This document shows positions 1 through 64,000 of a stretch of DNA of 64,000 bases, one piece after another. Source of the stretch: Torpedo marmorata (lineage: Eukaryota); the NCBI GenBank assembly GCA_977017645.1, contig OZ360222.1:44950001-45014000 (forward strand). Direction: 5' to 3'. A program made the position numbers and the translations under genes. Position 1 is the stretch's first letter; the number at the start of each line of letters is the position of its first letter. The notes under the pieces were generated by a model. That model worked only from the letters and a program-made list of their open reading frames with translations. It had not been told where the DNA came from and ran no database searches.

Positions 1-236
1 TTGTATTTAGGAGTTGTAACTTAAACCTTATGACAATGAGCAATTAACAGAAAATTGATGTCATCATAAACGGTGAATGATGCGTTGCATTCCTACATAA
101 AAGACCAAGAACGTGGAGGGCTGGGTTTTTTTTTTTTTTAAAAAGGCTGCTCACAGGGAATCAATTCCTTCTGAGTGGAGATGTTTGGGTAACTTTCTTA
201 CTAATTGACCCTGGTGCCTGCACAGCTGTTTAGGAC

Positions 237-3200
237 TGTAACCCAAATAATTTGCTTTGCTTTCAGGATTTCCTTCCCCCCAATAACTGATTGTTTCCAT
301 CCCTAATTTCCTCAGTACTACAGAGCAAATCAGGATTACATGCAAAATGGGGGCTTGATCGCACAACTGTGACGCTGGTATAGAAATACCATCGATGGAC
401 TATTTCGAGCTCCCATTTCATTTTAGTGTGACTGTCACTTTAAGGGTTAACAAATCATGCTGCAAACATGCACAGCTTTGGAGAGACTGGGGGTAGCAAC
501 AACTCGTACAGCATGTACCAACTTCGCTACTTTTGAAAAGAGAGGAGATGGGTTCCTTTTCCAGGGACACAGGTGGAGAGAGTCATGTGAGTGAAAAACA
601 TTAAAGGAACAGCACACTTGGTGATCAGGGGCCATTTTAAAGGAACAGCACTTTGTGAGCAGCAGCCATCTGAAGGAACACTGTGCTGGAGTGGCTCTGT
701 GTGGTGATGGACAATTTGTTTGATTCTCCCTGTCAGGGGAATTATTATTTTTTTTAAAAATATTTTATTTAAAATTTTTAAATCACAAAATACATAAAAT
801 AAAATATAAAATTATTTGTGATACATTTTCATCCCCCCTCCCCTCCCCAACCCTCCCAACCCTCCCAACCCCACTAATCTAATAAAAATAAAAATATAAA
901 ATAAAAATAGAAAAAGAAGAAGAAAAAAGAAAGAAAAAGATAGAGTAAGGAGAATGCCAATCTATAAACTAATTCTATTATGGAGGTCAAGTATGCCAGT
1001 AGATCCGATATCCAGAGATCTTCAAATCCTTAAACCAACAACTTTCATACATGGGCTCCAAATTTTTAAGAAGAAATGATATTTGTTACATAAATTATAA
1101 GTAATTTTTTCAAGTGGTATACACGAACGAAGTTCTGCATGCCATCTTTCTAATCCTAAATCTAAATCAGATTTCCAAGTAATAGCAATACATTTCTTTG
1201 AAACAGCTAAAGCAATTCGCAAAAATTCTATTTGATACATATTTAATTTCATCTTTATACTAAATTTTCTAATATCTCCAAACAAAAATATCATAGGATC
1301 CATTGGAAATGTAATCTTAAATACTTTATCTAAAAAATTTTTAACTTTCAACCAAAAATCATAAACTTTTGGACAAAACCATGTAAAGTGTACAAAAGAC
1401 CCTTCCTCTTTATTACATCTAAAACATAAACCTGATAATATCGGATTAAATTTCTTTAATTTTTTAGGTGTTAAATATAATTGATGAAAAAAATTGTATT
1501 GTACTAATCTATATCTAACATTAATAATCTTCGTCATACTTAATTTACATAATTCTTTCCAATGATTTTCATCTATTCTTACATTCAAATCTAATTCCCA
1601 TTTTAATCTTGATTTATGAATTCCTACTTTAGGAATTTTCCTCTGAAACAATTTATACATTTGAGAAATAAATTTATTGACATCTCCTTTAGTAACTAAT
1701 AATTCATTCTGTCTTGGTAAAATCAAAGCATAACCTAATTTCTCAATCAGAAAAGCTCTAATTTGATAATAAGCAAAAAGTGTATTATCTAATATATTAA
1801 ATTTATCTTTCATTCTTTGAAAAGTAATAAATTTCCCAGCTTCAAAACAATTATTAATCTTCTTAATTCCTTTTTGAAACCAAATTTTAAATAATTGATT
1901 ATTAATAGTAAATGGAATAAGTCCATTTTGATATAAAGGCATCCTTGAAGAAATCAATCCTTTTCCTCCTATTTCCTTATCCATCTTATTCCATATTTCT
2001 AACAAATGTTTAAAAATAGGCGAATTTTTCTTTCTTGTTGATATTAATTTAGAATCCCATTTATAAATAACTTCTTCTTTGGAATCTTCTCCTATATTAT
2101 TTAATTCTATTTTAATCCAAGCAGAAGATTTAGTTGAATCAAAAAATTCATTAACAAATTTTAGTTGAGCTGCTTTATAATAATTTTGAAAATTAGGAAG
2201 TTGTAAACCACCCATTTCATAATTCCAAGTTAATTTTTCCATACCTACTCTTGCTAACTTTCATTTCCATAAAAAAATTCTAATAATTGAATTTAAATCT
2301 TTTTTAAAATTTTGAGGAATTTCATAAGGAATTGATTGAAAAAGATATTGAATTCTTGGAAAAACATTCATTTTGATACAATTTACTCTTCCCATTAAAG
2401 TTATAGGTAAATCTTTCCAATTTTCTAAATCTTTCTTTATTTTCACAAATAATGGTAAATAATTTAATTTGTATAAATTAGCCAATTTTGTGTCAACCCT
2501 TATTCCCAAATATTTAATTCCTTCCTTTGCCCATTTAAATTGTGTAATTTCTTTACATCTACTATAATCCCCTTGTGATAATGCCATAATTTCACTTTTA
2601 TCAGAATTAATTTTATATCCAGATATTTCCCCATATTCTCTCAATAACACAGACAATTGTATTAAGTATGTAGTAGATTTTGTCATATATATCAATACAT
2701 CATCTGCAAATAAACTAATTTTATGTTCTTCCATTCCAACTTTAATACCAACTATTTTAGGATCTTTTCTAACTAATTCTGCCAAAGATTCTATCGCCAA
2801 AATAAATAATGCTGGTGACAAAGGACATCCTTGTCTAGTAGATCGAGTCAAAGGAAATTTTGAAGAAATTTGTCCATTTGTAACTACTTTAGCAGATGGT
2901 TCTTTGTCAGGGGAATTATTGAACCACACTGTGAGCAAAGGAAAGGTCATTTTGATTGACCCGTGCCTGGGTTTTAGTAGCTTTGTGGAAGTCACACGTT
3001 TCGGTTCCCCTACGAAAGGAAAAGGGGAGTTATGACAACCACTTGTCTGAAAGGACATTCGCTCTGGAAGTAACTCAACAAGGATTCGTAAGTTTTTGGC
3101 AGTCTGGTCACTCAGTCTCTCCCACCTCCTTCATGATTACTTCTTTGCATCAGTTTAAGAGTCTTTGTGTCAACACTGGATTTCTAAGACTGACTTTGGA

Positions 3201-3388
3201 ATGACTTTCCAGAATTGTGCCTAATCTGTAATGGTTTTGGGTATCACACTCACACATAAGTCTATTCGCGCATAGTTGGGGTTAAGTTACTTAAGGTGTT
3301 ATAGTATTAGTAGTTAGTAATAAAAATAGTGTTTTAAAAATAACACTGTCTTGGCGAATTTCTATTGCTGCTGGTCTGAGACGTAACA
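237..3388 (+). mobile_element. Solo LTR (about 980 bp net) interrupted by an L1
   Basis: TGTAAC...GTAACA termini; GGAC repeated at 233-236 and 3389-3392; AATAAA near the 3' end; the two halves rejoin across the L1 TSD. Confidence 0.6.
747..2904 (-). mobile_element. 5'-truncated L1-clade LINE (RT C-terminal half and C-terminal Cys-rich domain)
   Basis: [14 protein letters not shown] and CFRC...H..W.CP motifs; A-rich tail at about 747-770; 16-bp TSD TGTCAGGGGAATTATT at 731-746 and 2905-2920. Confidence 0.93.
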
Positions 3389-5528
3389 GGACTGTACCCG
3401 CGTACCTGAAATTCCCTTTTCTCTCAACGTTTACCTTGATTCTGCCATTACCCTCATCCTTCCCCGACCCCACAGCTTTTCCTTTTCTCATTCTTACACG
3501 CATGCCTCTCTCCCGGCTGCAGAGTCAGAGTGAAAGCACAGAAACAGGCTCTTCAACCCACTTGACGTGCAACAACTGTGAAGCATCCATTTACACGAAT
3601 CCTCAACTCATCCCATTTGATTCTCCCCACAATACCATGATACAGGTTTCTGCTTTACTCCCGTCATTGCTGCATTTCAGCGTAAAGACTACCTCAATCA
3701 CTCAACCGATTCGTTTTGAATTTATACCCATCACTGAAAGTTCTGGAGGAACCAGGAAAATATTTATCCCATGTTTTGGTTTTTTTGGGTTTTTTTTTTT
3801 TTAAAACTTCTCAACTCCTCACCACGTCTTTCTTAGATTCACCAAATTTACTGATATTCGTGAAGAAGGGCTCAGGCCTGAAACATTCACTGTCTATTGC
3901 TTTCCTTGGATGCTGCACGACCTGCTGAGTTCCTCCAGCACTTTTGTGTAACTGCATTAATTCTCTAACTCTTTGTTTGCCTTTATTGATCATCTAGCTT
4001 TGTTCTTTATGTAGCTGTGTGTCAAATTTAATTTCATAGTGATGTGGAGTATATTAGGATAAACAAAATGTATATTGTTGATAATTGCTGAGGCATTGTT
4101 CACACATTAGGAACCAGAGTTCAAATCCACCTCAGCCAAATGGAGTGAATATGCTGTCAACTGCACAGGTCTTTCGCAAATTTGCTTTGATAATATCAGG
4201 GGAGGAAGCCAAAGTGAAAAGAAAAAACAATCTGCCAATGACCCAGCATTCTCAATCAATTGGGCTGTTGGGTAGGCTCAGAAAGAAAAACTCTTTGGAA
4301 GAGCAATCATCACCATTAAAGATGCACTGTTGGCCCTGATTCGATGACACCTCAATATTACTTGACTTCAAAATAAAAAGAAAAATGCCACTCGTCTCCA
4401 ACATCACCAGCAACTCTGACAAAACTGTGTCAAATATTAAACAAAGAACACAATGTTCAATGAATCCAAGAAGTTGCATCCATCACTTCGACCTCCTGCA
4501 TTCAGTTTCCTGCATTGCACCAACTTCATTTGATATAACAGAGGAACAACTTAGCTGGGCTCATGCAATCCTCCGGATTCAGCAGTCAATTCAGTAATAT
4601 CAGGCAAGCACACTTTTTTTTTTCTCCACAGATGTGGCTGCACTCTTCAGTCTTAAAAAAATATTCTATCTCTACCTGTCATTAATTGCTACGTTGATAA
4701 CTTTAGTCTTCACTCAGTTCGTTCCCTTTGTTCTCTTAACGCCTCCTCCTCTCTGCAATGCAAAACGTGCTAGTTTTCTCGTTTTTTCAGTCCTGATGAA
4801 GGGCCTTTGCCCTGAAACACAGATTTAGGTTCTCTCCCTGCAGAAGCTGCTTAACCTGCTGAGCATTTCCAACATGTCCTACTTTTATTTCAGATTTTCA
4901 GTGTCTGCTCTTTTTGCTCCTTTTGTAAAACAATGGTTACACTTCAGCTGGGGTGTAGCTTGTCCAATTTTGGGCACTGATTTTCAGGGAGACAAGAGGA
5001 CTCGGTGAAGTGTAGGTTTACTGGAATGGCACAAAAGAAAAGGAACTTCAGTTTAGGTAGAGTAGGAAAACTAGGATTGTGCTCTTAAAACCAACTAATT
5101 TCAAAAGACAAGATAGGATAGTGAGCAAAAAAAAAAGCAGAAATCCAAAACTAAAACAGAAAACAATAGCAGTACTCCACAGATCAAGCAACATTTTAAA
5201 CATGTAAGACTGATACAGCAAATAAGAAACTTGTTTCTGTTTCCAGTTACAAATAAAATCAGGAGAGGATACAAATTCAATAGATAATCGAAAGAATCAG
5301 ATGGAACAGAGAAGAAAGGCTTATGCAACAAGTACTGGAATAGATTACACCATCTGAAAGGGCAGTAGAAAGATTTAATAACAGCTTTCAAAAAGAAAAG
5401 TAACAGAATTGAACACTGAAGTGAAAAGAACTGCAGGGTTGCAAAGAACAGGGAACTGGGACTATTTGGACATAATGACTTTCCCCAAGATTGCACAGGT
5501 AAGAATGAACCAAGTAACATTTTTCTGT

Positions 5529-5885
5529 TGGCCCTTTTACACTGCCCTTAAAAGACGGGAATTAACTGCCTTTTAACCGCTTCACTTACCTGTGTGAACG
5601 CGACGAACGCGGGATGGGGAGTCATTTTCACTTACCCGCCAAGGTAGGTAGTATCAGAGCCGATGCGTTTCGCATCGGCTCCTGTGTAAAAGGCTTACCC
5701 GCCTTCCAGGGACGACGACGCTGTAATGCTGCAGGTCCCGCGTCCTTTTACACCGGGATGCCGGGTTTCTATGTAAAAGGTCGCACTGACCCGGCTTTTC
5801 TTGGTTCAGTGTGAACGACCCGAGCTGGCTTTAAACATGGGTCATTCACACGCCAATTAAATGGGATCGCTGTGTAAAAGGGGTA
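5529..5885. mobile_element. MITE / non-autonomous DNA transposon (possibly PIF/Harbinger-like)
   Basis: TIRs TGGCCCTTTTACACTG / TACCCCTTTTACACAG (13/16 match); TGT on both flanks; internal copies of the TIR core; CpG-rich. Confidence 0.6.
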
Positions 5886-6837
5886 TGTGACACATCATTG
5901 CATAATTCTGAAACTTATGCTCTAGCTTTATGTTTGGCAATTTGCCAAGAGAAACTTCATTCAACCAGTGATTTGAAGGTAATAGAGAATTCCTTCTCAA
6001 CTGGGTAGAATACTTTGCAGAGCTGAATCACCTCCAGTAATCTCTGGACCACCTCAAGAGAGTAAAATCCTAAGAACTTTAAAAACAGAGCAGAGAATTA
6101 AGGATTCATCTCATCTCTCAGAATATAATCAGATCTTATTTTTAAAAAACCTGGTCTCCAATTATTGAAATTTATAAAATGAAGTTTTCCTGCTATGGTT
6201 AATAATCTAATTTCTCTTCTACATTCAAGAGGAACAATTTGGGACCAGAACTCTTTCCCATAAGAATACAAAATGGTTTTGATGAACTCATTATTTTCTA
6301 ACCAACCTCGACTTGATCCAATTAAGGTTCCAAACTAGATAAGTTTGCACAATGCAAAGCTCTATTCTAGATTGAACATTTTAAACCAATCAGGTTAAAA
6401 CAGAACTGGCACTAAAATTGTGGGTTGATACCTTTATCTACTTATATATATAAAAATAATCAGAGACAGCATTAGTCATGAGACTGGTGGAACAGGAATC
6501 ATAGTATATTACAAATAAAATTTAATGCAATCTTTACCAATAATCTTAGTAACTGGCCAGTTTACTTTTATTAAAATATAACTTTAATGACTCCAAAATA
6601 ATAACATGTTAAGAACACTTGTTTAATATAATTAAAACTGCCTGATTACTCCAGGTGTGATCAAATTGCATCAGGCGAAAATAGAGACAAAAAAAAGTAC
6701 AATTCCATTTATGTTTTAGCTGTGACAATGGTGGAAATATCCTGAATTAACAGCAGCTCAGATCATTTATAAAGCCAACTACTCCCACCTGCCCCCTTCA
6801 TAAGAGTTTGGTAACTATTTAAACAAGTATTGTATCA

Positions 6838-7695
6838 TTCAAGATTGTTCAAGATTCAATTTATAGTCATTGTAATAAAACAGTGTCATATTACATGAAG
6901 TAAAACACGAAAATCTGTAGACACCGTGGTTGAAGTAAAAAACACAAATGCTGGAGAAACTCAGCAGGTCAAACAGTGTCTTTTATGTAGCAAAGGTAGA
7001 AATACATAACCGACGTTTCGGGCTTGAGCCCTTCATCAAAGTATTATATTACATGAAATTGCTTTTGCCTGCTGTAAGGCAGACAGATTCGCCATCGGCA
7101 GAAATTGCCTGAAGTGCCTCTTACAGTCAGAGAAAGAGAAGCAAAAGAGAGTCCCCCAGAGTCACCCAGTGTCCGTAGATTTGCCTCCAGTGCCCCCGCA
7201 GCCACAGAGTCCAGTCCAAACCATTAGCAACCCAAGCTCCAGATCCGAACCTCCGACACGGTCAGGAACCCTTCAGCACCTTTGGCACCCCCTCGCATCC
7301 CGGCTCCGATACCTGGTACCCCTTCAGTCAGTTTCGAGCCAGTCTCCAGCAGTCCGCAGCCCGACAGCAGTCTCCAGCAGCCCGCAGCCTCCGAGGGTTC
7401 CTCGCCTCGAGTCGCCAGCAGCCCGCCGCATGCGTGGGTCTTTCAGTCGCAGAGCCCCCTCATTGGTCCGCCGCCATGGTCACCATCCCGTGGGTCGTCT
7501 TCTCCTTCTCAGACGTGGGATGGTCTCCCCGTTTTCTGGTGGCCTGCGCCAGTCCTCCGCTTCCCTGGAGACTGCAACCCCTCGTGGCTGCTGCCAATCA
7601 TAGGCGCCACCACCTTGGGATGGGGATCCCGATCGCGGGATTTTAAATAAAACTACCGTCGGCTCTTTAACGGGCCGTTCAAAGCCTGTGCCTAG
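6838..7695 (-). mobile_element. GC-rich non-autonomous LINE-tailed (SINE-like) repeat
   Basis: Homologous to 60241-61070 (inverted) and 47055-47830; (TCTTGAA)n-type tail after an AATAAA-like sequence. Confidence 0.7.
6900..7045 (-). mobile_element. Penelope terminal-repeat fragment with hammerhead motif
   Basis: Matches the 3' end of the Penelope element at 33.36-33.46 kb; 12-bp TSD ATATTACATGAA at 6888-6899 and 7046-7057. Confidence 0.8.
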
Positions 7696-8799
7696 CTGAC
7701 CTCATTTTCTTTTTCGGTTTGATTTGAATTAACACAAACACTATACAAGAATGACACTTTATATCTACTTAATCCTTGTAAATACTTCTAAATTCTAAAA
7801 TTACTTTTGTCAATTTCAGCTTTTTGTACTTGCTTTTCTGTTGGACTCTTGCAGCTGGCTGCTGCACTTCAGTTACATAGCCTTCTCACTTACCTCAACT
7901 AACCACAAGAAAATCTTTTGAATAATTTGGCAAAGTCATTGAAAATTGTCTTCCATGAATGATATCATCCATCGTCTGAAGTGGTGCAAAACATGTGGAA
8001 TCACTATAAACTCTCCATTAGTAATAAAAGACCCTATTGTTTATCCCAATTGCATTTCTCCTTAAATGCTTTGTGCATTAGGTTAAAAGGAGAAGGACGC
8101 ACCTGTGGAAGCTCACACACACATCAAGCAAAATAATCTAAATCATAAAATGCAGAATAATGCACCAACATAATCAGAAAAATGTGCATGGTACAGTCAA
8201 AGAGAGTAATAACTGACGAATTAGAGGAATTATAAATATTTACAGTGATTAAAGAATATCATGAACAAAAGTATGACTTCACCCAGCCTTTAGTTCCTTT
8301 TAATATTGATAAATCTGAAAGTTAAGCTTACATCCATTGGCATTTAGAAGAATATGTGAAGCCTATAAAGATAATGATCTTAACAGAGCAGATGTGGAGA
8401 ATCTACAGCCAGGGTTCATTTTAAAAATATGAGATCATCCATTTACGATAGACAAGGTAAATTTTACCTCTGAGGATCAAAATCTTTGGGACTCTCTTCC
8501 TCAAAGGGCAATAAAAATGGTCTATGAATATTTTTTTTAAACATCGAAGTAGAGAGATTCTCAATAAACATGAGATGAACATTTATTACAGGTCAAGATT
8601 ATAAGCACATCACTCATGATTCCACTAAATGGTAGAGCACATTTGAGAGACTGAGTGGCCTAAATTACATGTTAAATTTTAATTTCCAAACAAAGTTGTC
8701 CCACTCCACTGATGTGTGCAACATGTCAATATACAATTACCAGAGGAGAGAAAAAGAGAGGCCCTTAAGATTAAAATCAATGGAAATGAAATGTGTAAT

Positions 8800-9130
8800 A
8801 ATAGAGTCGGAGCCCAGAACAAGCCCTTCAGGCCAACTCGTCCATGCCGACCAAGTTGGCATTCTGGGCTAGTCCCATTTGGGCCACATCCTGAGCCCTT
8901 CCGATCCACAAATCTGTCCAAATATCCTTTGAATTTCGCAAGTGTGCCCACTTCTGCAGTTTCCTCTGGCAACTCATTCCAGATACAGACAACCCGCTGA
9001 GTGAAAAAGTTGCTTCTCAGATCCCTCTTCAATACTTCCCTTCTCATCTTAAAGCTATGCCCTCTATTTCTAGAATTATCTACCATGGGAAAAAAGACTG
9101 TAGGCATTCACTTTTTCCATGACCCTCATA
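8800..9130 (-). mobile_element. CR1 LINE 3' fragment
   Basis: RGHSFK...NFFTQRVV..WNELP..., the CR1 ORF2 C-terminus. Confidence 0.8.
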
Positions 9131-9509
9131 TAATAAATTCTCAGTATGAACTTAACATTTCTGATAAGTAACATAAAATGCTGCAGTTCAAATAAGTAAA
9201 TGTGTCAAAGAAAACCTTTGTGATTTAAATGAGCACACTTGTAGGTCTAAAATACAAAAGCTCCATGAACTCTGAACCATTGGTTTTAAATACACTCTGA
9301 CTTGTTTTGGTGGCAGTGAGAAACAGAAGGAGAACCCCATTCCAACATTATCAACGATGCACAAATCAATACTGTTAACTCACCACTGATCCACATCCTG
9401 TGATGTCATTACCCAACAAAACCTATGGTGGCAGAGGCCAACGCAACCAGGGAGAGCACAACAGCTACCCAGGTAGGTAGTGCGACCAGGACAGTTACCA
9501 CAGCCAAGG

Positions 9510-9795
9510 AAAAAAAACACACAAATGCTGGAGAAACTCAGCAGGTCAAACAGTGTCTTTTATGTAGCAAAGGTAGAAATACATAACCGACGTTTCGGGC
9601 TTGAGCCCTTCATCAAGGTATGAGAAAATGCCGGCAGGCGTCCGAACAAAAGAGTGAGGGGGGAAAGGGGGGTGGCAAAGGCAGGAGATAATAGGTGGAG
9701 AAAGGAGGGAGGGGACAGCAGCAAGAGGAGGAGGAGGGATGGCTGGGTAGGTGGAGAAAAGCAGGAAGGACAGGTGAGGGGGGAAGGGGGGTGCC
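9510..9795 (-). mobile_element. Penelope 3' fragment
   Basis: Near-identical to 33180-33460 in reverse orientation. Confidence 0.8.
9581..9624 (-). ncRNA. Minimal type I hammerhead ribozyme motif (best-preserved copy)
   Basis: CATACC-TTGATGA-AGGGCTCAAGCCC-GAAAC-GTC-GGTTATG: core (C/U)UGAUGA, stem II GGGC/GCCC, GAAA, GUC triplet, stem I CATA.CC/GG.TATG. Confidence 0.6.
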
Positions 9796-11736
9796 AAGGA
9801 GGTTGCTTTTACTCGGACCATGACTGACAGCAGAGAGCGACTATTTGCTGGATTCCCATCCACCCACTTAGAACCAAGCAGCTCCTGGAATGGCAGCAAG
9901 CTGCTGTGAATGAATGAATTAATGATTTGCCCGTTATGTTAAAATGCTAGAAATCCAGTTTTCTGTAAATTTTTAAATCCAAAATGGCACCAGAGCAGAG
10001 CTACTCTTTTGTGATGGCTGGATAGCATTCAAAACTAAGCTTTTCACTGTATCTTGGTACAGTGGAATTAAATCTAAAGCTATTAATCTCCACAACCCAA
10101 AATCCACAGGAGCTTTATATTTAGAATTCCAAAAGTTCCTACATTACAACAGTGACAATAATTCAGGTTCTTCAATGTTCCAAAGTACAATACAGCCAGA
10201 GGTTCTAAAAGGTGCTCTAAAAGTTTTTTGCTCCCTTTTATCATTTTATCCCCTTGTTCTTTACTTCCACTGATTACAATATCTTAGCATTTCATACAAC
10301 CCATTGTAAGATCAATATTCAGATTAAAATTCAATTTCAAGGAAACAGCCATGTTCCTGTGAACCACTCATTTTCCTTGCAAAAATCATTGATAGCTAAA
10401 ATTCTGACAGCTTTCAATTTTTCTGCACCTGTACAAAGCCAAAGATTCATCGCATTTTATAGAATCTGTTATTCACCTTAGCGTGATACCTTATTCACAA
10501 AGCGTATCGCATCAATCATTCTTAGACTAAATGAAACGAATAGCTAGCTTATTAATGCTGTAAAAGGAAGCTTTATAAACAAAATTTTAAAAAGACTGCA
10601 GATGCTGTAAATCTGAATTAAAAACAGAAATGCTGGAAAAACTCAGCAGATGAGCAGATTCGAGGAAACAATTAATGTTTCAGGTTAAAGACCCTTCGTC
10701 AGTGCTGAGTTTTTTTTCCCCAGTATCTTCGGTTTTTATTTCAGCATTTTCAACCCCCGAACAGAATGGGAGAAAAAAAAAAATGAAAGACAACAAATCT
10801 GCCTAAAAAATCTCATCCTATACATAATGACACAAGAGACAGCCATTCGGTCCATTGGAATTATGCCAGCTGCCAGCAATCAATCCCATTTGTCTCATTC
10901 ACCTGTGGCCCTGAAACTTGTTCTCCCTCACACTTGCCCATCAACTTTCACTGAGGGGAAATTTACAGTGGCCAATTAAGTAACCAGCACAATCTTTGGG
11001 AAGGAAGAGGAAGCTAGAACACCCTGAGCAATCCCACATGGTCACAGAGAGAAATAACATACAAGCAGCACTCCAGAACAGGACTCAATCCGAGTCCCTC
11101 GAACTGCAAGGATGTCAAATTAACTGCTGCAAACGTTGTCAAGAAATTTTGGGAAAAAAAACAAACATCTCCTTTCGAAAGAAATCAAATTCAAGGGTCT
11201 GATGAGCCACAAATTGCAGGTCGAGCCTCAATTCACTAAATGTTCAAGGTTCACTTGCAAATAACTTTTATAAATAAAGGTGTTTACAGAACTCAAATGT
11301 ACTTAATGTACAGCTTACTACACTAGAGAATGTGTTTGTGCTCTTGATACTTGGCTGCCCCTTCAGGCCAGGGTGGAGACAGAAAGCCTTGTACTGTATT
11401 TGAACTCTCGTCTGCTAATGTTCACGAATAATTATGAACATAGCTAAGATTTCAACTTTTGCTTGTCAAATATTTCTCACTCCACCCATATTCAATAACC
11501 CGTGTCCACCCACCTTTTACGTACAGTACATACAGCCAGCAATGACAATTCAGTAGCCTCAGAAGGAGCAGCATTCAGCACTTTTTTATATTTTGTGCCG
11601 TTGATTAAGATAAAGAACATTTTACTTCCACTGGTTTGTAACAAGACAGCATGTACTTACATCTCCTGCCATCACAACCCCAATCCCAACCCTGTAACCA
11701 TCATAAACTAAGAATTCTTAGAACACGAAATGCCTC

Positions 11737-14451
11737 TGTCATGTATTCTATGTTAAGAAATACACTGCAGACAAAGGCATGATGCTTTGTTAGTCATTTA
11801 ATACAAATCTGAAAATGGTTCTCCCACCACACACAGTATATATCAGTCAGAACGTCATTACGTTGACGTGATGACGTCATACGCCTGTAGGCGTATACAT
11901 AACACTCTTCCCCCCCCACAAAATAAATGTTTGTATAATTATATATATATATGTGTGCAGTATTTATAATAAACTGCAATAACTATGTGTGGGTGCAGTA
12001 TTTAAGCGTAATACATGGAGCCTCTAGACTAATGGTGATTACAATTACAATGTAATGTAAGTATAAAAATGATAAAATGTTAAGTTACTGAACATAGTCT
12101 TTCAGTCGTTCTGGCGGACGTTTTTCCCGTTTTGATCATCTCAGAGAGGTCGACTCTGTCGGGATATTTTGCGGACTCTTCGCCTTTTGGGGTGGTACCT
12201 CGGTTGGTGGCAAGGACTGTGAACTTGATCTTTGGCGAACCTCACTCGGCTGTTGTATAGGACTGGGTTGTTGAAGAGGACTGGTCTGTTGAGGGCCTCT
12301 TGGTTGAGGAGGGGTCTGTTGAGGGCTACTTGGTTGAGAAGGGGTCTCCCTTCTCACGGATATTTCTGGAGCCCAGGGAATTTCATCTGGAAGCTCATCG
12401 GGATCTTGAGCCGAAGGCATGGCCATAGGATCATCTACTGCTCTTAACTGGTCGATGTGTCGTTTCCATATTTTAGTTCCCACCAGTATAGAATAAGAAC
12501 AGGGACTTAGTTTTTTTAAGAATAACCCCTCTTATCCACGGCTCTTTGGAGTCTCGGTAATCCCGTACCGGTACTCGCTTTCCCGTTTCTAGAGATCTGG
12601 TAGGTTTACTTGGAGACGTGGATTGCTGTATGCGAAGGCCGATGTTCGGATGTACTGTGGAAAGTCTTGTTCTTAAGTTACGTCCAAACATTAATTCAGC
12701 CGGTGTTCTTTTGGTTGTAGAGTGTGGCATGTTTCTATATCCGAATAGGAAATCTGCGATTTTGTGATTCCATGATGCGTTTAGGAGTTTTTTAGTTTTC
12801 ATGGCTTTTTTGAAAGTCTGCACAAAACGTTCAGCTTCTCCATTAGTGCTGGGGTGGTAGGGTGCAGATAAGACATGTCGTATATTATTATTACATAGGA
12901 ATACTTTAAAAGCATCCGATACAAACTGTGGACCATTATCGGAAACGAGTTCAATAGGCAATCCATATAACGCAAATATACTTCGTAGTCTTTCAATGGT
13001 CTGGTCTGTTGTTGTTTTTTTTCATGTGGGATACCACTGGCCATTTAGAGTGTGCATCGACAACAATGAGGAAGTTTTCTCCCATAAATGGACCAGCGAA
13101 ATCAATGTGAATTCTGTGCCATGGTTGCGATAGCCATTTCCATGGATTAGCTTCGGCTTGAGGAGCTTTGGGTTGCATGTCTTGACAAATGCCACATCTT
13201 CTTACTGTTTGTTCAATATCAATGCCTATTGAGGGCCACCAGACATGCATACGTGCCAATGCCTTCATCCGAACCATCCCGGGGTGGTTGTTATGGAGTT
13301 CGGATAACATGGCCGTTTGCCATTTTGTAGGGATGATTGTTCTGGTTCCCCACAATAAACAACCTTCTTCAATTGATATCTCCTGCCATCGTGTATAATA
13401 AGGTCTTAGCTCTTCAGAAATAGCTTCGGCCTTGGGCCATCCATTTAATGTGAAGTACAGGACTTTTGATAGTGTAGCTTCTTTCCGTACCTCTTTGCTA
13501 TCGTCTTTGCCGTAATTGGTAAGCGGTGAAGTTGTTCTTGATTAATAGCTGTAGCTTCTGCCGTCCATTTAATTATCTCGTCTTTTTGTTCAGTTTCTGG
13601 TAGCGGTAAGCGAGACAGAGCATCAGCATGGTTGTTTTGTGTTGCTGGTTTATGTTTCAAATCGTAATTATACGCGGCGAGCATCATGGCCCACCTTTGA
13701 ATTCTTGTTGCAGCTAGCACTGGTATCCCCTTTTTAGGGCCTAGAATCAAACTTAGTGGTTTGTTGTTTGTTACTAAGGTAAATTTCCTGCCATATAAGT
13801 ATTGGTGGAATCGTTTGACACCAAATATTATGGCCAGCCCTTCTTTTTCCAGTTGTGCATAATTACGTTCACAAGTCGTCAAAGACCGGGAGGCATAAGC
13901 AACCAGTTGTTCTCCTTTTTCTGTTATCTGTGACAACACTGCTCCTAATCCTACTGGTGAAGCATCCACCGCAAGAGTCACTTCAGCAGCCCCAGCAATA
14001 TTTCAAGCAACCATGGACAAATTATTACATGGCATTAATGTAGGATGTTACCTCGATGACATTATAATCACAGGCCAGGACGATGCTGAAAACCTATCCA
14101 ACCAAGAAAAAGTCCTAACGCGATTGCAACAAGCAAACGTCCGTCTGCGCCGAGACAAGTGTGTATTTATGGTACCTTCCGTAACATATTTAGGCTTTAC
14201 AATTAACAGTGAAGGAGTCCGAATGGACACCGCAGGTACCGAAGCTGTCCGCAGAGCACCCTATCCCATCCTCGTCGCCAATCTGTCATGTATTCTATGT
14301 TAAGAAATACACTGCAGACAAAGGCATGATGCTTCGTTAGTCGTTTAATACAAATCTGAAAATGGTTCTCCCACCACACACAGTATATATCAGTCAGAAC
14401 GTGATTGCATTGACGTGATGACGTCATACGCCTGTAGGCGTATACATAACA
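11737..14451 (-). mobile_element. Ty3/Gypsy LTR retrotransposon, internally deleted and partly inverted
   Basis: 168-bp LTRs at 11737-11904 and 14284-14451; TSD GCCTC; PPT at about 11905-11917; PBS at 14263-14280; RNase H (DAS..GLGAVL, NYAQLEKE) and integrase (H..HPG..C..C, SDNGPQF, NGEAER) on minus; RT YLDD fragment on plus. Confidence 0.95.
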
Positions 14452-15004
14452 GCCTCAAATGCCAAAAGCAAAATCCATGATAAAAGGACAGATTATTAAA
14501 TATTTGAGAAATGATTTGAATAATTAGTTGAGGTAGCTCTGTACAACTGGCCCTTTCGATACTGCAAACAGCATCAGCAGCTATTCAAGATCTGAACTCA
14601 CTGATATTGTTTATTAATGACAAGCCTCTCCAACAGACTTATAAGTACCTTTGATAGGCCGTACAGAGGAGCAACAGCGAAATATTTCTAGATTGAAATA
14701 TGCAGAAATATTTGTTAACTAAAATGAACTTTGTTTTCATGTTAAAATTAATGAAAAACATTTATCAGATTCCACACAATTACAGAAAGTAGGCAATCAC
14801 TGAATCAGAAATTTACAGAATGCCAGACAAAAATTGCTGTTTCTTCCACTTTCAAGCTGTAGTCCAAAGTATTATACATTATAACCGTGTCCTCTGTCAG
14901 TTAGCTTTCAAATCTGATGAAGTTTTCTTTCTTCATTTAAAAAAACTACTGGGTAATTGTGATGTTATATATTGATCATTTGAGCAAAATTATGGAAAAA
15001 AACT

Positions 15005-15600
15005 AGTTGGAGTGCACTTGGCAGAGAATTTCACCTGGTCCTTCAACACCAGTTCCAGAGTCAAGAAAGCCCAGCAGCTCCTTAACTTCCTGCGAAGGCT
15101 GAGGAAAGTTCATCTCCCACCCCCTATCCTTACTACATTCTCCAGGGGATGTATTGAGAGTATTCTGAGCAATTGTATCACCGCTTAGTTTGGAAACTGT
15201 ACCATCTCGGACCGAAAGACACTGCAGAGGATAGTGAGGGCAGCGGAGAAAATTATTGGTGTCTCTCTTCCCACCATGACAGACATCTACAACACACGAT
15301 GCATGAGGAAGGCTAAAAACATTGTGAAGGACTTCTCACACCCCTTTTGTAAATTTTTTTCACTTTTGCCATCTGGAAGGAGGTACTGAAGCACTCGGGC
15401 TCGTACGTCCAGATTGTGCAACAGTTTTTTCCCCCAAGCCATCAGGCTCCTCAATTTTTAGATATATATGTGTATTAGCATGTTATAGTTTTTTTTATTG
15501 TATTATGATATTTATGTACATTTGCTCATGGTCCTGGAGAAACGCTATCTCGTCTTACTGTGTACATGGTAATGAACGACAAATAAAGGTGACTTGACTT
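15005..15600 (+). mobile_element. Rex1/Babar-like LINE 3' fragment
   Basis: Near-identical to about 45095-45690; (GACTT)n tail. Confidence 0.8.
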
Positions 15601-15828
15601 GGTTACTTCATACCATATATTTCAATAAATTCAGTCGTATATAATAGGAGAAAATAAAACAAATATGACTGTATCACAATATCTAAAGAGAATGTTTTAA
15701 TGACACTTTATAAAATAATTTCAAGACAAAAAAAAAGTTGATCATGGGACAAATTAACTTCAACATGCTCTTGAATACAAACGCTGATCAGACTTGCAAT
15801 GAGCTGACGAGAATACCTTTAATGAAAT

Positions 15829-15994
15829 AAAGGTAAATGTAAAGGTTCCATTATTGTCACGTAATACTACATTTTAGAATGTAACATACATGAAATTCTT
15901 TAATTTTTGTCTGGCAGACAGAGGGTCGCTACTTTGACCAGTCCTGTGCCTGCTTAGCTTCCAAGATCAGACAATCCCAGTCGTATTCAGGCTA
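15829..15994 (-). mobile_element. 5S rRNA-derived short SINE (SINE3-like)
   Basis: Head CCTGAATACG...GTCTGATCTTGGAAGCTAAGCAGG resembles the 5' half of 5S rRNA; followed by a LINE-like tail TGACAATAA plus a simple repeat. Confidence 0.6.
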
Positions 15995-17218
15995 AATGAT
16001 AGATTTCCAAAAAGAATTAAATCATGGTTCAACCCTAGTAATCAGTAATTCATTTAATTGTGTGACTATACTTTGATCTTTCAACTAGATATTTAAATTA
16101 GATAATAAACTATTGTGGCACAATTCATTTCTCAATCTAAAGAAATGTTGCAAACTATTATAAAGCAGGTTTGATGTGCATCCAGTCACCTCAACTCAGT
16201 CGTGCTGAAAATGGTCTCTTTCATCAAAATAACCAAAGTAAGCTGAAGTTAGAATAATCAGCTTTCATCAAGGAGGGAGTTGAAGTGACTGGATGCAAAT
16301 CAAATCTGCCTACCCTCAAAGAGTCATACATACAGCATAGAAACAGGTTTTTTGGCTCAATGTACCAATCATCCTCTGTAATCCACAATATCATCAAATC
16401 CCAACCACCCCACCCCCCTCCAAAATCCTGTCACACACCTGCACATTGGAGTCAATTTACAGTAACCTCCCAATCTGCATGTCTTTGGGATGTAGGAAGA
16501 ACCCAGAGAAAGTCAGAGGAATCCCACACAGCCTCATGAAGAACATACAAACAGGACATAGACAGCCGAGGTCAGAGTTGAACTGGGGTTGCTAATACTG
16601 TGAGGCAGTCATTAAGATTTCCTCTAGATTAACCTTGTGAATTAGGCCAAAGAGTCTCAGACTTCAGGGGACAATGGTAGTGCAGTGATTAAGTAGGCCA
16701 TAGTTCAAATCCCACTATAACAGCCATTAACCTTAAGTTTATAATTTGGAACTTAATAAAAGCATGCCAATAATGGCAACAAAACTACAAGACTTGTAAA
16801 CAAACATGTGCTTTTCAGGGAAGAAATCTGCCATCCTTATTCAACATAACCCATGTAATAGTCTAGATCCACCTATGCATTTACATTGAATTGGCCAAAC
16901 ATGCCTCTCAGTTATACCATAACCTCCACTGCTGCAGATCAAGACAATGATTTGGCACCATCTTTGGTGGATGGCGCAGTGGGATCACAGGTAGTCGATC
17001 TGCTTCACTGTCCTGAAGAACAGAGTTCAACTCTGAATGTGAACGATGTCTATGTGAAGTTTGCATATTCTCCCCATCACCAAATGGGTTTCTTTCAGTT
17101 TCCTCTCACATCCCAAAAACGTGTGGTCAATTAGCCACTGAACATTGCTCCCAGTGTATAGGTGAGTGGTAGAATCCGATGGACATATGGGGAAAATACA
17201 ATGGGATTAGTGGATGGT

Positions 17219-20200
17219 TCATAGAACCATAGAACATTACAGCACAGAAAAAGGCCTCTTTGGCCCTTCTAGTCTGTGCCAAACCATTTTTTTTGTCTAG
17301 TCCCACTGACCTGCACCCAGTCCATAGCCCTCCATACCTCTCCCATCCATGTACCTGTCCAAATTCCTCTTAAATGTTAAAATTGAGCCTGCATTCACCA
17401 CCTCAGCTGGAAGATCGTTCCACACCCCCACCACTCTCTGTGTGAAGAAGTTCCCCCTCATGTTCCCCCTAAACTTTTCCCCTTTCACTCTTAATCCATG
17501 TCCTCTGGTTTGTATCTCACCTACCCTCAGTGGAAAAAGCCTATCTACATTTACTCTGTCTATCCCCCTCATAATTTTAAAAACCTCTATCAAATCTCCC
17601 TCATTCTTCTTCGCTCCAGGGAATGTCCTAACCTGTTTAACCTTTCCCTGTAACTCAGTTCCTGAAGTCCGGGCAACATCCTAGTAAATCTTCTCTGCAC
17701 TCTTTCTATCTTTCCTGTAGTTAGATGACCAAAATTGCACACAATACTCCAAATTTGGCCTCACCAATGTCTTATATAACTTTAACATAACATCCCAACT
17801 CCTGTACTCGATATTTGATTTATGAAGGCCAATATGCCAAAAGCTCTCTTTACAACCCTATCCACCTGTGACGCCACTTTCAGGGAATTATGTATGTATC
17901 TGTATTCCCAGATCCCTCTGTTCTACCGCACTCCTCGGTGCCCTACCATTTACCGTGTATGTCCTTTCTTGGTTTGTCCTTCCAAAATGCAAAACCTCAC
18001 ACTTGTCTGCATTAAATTCCATCTGCCATTTTTCCAGCTGGTCCAGATCCCTCTGCAAGCTTCGAAAACCTTCTTCACTGTCCACAACGCCTCCAATCTT
18101 AGTGTCATCTGCAAAATTGCTGATCCAATTTACCACATTATCATCCAGATCATTGATATAGATGACAAACAACAATGGTCCCAGCACTAATCCCTGAGGC
18201 ACACCACTAGTCACAGGCCACCAGTCTGAGAAGCAATCATCCACAACTACTCTCTGGCTTCTCCCATCTAGCCATTGTCAAATCCAGTTCACTACTTCAC
18301 CATGAATACCGAGTGTCTGAACCTTCCTGACTAACCTCCCATGCGGGACCTTGTCAAAGGCCTTACTAAAGTCCACATAGAGAACATCCACAGCCTTTCC
18401 TTCGTCAGCTTTCCTGATAACCTCCTCAAAAATCTTTATAAAATTGGTTAAACACGACCTACCACGCACAAAGCCATGTTGACTATCCCTAACCTAGAGT
18501 CGGCGCCAAGGGGGGGCATTCACGGGCATTGCCCTCCCCAAGCGAGGTGCTGTGCCCCCCCATCGCTTGCCGTCAGACCCGACCCCGCCACTAGTGTGCG
18601 TCAAGCATCACTCGCATCTAGCTTGATGCACGCTAGTGACTCTCCACCCTCCCCTGTCACTACCGTGTGTCAAGCATCACTAGCGCATGCTGGTGACTCT
18701 CGACGCAATAAAAGCAGCGCTTTTGGCTGCTACCGTCGGAGGGGACGGAGGAGGAGGTTTACATCCGTTCGGAAGGTAGGCCACCAGCACCCCCCCCCCC
18801 CCCGGTTTATGTCTGTTCTGCAGGAAGTCCACCAGCACCCCCCCACCCCCCCCCCACCGCTGTGCGAGTTTACGACTGTGGGACTGTGCACCCCCCCCCG
18901 GTTACCCTAATGCCCCCCTCTAACACTCGTTCTGGCGCCGACCCTGCCCTAACCAGTTTCTGGCTATCCAAATAATTGTATATCGATCTCTTAGAACACC
19001 TTCCAATAATTTACCTACTACTGACGTCAGGCTTTAATTTCCAGGGTTACTTTTGGAGCCTTTTTTAAACAACGGAACAACATGAGCTACCCTCCAATCC
19101 TCCGGCACCACACCCGTGGCTAAGGACATTTTAAATATTTGTGCCAGAACACCCCTGCAATTTCTACACTAGCCTCCCTCACAGTCCGAGGGAATATCTT
19201 GTCAGGCCCTGGGGATTTATCTACCCTTATTTGCTTTAAGACAGCAAGCAATTCCTCCTCTTTAATCTCTATAGGTTCCATGACCTCACTGCTTGTTTTC
19301 CTTAGTTCCCACGACTCTGCGCCCTTTTCCTGAGTGAATACTGATGAAAAAAAAACATTTAAGACCTCTCCCACCTCTTTTGGCTCCATACAAAGCTAGC
19401 CAGTCTGATCTTCAAGGGGACCAATTTTGTCCCTCACTATCCTTTTGCTCTTAATATACCTGTAGAGACCCTTAGGATTTTCCTTAACATTGTCTGCCAA
19501 AGCAACCTCATGTCTTCTTTTAGCCTTCCTGATTTCTTTCTTGAGGTTTTTCTTGCATTTTGTTAATCCTCATTTGCTCCATGTTGTCTATACCTGCTAT
19601 ACACATCTCTCTTCTTCCAAACCAGATCCCCAATATCCCTTGAAAACCAAGGTTCCCTATGCCTTCTAACCTTGCCTTTGATCCTAACAGGAACATACAA
19701 ACTCTGTGCTCTCAAAATTTCACATTTGAAGGTCCTCCACTTACCTCGCACATCCTTGCCCGAAAACAATTTATCCCAATCCACGCATTCTAGATCCTTT
19801 CCCATTTCCTCAAAAATCAGCCTTTCTCCAATTTAGAATCTCAACCCGAGGCCCAGACCTGTCTTTCTCCATAATTAACTTGAAACTAATGGCATTATGA
19901 TCACTGGACCCAAAATGTTCCCCTGTACATACTTCTGTCACCTGTCCTATCTCGTTTCCTAATAGGAGATCCAGTCTTGCACTCTCTCTAGTTGGTACCT
20001 CTATATATTGATTTAGAAAACTTTCCTGAACACATTTGACAAACTCCAAGCCATCCAGCCTTTTTACAGTATGGGAGTCCCAGTCAATATGTGGAAAGTT
20101 AAAATCTCCTACTATCACAACCTTATGTTTCCTGCAGCTGTCTGCTATCTCTCTACAGATTTGCTCCTCCAATTCTTGCTGACTATTGAGCGGTCTATAA

Positions 20201-21830
20201 TACAACCCCATGAGTGTGGTCATACCTTTCCCATTCCTCAGCTCCACCCATATGGCCTCAGTAGACGAGCCCTCTGGTCTGTCCTGCCTGAGCACAGCTG
20301 TGATATTTTCCCTGATGAGCAATGCCACTCCTCCCCCTTTCATCCCCCCCCCCCCTTCTATCGTGTCTAAAGCAACGGAAGCCCAGAACATTGAGCTGCC
20401 AGTCCTGCCCCTCCAAGCAAATTTCACTAAAGGCCACAATGTAATAATTCCACGTGCCAATCCACGCTCATCTGCCTTTCCTACAATACTCCTTGCATTG
20501 AAATAGATGCACCTGAGAACATTTCGACCACGTTCAACCCGTTGTCTTCTAACGGTGCATGCAATTTTCACATCATCTTTTCCCTCCTCTATCTGCTCTG
20601 GCACTCTGGTTCCCATCCCCTTGCAAATCTAGTTTAAACCCACCGGAGCAGCACTAGCAAACCTTCCCCTTCCAGTTCACATGCAAACCGCCCTGTCAGA
20701 ACAGGTCCCACCTTCCCTGGAAGAGAGCCCAATGATCCAGAAACCTGAAGCCCTCCCCCCTACACCATGTCTTTAGCCACGTGTTGAGCTGCATTATCCT
20801 CCTATTTCTAACCTCACTAGCACGTGGCACGAGTAGCAATCCTGAGATCACTACCTTGGAGGTCCTGTCTTTCAACCTTGCGCCTAACTCCCTAAACTCT
20901 CCTTGCAGGACCTCCTCACCCTTCCTACCACATCATTGGTCCCTACATGGACCATGACATCTGGCTGCTCACCCTCTCTCCTGAGAATGCCGTGAACTCG
21001 ATCTGAGATATCTCGGACCCTGGCACCAGGGAGGCAACATACCATCCAGGATACTCGATCTCTTCCACAGAAACTCTTATCTGTCCTCCTAACTATGGAA
21101 TCCCCTATCACTACAGCTCACCTCTTCTCCTCCCTTCCCTTCTTAGCCACAGGACCAGACTCCCTGCCAGGGACCTGATCTTCGTGGCTTGTCCCTGTTA
21201 GGTCGTCCCCCCCAACAGTATCCAAAATGGTGTTATTGAGGGGGTCGGCCACAGGGGTGCCCTGCACTGCCTGTTCCCTCTCCTGTCACCCATCTACCCT
21301 CCTCCTGCCTCCTAGATGTGATAGTGTCTCTGTAACTCCTGTCTATCACCCCCTCTGCCTCCCGAATGATCCGGAGTTCATCCAACTCCAGCTCCAATTC
21401 CGTAACTCGGCTTGTCAGGACCTGCAGCTGGATGCACTTCTCGCAGATGAAGTCGTCAGGGATACTGCTGGCTTCCCTGATGACCCACATTTTGCAAGAG
21501 GAGCATTCCCCTGCCTTGGCTGCCATTCCCACTGTCTATGACTAGGTGAACAAAATATATATCTAAAAAACCTGCCCTTACCTGTGCCTACCTGCAGAAA
21601 GGGTGGCCCTTTCTGACTTCAACTCCGACTATTCCTCGCCTCTTACCTGTTCTCACTGAAGCCTGTTGAGCCAAAGCCTTACCACTCTGACTCAGCCCAC
21701 TCCGACGATGACCGCTCCCTCCTTTGTCTTCAACTGTTGAACTCGATTGCCCAATCAACTGCTATCTGCTGAGTCTCTCCTTTTTCAACCCCTTTGTCTT
21801 CTACTGTTGAACTCGATTGCACAATGCAAG
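17219..21830 (-). mobile_element. Near full-length, degenerate CR1 LINE (ORF1 Zn finger and SGNH esterase; ORF2 APE and RT)
   Basis: C..C...C..C plus leucine zipper; GDSIVR..CLPGA..HVGTND; YFNARS, GDFN, SDHN; DFSKAFD, GVPQG, FADDTK; (TTCTATGG)n tail. Confidence 0.93.
18495..18946. mobile_element. hAT-type MITE inserted in CR1 RT
   Basis: TIRs TAGAGTCGGCGCCA / CAGGGTCGGCGCCA; 8-bp TSD CCCTAACC at 18487-18494 and 18947-18954. Confidence 0.85.
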
Positions 21831-24800
21831 GCTGGAGGTTGGTGAGGATTCATTGGGCATTTGTGGTATGTACATTCATGACTCATCCCAAGAGCAATTA
21901 GGAAAGGGCAATAAATATTATCTTTTCTAGCAATGGGAATATTTTATAGCCGAGTGGTGCAACTGATAGCAGTGCTGCGCATGGTTCTTGTATCCTAGTT
22001 TCAAGCCTTATCACCACTGTTGCCAAGTGAAGTTTCTAGGTTCTCCGTGTCACTGAATGAGTTTACCTTCCTACCCCCAGGTTACAGATAGAACTAGAAA
22101 AGTACAGTAGAGGACCTTCAACCCTTGACGTCTGTGCTGACCATGCCAATTTAAACTTTACTTCTTCCTGTACATGGTCTGTATCTCTCCATTCCCTGCT
22201 TCTTCATGCAAATGTTTAAATGCCTCTTCAAAGTTGCCATCATCGGGTTCTCCAGTTTCCTCCTGAATTCCCAGCCCAGACTGGCATCTTGGTTTATTAG
22301 CAACCGTAAATTGCCCTGGAGCAGCTGGACACCATGAAAATCAGAATGGGATTGATGGGGTTGCTCAGAGTGGTTATGAAACTCGTGGGTCAAACAGGCT
22401 CCATCTGCGTCATGAGAAAATATGTGAAAGTATGAGAATGCCCAGATCCCCAAAAATTAAAAATAGTCATACAAACTGACATCACTGATAGTTGCATGAA
22501 CGCGAGTGGCATATCGATGCACAAGAGATTTTTCCTCACAAGAAGACTCATAGGAATTTATTTTCAATTTAGCATGCTAGAGCCAGTGATTCAGGGTGAC
22601 GCAATAAATTTCCCCTCTAGATCTTCCCACAACATTAGTATGTTTTACCCACACTCAAGGATGCGCAGTGCATCCCATACTGAACCATGTACGTCTCGTC
22701 TTCCATGAAAAGCAGCACACAGACAGCACTATTCATGCTTGGAGTCGCCTTATCGTGAGGGCATAGTTGTCATCTTTGGACAGCACACTCTTCATCAATA
22801 GCTGGAAGAATTTATAACTGAAGTTGTTGTGTGTGGGTGTATTTGCTAAAGACTACTTTTTGCAATTCTGAAATGAAAATACATTTTAACTTCAGGGAAA
22901 CTGTAGGTTAAACAGTGTAAAGTCTAATAAGCCAAGTGGAAATTCACAAATCTCATCTGGCAGAAACAATCCAACTCACCCAAGTGGATGAATATCAGTT
23001 TCTTCAGAATGACAAGGCTGTAAAATTATCACTTACAATTAGTACCCAACTGTAATTTTTCTTGCCATGTTAATTCACAACCTCATCACATTATAAATAT
23101 CACAGATATAATGCAACAACACAAAATGATACATCAAGAAATACTACCAAACTTCTGGAGATTCCTTTGGAAAATTTGGATTATAAAACGAAGGAACATA
23201 ATGTTAGATTTGCACAGCCCTTTGGATAGACTAGAGTGCTGTTCAAATTTCTAGTCTCTGTACAAAAATTTAAAAAAAGATTGAAGTACTGGAGAGAAGT
23301 ATTAACAATTTTACCAGAATTGAAAACCTGCAACTAGTTTAAGTTTCCTGCAAAGGAGAAAGATATAATGAAGGTTTTTATTAAATTGTAAAGAGATTCA
23401 ATTGGGTGATTGTGGAGAAATTGTTTCCAGAACCAGATCAATATAAAATTGCCACTAACAAATCAAATAAAAAAATGAGAAGAAACTTCTCTGTATAATG
23501 CTACCAAAGACAGATTGAAACCGAATTAATAAATGGTAATTATAACCTAACTCAAGATGCAGGATTGGGCGGAATGCACAAAATTCTGTTCCATTTATTT
23601 AAATATAGAAATACACCCAATCTGATTAGATTTTACAATGCATAGGTTAAAAATTCCATCAAATGTACTGAAGGGATTTGGAACAAATGCTATTTTTTTC
23701 CACAGTTTAGATTTTCTTTAAAATTTTCTTATTGTGCCAACAGAGAAAAAGAGAACCAAGAAATAAAAAGAAAACAAAATTCAAAATCCAACAAAGATCA
23801 ATTCTGCCAAATGTTTTTTTTTCCACTAAATTGGTGCTTGTATCAAATTCAATGATTTTTCTCCCACTAAACTACTGGCTGTATCTAATTCAGTATTTTT
23901 TTCCGCTAAACTACTAAGTTGCATCTTATTCTGTGTTTGAAGTCATTCGCTCTGCAACCTAAAAACATTAGAATAATGCAATACCACTTAATAACCTTTC
24001 ATTCAATTTAACTCTTTAAATTATGAGTATTATTATAAAAAATAAATATTCCCATAATATCTCTCCTGGAACTCAGAGGTTCAATACCGGTTAAACTGTT
24101 ACCCTAGTCTTTGGCAGCTAAGAATGTTTCCCACATAAAGGTTTTGCTGAAATATTTTGAAAATTCATAGCCAACCAGGATGCAAGATTTAACACAATTT
24201 CAATTACATATCATGCATTTACTTGTAAATGTGGTATGAATGATTCAGAAGTCTACATTAACATCATACAAAGTTAATTCCCAATTTCAAAAAAATCCAG
24301 TGAAAATTGAAAATTGCACATTGCAAGCTTGTGCTGTTGTTTTTATCGAAGTCGTACAATGGATTCTCTGTACAGAGCACTGATTCAGTAACAAGTTAAA
24401 TCAATTACATAATCACCAGCATTTTATGCATACTTTAAGTCGTTGAACAAGCCAGAAAAAAAGTTATGGGTGCAAGAGATTGTTGTGTAGTTGCCAACCT
24501 GTAGAGTTAGTGCCTCAGGAATCGACAGGATTGCTCACTTCAATCTTTAAATACCCCCGTGCCAAGTTATAACAGCTCGTCAAAAGTGGGCTTACTTAAA
24601 TATTTCGCCAGCGTTCTAGATGTCCTATAAAGTAATTAGCCTCTTGCATTGGTTTACTAATATGCTAAACTCTGACACAGGAATGCCAACAAAGCAGGAG
24701 AAACGCTTGTGTACGACTCAAGCAAATTATCCTTCTGCCCATTTAAAGGTGGACGATTTCATCTTCTGCAGTAGAATGCATTAATCTTATGTACTACGGC

Positions 24801-25153
24801 AGGTTCACTAAAGTTTGGGGGGCGGGGGAGTTGGGGAAAGGAAGGAGAAGGGGGAAAATGCTAGTTTGGTGTGAGATTGGAACAATTTAAAAAGGTTACA
24901 TCACGCCTTGACAGGTCGCACCTCTCCAATACAACCAATACAAAAGGAACCGTTAGATCTATGAGGGGAAACGGCATATCGCTATACAAAGTATATTTCA
25001 GAATTGAAACAAACTTTGGCAACAACTTTTGATCGTTGTTTTCTTCCAACTTCATAGAACATTGTTACCTTTCCTTTCCCCCCACCACCACCGAAAAGTT
25101 TTTTTTTTTGCTAGTTAAGGTTTACATTTTCGATGTTCGGGATATTACTGCAC

Positions 25154-25453
25154 CTTTTGGTCCACGATAGAACAGACGAGATCCTTGACGGCAGAGAGGG
25201 AGATGTCTTGTGCTTCGATGGTCACCGGTTCGCGAGTGAGGCCGATCTGCAGAAGGAAGGAGACGCCGTTGAAGGATCCCCGGGAATTGGTGGGACTCGG
25301 GGCACTGAAACTCCCATTGGAAACCCGGCCGGAAAGCACAGCAGAGGTGGCCGGCGGGGAGAGCGACGGGGTGGGCGAAGAGGCGGGCAGCGGCAGAGCG
25401 GATGGCAGCAATCTCTGGGACACGGGAGGAGACGAGTTGCTGTTGCTTGACAT
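25154..25453 (-). CDS. PRKD3: Serine/threonine protein kinase D3, first coding exon (100 codons)
   Basis: Translation MSSNSNSSPP...GRVSNGSFSAPSPTNSRGSFNGVSFLLQIGLTREPVTIEAQDISLSAVKDLVCSIVDQK matches the PRKD3 N-terminus as recalled (SNGSFSAPS..SRGS..VSFLLQIGLTRE.VTIEAQ..SLSAVKDLVCSIV.QK). It ends at a phase-0 donor AAG|GTGCAG at 25154/25153, just before the expected FPECG exon. Confidence 0.93.
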
Positions 25454-25865
25454 CTGGCTGGCTCCCCGGCGATTAATTTCCACTCTGAAACTTCCAGCGT
25501 TGCAACAAAAAAAAAACCAACAGAGAAACAACGCAGTAGTCCAAACAGTCCACTTTCCCGTCGCTTTGCTGCGATGCAAACGGGTTTGCAGGCTAGCGGC
25601 CTGGCATTTGCCGTCAAGTTTTGTTCAACGGGAGCACTCTCTTGATTTCCCACTCATGTTTCCCCCACCCCACCCCCCCTCCTCTCCTCTCCTCTCCTCC
25701 TCCTCTCTTCGCTCCCTGTACTTTCAATCCGCCGTCACAGACGTTCAGTCCGTCACCGGAAATACTCTGCAAGGGAGAAAAAAAAAGAGGGGGCGGCTTG
25801 TCGAATAGATGATTTTTAAGCATGTTTCCAACTTTCCGACATGTGCACCAAGTCACAAAAATAAC
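25454..25865 (-). other. PRKD3: Probable PRKD3 5' UTR part of the first coding exon
   Basis: Candidate acceptor ...CTCACTGTCAG|GTTATTT at 25866/25865, with a C-rich run upstream on the minus strand; lies in a CpG-rich zone. Confidence 0.55.
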
Positions 25866-28733
25866 CTGACAGTGAGCACTTTTTAGGGTGGGGGGGGGGC
25901 GTGATGTTTCCTATAGATGTAAGTTCCTATGTTGCAGACACCAGAGAGAATCCTGAGCTTTCAACTCAACCAATGCATCGGCAACTTTAACTGGTCACCA
26001 CAAGCAGGGGAGGTGGTTTTGTGCCACTTCACGCTGCCCCCTGATTGCCACCGGATTGCTCTTCCATTTCCCTGCAAACTGGCGAGAAGGGAAATGCGAG
26101 CGGCGTTTGTTTGGGTCAAATTGGACCGGATGGTCCTCAATCTCTAATATCCGTTCATCGCCATTCACATTATTGGTCTGTTTCCGACCATTTCGGCTCG
26201 GAACGGTGATTTTAGGGAGGCTCTCTGAATTTGCCCGGAAACATTTATCGCTAAATGCGCGTGGATCTGATGACACCAATCGCGAAATAAATCATCAGTT
26301 CAGCAAACCACAGGGGTCCCTCTTGCGCCTGAAACACAAGCAGCTGCTTTAAACTGGAGATCCGTAATAGCGGTACTGCGAGGCTGGTCGAGGTTACTGC
26401 ACGAGTTATGCGGTGTATTGGAGTTTACTTCTTTCACTCTCTATTCAGGTTGACCCATTTTACCAATAGCTGGTCTGGTGTTCGATAGGATTCTGGAAGG
26501 GAAAAGAAGATTTGCATCCAGAAGAACCTTTGGTAGGTTATGCCTTGACTCACGGAATCTGTTAGCGCCTTTAAAAACTATTCCGATCCCAAAAGAAGTT
26601 CCTAAACTGGATGGAAGGTACCTTACAGATGCCATCGACCACGTATCGTGTGACACGCGTAATTGGTAACGCCATATATTAAAATGTTAATTTACACACT
26701 CATAATGTCCACCTGGGGTGTTTAGAATTTGGACAAGGAAACCAGACTTTCACCTCAAGTTAAACAATTATTACAGGTACGGGCACAATGTGGTCAATGG
26801 CCTTTTAAACCTCCTGAGATACACTTCACACGATTCCATGAAAACTGAATTTGAAAGATGTTTAAGTACTCTAATTTTGTTGTTATACCAAATTTGGAAA
26901 TTGCGCTTTCAGTAATCGATGCCCAGGTATCACAGGTCTGTAGGGCGTGTGCGTATTGATTACTGAAAATACATATTTGTACTTAGGGCTAGTGACCCTC
27001 TTGCAAATTGATCACGTGTATATTCGCCAATAAACCGTACATCTGAGTGAGAACGGTAAGTACACATAAAATGTAGCATTATTCATTACAATGTTCATTA
27101 CATCGATATGGATCATGTACCACTTCTGTATGTAGGGGAAAGGAGCACGGGTCATAAAACGTATTGATTGCGCCAATCTTGTGTATGAGAATCTGTTGGC
27201 GATAACAAACACCAAAAGCTCCAGCTGTTCAAACTGACTGGAGTTGTAATGCAACCTAATGAAATATGAAGCACTGTTTTTCAACGCACGCTTCAGCCGA
27301 TTCCGGAATTCCACAGCCGCTTTTGCAATATGTCTACGACTTTACAGAAATATAAATCGCACCCTGAATTACACAACTGTTATGTTATGGGCATAATACT
27401 ACCAAATACAGGTAAGATTTTAATGTGTGCATTTTCAAATGATGTTTATAGGGAATAAATTATTTATTTTATGGAAATCTTAAACATATTGGACATACAG
27501 GAAGAAATGTGTTTGGGGCAGCCCCCGTTCAGAAACCCCTTTAAATTTCTCCTCTTTGGAAAAACGTGTTCTCAATGGTTCATAATATCACGAAATAAAT
27601 GGAAATACATGAGCGATGCTCCAATCATTCTGCACTGATGATCCCACCCAGATTAAATGATTGAGATTACAATGTGGGTAAACATAAGTATTGCCAATAA
27701 ATCTGCACCCGTGTTTATACTGAGTTGCTGTGGTAAGGTATCTCGATACGCAAAGAACTTTATTTTCATAATTTAAATAAATTAGTCCCACAAATAATGA
27801 TCTCTATATATCAAGATGCATTCAACTATATTTAAAAGGTGAATATATCTGGATATTTAGGATCGAGTCGATGCTATAACTGGGCCTATGTTTTCTTTTC
27901 TTTTTAAAATATGTTTGTTGAGTTTGATAAAGAATTTACACACATGATAATCTAGTAAATGACATAAACCATATCATATACATAACATACATGAATTGTA
28001 AATCGAAAACATAACCATAATTCTTTTCTTAACTTAATCTTATCCAAAACATTAAATCTAGGATTGGATTGAATTAACAGTTAACACATTCTTCATAATA
28101 TATCTAAAGATAATATTGAAAAGAAAAAGAAAACAAGATAAAAGGTTAACCCCCCAGTAATGGGGAAAATGAAAATAAAAACCTGAGACAAAAATATACT
28201 TTCTTTTAAGGTAAGGTAAGTTATAAATAAAATTCCCTTTTTTTCTAATATTAATGTTATATTGATTAAAATATCACCTTTCTGGGCTATTATATCGTAG
28301 ATTGAAACACGAAAGTCTGCAGACACTGTGATTGTAGTAAAAACACACAGTAAATGCTGAAGGAACTTGGCCGGTTTCGCAGTGTCCATAGGAGGAAAAA
28401 TTATATTACTGACGTTTCAGGCCTGAGCCCTTCTTCACAGGAACAGAGACCTGCGTGGATGGCAAAGAAACGTTTAGAATCTGGACCAGCAAGAGGCAAG
28501 TGAAGGTGAATCTGAGAGTGGACAGCAAAGGGACCATCATCTACCCACCCTCCATATTTTCCATTGGAGGGAACCATGGGTACTTGGTGTATGCTAGATA
28601 GTCCAGGGTGTGCCGGAACTGAAACAAACCTGGAAATGTGGTGACCTAATGCAGCGCAGTCATCTGCAAAGACTGCAGGACTGTGCAGAGAGCAAATGAT
28701 GTGTCAAAAAGCCCCACAAAAGAAATTGGCAAC

Positions 28734-29551
28734 TGTTACAAAATCAAACCAGCAACGACAGAAGACGCAATGCAAAAGGGGTAAAATTGAAATTTATATT
28801 TATTAAACACAATTAAACATATAATTTCACAACAATTAACCCCACTATAAACGTCTATAAACACTATTCTTATCTAAAAGGTGTGTGTGTGTGTGTGTGT
28901 AAAGCCCAGACCATTACAGTCTGTGCCCAACCCTTATGTAAAAATGGAAAAACTTTCCCAGGTCAGTCATAAAAACAAGTCAGTCAAAAAATAGAATAAT
29001 ACAGTCCACAAAATTCACTCTCTAAGTTCAGGCTTCTGAATTAACGTTGGAGAGAGACAATGACTGTTTATGCTTACAAATACTTGTTTTCTTCTCTGAT
29101 GACGTCCCCTTCTTGTGTGTTCATAAGGATTGCAAGTTCAGATCAGTATACCACTGATTTAGGCGTGTGCTTGGATCTCACAGCTAGTCTCGCTGATCTC
29201 ACGCCTGTTCTCCACAGAAGTTGCTTTTCCTCACAATTTCTCTGAAACAGGAGGCCATGTGCTATCCTGCCAGTTTTTTCTCTGGCTGCACAAGCCTGGA
29301 TTTGGCTGTGTTCTCTAGCCTTTGCAATTCACAACTGTCTGCTTCTTGCAGTGATCTGCACCTGCTTTTGCAAAAGTGCAACAATGTATCTTTTCCACAG
29401 TCTGTCTCTCTCTGCTCTCTCTCTCTCTCTGGGTACACCAAGTCCTGGGGAAGTTAACTCTTTCAGTACCTGGCCCCAGTGTATACTCCAAAAGACTTCA
29501 TCCTTCCTGCTGACCGTCCGCAGTCCAAATGGTCAGTCGTGGTCCATAACA
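28734..29551 (-). mobile_element. Solo LTR
   Basis: TGTTA...TAACA termini; 4-bp TSD CAAC at 28730-28733 and 29552-29555. Confidence 0.7.
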
Positions 29552-30131
29552 CAACCAACACCGCAAACAGTGAGAAGAAAAGAATCAAGGTGCAAACAGG
29601 AGTCAGCAACCTCATGTCGTCCAACAATGAAGCCAGCATGAGCGTCTGACGAAGACAGAGGATGCACCAAGATGGAAAGGAAAGAAAGGAGGAAACCGGT
29701 TTCGAGAAAATCGATAGAGAGATGGAAAGCACCCAGTGGCCCTCAGCTCCTGGAGATCGAGAGCTGCAGAAAGGCCATGCCCCCACCCCCCCGGAGCTCC
29801 AGTAGACCGGGAACAACATAAAGGCTATCATCTAGCAACCCAGGAAGAAAGAGAATACAAGTCAGCCAGGATATGGAGACACAGTAGCACAGATGAATCT
29901 GCCCCAAGCGACACCTCCTGCTTTGCCTGAGGAGATCCTACTCCCTGAGGAAGATCACCTCCTGTACCTGTGCCTGAAAAGAGGGATGCAGTTCACCAAA
30001 GTGATAGGCATGAGGGCTCAGGCCAACTGACAATGGACTGTAAGGATTGCGAACTTGAGACTCCAATAAACCACAATGGAAATTCAAATAGCGACTCTCA
30101 ATGTGCGCAGTGTCAAATACACTTATACTAA

Positions 30132-33100
30132 ACTAGTATTTTAATTGTAATTTAAACTAGATTGGCAGGGGGATGGGAACCAGAGAGTTACAGTAGATAG
30201 TGAGGTGGAGGAGGATAAAGGTCATGCGAGGACTGCATTTATAGACAGAAATCAAAGGTTTGTATATGATAGAAATGTTCTCAGGTGTATTTATTTCAAT
30301 GCAAGGAGTATTGTCGGAAAGGCAGACAATCTTAGGGTGTGGATTGGCACGTGGGATTATGACATTATTGCTATTAGTGAGACTTGGTTGCAGGAGGGGC
30401 AGGACTGGCAGCTCAATGTTCCGGGGTTCCGTTGTTTCAGACGTGATAGAGGGGGAGGGATGAAAGGGGGAGGAGTGGCATTGCTAGTCAGAGAAAATAT
30501 CACAGCTGTGCTTAGACAGGACAGCCCAGAGCGCTCGTCTACAGAGGCCATATGGGTGGAGCTGAGGAACGGGAAAGGTGTGACCACACTGATAGGGTTG
30601 TATTATAGACCGCCCAATAGTCAGAGAGAATTGGAGGAGCAAATCTGTAGAGAGATAGCAGACTGATGTAAGAAACAGAAAGTTGTGATAGTAGGAGATT
30701 TTAACTTTCCAAATATTGACTGGGACTCCCATACTGTGAAAGGGCTGGATGGCTTGGAGTTTGTCAAATGTGTTCAGGAAAGTTTTCTAAATCAATATAT
30801 AGAGGTACCAACAAGAGAGGATGCAATACTTGATCTCCTGTTAGGGAACCAGACAGGTCAGGTGACAGAAGTATGTGTAGGAAAACATTTTGGGTCCAGT
30901 GACCATAATGTCATTAGTTTCAAGTTAATTATGGATAAGGATAGGTCTGGTCCTCGAGTTGAGATTCTAAATTGGAGAAAGGCCAATTTTTGTGGAAATG
31001 AGAAAGGATTGACGAAGAATGGATTGGGATAAGTTGTTTTCTGGCAAGGATGTGTTCAAAGCGAAATTTTGAGAGTGCAGAGTTTGCATGTTACTGTCAG
31101 GATTAAAAGCAAAGTTAACAGGCACAGGGAACCTTGGTTTTCAAGGGATATTAGCAATCTGGTTAAGAAGAAGAGAGAGGTGTATAGCAGGTATTGGCAA
31201 CAGGGAGAAAATGAGGTGCTAGAAGAGTATAGAAAATGTAAGAAAATACTTAAGAAGGAAATCAGGAAGGCAAAAAGAAGACATGAGATTGCTTTGTCAG
31301 ATAATGTGAAGGTAAACCCGAAGGGTTTCTACAAGTATGTTAAGAGTAAAAGGATAGTAAGGGACAAAATTGGTCCCCTAGAAGATCAGTGAGGTCGTCT
31401 ATGTGTGGAGCCTAATGGGATGGGGGAGATCTTAAACACTTTTTTTGCATCAATATTTACTCACTCAGGAAACTGGCATAGTGTATAAGGAAGGAAGGGA
31501 AACAAGCAGTAGTGGCATGGAACATATAGAGATAAACGAGGAGGTGCTTGCTGCCTTACAGTGAATAAAGGTAGATAAATCCCCCGGGCCTGACATGATA
31601 TTCCCTCGGACCTTGAGGGAGACTAGTGTAGACATTGCAGGGGCCCTGGCAGAAATATTTAAAATGTCCTTAGCCGCAGGTGAGTTGCTGGGGAATTGGA
31701 GGGTACCTTGACTCCATCTTTTCTCCCCTGGTCCAATCCCTCCCCACCTACATCCGCGACACCTCACATGCCCTCCATCTCCTCAATGACTTCAGATTCC
31801 CTGAACCGGACCGCATCATCTTCACCATGGATGTCCAATCCCTTTATACCTCTATCCCCCACATAGAAGGTCTGAAAGCAGTTCGCTGCTTCCTGGACCA
31901 AAGGCCCGACCAGTCACCCTCTACCACCACCCTCTTCCGCCTGGCAGAACTTGTCCTCACTCTCAATAACATCTCATCCCACTTCCTCCAAATCAAAGGA
32001 GTAGTCATGGGTATCCGCATGGGTCTCAGCTACGCCTGCCTGTTTGTGGGCTTTGTGGAGCAATCCATGCTGCAAGCCTACACAGGCAAGACCCCTCATC
32101 TCTTCCTCCGGTATAAAGACGACTACATCGGGGCTGCCTCATGCACCCGTGATGAGCTTGTCAACTTCATCCACTTCGCGTCCAACTTCCACCCCGATCT
32201 TAAACTCACCTGGTCCATCTCCGATAACACTCTCCCCTTCCTGGATCTCTCTGTCTCCATCTCGGGAGACAAGCTTTCCACCGACATTTACAACAAACCC
32301 TCCAACTCCCACAACTATCTGGACTACACTTCCTCACACCCTGTCCCCTGCAAGGATTCTATCCCCTTCTCTCGATTACTCTGTCTCCGCCGCATCTGTT
32401 CCGAAGATGAGGTCTTCCAGTCCAGATCTTCTGAAATGTCTGCCTTCTTCCACAAACGTGGCTTCCCCTCCACCACCATCAACTCAGCCCTCACCTGCAT
32501 CTCCTCCATTTCCCGCTCATCTGCCCTGCCCCCCTCTTCCACCAGATGCAACAAACATAGAATCCCCCTCATCCTCACCTACCACCCCACCAGCCTCCGC
32601 ATCAAACACATTATCCGCCGGAATTTCCGGCACTTACTACAGGATCCCACCACCAGACACATTTTTACTTCTCCTCCCCTCTCGGCCTTCCGCAGGAACT
32701 GCTCCCTCCGCGATTCCCTCGTGCACTCATCCCTCCCCACCCATCGCACCCCCGGCACCTTCCCCTGTGCCCGCAGGAGATGCAACACCTGCGCCCACAC
32801 CTTCCCCCTCACCACAGTCCAGGGCCCCAAACAGGCCTTTCAAGTGAAGCTACACTTCACTTGTACATCCAGAGAACTTATTTACTGCATCCAGTGCTCC
32901 CTTTGTGCCATTCTCTACATCGGAGAGACCGGTCGTAGATTGGGAGATCACTTCGCTGAGCACCTCCTCTCCGTCCGCAACAACAGCGACCTCCCAGTAG
33001 CCAACCATTTCAATTCCAAGTCACACTCCCACACTCACATGTCTGCCCATGGCCTTATGTACTATCCCACCCAGACTACCTGCAAATTGGAGGAACAACA

Positions 33101-34854
33101 TCTTATTTTCCGTCTGGGCATTCTCCAGCCAGATGGCATTAACATTGACTTTTCTGCTTTCCACTAAACCTGCTTGCCTTTTCCTTCCCCTCCCCCCTTA
33201 CCTGTCCTTCCAGTTTTTTTCCACCCACCCATCCCTCCTCCCCCTCTTTGCTGCTGTCCCCTCCCTCCTTTCTCCACCTATCATCTCCTGCCTTTGCCAC
33301 CCCACTCCCCTTCCCCCACTCACTCTTTTGTTTGGACACCTGCCGGCATTTTCTCATACTTTGATGAAGGGCTCAAGCCCGAAACATCGGTTATGTATTT
33401 CTACCTTTGCTACATAAAAGACATTGTTTTACCTGCTGTGTTTCTCCAGCATTTGTGTTTTTTAGCTTATGTTGTTCCGTTGTTTAAAAAAGGCTCCAAA
33501 AGTAAACCAGGAAATTAAAGGCCGGTGAGCCTGACGTCAGTAGTAGGTAAATTATTGGAGGGTGTTCTGAGAGATCGGATTTGGACAGCCAAGGGCTGAT
33601 TAAGGATAGTCAACATGGCTTTGTGCGTGGTAGATCGTGTTTAACGAATCTTATAGAGTTTTTCGAGGTTACCAAGAAAGTAGATGAAGGAAAGGCTGTG
33701 GATCTTGTCTACATGGACTTTAGTAAGGCCTTTGACAAGGTCCCACATGGGAGGTTAGTTCAGAAGGTTCAGACACTAGGTATCCATGGAGAGGTTGTAA
33801 ACTGGATTCAAAATTGGCTGAATGGGAGAAGACAGAGAGTGGTAGTGGATGATTGCTTCTCAGACTGTGATTAGTGGTGTGCCTCATGGATCGGTGCTGG
33901 GACCATTGTTGTTTGTCGTCTATATCAATGATCTGGATGATAATGTGGGAAATTGGATCAGCAAGTTTGCTGATGACACTAAGATTGGAGGTGTTGTGGA
34001 CAGTGAGGAAGGCTTTCAAAGCTTGAAGAGGGATCTGGACCAACTGGAAAAATGGGCCAGAAAATGGCAAATGGAATTTAATACAGACAAGTGTGAGGTG
34101 TTGCATTTTAGAAGGACAAACCAAGGTAGGACATACACGGTAAATGGTAGGGCACTGAGGAGTGCGGAGGAATAAAGGGATCTGGGAATACAGATACATA
34201 ATTCCCTGAAAGTGGCGTCACAAGTAGACAGGGTTGTAAAGAAAGCTTTTGGCATCTTGGCCTTCATAAATCGAAGTATTGAGTATTGGAGTTGGGATGG
34301 TATGGTGAGGTTGTATAAGACATTGGTGAGGCCAAATTTGGAGTATTGTGTGCAGTTCAGGTCGCCAAACTACAGGAAGGATATCAGTAAGATTGAAAGA
34401 GTGCAGAGAAGATTTACTTGGATGTTGCCGGGTCTTCAGGAGTTGAGTTACAGGGAAAAATTAAACAGGTTAGGACTTTATTCCTTGGAGCGTAGAAGAA
34501 TGAGGGGAGATTTGATAGAGGTTTACAAAATTATGAGGGGTTTTGACAGAGTAAATGTGAGTAGGCTTATTCCACTTAGATTATGAGAGGACATGGCTTT
34601 AGGGTGAAAGGGGAAAGGTTTAGGGGGAACATTAGGGGGAACTTCTTCATTCAGAGAGTGGTGGGAGTGTGGAACGAGCTGCCATCTGACATGGTAAATG
34701 CAGGCTCACTCTTAAGTTTTAAGAATAAATTGGGTAGATACATGGATGGGAGAGGTCTGGAGGGTTATGGAATGGGTGCAGGTCAGTGGGACTCGCAGAA
34801 TGATGTTTCAGCACAGACTAGAAGGGCCGAATGGTGCTGTGGTGTTCTATGGTT
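30132..34854 (+). mobile_element. CR1 LINE (ORF2), 5'-truncated, inserted in the Tx1-like element
   Basis: Same family as the 17.2-21.8 kb copy; APE and RT motifs; TTCTATGGTTCT tail; imperfect TSD CT(T/C)ATAC(T/C)AA. Confidence 0.9.
31705..33462 (+). mobile_element. Penelope-like element, 5'-truncated (RT plus GIY-YIG endonuclease)
   Basis: About 490-codon open frame with MDVQSLYTSIP, RYKDD, FLD and LIYCIQC..C..LYIGETGR; hammerhead motif at about 33355-33395; interrupts the CR1 ORF2. Confidence 0.92.
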
Positions 34855-36140
34855 CTCATACCAAGGCAGATGCGATGTTCATACAAGAGTACGGGCTGCT
34901 GCACCTCAGAAACTGTCGGAGCAACTTCGTAATCACTGAGGTTAAAGAGGTGGTTGGAGTGGCATCTCCTCGAGCTGGATCTAACGTACAGCAACACCCC
35001 GCTCTGGCTGATCAATGTTTATGCCTCACCTGTGTGGAGCGAGAGGCTGGCCGTCTTCCAGCAGCTCCCACCGTTGCTGGCGACGTCCAGGCCAGTTGTT
35101 CTTGCCAGTGACTTCAACTGCATCATCAATGCGGCTAGATAATCTGGCGTTGCTGACAGCAAACTGGACAGCTCCTCCAGAGTCCTAATGGAGACGGTTA
35201 AAGATACACTGCTGAGTGACACCTTCAGCAACCCTATAGGTGGAGGACAGCGCAGCCCACTTGGTCGGATTGGATGGCTCAACCCGATCTCGGATAGACT
35301 TCCTCTTCATCGCGAAGGCTGTCACTGTCAGAACCACCGATGTCATGCTCGTGTTCTTCTCTGACCACTGCCTCCTTTGCGCCTTCTGTTACCTACAGGA
35401 AGAACAGAGGGCGGGCAGGGGAAAATGAAAGCTGATCGTGAAGTTGCTGACCTCAGAGGACATGGAGGAACTGAAGGAATACGCAGGTTGGAGAACCATG
35501 AAACCGTTCTTTAAGATTTCTCAGTGAACTGGTGGGAAGCGACCAAAGAAAATATCAAGAGGTTTATTCTCAAAGGTGTTCAGAGGCAGCGGGACCTGAG
35601 CCAACTCCAGACTGACCTGCAGTAACTCCTCCTTCTACAGTCAAGAGGGGTGGATGTGAGGGAAGAATTCTAAGAGGTAAAGAGCCGGCAAGCCTTACTA
35701 TTCACCTCAAAGTCCTCCAAGATCATCTTCCGATCCAGAGACTGCACAGTGGAGCAGGAGGAGACGTGCTTACGCTTCTAAAACGTTTGCTGGGGGGGTG
35801 GGGGGGTGTGGGGGAGGGTGTCTGTGATCCACAGCCTTGAGGAAGAGGGTGGCTCAGTCACAACCTCATAGATCCATAGATCCTTTTATGTCGGTCTGTA
35901 TGACACTAAGGCCAGAGACAGCACCGGCTTCCAGAACTTCCTGTTCTTTGTCTCGGAGGTCTTGGATGACAGCAAGCGGGAGTCTGGATTTCAAAATTAC
36001 CCACCGCTCCTTTGGGTCGAGTGAAACACCCTGATCGATGGCTTCCCGGCTGAGTTGTACCGGCTCCGTGGGACTGGATGGATCTGGACCTGCTGGAAGT
36101 GTACAACACAATGCTCCTGGAAGGCAGCATGTCAGACTCC

Positions 36141-37116
36141 AGAATCAGAATTTATTGTCATGAACAAGTCATGAAATTCAGTGTTTTGCGGCAGCATCAT
36201 AGTGCAAACATTCATATTATAACCATCTTACGACATTAGTATAAAAAAATATAAATAATAGTGCACAAAAAGTAAGGCAGTGTCTTTGCTTCATTGATTA
36301 TTCAGGAATCTGATGGCAGCGGGGAAGAAGCTGTCCTTGTGCTGTTGAGTGCTCATCTTTAGGCTCCTGTACCTTTTTCCCGATGGTATCAGAGTGAAGA
36401 GGGCATGACCTGGGTGCTGCTGGTCTTTGAGGATAGAGGCTGCTTTTTTAAGACTCCGCCTCGTGTAGATGTCCTCGATGAAGTCTGGTGCCTGTGATGT
36501 CACAGGCCGAGTTAACAACCCTCTGGAGTTTATTCTTGTCCTGAGAGTTGGCGCCTCCATACCAGGCAGTGATGCAACCAGGCAGAATGCTCTCCACGGT
36601 ACACCTGTAGAAGTTTACGAGAGTCTTCGGTGACATATCGAATCTCCTCAGACACCTCACAAAGTATAGCCTCTGGCGAGCCTTCTTTGTGATTGCATCA
36701 ACGTGGAGGCTCCAGGACAGATCCTCGGACATGTTGACACCCAGGAATTTGAAGATCTTGACCCTCTCCACTACTGAGCCCTCGATGAGGACTGGGTCGT
36801 GTCCCCCTGACTTCCTCCTGAAGTCCACAATCATCTCCTTGGTTTTGCTGACGTTGAGCGCAAGGTTGTTGTCGTTACACCATTCAACGAGCTGATCTAT
36901 CTCCCTCCTGTTTGCTTCCTCATTGCCGTTTGTGATTCTGCCGACAGCTATGGTGTCATCGGCAAACTTGTAGATGGCATTGGAATTGTGCCTGGCCACA
37001 CAGTCATGTGTGTATAACGAGTATAGCAGTGGGCTAAGCACGCCTGTGTTGGTAATCAGTGAGGAGGAGACGTTGTTTCCAATTCGTACTGACTGTGGTC
37101 TTCTGATGAGAAAGTC
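36141..37116 (-). mobile_element. Rex1/Babar-like LINE 3' fragment
   Basis: [27 protein letters not shown]; (TTCTGA)n tail. Confidence 0.85.
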
Positions 37117-37891
37117 ATGAGGAAGGGTATTATTATCCTCATCTTAAAACAGAAGGGGAAGAAGGAGGATATCAGGAATTGGAGACCCACATCATTGTTA
37201 AACGTTGACTACAAAATCCTGTCCAAGGCCATCGCCAATCGGGTCGTCTGCTCTGGGACAGGTGATCCATCCAGACCAAACCTGTGCTGCTCCATCAGGA
37301 AAATCTTTGACAGCCTCGTGCTGCTCAGACATACCAGCGCCTTCATGCAGGACAGGGGGGTGGAAACCTGCCTGGTCAGCTCAGACCAGGAAAAGGCTTT
37401 TGACTGGATATCACACACCTACATGATGGACATGCTCTCCAAAATGAGCTTTGGGGAGGGAAACCAAAATTGGATTAAACTGCTCTACAAGGACATCTGT
37501 AGTGCAGTTCAAATCAATGGGTGGGAAACAGCTTCCCCATCAAGTCTGGAGTCAGGCAGGGTTGCCTACTCTCTCCTGTCTTTTGTTTACTGCAGAGAGC
37601 CCTTTGCTGATCCATCAGGAAGGACGAAGGCATAAGAGGGCTGACATTGCCAGGCAGTGGAGGCACTCAGGTCAAAGCCTCCCTGTACATGGACGATGTC
37701 GCGTCTTCTGTTCAGACACATGATCGGTCCGCAGACTGATCAGCATCTACGGTCAGTTAGAGCGAGGCAACTGGTCTGACGGGTCCACCATCCCCTTCAC
37801 AGTCAGATCGGACTATTTGAAGGTGCCGGGGATCTGGTTTGGAGAGGCTGAGGCATGCCACAACAATTGTCCAGAGTGGATGGCAAAGGTC

Positions 37892-38557
37892 CACTGGTGT
37901 CACTAGAGGGGGTGCGGACCGCACCGGGTGACACCATCAGAGGGGGTGACACCAAAAATGACTGTCAAAAAAAATTTGTGCAGTGTTTCAGCAGAAATTT
38001 ATTATTTTTATAAAAATATTCCTGTAGTTAGTTATAACAACAAAAACATTTTCCGTAAGCCCAGCTTACATGTATCAATATACCTACAAGGCTAAAACTA
38101 TGCTAATTTACTTTTTGAACCTTCTAATGTGCTCCGGTCAGAGCTGTCATTATTACCCAATTACAATGACGCTTCGAATCACGTGGTTTCGTCTGCACGC
38201 ACTACAAGCACGCGCTGTTGTTTTCATTGCTGCTGGTGTTTTTATAGTCGCTGCTTTTGTCAAATTTTCTGGTGTTTTAGCTACAATATTGTGATAATTA
38301 GTATTTGTAAATACATTTAGGCTGTGTGTATGATATTGCAATTAAAAGGTGTAATTTTAATTTTGCTAGTTGTTTATCTCACTACTATTACATTACATAC
38401 AGTGATATCTGGGAATTACGATTACAAGTAACGTTAGTACAAAAAACATCACTAAGGATTCTGTATGGTCTGGTACGGGAGGAGGTCCATGGGGGTGGGT
38501 GGGGGGTGACACCATGAGTTACCGCACTGGGTGACACCAACCCTTGTGATGCCACTG
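37892..38557. mobile_element. hAT-type MITE
   Basis: TIRs CACTGGTGTCAC / CAGTGGCATCAC; 8-bp TSD CAAAGGTC at 37884-37891 and 38558-38565; subterminal GGGTGACACCA repeats. Confidence 0.85.
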
Positions 38558-39759
38558 CAAAGGTCCACTTGAAATTGGGTCCGTGGGTGTGGGACTCCGT
38601 CTCAATAACAGGGAAGAACTTGGTCATCAGGTGAGATGTGCTCTCAGTACTGCTGTATGTGGCGCAGGTGTGACCCAACCCCCTCACCTCCGCTCTTTCG
38701 GTCACCATTGTTACATTGATGGAAATGTATGGATGTGACACTAAGGATGTGAAAAGACTGAATGGTTTTCCTTTTTGTAAATAATTTATTGTGAATAAAG
38801 TTTATTTTTGGAAAATATATTTTCATTTCTAAAACATAACATTGTGGGCCATAGTATTCATTACAACGTGTTATACTGATGCACTATTGGCTATCTAAGA
38901 TCTAAAGGGCAAGACATTTGTTTTTGATGTCATAAACAAACGGGTGTGAATTGCTTTAGGAAACAGTAAAAGTCATGACATTTCACAACGCCAATATCTA
39001 AATACTGGTTTGAGAAATACTCCATTTTTTTAAAGAGCGAGGGGTAGCCGGAGATGGCCACTTCCAACCATTTACCAATGGGACACTTCGTTGTTCGATT
39101 GGGAATCCTCAGATCTGTCAATATAGTCATACCACTAAAAGCAACAAGTCAAAACAGAATCTGAACTACACTTAACTTAGTTCAATGAAGAACAAAGTCT
39201 CATGAACTCCAACATATCTGTGATGTTAGAAATAAGAAGTGTGTTATTTTAAATTCAACTCATCCACCCTCTGAATGTCAGGCTGATGAATAATGCGCAG
39301 TAGACATTTCACACACTACACCTTTTTGAATTTAACGATATACTGGACAAGAAAGTTACCACAAATCGCCGCTGTTAGTTACAAAAAAAAAATCAAGTTG
39401 CAATCGATTCTGTTGGAAATGAGCTTAATTTCACAAATGATAAGGCAAAATTGTAGTTGATTTCACAATCGTATTATTTGAGAATATCCAGGAAAACAGA
39501 GTAACGTTGGCAGGGGAAACTAAACTCAACTACAAGAGAACATTGCCCATCAACCAGGCACAAGCACAAATATTTAATTCTAAGTTTATCCAGCTCCAAA
39601 ATGTTATTCCTTCCATTTTATTGGTTACAATAAGTTTCTGATTGCCAGGTACTCACTCTTTACGCGAGTTGCATAAGTTTTCCTCACACCACTTTCTGCA
39701 CTCTACAATTCTAGTTCTAGTTCATTACATCTACAAGGCTGATGGCAATGAAGGGGCTG

Positions 39760-40170
39760 CGGGCGTAGGTCTCCCATTGCATTTTGGGACTGGTAGTCCA
39801 TTAGGGATTTTTAAAAAATCCCCCTGCCATATGGCAGGAAATGACAACCTCTGAACTGCAATTCCAAGCGTCCCTTTTTTCTATGCGCAGGCATGAGCAA
39901 CCGGAGACCCGCCACGGTGGAGATGGAGGGAAAGGGAGATGTGACCTCTAACGGTTTAGTGGAGAGTGACTGGAACTGGGACTATGCCACCCGGCCATGA
40001 AAGCGGCCGGCTGGAAGAGTCCCGCTCCGCCAGTATGAAGTGTTTGGAATAACGGGTAGTCGATCGTGGTCGATTCCGTCCCAATAGTGAGGCTGTTTCC
40101 ATGGAAACCTCGAACGTCCACGGCCTGCTGATCTGCCAATCACAACTAGGGGCGGGTGTCCACCAGGTCA
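39760..40170. promoter_or_regulatory. Promoter-like motif cluster (ZNF143/Staf-like x2, NRF1-like, RFX X-box, CCAAT x2, GC box)
   Basis: ACTACCAGTCCCAAAATGC (- 39797-39779); ACTGCAATTCCAAGCG (+ 39855); TGCGCAGGCATG (39884); GTTTCCATGGAAAC (40095-40108); CCAAT at 40081 and 40136; GGGGCGGG at 40149; CpG-rich. Confidence 0.6.
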
Positions 40171-43100
40171 CTGGGAAGGCAGAAACTTTTTTATGGTTTC
40201 TGGATTATACTGTCAAAGAGTTGGTAATAATTTTTTTTAAATCACAGAAATCAATACAATTTCTCTCTGCAGCGTATTTCTATCATGATCTGCTCTTATT
40301 TCAGATTTCCAGCAATGCTCTGCTTCTGTATTATTGCTTAATTCATTCCCACTTCTACTGTTCTGCTCTTTGAAGAAATCCTGCTTTCCCTTTCCATGGA
40401 ATTTCTTTCTGTTGCTGTTCCACGTTGCTTTCAGTTTCTCTTTTTGTCTGAACAGGTCTCTGTTGGAACCGGCTTTCTCGGCCTCAGCGAATTTCTCCGG
40501 TTCTGCCTATTTCCACATTGATTTCAAGTAAAATTCCACCATTGATCCTTTTGGGTTCACCCGCTTCAAGAGATAAGATGTTCTGCCTGCTCTTTACCTT
40601 CTTCTTCAACATGCCGTCTCGCTCCTTCTCAGAACTATGTTGGCCAGGGATTACATTTCATCATTCACCTCATCTGGTGCTCTAATTGAAAATTTTATAT
40701 GTCAAGGATGACGAGAGGTCAACTCCCTTTTTTTTTTCTCTGCGAAACCTTCCTGCATCATTGATTATTTACAGCATTCACTTTTATTCAATTACAAACC
40801 TTTCGATTGACATTCAATGCAAATCATGTTACCAAGGCCTGAGCCAGATGAACTTCTTCAGCTTATCGACATTGAACCAAACCAAAATAAAATGCAGGGG
40901 ACACCAAACCATTTTGAACAAAGGAAGACAGTGTTAATGATAAAGCCAATAAGCCATTGACTGAATTATTAAACTTTGATATGCTTATTATTCTGCTGTC
41001 AATCTTCGTGGCCTGTTGTTGTTACTTAATGCAACTTATGTCACTGAAATTTGATTGAAAACAATTAGGTATTGAGCACTTCTGTTCCACTTTATTGAAA
41101 AGACATTCAGAAAATGTGTGCATACTGTATGAAATATGAGGAACATTGAGCCATTCATCCTGAGACTGCATTCTGTTCAAAGAGATTGCAACTGATCTGA
41201 CTAGTCTCAATTCTGCATTCCTGACTATACCAGTAAGCTTTCATCCAATTGATAATGAGTTTATTGCCACACATTGTACAATTTCCAATGTAAGAATCCA
41301 TCCACCTCTGCCTTAAAGTATTCAGACTCGGCTTCTGCGGAGACGTCCAAAAATTCACAATGTGCTGAGAGAAAATAATTTTCCCTCATCTTTATCTTAA
41401 ACACATGGCCCCTTGTTTTAGATACTCCCACGAGGTAGCATCCTCTCCACATCCACCCTGTCAAGACATCTCATGGCCTTATTTATTTCAATCAAATCAC
41501 TCTCTTGTACACTAACAGTACTAGCCAAGTCTGTTCAACATTTCCTCATAGAACAACCTGCCCATTCCAGGTATCTGTCAGATAAACCTTCTCTGAACTG
41601 CTTACAACACATTTACTATCTCCATGATGCTCCAGCAGATGTCTCATTCATGCCCTACATATCTGAAACATAATCTCCCTACTATTGTATTCAATTCCCC
41701 ATAAAATAAATGAAAACATTCTGTTAGCTTCCCAGTTACTTGTTAAGGTAGATGCCTGAATAAAGGAGTGGGGGAAAGGGGGAGGAAGAGAGGAAGAGGA
41801 AGGAACACAGGCTAACAGGCAAGAGGCAATCGGTAGATACAGGTGGGAAGGTACAAGAAAAGAAGTGATAGGGGAGAGGGCAGAGGGCTAAGAAGGGTAG
41901 CTCTCTGATAGAAGGAAGAAAAGGGGTGGGGAACTGGAGGAAAGAGGAGTAGAGAAAGAGAAGTAGGGAAAGAGAGGGACCAGGGGAGGGGGTTAACGGA
42001 AATTGGAGGTCATTTACTCCAACTCCGGATTTCCTGCCCACTTCCCCTTGTATTCCTACGCATTCTCATAGCTTATATTTTCATCCATATTTTTAGTATC
42101 AACAAACTTTTCCCTCATCTTTATCTTAAATACATGACCCCTCATTCATATCATTAATAGCCAAAAGTCCAATATTAAGCCATGTAGATTATCATTAAGA
42201 TTCTGTTAACCTGAAAATGATGTGTTTATCTCTGGAGTGAAACACTAAAGTCTGCAGACGCTGTGATTGTAGTGAAAACACAAAAATGCTGGAGGTCTCA
42301 CAGCGTCTATAGGAGGTAAAGATATATAACCGACGTTTCGGGCCCGAGCCCTTCGTCTAAGTATGAGCAAAAAAGATTTTCAGCCCTTAAGCTAATCATG
42401 CAATGTTACCTTCAGCCATCTGAGTCTCCTTTTATATATCTGCTTTATGTGTTATCTTTAAAGTGCAGCTCTCCTACATCAGTTGGTTCCCTTTAACCAC
42501 CATTAGTTATCTCCTCAAAAAATAAATCTTTTACTTATCAAACTCTATTTTATCTTCCTTAGAATCATGTTAACTGTGCATAATTACGTTGGATCATACC
42601 GACAGCGAGCCAACAGGATCTGTACAGCAGACTCTGAATCTCCTGTTTCATGTTTTGATGTGCAGAAGTAAAGGACATTCTGGAGGGCAGATGCAGGTGC
42701 ATCTAAATTCCCCGTGTCCCAGATTAAGGCCATGCATATTTCCTGATTGACCCAAGCTGAGCCAAGAAGTTAGACACACCACATGTTTGGTTCCTTAACT
42801 GCAACTGATATAGCCCCATGATTTTGAATTAAGCTGCTGGCCTTCATTTAAATGCAACTTTATTTAATTGTTTTAATTAATTTACATCAGCTAATTGTGT
42901 TAATTTAATTTGTTGTTTGGTTATTGTATTTAATTTCTTTTGTCTTTGAGGGTGAGCTGTGGGAACAGCCCAAGGCTTAGTTACTGATTTGTTGCCCATT
43001 CTTCAGATCGGTTGTGATGGTGGGGCCTCTGTTGTTGGAAGCCACAAGGTCACAAAAGATCAGAGTAATAGTATAGCTATGGGGCTAATGTGCTGAGAGC

Positions 43101-43368
43101 TGGGAGGGATAATGGAAGTGACTAAAACACAGGCAGCAGATTCCAGTCCTTTCTCATTTTATTGTCCTGTCCTTAATGATTCCAGCATTCTGTCAACAGC
43201 TGTGAGTCTAATTAATTTCCATTTCCTTCCATTTCTTAAAGAGAGATGCAGCCTTTGCTACTTCTGCAGTTCCACTGGGATGCTTCCAGTATCTGGGGAA
43301 TTTTGGGAAGTCATCAATAATACATCCATTACCTTGACGAAGGGCTCAGGCCCCAAACATCGGTAATG

Positions 43369-43912
43369 AAAAAAGTAAAACACGAAAATCTGTAGAACAC
43401 CGTGGTTGAAGTAAAAAAACACAAATGCTGGAGAAACTCAGCAGGTCAAACAGTGTCTTTTATGTAGCAAAGGTAGAAATACATAACCAATGTTTCGGGC
43501 TTGAGCCCTTCATCAAAGTATGAGAAAATGTCGGCAGGCGTCCGAACAAAAGAGTGACGGGGGGGAGGGGGGGTGGCAAAGGCAGGAGATGATAGGTGGA
43601 GAAAGGAGGGAGGGGACAGCAGCAAAGAGGGGGAGGAGGGATGGCAGGGTGGGTGGAAAAAAACTGGAAGGACAGGTGAGGGGGGAGGGGAAGGAAAAGA
43701 CAAGCAGGTTTAGTGGAAAGCAGAAAAGTCAATGTTAATGCCATCTGGCTGGAGAGTGCCCAGACGGAAAATGAGATGTTGTTCCTCCAATTTGCGGGTA
43801 GTCTGGGTGGGATAGTACATAAGGCCATGGACAGACATGTGAGTATGGGAGTGTGACTCAGAATTGAAATGGCTGGCTACTGGGAGGTCGCTGTTGTTGC
43901 GGACGGAGAGGA
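43369..43912 (-). mobile_element. Penelope 3' fragment inserted into another Penelope tail
   Basis: Reverse copy of the 3' part of the 31.7-33.5 kb element; GGTAATG duplicated at 43362-43368 and 43913-43919; host tail spans 43333-44020 on plus. Confidence 0.8.
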
Positions 43913-44229
43913 GGTAATGTATCTTTACCTCCTATGGACGCTGCGAGACTAGTTGAGTTCCTCCAACATTTACTGTGTGTTTTTATTACAATCACAGTGT
44001 CTGCAGACTTTAGTGTTTTACTCCATTCATTATCTGCAATAGCTATCACTTTAGAATGCTGGGATGCAGCCTAAGTTCTAAAAGTGGCTGATTACAGTTC
44101 CCTTAACATTTTCCACTATTTTCTCATTAATATGATCTTTAATTCTCACAGTCAATAAGCCCTTTGCTTTTTATCCTTCTCTGCAACAATTATGGTGTCT
44201 TCTGCAGCAAAAACGAAACGTGAATCCAG

Positions 44230-46328
44230 TGTAGTTTCCAGCAAGAGGGAAACTTAACAGATTGAAGAGCATATCTAACAAACCTTGCTAGTACTAACAA
44301 AGGAACAGCAAAGGAGAAATTCACCAGACAATGGTAAATTAAAAATAATAGTTTTTATTAAACTATTAATAACATAACATTTCTTACTTATCTCTAAACT
44401 TAACTCTAACTTAAACCCCACTATGTGCAAATGTAAATGTGTGTGTGTTAAAGTCCAAACTATTTCATTTAAACTTGAATCTGAAAAGTCAATTTTAAAG
44501 TCCAATTTCCAACTTCATGTTGAACTTCAGGATCCCTTTAAATTGTGATTCAGAATTAATTATAAAGCAAAAGTGAAGCATCCGATTTCTTTCAAACTCA
44601 CACGTCTTTTGACGAGTTGTTTTTCAGAGATATTTTTCTTCATGCGAGTGATTTAATAAACTCCCTCTTATCTTGCCAAAGAGTTCCGGAGTCTGTTTTC
44701 TACGATGATTTCTTTCTTAATTGAAAGTAACATACGATGCTGCTCTCTTTTCTTAGAAGCAGTTGAAAGTGGTCTTACTTTTACGGGGGCTCCCCAGGGC
44801 TGTGTGCTTAGTCCATTGCTGTTCACCCTGCTGACTCATGACTGTGCAGCAAAACACAGCTCGAATCACATCATAAAGTTCGCTGATGATACGACCGTGG
44901 TGGGCCTTATCAGTAAGAATGATGAGTCAGCATACAGAGATGAGGTGCAGTCACTAATGGAATGGTGCGGAACCAACAACCTGCATCTGAATGTAAACAA
45001 AACAAAAGAGTTGGTTGTCGACTTCAGAAGGGCCCGGGGGGATCATTCTCCATTGACGGCTCTACCGTTGAGGTCGTAAAGAGTACCAAGTTTCTTGGAG
45101 TGCACTTGGCGAAGAGTCTCAGCTGGTCCCTCAACACCAGTTCCATAGTCAAGAAAGCCCAGCAGCGTCTTTACTTCCTGCGAAGGCTGAGGAAAGTTCA
45201 TCTTCTACCCTCTATCCTTACTACATTCTACAGGGGATGTATTGAGAGTATTCTGAGCAATTGCATCACCGCTTGGTTTGGTAACTGTACCATCTCGGAC
45301 CGAAAGACCCTGCAGAGGATAGTGAGGTCAGCGGAGAAAATTATTGGAGTCTCTCTCCCCACCATGACGGACATCTACAACACACGATGCATGAGGAAGG
45401 CTAAAAACATTGTGAAGGACTTCTCACACCCCTTTGGTAAACTGTTTTCCCTTTTGCCATCTGGAAGGAGGTACCGAAGCACTCGGGCTTGTACGTCCAG
45501 ACTGTGCAACAGTTTTTTCCCCCAAGCCATCAGGCTCCTCAATTCCTAGATATATATGTGTATTAGCATGTTACAGTTTTTCTATTGTATTATGATATTT
45601 ATGTACATCTGCCCATGGTCCTGGAGAAACGCTATCTTGTCTTACTGTGTATAAGGTAATGAACGACAAATAAAGGTGACTTGACTTACTTATTTTAAAA
45701 GCCACTTATGTTGTGTATCTCCTATGATAAGGATAATACAATACAGAACAGCATTTCTATCTATTTCAGAGATCACTGCTCCAGATTCTGTCTTTCCAGA
45801 AAGTCAAATTTCTTAAAACTGATTTCTTTGTCTGATGCTGAGTTCAATAATATATTTCTTGCACATCTCTCATGTCACGATATGTGACATCATTGCTATC
45901 TTTGAAGTTCATAATGTCCTCTTCACACATATGCTAAAAGCATCTCTTCACACGTATACCTTCCTGCGTTTGACCAAGTATTTTCCTGAGTGTTTGAAGT
46001 TCCAACTTCTCCAAATGTTAATGAGAAGATGCCTCCTTGATGTCTAAACCACATGGACACAGAATGAACTTGCGTTTACACAGTTGCTTCTGAGCCAACA
46101 CCTATTGTTTTCAGTACCTCAAGAACCATCATAAAATCTTTTCTCTCTTGTCTCCAACTGAAACCAGAAGACATTCGGTCTCTGCAAATGGCCAACTCAA
46201 AGTACCATGTATTTAAAATGCAAATGTGTTGTCTTTGTGCCCCTGAATCACCCAAAATGAACTTATATCTAGATGAAATATAGTTTTAACATTAAACTAA
46301 AGATTAATATTAGCACAGATCCATTACA
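44230..46328 (-). mobile_element. Possible solo LTR-like repeat interrupted by Rex1
   Basis: TGTA...TACA ends; resembles the 28.7-kb LTR (TTTATTAAAC, AACCCCACTAT, GT repeat); no TSD found. Confidence 0.35.
44781..45690 (+). mobile_element. Rex1/Babar-like LINE 3' fragment
   Basis: [35 protein letters not shown]; (GACTT)n tail; CTTACTT on both flanks. Confidence 0.85.
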
Positions 46329-47054
46329 ATAAACATGACCCCAAGCTTGCTGTCAGACAAATTATTCTTATACATTTTTTTTTGGACGAGCCTCATTACC
46401 ACCTCTGCAATTTATTCTTAACCTTTGTCCTCAGCAATATTCTTTGATCCTGAATCTGCTCTCATGCAAAATCCCACGTTACTTTAGTGTTCCATTTCTA
46501 ATAACAGAATCTTCAAAATGTTCCTGGGTAACTTGAAATTAAACATTTCTACCTTAGTTTTATCAAATTATCTTTTTGACCATGCAATAGCAATCAGAGT
46601 TTAAACGCTAAAGTTATGTGGGTATCTCTTCTTGGTTCATGAATGTAGCTGTACACCAATTATCTATCATGATCACACTTTGAAATAATGTAATTGGCTG
46701 AAGCATTTTAAAATGCACTATATTAATACATCTGATAATATTAAAAAATCCCTTACCATAAAATGCTACAAGTGATCATCTTTTAGTATGATAAAGCAAA
46801 ATACCCATTTACACATCAGTTTCTGTGTCTCTCACTTAGGGATTAAACATCCTGCTATACATTTGGAAGCAGAGAAAAGAAATTTCTCCAAATTAGAAAA
46901 TACCAAAACCAGAACGTTTTCAGCACTTTAATTTTCTCTGAGGGAGTATTGCATTGAAGAGGCAAAATCATTTGAATGATTCATTATATAATTTTACTTG
47001 TTGAAGACCAATAATTAGTTGTATTTTGAAGAGCAGGGAGATGTATCATGGTTT

Positions 47055-47830
47055 AATTCAAAGGTTCCTTTTATTGTCACATTAAAAATTTAATATACAT
47101 GATCCGTTTCAACTTTTGTCTGCCGTAAGGCAAAGTCACCATGAGCATTGCGTGGTGCCCCTAACAACAGAAAAAAGAGAAGCAAAAGAGAGTCCCTTCA
47201 TAGTCACCGAGGGTCTGTGGATTCGTCTCCAGCGCTCCCACAGCCTCTGCAGCTGCACAGACTTCAGTTCAATCCATCGGCAACCCGAGCTCCAGATCCA
47301 AACCTCCGACACAATCAGGAACCCTTCAGCATCAGAGGCCCCTTCAGGAGCCCCTCTTGCCCTCATTACCCTCTCGAATCCCAGCTCCGACACCTGCCTC
47401 TCATGAGCCAGTCCCCAGTAGCCCGGTGTGATTCTTTCGACTGCAAGTCGCCCGCAGCCTGAGCGAGTCCTTTGACCCCAAGTGGCCCACAGCCAGCCTT
47501 GGTGCCTCAGCTGCTCAGCCCCTTGCTGGTCCGCTGCCGTGGTCACTGTCCTGTAGGGTTGCCTCCCATGCCTCTGCTTCTCAACGAAGGGTGCTCTGCT
47601 GGTTTCTGGTGCTCTGCACTGGTCTGCTGTTCCCCCAGAGTCTGCCACCCCTCGTGGTACGCTGCCCAGCACAGGTGCCGCCATCTTGGGCACAGACATC
47701 AGTGGTTTCAAGATTTTAAAAAAACACCATTGGCTCCTTTAACAGGCCTTAAAGCATGTACAGAGTCATCATCATTCAGTCCAGGCGGTAGGACCCTGTG
47801 GAGCAGTGCTGTGCCTCCATTCCCCTGGGT
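47055..47830 (-). mobile_element. GC-rich SINE-like repeat (diverged copy)
   Basis: Similar to 6838-7695 and 60241-61070. Confidence 0.6.
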
Positions 47831-47834
47831 TTTC

Positions 47835-50072
47835 ATGTCACCGAAGACTCTCGTAAACTTCTACAGGTGTACTGTGGAGAGCATTCTGGCTGGTTGCATC
47901 ACTGCCTGGTATGGAGGCACCAACTCCCAGGACAAGAGTAAACTCCAGAGGGTTGTTAACGCGGCCTATGACATCACAGGCACCAAACTTCACTCCATCG
48001 AGGACATCTCAAATCATCTAGTATTGCGCCTCCTTCTCTGAGGAGCTTAACTACTTCTACGCTCGCTTTGACCGAGAGAACAAGGAGGTCACTTACAAGG
48101 CGGATCTTCTACCTGATGAATTGCCTCTCTCATTTTCCATCTCTGATGTATGGGCCACCTTGAGTAGGGTGAATGTACGGAAGGCTGCTGGTCCGGATGG
48201 CATACCTGGCCGTGTGCTTAGAGCCTATGCAGAACAGTTGGCTGGGGTTTTTACGGACATTTTCAATCTGTCCCTAGCCAAGGCAGTTGTTCCAACGAGC
48301 TTCAAGATCGCTACTATCGTGCCAGTGCCGAAGTGTTCTGCTGTCAGGAGCTTGAATGATTACCGTCCAGTTGCACTTACTCCCATCATCGCAGTGTTTT
48401 GAGAGATTGGTTTTATCACATTTGAAATTCTGTTTGCCTGCCACAATGGACTCTCATCAATTTGCCTACCGTACCAACAGGTCGACCGAGGATGCTATTT
48501 CTACAGTGCTCCACTCTGCTTTGACACACTTGGACAGCTCTAACTCCTATGTCAGAATGCTGTTCATAGATTTTAGCTCGGCTTTCAATACTGTTATTCC
48601 CTCCAAGCTGATTACCAAACTTTGTTTGCTTGGTATCAGCTCATCCCTCTGCAATTGGATTTTGGACTTCCTAACGAGCAGACCCCAATCTGTTAAGTTA
48701 GGCAATCTTTTTTCCTCCATTCTCACCTTGAATACCGGTGTACCTCAGGGTTGTGTGCTGAGCCCTCTTTTGTATTCCCTTTTTACCTCCGACTGCGTTC
48801 CTGTACATAGTACAAACTCCATAATCAAGTTCGCAGATGACACCACGGTGGTTGGCCTGATCAGAGGGGACGATGAAACGGCCTATAGGGATGAGGTTCA
48901 GCACCTGGCCTTGTGGTGTGCCAATAATAACCTGATACTTAATACTCAGAAGACCAAGGAGATCATTGTGGACTTTAGGCGTACTGGAAGCCACACTCAC
49001 GTCCCCATTTACATTCATGGAGTTGTGGTGGAACGTGTGTCAAGTTTTAAATTTCTTGGCGTCCAGATTTCTGAAGATCTTACTTGGTCCTTGAATTCTT
49101 CAAAGCTGATTAAAAAGGCACAACAGCGTCTTTACTTTCTGCGATGCATGAGGAAAGTACACCTCTGTCCTAGGATATTATTGGATTTCTATAGATGTAC
49201 CATTGAGAGCGTATTGACATATGGTATCTCGGCGTGGTATGGTAACTGCCTAGTACAAGACCGCAAAGTACTCCAGCGGGTGGTGAAAACTGCCCAGCAG
49301 ATTATTGGCTTGCAGTTGCCCACCATCGAGAACATCTATAGAGAACGGTGTCTGGGCAGAGCGAGGAACATTATTAAGGATGCATCTCACCCTAACCATG
49401 GACTTTTTACTCTTCTCCCATCGGGCAGACGCTACAGGAGCCTTCGCTCGCGTACCAGCAGGCTGAAGAAGAGTTTCTTTCATGAGGCTGTGAGCCTGAT
49501 GAACACTGAATCACAGCGCTGAGTGGTACTGCACTCACAGTGTAATATCAGTACTTTTATAATAGTTTGTTGTTGAATAGGTTGTCGTTGTTGATTAGGT
49601 TATTGTTGGTTTTTATTGCACATGTTTTATTGTAATGTATATAGCACTATTTTTTAACTTCTGGTTGGATGCTAGTTGTATCTCATTGGCTTGTTTTGAA
49701 CTGGTACAATGACAATAAAGTGCATCTATCTATCTATCTACCTACATGAGGCGGTATCTTAAAAAAGCAGCCTCTATCCTCAAAGACCCCCACCACCCAG
49801 GCCATGCCCTCTTCACTCTGCTTCCATCGGGAAAAAGGTACAGGAGCCTAAAGACGAGCACTCAACGGCACAAGGGCAGCTTCTTCCCCGCTGCCATCAG
49901 ATTCCTGAATAATCAATGAACCAAAGACACTGCCTTACTTTTCGTGCACTATTGTTTATAATTTTTTTTAGTAATGTCGTAAGATGGTTAATATGAATGT
50001 TAATTGCACTATGATGCTGCCGCAAAACACCGAATTTCATGACTTGTTCATGACAATAAATTCTGATTCTGA
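47835..50072 (+). mobile_element. Rex1 fragment (47835-48009 plus 49741-50072) hosting a younger Rex1-like LINE (48010-49740)
   Basis: The inner element has a long RT frame ([18 protein letters not shown]) and a (TATC)n tail; the outer pieces are collinear with the 36.1-37.1 kb family. Confidence 0.85.
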
Positions 50073-50139
50073 TCTCTTCCCTGACGGGAGCAGCTGAAAT
50101 GTGCTGTGTGCAGGGTGGAAGGGGTTCTCAATGATTTTA

Positions 50140-50680
50140 CTCAATACTCTGTCGGATAAAGGCTTTTTGAGCACCCTATCTTCCTGTGATGCCATTTTCA
50201 AAGTATTATGTACCTGTACTCCTAGATCCCTCTGCTCTACAACACTCCCCAGATCCCGATCATTCAGTGTAGGTCCTCCCCATGTTAGACTTGTCATAAT
50301 GCAAAACCTCACATATCTCTGTTTTAAATTCCATTAACCATTCCTCTGCCCACCTGCCCATCGATCAGGATCCTGCTTCAATTTTGGCAACCATCTTCAT
50401 TATCTACAATACCAGACACCTCAGTCGTGTCATCTGCAAACTTGCTAATCATGCATGTTTTGATCTAAATCATCGATTTCGATGACAAACAGCAATGGGC
50501 CCAGCACTGAGCCCTGAGGCACACCACTAGTCACAGGCCTCCAGTCCAAAAAGATAACCTTATACCATCACCCTCAGTTTTCTTCCATGGAGCCAATTTT
50601 CTATCTATTTGGCTATTTCTCCTTAAATCCCACTTGAAGCCTACTGTGTGGAACATTATCAACTGCCTTATCGAACATTA
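50140..50680 (-). mobile_element. Degenerate CR1 RT fragment
   Basis: Similar to 17850-18370 ([14 protein letters not shown] region). Confidence 0.7.
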
Positions 50681-51029
50681 CAAATGATCATACAACTGAT
50701 TTCCAAATGTTATTAACCTGACGTCAATCATATGTAATGAGATTCATGAGCAAAAAACAAACTGCTGGAAGAATTCAGCAGGGTCAGGGAACATCTTTGG
50801 AGGCAAGGGGATAATCCATGTTTCAGATTGAGACCCTGCATCAGGACAGGTTGTCGATTATCCCTTTGACTCCACAGATGCTGTATGACTCGCTGAGATC
50901 CTCCAACAGTTTTTTTCTTTGCTCTAGGTTACAGCATTTGAAGTCTCTTCTATCTCCTCAGTAATAATATTCGTGGTCAGCATGAAAAAGTGATTTTTTT
51001 TTTCATATGTACATTTCAACCTTCATATT

Positions 51030-51250
51030 GGGGTGGCGCGGTTAGCGCAATGCTGTTACAGTGCCAGCGATCGGGACTGGGGTTCGAATCCCACGCTGTC
51101 TGTAAGGAGTTTATACGTTTTCCCCATGTCTGCGTGGGTTTCCTCCCACCCTTCAAAAACGTACTGGGGTTGAATGTCAATTGGGTGTAATTGGGCAGCA
51201 TGAGCTCATGGGCCTGTTACCGTGCTGTATGTCTAAATTAAATTAAAATG
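51030..51250 (+). mobile_element. tRNA-derived SINE (V-SINE/HE1-like)
   Basis: A-box-like TGGCGCGGTTAG; B box GGTTCGAATCC; (TAAAT)n tail. Confidence 0.8.
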
Positions 51251-51489
51251 AAATATATTATATTTTTTTTCTGCATTTAAATATGTAAAAAGTGTGTAAA
51301 TTTTAAAAACTCATCCAGTGGAACTGGGTGATACAAAGCACAAATGAACAAAGGAGACAAAAAAAATTAAATGACTATTGTGTCATCGTCTGCATTAATG
51401 AACACTTAGATTATACATTAAAATAAATATAACCAATAGCTGAAAATATATTGTTATATTAACTATCTCAGTATCAGAACTGCCATATA

Positions 51490-51495
51490 TTTATT
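51490..51495 (-). terminator. Candidate MOCS3 polyadenylation signal AATAAA
   Basis: AATAAA on the minus strand about 500 nt downstream of the stop codon, in non-repeat AT-rich sequence. Confidence 0.35.
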
Positions 51496-51999
51496 CATGA
51501 TTGCTAAATGATACAAGTGCATTGTGAAGTAGCCAATTTCTATTGTCTAAATTTCTGCACGGGTCATTTGTCTCATTTGCCTGGGATACTATTTCAATTG
51601 CCACTTAACAGTTAACCTTTTAGTTTTCATAATATACCAGTATTATTAATTTAGTAGAGTATCTATAACAAAAGATACTTAATAAAATGATTCATTGTGA
51701 TAACCAGAGTTTCCATGTACTTGTATTTAGTTACTAATTGTTTGTGCCCTTATTAAGCAGTTCCAATATATGCAATACAGACATTTGTAATTACAGTACC
51801 TGGTAATAACTTTGATACTACTTGCACTTAAATACTGTGCGTGTTCTTTCCAGTTACAGAGCAATCCCAACAAATTACTTTTCATACATATTTACTGAAG
51901 TACATATAATTTGCAGCATATTGAAAAATTATTATACTTTAAGAAAAACTTTTTAAAATTGGTTTCCATAATTTGCCTCTCTTTTTCCCCTCTGAGCAA

Positions 52000-52151
52000 T
52001 TAATACTGTGGGAAGGTTGGATCAATTTTATGAGCCCAGGCCATTAATCCACCTTGAATATCCTTCAAGGAATAGAGCTCGTGGTTTAGCATCCCCTGCA
52101 GGATTTTGACAGCCTTCTGCGAATCATTTCCTTGTTTGCAGATAACATACA
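52000..52151 (-). CDS. MOCS3: MOCS3 last coding exon (V)[49 protein letters not shown]
   Basis: Pyrimidine tract plus CCAG| acceptor; rhodanese active-site loop C-K-x-G-N-D-S; Uba4/MOCS3 C-terminus GGL.AW...ID..FP.Y; TAA at 52002-52000. Confidence 0.95.
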
Positions 52152-52260
52152 CTGGAGGTGGAGAGAAAAAAACAATAATTAAATTTAGTTGTTTTTACCT
52201 GCTGGTTCATTGACTAAAATATACCATATAACTAAAATGTGTCACAATGAATGCTTATTT

Positions 52261-55200
52261 TCCAACTTTAATACCTACAATTTTAATATCTTGTCTAATT
52301 AATTCTGCTAAAGGTTCTATTGCTAAAATAAACAATGCTGGCGACAAAGGACATCCTTGTCTAGTTGGCCTAGTCAACAAAACTTTTGTTTTTTTTTAAT
52401 ATATTTTATTTTAAGTTTTCAAATTTTTCACAATAATACAAAATAGTACAAAATATATGATAAACATTAATGAGTTCAATACAAACAAAATTCGTATTAC
52501 CGTGATTCTAACCCCATCTCAACCCACCCTCACTAAAACAACCCACCCTCCACCCTTCCCATCCCTTACTCCCTCCCCTAACTAAAAATAAAGAAAAAAG
52601 AAGAAAGAGGAGAAGACATTGACATTTATCAAAAAAAAAACATCCGTACGGGTCCACGGCTCGGTGCGAGACATTCAATAGTATTCATTCTTTAAGTTTA
52701 AATTTAAGAGAGTCAGCAGGGTCTAGGATGTAGAGCAACACATTTAAATATTCATTCCTAATAATTGGATAAATGGACGCCAAATTTGCAAAAATATCCC
52801 ATATTTATTCCTCATATTATATGTTATTCTTTCCAATGGAATACAACTCCGCATCTATCCATCTATCCATACTTAAATTTATATCCGATTTCCAAGTTAC
52901 TGCTATACATTTCCTTGCTACTGCTAATGCAATTTTTACAAATTTCAATTGCCATGTAGATAACTTCAATTTTGGTCTAGTTCCTTCCACATTTCCCAAT
53001 AAAAATAAATCAGGATTCTGTGGAAATGTAACACCTGTAATTTGTTTTAACCGATTTCCTAGCTCTATCCAAAAACCTTTAACTTTTGGACATGACCACG
53101 TTGAGTGTAAAAAGGTTCCTTCTTCTTCACCACATCTAAAACATCTATTTGATATCATAGAATTTATCTTATTCAATTTTTGTGGTGTAAGATATCATTG
53201 ATGTAAAAAGTTATATTGTACCAATCTATATCTTACATTAACAGTATTAGTCATACTATCTAAACATAAATCCGACCACCTTTTTTCATCAATTGTAACA
53301 TTAAGATCTTGTTCCCATCTTTGTCTAGATTTATGAAGTCCTCGTTTTAAAGCTCCCCTTTGTAGCAAAGAATACACTATAGAAGTAAATTTCTTAATAT
53401 TTCCTTTCCTAATAAGAGTTTCTACCTCACTACAATCTTGTAACAACAAATCTGGACCTAGTTTTTCTCTTAAATAACCTCTTAGTTGAAAATAATAAAA
53501 AAGAGTATTATTGGGTATTCCATATTTATTCCGTAATTGTATAAATGACATCAATTGATTTCCTTCATAACAATCTTCTATCTTCTCTATTCCTTTTAAT
53601 GATCAAGTATTTAAAAATTGATTATCTTTTGTAAATGGTATAAGGTTATTCTGTATCAAAGGCACTTTGGGTGATATACTTCCTTTCAACCCTATGTCAT
53701 CATTAACCTTATTCCAAACATTAATCAAATGTTTTAATAACGGCGTTTCTTTAACACCTGTCAATAGTTTTGAATTCCATTTGTATATAAATTCTTGTGG
53801 TACCTTTTCTCCTATTTCTCCTAGTTCTATTCCAACCCACGCAGGTCTTTCTTCAGTTTCAAAAAAAGAAGCAACAAATCGCATTTGTGCCGCTCGGTAA
53901 TAATTCTTAAAATTAGGGAGTTGCAAACCCCCCAATTCATATTTCCATGTTAAACGTTCCATTGAAACTCTTGACATTTTACCTTTCCATAAAAATTTTC
54001 GCACTTGTTTATTTAAGTCCTGAAAGAAAACCTGTGGTAATAAAATAGGTATAGTCTGATACAAATACTGTATCCTTGGAAATATATTCATTTTGATACA
54101 GTTAACTCTTCCTATCAGTGTAATTGGTAAATTAGTCCACTTTTCTAAATCCTCCTTAATCTTGTTAAGTAATGGTACATAGTTCCATTTATATAGATTT
54201 TTTAATTTATTATCTGTCCGAACCCCAAGATATTTTATTCCATTATGTGGCCATTTAAACTGAGTAGTTCTTTTGCATACAGTATAGTCTCCCTCTGTAA
54301 GAGGCATAACTTCACTTTTATCCCAATTTATCTTGTAACCAGAGACTTTTCCATATTCCTTCAACAAAACTTTTGAAGAAATTTGTCCATTTGTCACCAC
54401 TCTCGCAAAAGGTTCTTTATATATAGTTTTAATCCAATTAATAAATGTATTTCCAAAACCAAATTTTTCTAACACTTTAAATAAATAGTTCCACTCTAAT
54501 CTATCAAAAGCTTTTTCGGCATCTAATGTTAATACTAATGCTAATTCTTTCTTTTGTGCCACATTTATTAAACTAATCAATATTATCCTTTGAACATCTA
54601 TTTTTAATAAAATCTGCTTGATCAGCATGAATTAAATCAGGTAAATATATCGCCACTCTATTTGCTAAAATTTTTGCCATTATCTTATAATCTACATTTA
54701 ACAATGAAATCGGCCTATATGATTCCGTTTTCAACAAATCTCTATTTTTTTTGGTATAACCGTTATTATTGCATTTGAAAACGTTTCCGGTAGAGAATGA
54801 GATTCCGTTATTTTTAACACCTCCATATATGGAGGTATCAATAAATCCTTAAATTCCTTATAAAATTCTGATGGGAAACCATCCTCCCCCGGAGTCTTTC
54901 CACTTGTCAAGGAACTAAGAGCATCATTAACTTTCTCTCATCGTAAACGATGCATCTAAAAATTCTTTACCTTGAATATTTAATCTAGGTAATTTAACTT
55001 TAGATAAAAATTCATTAATTTTAGATTCATCTTTATCAGTTTAAGATTTATATAAATTTAAATAAAATTCCTTTCTCGAGGTTTATATGTTGGAAAAGAA
55101 GAACATAAAATTAGTTTGTTTGCAGATGATGTATTGATTTACATGACAAAACCTATTGATTCTTTAATGCAACTGACTGTTTTATTGAGAGAATATGGGG

Positions 55201-57034
55201 AAATATCTTGTTATAAGATTAATTCTAATAAAAGTGAAATTATGGCATTGACACAAGGAGATTATAATAAATGTAAAGAAACTACTCGATTTAAATGGTC
55301 TAATAATGGAATTAAATATTTGGGAATAAAAATAGATACAAAATTAGGTAATTTATATAAATTAAATTATTTACCATTATTTACTAATATTAAAAAAGAT
55401 TTAGAGAATTGGAAAGACTTACCTATAACTTTAATAGGAAGGGTAAATTGTATCAAAATGAATGTCTTTCCAAGAATTCAATATCTTTTTCAATCAATTC
55501 CTTATGAAATTCCTCAATTTTTTTAAGGATTTAATTTTAATTATTAGGAAATTTTTGTGGAAAGGAAAGTTGGCTAGAGTAGGTATGGAGAAATTAACCT
55601 GGGATTACGAAATGGGTGGTTTACAACTTCCCAATTTTCAAATTTATTATAAAGTAGCTCAATTAAAATTTATTAACGAAATGTTTGATTTAGGAAAATC
55701 TTCTGCTTGTATTAGAATAGAACTAAATAATATAGGAGAAGATTTGAAAGAAGTTATTTATAAATGGAATTCTAAATTATTATTAGGAGGAGGTAAAAAC
55801 TCTCCTATTTTAAGGCATTTGTTAGAAATATGGAATAAAATTGATAGGGAGATAGGAGGGAAAGGGTTAATTTCTTGTAAAATGCCTTTATATCAAAATA
55901 AACATCCTATTTACTATTGATAATCAATTGTTTAAAATTTGGTTTCAAAAAGGGATTAAAAAAGTAAATGACTGTTTTGAAGCTGGTAAATTTATCACTT
56001 TTCAAAGAATGAAAGAGAAGTTTAATGTATTAAATAATACACTCTTTGCTTATTATCAATTAAGAGCATTTTTCTTGAAAAGTTAGGACATAGTTTAATC
56101 TTACCAAGACAAAGTGAATTGGAGTTACTAGTTATTAATGGGGGTATAAATAAATTTATTTCTCAAATGTATAGATTGTTACAGAAAAAAATGCCTAAAC
56201 CAGGAATTCATAAATCAAGATTAAAATGGGAATTAGATCTGAATGTAACAATAGATGAGGAACATTGGAAAGAAATATGTAAACAAAGTATGACGAAGAT
56301 TATTAACGTTAGATATAGGTTAGTGCAATATAACTTTTTGCATCAGTTATATTTAACTCCTAAGAAACTAAAGAAATTTAATCCGACATTATCAGGTTTA
56401 TGTTTTAGATGTAATAAGGAGGAAGGTTCTTTTGTACATTCTATGTGGTTTTGTCCAAAGATATATGATTTTTGGTTGAAAGTTAAAAAGTTTTTAGATA
56501 AAGTATTAAGAATGACACTCCCAATGGATCCTATGATATTTTTGATTGGAGATATTAAAAGAATTAGTATTAAAATGAGATTAAATAATTACCAAATAGA
56601 ATTTTTGTGAATTGCTTTAGCTGTTTCAAAGAAATGCATTGCTATTACATGGAAATCTGATGTAGATTTAGGGTTAGAAAGATGGCATGCAGAACTTCGT
56701 TCATGCATACCACTTAAAAAAATTACCTATAATTTAAGTAATAAATATCATTTCTTTTTGAAGGTATGGAGCCCATATATAAAAACTGTGGGTTTAAGGA
56801 TTTGAAGATCTCTTGATATCGGGTCTGACTGGTGAACCTGTGTTCCCAATAAAATTAATCTATAGTTGTTTTCTTTTAGAATGACATTCTCCACACTCTA
56901 TTCTTTTCTTTCTTTTTTTAGTAGAGTAGAGGGGGTGCGTGGGTTAGGGAGGGGGAAGGAAGGGAGGGGAGGGTGAAAATATATCACATGTATTATCGTG
57001 TGATTTAAAATTTTAAATAAAATATTTTTTAAGA
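52261..57034. mobile_element. L1 with 5' inversion (twin priming): inverted part on minus (52261-52388 plus 54376 to about 55072), direct part on plus (about 55085-57034)
   Basis: 15-bp TSD AATGAATGCTTATTT at 52246-52260 and 57035-57049; the ORF2 reading ...VGIKVG | KEEHKISLFADD is continuous between the TSD-proximal end of the inverted part and the start of the direct part. Confidence 0.88.
52389..54360 (-). mobile_element. Second 5'-truncated L1 nested in the inverted segment
   Basis: 15-bp TSD TCAACAAAACTTTTG at 52374-52388 and 54361-54375; poly(A) tail and AATAAA at about 52389-52410. Confidence 0.88.
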
Positions 57035-57069
57035 AATGAATGCTTATTTAAGATTTAGGAATTACGAGT

Positions 57070-57390
57070 CTGTTTCCCATGGCTGAGGTGTCGAAAGGTA
57101 GAGGGCATGCATGTGCTTAAGGTGAGAGTGAGAAGGTTTAAAGGGTATCTGAAGGGTAATTTTTTCCACACAAAGTACGGTTGGTATCTGGAATAAGCTT
57201 CCAGAGGAGGAAGTGGTGGCAGGAATTGTAACAATGTTTAAGTGGCACCTGGACAGATACTTCAAATGGCGAGGCAACTGAGGGATTTTGAATTAATGCA
57301 AGTGTGATTAATGTAGATGGGCATAATGGTCACTAGAGTCATAGTGGGCTGAAGGGTCTGTTTCCATTCAATCCAGGTCTATAACTATGA
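57070..57390 (+). mobile_element. CR1 3' fragment
   Basis: Degenerate RGH..KV...FFTQ..V.IWN.LP; CTATGACT-like tail. Confidence 0.7.
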
Positions 57391-57985
57391 CTCAATGATT
57401 TGAAACAAAGCTCTAAGTTATTGTCAGTGCTAATATGGAATTTTATTCCAATTACCACAGAATTTGTAAGGAAATCAGAAATGCTTTCTTGGATTGACAT
57501 ATTTCAACATTTTTCTGAAAAACACAATGCAGTATTAATTAAATGTTGTATCTTAAAATCAAAAATTTGTTTTGTTTTTATTACTGTGTTCCTGGTAGGC
57601 TGAAATTCCTCCTAAAAGATAAACCAAGAGCCCCCCCTGGTGATGAAAGTTCAAACAGAAAGGCATGGTACAAACACAAACTGTCTGGAGGCATTCAGAG
57701 AGTTGAGCAGTATCTGTGGAGGGTGGGCAGAGAGATAAGGAAATGTCAGCAATTTGGGCCGAGGCCCTGCATCAGGACAGGTCAATCTGCCGAGTTCCCA
57801 AGGAGCACATGTAAACTCCACACAGACAGCACCTGAGATCATGATTGAACCTGTATCTCTGGAGCTGTGAGAGAGCAGTGCAAAATGCTGCATCACTATG
57901 TTGCCTTTTTTTCTAGAATTGCAATTAGGGGAGATCGTTACAACGTAAACAACCAACGTATAGAGACCACATAATAAAAATGTAC

Positions 57986-58096
57986 CTGGGAAGGTGACTT
58001 TATCAGCTGCTTCATTATTTCTCTTCTCGTTGATGTTATTCCATAACAGCTTCATGCATTCAACATTCTTTTCTTCGAGATCAGTCAATGGAATAT
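57986..58096 (-). CDS. MOCS3: MOCS3 exon (Y)IPLTDLEEKNVECMKLLWNNINEKRNNEAADKVTFP
   Basis: Acceptor GTCAG|AT and donor CCAG|GTACA; 111 nt, phase 1/1; joins both neighbouring exons in frame. Confidence 0.88.
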
Positions 58097-58764
58097 CTGA
58101 CATTGTGCTTAAGAAACAATACTAAAAGCTTTTAATCTGAAAACAAGATCAATTATTCATGCAAAATAATTACAAACAAGGTGAGTTGATGAAGAGAATA
58201 CAGATTGACTCTACCAATCATCCAGAAACCGAGACTAATGACTTTGGGACACGAGGAATTAAATAGTTACAACCAAAATGGATAGGAAACTAGCTTAAAG
58301 GTAGTAGTGGTAAATGGTTATTTTTCTGGACAGAAGTATGACTATGGATAACTCAGATCAATGCTGGGACCACTGCTTTATTCAATACAAATGACTTAGA
58401 CATGAGTACACAAGATAAAATTTCCAAAATCTGCTGATATCAAGAAGCTTGGAAGTGTGGCAAACAGTGAAGAGGATACAATAGTCTGAAAGATAATTTA
58501 GATAGAACAAGTAAACAACTGGGAAAAGAATACAGAGCAAAAATGACCATTGAGGCAGAAAGGGAGATAACATTGTCTAAATGGTGCCATTCTAAAGAGT
58601 GTGTAGGAACAGAGGTACCCAACTGAAGATGTGCATAAATACTTGAGTCATGGGTTTGTTGATAGAATGATTATTAAAGAATATAGTTTCATTACTGGAG
58701 ACAAAGTACAAAAACTGAGGAGTTACTTTGAAAAATCAAAAAGCAGATGCTGGAAATGTAAAAT

Positions 58765-58937
58765 AAAAACAGAAAATACTGGAAATACTCAGCAGGTCAG
58801 GCTGCATCTGTGGGAAGAGAAACAGTGCTCAAGTTTTAGGTCAAAGGCCTTTCATCAGAACAGGTAAACAACTCTGTTGTTTCTCTTCCTACAGATGCGG
58901 CTCAATTCGCTGAGTATTTCCAGTATTTTCTGTTTTT
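58765..58937. repeat. Fold-back element built from Penelope tails
   Basis: Perfect 29-bp inverted repeat at 58765-58793 / 58909-58937, extending imperfectly to about 60 bp; hammerhead-like core in the loop. Confidence 0.8.
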
Positions 58938-60240
58938 GTACAAGTTATTTTGAACCTGAACTCCTGATCTGTGAGAGTATCCTGAACATCTTGGACCCAG
59001 AGACCATTTTTAAATTAGAGGTTGCATGCCAAAATTGTTGCCAGCTTGTCTGTGTACCTGACAAGCAAATGCATAGTAGCCACTGCACATGTACAGTAAA
59101 CACCAATTATTCAAAATTCTATTGTGCAATATTGATCGGAGGAGTGAGACCTGCTTTGGCATATTAATGTGAAGTGTCTACTCTACTTGTGTGACCCTTA
59201 AAGTCCAACTTGCCACCTTTAACTCCCCAACTTTACCACTCCCTCCTTGTTACAGAAGTCATTGAAATTTACCACACACAAAGGAGATCATTGTATCCAA
59301 GTCAATCAAAATATTGTGGATTTGGTTGCTTCCATTTCCCACCTCTTCATCCACATCCCCACATCCTATGGCTGGTCAAGAGTTCTGCTGGTTCATCTTT
59401 ATATATTTGAAGCCTAAAATATTGTTCCCATTATCCACACTGTGAATTTTGTTTAATCTATTCATTTATCAAATATAGTGTTGACAATTAAGTTCTACGC
59501 ATATACCATGAGAGCAAGGTTCCTATTACAGACTTCTTTATACAGCATGTTACACATGATCACTAAAAATCTTGTTAATCATTACCTTTTGCTTCCCCTC
59601 CCAATGAGTCAATTTGGAATCCAGTATGGGGATCCATCTCACCTCCACCTTCTGTGAAACTTAAAACTAACTTATTTTCTCTCTTTCCCAGTTCTGCCAA
59701 ATGGTCTTCAATCCAAAATGTCAACTCTGTTGCTCTTTCACTAACCTGTTGATTATTTCCAATATTTTGTTTTTACCACAGGCCAAGATTTGGGTGCCCT
59801 GGTCCATACATGGAATAAAGGTGCTTAATCAGTTCTGAAATAACTTCTTGGAAGACAAAACAAAGATTTATATTAATAGTTTGAAAAAGAATAAAGCTGC
59901 TCACTTTTGATAACAACCGCAAATTTGTTGAAAGTAGATGAGAAACAATTGTGAAAATAATGCAAAAGCTCAGAAATAACTGCATGAAGACTGGGAAAAC
60001 CAATAATAATAAACTTTAATCAAAGGAAACGAGTAAGTGCAGCAATTAAAAAGGAATCAGTTTGCTGAGTACACCCAGTAAAGCATTTTCTTAAACACTG
60101 CTGAGAACGAAAACATGCATAGTATTTGCAAAATATGATGAATTAACTGCTTTTACACCAAGATGAAGTATAATAGATCAACAGTTTATGTTAAGACAGA
60201 TTTCAGAGAAATTTATAAAACATAACATTTATTGTTGCAG

Positions 60241-61070
60241 CAAGAATGGCGGCGCTGCTGGAGCCGCTGTAGCGGCAGCGCTGCCGCTGGTGCGGACCCG
60301 CGGGGAGCGTGGGAGCGGAGATACAGCGCTCCCACGGGGTCCAGCCGCCCAGTCGACTGCCATCGGTTCCGCACGGGCTTTGAACGGCCCGTTAAAGGAG
60401 CCGACGGTGGTTTTATTTGAGATCCCGCGACCACGGGGTCTGCGCCCAAGATGGCAGCGCCTTTAACCGGCAGCAGCCACGAGGGGCTGCAGACTCCGGG
60501 GAAGCGGAGGACTGGAGCAGGGCACCAGAGGACAGGAAGATCACCCCCGTCTGAGAAGGAGAAGCAGAGGAGACGACCCACGGGACGGTGACCACGGCAG
60601 CGGACAGGTGAGGGGCTCTGAGGCTGAAGGACCAGTGCATGCGGCGGGCTGCTGGCGACTCGAGGAACCCGCGGAGGCTGTGGGCTGCTGTCGGGGGACT
60701 CACACCAGGCTGCGGACTGCTGGAGGCTGGCTCGAACTGGCTGGAGGAGTACCAGGTATCGGAACCGGGATGCGAGGGGGTGCTGAGGGCGCCCTGACCG
60801 TGTTGGAGGTTCGGATCTGGAGCTCGGGTTGCCGATGGTTTGGACTGGACTCTGTGTGGCTGCGGAAGCACTGGAGGCGAATCTATGGACACTCGGTGAC
60901 TCTGAGGGATCTCTTTTGCTTCTCTTTCTCTGACTGTAAGGAATGTTAGAGGCGCTTAGACAATTTCTGCCGGTGGCGAATCTGTCTGCCTTGTAGCAGG
61001 CAAAAAGAAATTTCATGGAATATGACACTGTCTTATTACTATGACAATAAAATGAATCTTGAATCTTGAA
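60241..61070 (+). mobile_element. GC-rich SINE-like repeat, probably the most complete copy
   Basis: Starts AAGAATGGCGGCG; ends TGACAATAAAATGAATCTTGAATCTTGAA; homologous to 6838-7695. Confidence 0.72.
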
Positions 61071-62614
61071 CTTCATAAATTTTAGGCATGCCTTTGAGAA
61101 CATATGGCAAGAAGTGTTCTAGCACATCTTGAAAATGTCTGGTATTGCTGAGAGACTTGTCACAGTGAAAGAAAACAACCACAAGTCCTCGAGCACTGCT
61201 AAAGTGTATAGAAATTGGAAGAAATGGGTTGAATTAATATTTCAGATTAACAAGGATGTACATTGCTTGATTTCTTTATTCTATTACTGGAAGCGGTCAT
61301 AAATATTGAACTGAGAGTTGATTTGGCTTCACACTTTTTGTTTAACATCACTTGGAGTCATGAATGAAATTGTTTTAAAATCCTCAACAAATTCCAAGAT
61401 GAAAATGCTTGCTGGATTCAAGATATTCAGTTCTGATAAACAAGAAAATTGAGAAAACTAATTGAAAAATCACCGAGGTCAAAGAAAGATTATTTATATT
61501 TTAAAACATGAAAACACTGTAAATGCTGACATTATGCAGTATTACCATTTCTAGTTTTATTTGTTAATGCATTAATCTATACAAACAAATGAGTAATTTA
61601 TAAAATGGATTACATCAATTGTTGAATTCTCACAATTGATCTCTTGCTCACATATTTCCTATCCCATCAAATCACCATGAAGGAAAAAAAGGGAGAAAAA
61701 GAATATCTCCAAATACATAACCCCTGTTAATTATCAGAGGTAAATTTTACAAAGTTAGGCTTATTTGCAATAAAGAACGGTCATGAATAGGATTAATACA
61801 AATAAAGAACTGCATAAAGACAAAGAGATCAGGATGAAATAGAAAATAGAAATTTAAACCAGTTAAAAATATGTTTTATTTAATCAAAGTGCTGTTAAGA
61901 GACCAAAGGTTTAAAAGGATAATAGAGACAGGAAATCCATATTGGAGGGGTACATGCTCCTTTATGTCAGTTTCCATTTTTTCTCCCCCATGTATATGTT
62001 TAATTTGAATAGAAACCAAATAGAAAACTATTGACAATGACTAGTAAAGAGAGAGAACACTCTGGCCTAGTAATGTTGATTTCACAAACTGCAAATGAAA
62101 ATTTACTCACCATGGAGTGAAACAAAAAAATGACAGGAAACATTTCCAGGTCATTTCACATCATTCTGGACATATGCTGGTTTGCACAGAAAGTTATATC
62201 TATCCTTCAAGTGATGCAGGTAATAATTCAGTGTTTTTCGTCATTGCACAGAAACTTCTCTAAAGCAAATCCTTTACTTGGCTTCTATTCTTTAGACATC
62301 CTTACCCAATATATTAGCTCATGACATATTCCACCCAAAACCAACCATCAATCTTGTCTTTCAGCCCTCCATTACAACTCTATTATCCAAAACTCCTATC
62401 TCCACTCAACCCCCGGCCATTATATCCAGTATCCTCCTCCCTCACAGCCACTTACCCGATTACCTGAATAACTTGACTTTAATAATGAAAATTATCTGCA
62501 TCATATTCCCTCAATATAGAATGAATGTAGTGGAACTGAAGTAGTTTATAAATTACACCCATTTTCTCCTACTTTTCACTGCATAACAATGAACAAAATT
62601 TAAAAAAAGGATAC

Positions 62615-62711
62615 AAATAGAGCTGGGTAGATGGCAAATATCAACCTCTACTTGTGGGCGAACATCCACCAGGACATGAGGAATATCTTCATCCAAAAGA
62701 TGTTTATATTC
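62615..62711 (-). CDS. MOCS3: MOCS3 exon, start of rhodanese domain [32 protein letters not shown]
   Basis: Acceptor CTGTAG|GAA; 97 nt; conserved [11 protein letters not shown] motif; donor T|GTATCCTTT (phase 1). Confidence 0.92.
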
Positions 62712-62959
62712 CTACAGTTATGGAGAAGGCAAATTATAACAGTGTCAGTACTTCTGAGCAACTTAAAGATCTTCTAAATAACTTGGATTTATGAATATTT
62801 AAAATAAACTGCAAAATTTAAAAAAATGTATAATAATATAAATGTATTCATTTTTCAGGCATGGAAAATGCAATGTATCAACAGAGCTACTACACTTCAA
62901 CTTATAAATGCATAGAAAACATTTGTCCTTGCTATGAAAGTAAAAAGAAAGCAGCTTAC

Positions 62960-63007
62960 CTGTACAGTTATTCTTTGTTCTCCAGTTAACAAATGAAGTG
63001 TCCTACA
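62960..63007 (-). CDS. MOCS3: MOCS3 (adenylyltransferase/sulfurtransferase, Uba4 family) internal exon CRTLHLLTGEQRITVQ
   Basis: Acceptor TTATAG|TGT and donor CAG|GTAAGC; 48 nt, phase 0/0. Resembles the human linker CRSLQLLSPEERVSV. Confidence 0.85.
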
Positions 63008-63309
63008 CTATAATTGGAATGCACAATCAGTGGAAGAGGGTCAGGTGTCAAGATAATAAACAGTAATTGGGTATCTTAAATGTGCACTATAAAACGATAA
63101 TCATTACTTCCTAAATGGGGCATGCAACTTAATCATGGACCACCTTGCATCATTATCATCATTACAACAGAAGATTGACTAAAATTAGGCTTGGATGTAC
63201 AGCCATCTCCAGCAGAAATATTCTCCATAAAATATTACGTGGGATCATAGGACCCACATAAGTATCCCAGTGCTTGAGAAATAAAGGTACCTAATGTGGA
63301 CCTTATTTT

Positions 63310-63567
63310 ATAATTTTAAATTTAGACATACAGCACGGTTACAGGCCATTTCGGCCCACGAGTCCGTGCCGCCCAATTTACACCCAATTAATCTACACCC
63401 CCAGTACGTTTTGAACAGTGGGAGGAAACCGGAGCCCCCGGGGAAAACCCACGCAGACACGGGGAGAACGTACAAACTCCTTACAGACAGCGCGGGATTC
63501 GAACCCCGGTCCCGATCGCTGGCGCTGTGAAGGCATTGCGCTAACCGCTACGCCAACCGTGCCGCCT
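63310..63567 (-). mobile_element. tRNA-derived SINE, young CpG-retaining copy
   Basis: TGGCGTAGCGGTTAGC...GGTTCGAATCCC; same family as the 51030 copy. Confidence 0.82.
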
Positions 63568-64000
63568 AATCTCCATCACTTTTGCTCTGACAATACCCCC
63601 TTTCATTAAGGTAAGTCTTCCACTTTGTTCAACTAGAAGATTCCCTTCACCTGTAGTAGTTGAGAGGGGCCTCAGCCATGCCTGCTTTCGTCTCTTAATT
63701 CATCTCAGAACCAAGATATAAACCCAGTTCCATTGTATCAACCTCGACATTTTAATAGCTCCTTTTAGCCCATTTCTGATACCTTCAGATGGATGTCAAC
63801 ATTAAACAATCCAACCCTTATCTTCCCATTTCAGCATTTTATAGTGTTTGTTCCCTCCATGTATTCTGCTTTTCAATTTTCACCATCTACTTTCAAGCTC
63901 CTTCATATGGAAGTGCACAAGATAGAATGAATACCTGCCTTTTACTTCCTAACTGCCCACACCAAAGGCCCCAAAATTTCATTCCACATGAAATGGCAAT

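What the first reader, a model, noticed from the sequence alone, without database searches (positions are those of the whole stretch)
52000..63007. Intron-containing MOCS3 next to PRKD3: candidate ancestral locus of a gene that is intronless in human
Seen: four exons with GT-AG boundaries and consistent phases encode the MOCS3 linker and rhodanese domain. Established: human MOCS3 is a single-exon gene beside DPM1, and the human upstream neighbour of PRKD3 is QPCT. Inference: this is the parental spliced gene and the mammalian copy is a relocated retrogene that replaced it.
Basis: partly seen in the sequence, partly recalled or inferred. Interest (0 to 1): 0.7.

Follow-up and report, generated by a model that had tools for sequence, protein, structure and literature searches.

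The report
Spliced MOCS3 parent with minor introns
This is the intact, 13-exon MOCS3 gene of a ray, sitting between PRKD3 and QPCT; it is likely the old home of the gene that birds and mammals keep only as an intronless copy beside DPM1 (a known replacement), and three of the twelve introns that the copy lacks carry the signals of the rare minor spliceosome.

Summary
Observation confirmed. The four exons are real and are exons 10-13 of a 13-exon, 459-aa MOCS3 spanning about 90 kb, the only copy found in this batoid genome; public contigs join all three in-window junctions. The gene lies between PRKD3 and QPCT; the DPM1 to Kv-channel interval on another contig holds no MOCS3. MOCS3 and PRKD3 accessions are near-consecutive in 14 of 14 non-tetrapod species where both were listed, coelacanth and lungfish included, so this is likely the ancestral jawed-vertebrate locus. 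The retrogene reading is right but in print: human MOCS3 is listed as an orphan retrogene (PMC3548309). 'Mammalian' is too late: chicken also has MOCS3 beside DPM1. The relocation would thus have removed three minor introns at once, a new case of a described process. Amphibian locus not tested.

The parts
62960..63007 (-). MOCS3 coding exon 10 of 13 (linker, aa 325-340)
   Evidence: joint 62710/62959 in 4 of 4 runs
62712..62959 (-). intron 10, 248 nt, major-type GT-AG, phase 0
62615..62711 (-). MOCS3 exon 11 (start of rhodanese domain)
   Evidence: Pfam Rhodanese E 0.0027, under the curated cut-off
58097..62614 (-). intron 11, 4518 nt, GT-AG, phase 1, U12-type by sequence
   Evidence: donor 7/7 to the U12 consensus, branch-point match 7/9 about 13 nt from the 3' end; joined in 4 of 4 runs
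62607..62614 (-). U12-type 5' splice site of intron 11
58108..58116 (-). predicted U12 branch point of intron 11
   Evidence: 7/9 match; weakest of the three
57986..58096 (-). MOCS3 exon 12
52152..57985 (-). intron 12, 5834 nt, major-type GT-AG, phase 1; holds broken LINE fragments in both orientations
   Evidence: (joined in X1)
52000..52151 (-). MOCS3 exon 13, coding part: active-site loop CKQGNDS (Cys414 of the model) to stop
51264..51999 (-). 3' UTR; AATAAA at 51495-51490; contigs end at 51451, 51467 and 51264
63008..64000 (-). 3' part of intron 9; exons 1-9 lie beyond the window end (G000:C11:45016873-45092324)
25154..25453 (-). PRKD3 first coding exon (100 codons), the downstream neighbour
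   Evidence: (98% to a ray PRKD3)

Best explanation
The window holds the 3' end of an intact, spliced, single-copy MOCS3 gene between PRKD3 and QPCT, likely the ancestral jawed-vertebrate locus, from which a reverse-transcribed copy likely moved next to DPM1 on the amniote stem and replaced it, an event that would have removed twelve introns, three of them predicted minor (U12) type. Shown here: exon structure, open frame, catalytic motifs, neighbours, empty DPM1 interval, joined contigs at five junctions, U12 signals. Inferred: the protein works as other MOCS3/Uba4 enzymes (adenylates URM1 and MOCS2A with its ThiF domain, then transfers sulfur from the rhodanese cysteine, for tRNA thiolation and molybdenum cofactor; recalled); a spliced mRNA was retroposed after the lungfish and probably the amphibian split, took over expression from the CpG-rich DPM1 promoter region, and the parent was then deleted, leaving PRKD3 next to QPCT.
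For: 13 exons give 459 aa without a stop, 95% identical to Narcine MOCS3. One locus only in the 6.2 Gb genome, 11 of 11 matches on C11 (strict first look). QPCT on the far side, 119 bits against 84 for QPCTL. DPM1 at C49:49.24 Mb and a Kv-channel gene 85 kb away, with no MOCS3 match better than E 0.39 in 200 kb free of N. MOCS3 and PRKD3 accessions within 1 to 29 numbers in 14 of 14 species with both listed. Coelacanth and lungfish isoforms lack exactly exon 3 and exon 10. Goat list reads PRKD3, QPCT with no MOCS3; pig MOCS3 spans 2.4 kb, 274 bp from DPM1; chicken has it beside DPM1. Orphan retrogene listing. U12: 3 of 12 donors match 7/7, the other 9 at most 4/7; only 9 such octamers in 264 kb of that strand; AT..AA joint in 4 of 4 runs; U12 snRNA present; chimaera and one cyprinid gene model read through the same donor; zebrafish mocs3 minor intron responsive in both rnpc3 mutants.
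Against: No amphibian, reptile or teleost locus was seen, so a DNA-level move before intron loss is not excluded. Accession adjacency is indirect, and no amniote species had both accessions listed, so the test has no negative control of its own. U12 status in this species rests on sequence only; the branch point of intron 11 is 7/9 and major intron 6 also scored 7/9. The AA end of intron 5 rests on this one assembly. Which zebrafish intron corresponds to which ray intron was not determined. The Kv gene is called KCNG1 from position and recall; tools showed only a Kv channel.
Confidence: 0.87

Rival explanations
1. Two steps: the whole intron-containing gene moved to the DPM1 locus as DNA in an early tetrapod, and its introns were lost there later by recombination with its own cDNA.
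For: PMC3548309 itself says other routes of intron loss cannot be excluded. The amphibian locus was not seen in any call.
Against: It needs two rare events and loss of all 12 introns in place; the move and the loss coincide in every species seen. Pig MOCS3 sits 274 bp from DPM1, as expected of a copy that lacks its own promoter.
Confidence: 0.08
2. The DPM1 position is ancestral and the gene moved next to PRKD3 in cartilaginous fishes only.
For: Direct sequence was seen for one batoid genome only.
Confidence: 0.01
3. The RTATCCTT introns are relics now spliced mostly by the major spliceosome, so the retroposition changed nothing in regulation.
For: [quoted passage not shown]
Against: An AT-AA intron with a 7/7 donor and 8/9 branch point is removed exactly; the donor appears kept in chimaera and a cyprinid; AT-AA is the commonest non-canonical minor terminus.
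Confidence: 0.1
4. The joined contigs come from an intronless DNA copy in the sampled animals, not from RNA, and the spliced locus is silent.
For: No run is on record as RNA.
Against: No intronless copy in G000; the frame is open over 13 exons with intact splice signals; one 1694-letter contig follows the exons with 1 to 2 other letters per exon.
Confidence: 0.02

Closest known systems
MOCS3/Uba4 adenylyltransferase-sulfurtransferase (ThiF PF00899 + rhodanese PF00581)
   Same: Domain order, GxGGxG, two CxxC, DxxDN, CKxGNDS loop and C-terminal FPQY; 95% to Narcine, 59-89% to the other full-length vertebrate proteins.
   Different: A two-residue deletion near aa 436-438 against all 26 proteins aligned; otherwise an ordinary orthologue.
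Human 'orphan' retrogenes (Ciomborowska et al., PMC3548309; MOCS3 is entry 12 of 25)
   Same: Single-exon human gene, no parent left, intron-containing orthologue in an outgroup (Xenopus laevis in their supplementary figure).
   Different: In the text I read (parts 2-3 of 8, passages, one supplement) neither the parental locus nor the intron class is given; figure 1 with the dating could not be seen. Here the parent is placed between PRKD3 and QPCT.
Loss of U12 introns by retroposition, e.g. CCDC16/ZNF830 (Lin et al., PMC2831892)
   Same: A minor-intron gene replaced by an intronless copy; that paper attributes 3 of 8 vertebrate U12 losses to retroposition.
   Different: MOCS3 does not occur in its main text; here three predicted U12 introns, one AT-AA, are lost from one gene.
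Retrogene replacement with promoter co-option, amphioxus SYCP1 (PMC5803294, search listing only)
   Same: Relocated copy replaces a multi-exon parent and uses neighbouring regulatory sequence.
   Different: Other gene and lineage; promoter sharing with DPM1 was not tested here.

Membership tests
MOCS3/Uba4 | N-terminal ThiF/MoeB domain with nucleotide-binding GxGGxG and two CxxC | tested here: met
   motifs at aa 90, 223, 298 of the model; Pfam ThiF 278 bits on the 95% identical P0001
MOCS3/Uba4 | C-terminal rhodanese domain with CKxGNDS persulfide loop | tested here: met
   aa 414-420; 3i2v E 7e-15
MOCS3/Uba4 | thiocarboxylation of URM1/MOCS2A | not testable with these tools
   function recalled, no assay
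Parent locus of an orphan retrogene | outgroup gene has introns across the region that is one exon in human | tested here: met
   12 introns over the whole CDS; human single-exon status from PMC3548309
Parent locus of an orphan retrogene | different neighbours for parent and copy, with both empty sites visible | tested here: met
   PRKD3-MOCS3-QPCT and empty DPM1 interval here; goat, pig, chicken gene lists
Parent locus of an orphan retrogene | intron loss and move in one step (no intron-containing stage at the new site) | not testable with these tools
   no amphibian or reptile genome available
Parent locus of an orphan retrogene | poly(A) remnant and target-site duplication at the copy | not testable with these tools
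   amniote DNA not available; unlikely to survive so old an event
U12-type (minor) intron | 5' splice site RTATCCTT | tested here: met
   introns 5, 8, 11 match 7/7; the other nine at most 4/7
U12-type (minor) intron | branch point TCCTTAAC-like 10-20 nt from the 3' end | tested here: met
   8/9, 8/9, 7/9 at about 14, 16, 13 nt; intron 11 weakest; major intron 6 also 7/9
U12-type (minor) intron | minor spliceosome present in the organism | tested here: met
   U12 snRNA 143.5 bits, 4 matches over cut-off; other minor snRNAs not searched
U12-type (minor) intron | splicing depends on U11/U12/U4atac/U6atac | not testable with these tools
   only indirect: one zebrafish mocs3 intron responsive to rnpc3 loss

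The most novel reading that the evidence does not exclude
In fishes MOCS3, the sulfur-transfer hub for tRNA thiolation and molybdenum cofactor, is gated by three minor introns; the amniote retrocopy escaped that gate in one step and was kept over its parent for that reason. Fish models of minor-spliceosome disease would then carry a Moco and tRNA-thiolation defect that patients cannot have.
Probability: 0.2. Interest if true: 0.65.

Novelty: new member of a known kind. Interest (0 to 1): 0.36.

Why it matters
Two details add something. The parental address and both empty sites can be named, which turns a 2013 list entry into a relocation that can be dated with amphibian genomes. And the lost parent had three predicted minor introns in one gene, so MOCS3 is a clean natural experiment on what happens when an essential gene leaves minor-spliceosome control; it also warns that zebrafish rnpc3-type mutants mis-splice a gene that is intronless in people.

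Tried and rejected
Rhodanese family search of the genome did not return these short exons; the protein query did. A PRKD3 search in the wrong frame gave nothing and was redone. No PRKD3 exon in the 200 kb before the window; explained by a first intron of about 243 kb. No RNA holder listed for the 3' UTR query: no evidence either way. Rfam scan of the window: 0 matches. Scan of 150 cluster representatives for read-through of U12 donors: 1 of 150 at intron 5, 0 at introns 8 and 11, and six other positions also had one match each, so it says nothing on depth beyond vertebrates. Accession look-up gave no amniote species with both genes and no amphibian MOCS3. Ending intron 5 at the neighbouring AG was rejected: contigs join one base earlier. 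PDB and Atlas could not name the Kv gene's subfamily. Literature: 'mocs3' with 'U12-type' 0 papers; 'mocs3' with 'retrogene' 1 paper; no paper with mocs3 plus prkd3 among the 9 listed of 11; supplement of PMC9501576 could not be read, nor files 1-2 of PMC3548309; these and intron databases may already list the mocs3 minor introns. No earlier scan findings.
Full report
Observation. The last exon matches the human MOCS3 rhodanese domain at E 7e-15 and other rhodaneses only at E 0.35. The best protein hit is the electric ray Narcine (88% on this exon), so the 6.2 Gb genome is a batoid's; I did not try to name it further.

The whole gene. With 200 kb fetched beyond the window, tblastn found nine more exons. 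Thirteen exons over about 90 kb give 459 aa with no internal stop, 95% identical to Narcine, with GCGGLG, two CxxC and CKQGNDS. A genome search with the Narcine protein gave 11 matches, all 11 at this locus (a stricter first look was used, so weak copies could be missed).

Splicing. Five runs held the 3' UTR query, none on record as RNA. Their contigs join 62710/62959 and 58096/62615 in 4 of 4 runs laid and 52151/57986 in 1 of 4 among the joints shown (at most 3 samples, 2 studies). A second lay joined introns 5 and 6 in 4 of 4 runs (2 studies).

Neighbours. Downstream is PRKD3: first coding exon at 25154-25453, 98% to a ray PRKD3, rest of the gene to C11:44.36 Mb. Upstream, on the plus strand about 33 kb from the MOCS3 start, is QPCT (119 bits against 84 for QPCTL). 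DPM1 is on another contig, C49, with a Kv-channel gene 85 kb upstream that I take as KCNG1 from position and recall. In those 200 kb, free of N, four MOCS3 proteins gave no match better than E 0.39 and the cDNA model only two short 3' UTR matches. Mammals and chicken show the mirror image: goat PRKD3, QPCT, CDC42EP3 with no MOCS3 (PMC9902602, passages); pig DPM1, MOCS3 of 2.4 kb at 274 bp distance, KCNG1 (PMC2374978, passage); chicken KCNG1, MOCS3, DPM1, ADNP (PMC12159700, passage).

Which place is ancestral. Other vertebrate genomes were not available, so I used accession numbers, which annotation pipelines tend to issue along the chromosome (recalled; Narcine, the closest relative, behaves so). 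In 14 of 14 species with both proteins listed, MOCS3 and PRKD3 numbers lie 1 to 29 apart, and contig lengths agree wherever both were shown: eleven sharks and rays, chimaera, coelacanth and lungfish. No amniote had both listed, so the test lacks its own negative control; no teleost or amphibian pair was available. Coelacanth isoform X2 lacks exactly exon 3 and lungfish X2 exon 10, so these genes share the introns. In a tree of 18 proteins the five amniote rows form one side of a 100/99 branch; six amniote proteins have 0.32-0.35 G+A+R+P against 0.215-0.255 in full-length non-amniote ones, which fits a move into GC-rich sequence but may also have pulled the amniote rows together.

What is in print. 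PMC3548309 (read: parts 2-3 of 8, passages, supplement file 3; figure 1 and files 1-2 not seen) lists MOCS3 among 25 human orphan retrogenes and pairs it with Xenopus laevis. Read with the chicken list, this puts the event between the amphibian and bird-mammal splits. The parental address was not found in print, though it is plain in public annotation.

Three of the 12 donors, introns 5, 8 and 11, match the U12 consensus 7/7, the other nine at most 4/7; their branch-point matches are 8/9, 8/9 and 7/9 at 13-16 nt (consensus recalled and seen in PMC7367187 passages). Only 9 such octamers occur on that strand in 264 kb. Intron 11 lies inside the finding. Intron 5 has AT..AA ends, which the contigs confirm; AT-AA is the commonest non-canonical minor terminus (PMC10639083, passages). 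U12 snRNA is in the genome. Four of seven chimaera models and one cyprinid model translate through the same donor at intron 5, a sign that it is old. A zebrafish mocs3 intron is classed minor and responds in both rnpc3 mutants (PMC11347168, Table S6 row and passages); I could not tell which intron it is. 'mocs3' with 'U12-type' returned 0 papers. Retroposition as a route of U12 loss is described (PMC2831892, passages: 3 of 8 vertebrate losses; MOCS3 not in the main text).

How it most likely went. Shown: an intact spliced gene at PRKD3-QPCT and an empty DPM1 site in this ray. Inferred: a spliced mRNA was reverse-transcribed on the amniote stem, landed at the 5' end of DPM1, was expressed from that CpG-rich region (the ray's DPM1 start has CpG o/e 0.8-0.9), and the parent was deleted. 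Confidence 0.87; the main rival is a DNA move followed by intron loss in place (0.08), which amphibian genomes would decide. Whether escape from minor splicing favoured the copy is untested (0.2).

Verdict. Real, correctly read in outline, core idea already published; the parental address and the triple minor-intron loss are the additions. New member of a known kind; interest 0.36.

Noticed in passing
G000:C11:44362030-44975453 (window 25453 and before): PRKD3 spans about 613 kb; its first coding intron is about 243 kb.
   Followed up: partly
G000:C74:25.68-26.00 Mb: A second PRKD paralogue lies about 230 kb from a second M28/QPCT-like gene: likely the PRKD2-QPCTL paralogon, with no MOCS3 match there, so the PRKD-QPCT link may predate the vertebrate genome duplications.
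   Followed up: no
window 52036-52050 region, exon 13: In-frame two-residue deletion near aa 436-438 against all 26 proteins aligned, Narcine included; not checked against reads.
   Followed up: no
window 52770-56800: Two broken, A+T-rich LINE fragments in opposite orientation fill most of MOCS3 intron 12.
   Followed up: partly
window 48356-49522 and 44660-45549: Reverse-transcriptase frames with RVT_1 and ALKBH8_N (Pfam) matches, non-LTR element pieces between PRKD3 and MOCS3 (only the first scanned).
   Followed up: partly
window 60240-61070, 47100-47740: A G+C-rich repeat of very high contig depth, also seen in intron 5 and at the DPM1 locus; a young dispersed element, not classified.
   Followed up: no
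public proteins P0013, P0016, P0020, P0153-P0155, P0254: Gene models of sturgeon, coelacanth, chimaera and a cyprinid carry short false insertions at the positions of introns 5, 8 or 11: predictors mis-splice these introns.
   Followed up: partly
G000:C49:49260000-49321000: Several long LTR-retrotransposon-like frames (up to 1386 aa) between DPM1 and the Kv gene; observed only.
   Followed up: no

Follow-up and report, generated by a model that had tools for sequence, protein, structure and literature searches.

The introns considered here are compared with known minor introns, and several earlier results frame the comparison. GT-AG introns are reported to account for ~72% of the minor introns of human and mouse (PMC6717393), while AT-AA is described as the commonest non-canonical minor subtype, with non-canonical termini present in ~3.8% of conserved animal minor introns (PMC10639083). 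Genes with three minor introns number only three in human and three in mouse, the human figure being 3 of 714 minor-intron genes (PMC6717393). In zebrafish, the mocs3 intron at chr17:42829244-42829344(-) is classed as minor and is mis-spliced in both rnpc3 mutants (PMC11347168, Table S6), and mocs3 has only this one row in the responsive list of that table. The human MOCS3 protein, whose Cys412 serves both MOCS2A and URM1 (PMC5372717), is encoded by a single-exon orphan retrogene, the parental gene having been lost (PMC3548309); the portions of PMC3548309 available to us make no mention of minor introns in the parent.

An earlier note on this DNA had proposed a U12-type intron within the MOCS3 rhodanese domain, and had argued that human-centred catalogues cannot contain it since the human gene has no introns. 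The statement about the human gene agrees with its listing as a single-exon orphan retrogene (PMC3548309), and to that extent the absence from human-centred catalogues stands, but the novelty that it implied was overstated, since there are non-human catalogues and zebrafish mocs3 is already listed. One such minor-intron catalogue spans 263 species, including zebrafish, elephant shark, coelacanth and Xenopus (PMC11347168), and another minor-intron survey spans 3107 genomes. In the literature searched, no paper mentions mocs3 together with either "minor spliceosome" or "U12-type intron", and mocs3 was not found in the supplements of PMC10639083, PMC13216214 and PMC9992838 in the parts available to us; online databases and further supplements may list all three of the introns described below. 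Fish mocs3 is, therefore, already known as a minor-intron gene from the zebrafish, and the ray makes a modest addition, namely, a three-minor-intron architecture, an AT-AA intron and a loss by retro-replacement. The molybdoenzyme genes AOX1 and XDH are also human U12 genes (PMC9992838); a co-regulatory link between these and MOCS3 was considered and set aside, there being no evidence for one and none having appeared among the papers listed by a literature search.

Torpedo marmorata MOCS3 Is a 13-Exon Gene at a Single Locus

The window, by which we mean the whole 64-kb stretch of DNA that was analysed, was extended with upstream DNA and the exons were mapped, which gave a MOCS3 gene of 13 exons and 12 introns at a single locus on the minus strand (Table 1). 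The 13 exons form a frame of 459 amino acids with no internal stops. Its closest protein comes from the electric ray Narcine bancroftii, a MOCS3 model that contains ThiF and Rhodanese domains and is identical at 438 of the 461 aligned positions. Exon 11 matches residues 7-37 of the human MOCS3 chain 3i2v_A (E 4e-8), and exon 13 matches the same chain (E 3e-15) with the ray Cys aligned to the 3i2v Cys; the numbering of the latter as Cys412 rests on a length of the human protein that we take to be 460 amino acids. The layout is that of MOCS3/Uba4, with a ThiF/MoeB adenylation domain fused to a rhodanese domain, the catalytic Cys present and the frame intact. In a search of the 6.2-Gb genome with a stricter first look, all 11 matches fell in one locus on C11, and no second MOCS3 locus was found. 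The match to 3i2v_A, together with the spliced contigs and the intron scores given below, bears out the earlier assignment of the intron to the MOCS3 gene, to the rhodanese domain, to phase 1 and to the interval 58097..62614.

Table 1. Coordinates of the MOCS3 features. Positions are those of the window unless prefixed by C11.
Feature	Position	Strand	Evidence
Intron 5, non-canonical AT-AA, U12-type, phase 2	C11:45053515-45052328	-	junction in X1 and X7 contigs
Intron 8, GT-AG, U12-type, phase 1	C11:45021510-45017037	-	length sum of X1 contig and restored frame
Exon 10, 48 nt	62960..63007	-	tblastn to ray orthologue; joint to exon 11 in runs X1, X7, X8
Intron 10, ordinary U2-type GT-AG, 248 nt, internal control	62712..62959	-	U2 donor 8/9, U12 donor 5/9; skipped in contigs
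Exon 11, start of rhodanese domain; last base is first base of Tyr codon	62615..62711	-	match to 3i2v_A
Intron 11, U12-type GT-AG, phase 1, 4518 nt	58097..62614	-	joint 58096-62615 in X1 and X7; motif scores
U12-type 5' splice site of intron 11, 9/9 to RTATCCTTT; last exon base T	62606..62614	-	consensus match; predicted pairing with the genome's own U11 and U6atac
First in-frame stop on intron 11 retention, 20 codons past junction	62553..62555	-	frame translation
High-copy repeat within intron 11, bounds approximate	60200..61100	.	very high contig depth; sequence
Upstream AG behind pyrimidine-rich stretch, U2-looking, out of frame	58137..58138	-	unused in spliced contigs
U12-type branch site of intron 11, TTTCTTAAG, 7/9	58108..58116	-	consensus match; sole such motif in intron 11
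3' splice site AG of intron 11, no pyrimidine tract after branch site	58097..58098	-	spliced contigs; pyrimidine count
Exon 12, 111 nt	57986..58096	-	spliced contigs; tblastn to ray orthologue
Exon 13, coding part	52000..52151	-	match to 3i2v_A
Codon of Cys aligned to human persulfide Cys412, exon 13	52140-52138	-	alignment to 3i2v_A

Several other elements were observed in and around the gene. Sequence similar to the repeat of intron 11 (60200..61100) also sits in intron 5, and a decayed reverse-transcriptase fragment (PF00078) lies inside intron 12 (52800-56800, minus strand, in the scanned parts). Further downstream, a stop-free stretch at 25148-25624 on the minus strand has at its end the N-terminal ubiquitin-like domain of protein kinase D (PF25525, E 2e-8); this stretch is probably exon 1 of a PRKD gene that follows MOCS3 on the downstream side. 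A decayed LTR-type RNase H fragment (PF17917) is present at 12100-14000 (minus strand, in the scanned parts). The only other RTATCCTTT of the window, at 8922-8930 on the plus strand, is probably a chance occurrence; the opposite strand at this place resembles the 3' end of a LINE.

The Predicted GT and AG of Intron 11 Are Joined in Spliced Contigs

Contigs of four runs (X1, X2, X7 and X8) were compared with positions 51700-63200 for spliced joints. The joint 58096-62615 was seen in two of the four, X1 (at a depth of 160, with 96 letters on the shorter side) and X7 (at a depth of 10.9, with 30 letters on the shorter side); since these contigs come from related organisms and their RNA nature is guessed or unrecorded, they show the junction rather than the efficiency of splicing. 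The joint was shown neither by the DNA run X2 nor by run X8 in contigs across the same interval. The stretch left out of the spliced contigs in both runs is exactly 4518 bases long and has GT and AG at its ends; there are no shared letters, and the register is unambiguous. The GT and AG predicted from the letters are, thus, the exact ends of the intron in both runs. A further X7 contig that spans the donor into intron 11 (62164-62644, depth 6) may be pre-mRNA or DNA and was not counted as retention.

The joining of exon 11 to exon 12 restores a Tyr codon in phase 1. Of 13 models from sharks, rays and chimaeras, 12 agree with this, and the remaining one begins past the junction. Letters between the two sides of a joint are marked as not known in the contig comparison; however, the X1 contig, of 1694 nt, carries exon 6 at record positions 104-221 and exon 12 from 703, and the modelled exons 7-11 total exactly 481 bases, which is the gap between these two exons; hence, the net gain of letters across introns 6-11 is zero in this contig.

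Intron 11 Carries U12-Type Signals

The U12 class was assigned here from consensus match counts and duplex energies. The U12 and U2 consensus motifs and the branch window of -10..-21 used for scoring are general background or those of the earlier note. The donor of intron 11, GTATCCTTTT, begins at 62614 on the minus strand, precisely where the rhodanese-domain exon 11 ends, and it matches the U12 consensus at 9/9 positions and the U2 consensus at 3/9. At the other end, 11 bases separate TTTCTTAAG from the end of the intron, and the likely branch A is 58109, at -13. Pyrimidines occupy 5 of the 11 positions at -13..-3, the minimum among the 12 introns of the gene (6-10 in the others), and the stretch immediately upstream of the branch site is T-rich. 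Intron 11 skips a U2-looking AG 40 nt upstream, and the AG that is used adjoins the branch site.

When all 12 introns of the gene were scored, introns 5, 8 and 11 had donors at 9/9 for U12 and 3-4/9 for U2, and the other nine had donors at 2-6/9 for U12 and 6-8/9 for U2. Branch matches at -10..-21 were 8, 8 and 7 of 9 in introns 5, 8 and 11 (at -14, -16 and -13) and at most 5/9 in the other nine. The branch site of intron 11 is the weakest of the three (7/9, with G after the branch A). It has neither the CC pair nor a C following the branch A, two features that have been linked to minor-type branch use among minor-like introns (PMC11347168). The claims of the earlier note on the signals hold up well in these counts: its donor fits RTATCCTTT at a used donor, the branch motif that it placed about 12 nt from the AG is found at 58116-58108, the pyrimidine tract whose absence it noted is indeed lacking, and the U12 class agrees with the donor scores (9/9 vs 3/9) and with a branch match (7/9) above any of the nine U2 introns.

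We then examined the minor snRNAs. Matches above the Rfam cut-offs were found in the genome for U12 (four), U11 (two) and U6atac (19). In both U11 copies (L011:1501-1512; L093), a U replaces the Rfam-consensus C just after the 5'-end AAAGGG, which is probably ordinary variation. With the snRNAs of the ray itself, the predicted pairing of the intron 11 donor is -6.9 kcal/mol for U11 and -7.5 kcal/mol for U6atac. The predicted U11:donor pairing ranges from -6.9 to -8.3 kcal/mol in introns 5, 8 and 11 and from -0.2 to -5.7 kcal/mol in the other nine; for U6atac, the corresponding ranges are -7.1 to -8.2 and +2.1 to -4.5 kcal/mol. The U12:branch duplex energy failed to separate the U12-type from the U2-type introns among the 12 of the gene, the predicted value for intron 11 being -6.2, compared to -7.6, -6.7 and -6.3 for the U2 introns 10, 12 and 6.

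Introns 5 and 8 Are Further U12-Type Introns of the Gene

Introns 5 and 8 are both of U12 type and lie upstream of the window, which brings the total for the gene to three (introns 5, 8 and 11). Intron 5 opens with ATATCCTTT and closes with AA. The X1 and X7 contigs pass from exon 6 into the letters of exon 5 in a manner that fits AT..AA, with a one-base ambiguity; the alternative ends AA..CA have no consensus. Contigs of runs X2 and X5 that run into intron 5 contain no differing letter at the AA end or at the branch site, so that the AA end is unlikely to be an assembly error. In run X5, there were 0 differences in the last 34 bases of intron 5 and 9 in the first 111 bases of intron 6, numbers too small to speak for conservation. 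The branch site of intron 8 is GTCCTTAAC, at -16.

Which Spliceosome Removes Intron 11

That intron 11 is an ordinary U2 intron resembling the U12 motifs by chance draws on the motif counts, which equal expectation in the window: RTATCCTTT was found 2 times against 2.11 expected, and TTYCTTAA 13 times against 11.64. Because these counts do not exceed chance, the significance of both motifs rests on their placement at real splice sites, and it is here that a chance resemblance becomes hardly credible. Only 2 of the 11,708 GT sites in the analysed DNA read GTATCCTTT, and both are donors of this gene, those of introns 8 and 11; a branch match of at least 7/9 at -10..-21 is found at 356 of 14,314 AG sites (2.5%); and both signals are present in three introns of one gene.

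The intron could also be of a hybrid or minor-like kind that is shifting towards the major class, with a donor read by U11, a 3' end served partly by U2AF and U2, and a weak dependence on the minor spliceosome. Such a state is conceivable since introns 5 and 8 have stronger branch sites and two minor-type features are missing from that of intron 11; moreover, the T-rich stretch lies upstream of it, its pairing energy is within the range of the U2 introns, and in published datasets ~45% of the minor introns showed no response (PMC11347168). Nevertheless, the donor scores 9/9 for U12 against 3/9 for U2, the T at -1 and A at +1 leave no G at the exon boundaries, like in the responsive introns (PMC11347168), and the U2-looking AG at -40 is unused in favour of the AG with the lowest pyrimidine count of the gene. 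On balance, we regard the hybrid state as unlikely. In summary, intron 11 of the single-locus, 13-exon ray MOCS3 has U12-type signals and is spliced at exactly the GT and AG that were predicted. With high probability the minor spliceosome removes it, and the same is likely for intron 5 (AT-AA) and intron 8 (GT-AG).

Indirect Evidence on the Conservation of the Minor Introns

As an indirect measure of intron conservation we took faulty protein models, which were grouped by hand from the source names; the grouping left out 12 Logan proteins without names, and two others were placed with the cartilaginous fishes by similarity. At the intron 5 junction, 21 of 66 ray-finned models were disturbed, compared to 0-6 at the ten other junctions scored; the corresponding counts were 2 of 54 in sauropsids (both N-terminal partials) and 0 of 30 in mammals. 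Twelve fish models, from elephant shark to cyprinids, read past the intron 5 donor as Tyr-Pro, which corresponds to RTATCC in phase 2, and the read-through models have Ile, Met or Thr directly ahead of exon 6. From these residues we infer AT or AC as the last two bases of intron 5 in bony fishes, and the faulty fish models suggest that the intron is conserved from chimaera to teleosts.

Disturbed models were few at the intron 11 junction, with 1 of 12 in cartilaginous and 1 of 68 in ray-finned fishes. The catshark MOCS3 model begins with Met-Ser-Asp, which is a reading of the end of the ray intron 11, and one coelacanth model carries extra residues at the intron 11 position; these two models speak for the position of the intron rather than for its class. 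Among 150 representatives, two proteins of distant eukaryotes (P0214, P0252) break off at the intron 11 position, and an isoform of the sponge Sycon ciliatum (P0243) breaks off at that of intron 8. Judging by the read-through residues, the donors at these three breaks would be other than RTATCC, those at intron 11 looking like U2 donors, which implies that the positions of introns 11 and 8 may be old and their class different elsewhere.

Exon-boundary deletions occur in coelacanth, lungfish and frog MOCS3 isoforms and are nearly absent in amniotes, a pattern that fits an intron loss on the amniote stem. A metagenome scan for interrupted MOCS3 found none among the 80 loci kept of 597 confirmed, all of these being uninterrupted; 79 of them, at 38-46% identity, are apparently bacterial MoeB-rhodanese genes, and one is at 55%.

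Discussion

In the mechanism that we propose, U11 would pair first with the intron 11 donor, followed by U6atac, and U12 would pair with the branch site, bulging the A at -13; the AG would then be picked by its distance from the branch site, not by a pyrimidine tract. If intron 11 were retained, translation would end 20 codons in, ahead of the catalytic rhodanese Cys. NMD is expected for an intron-11-retaining message, which would probably be degraded in this way. Since retention would stop the protein before the catalytic Cys and expose the message to NMD, low minor-spliceosome activity could reduce the sulfur available for Moco synthesis and tRNA thiolation in fishes, whereas mammals would be without this dependence because their MOCS3 is an intronless retrocopy. 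A dependence of MOCS3 on the minor spliceosome is likely in fishes including the ray, and for the ray the best support comes from the zebrafish data (PMC11347168).

Taken together, the observations lead us to a broader reading, which we offer tentatively and with slightly less than even confidence. In the ancestral jawed vertebrate, MOCS3 would have ranked with the genes richest in minor introns (3 of 12). One of these would be a non-canonical intron with a final dinucleotide that drifts between AA, AT and AC across fishes, its branch site staying fixed, and one retroposition, probably on the amniote stem, would have erased all three. In fishes, but not in mammals, the minor spliceosome would then gate both Moco synthesis and the thiolation of wobble uridines, some of what is seen in zebrafish minor-spliceosome mutants would be without a human counterpart, and orphan retrogenes might be an overlooked route of minor-intron loss. 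The title of PMC10639083 presents much of minor-intron evolution as neutral.

If this holds, MOCS3 would be a clean case of wholesale minor-intron loss through gene replacement, and a defect in Moco or in tRNA thiolation, impossible in humans by this route, may be part of the zebrafish models of minor-spliceosome disease. A gene with three minor introns is invisible to human-based lists since the human copy is a retrogene. For gene annotation, intron 5 with its non-canonical ends seems to disrupt the public gene models, as in 21 of 66 ray-finned ones.

The zebrafish mocs3 minor intron belongs to the orthologous gene and to the same class, but it measures 101 nt compared to the 4518 nt of the ray intron 11, and it may match ray intron 5, 8 or 11, as the row in Table S6 does not say which. 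Compared to the human orphan retrogene, the ray gene encodes the same enzyme, as indicated by the 3i2v match, in 13 exons instead of one. Intron 5 of the ray belongs to the same subtype as the AT-AA non-canonical minor introns (PMC10639083), whereas the same MOCS3 intron would end in AT or AC in bony fishes, going by the faulty models. Taken alone, intron 11 is a textbook vertebrate minor intron, which shares with the vertebrate GT-AG U12-type introns (PMC6717393, PMC11347168) the RTATCCTTT donor, a TTCCTTRAC-type branch site near the 3' end, the absence of a pyrimidine tract and phase 1; it differs from these in two departures of the branch site from the consensus and in a host gene that, in the ray, has three minor introns.
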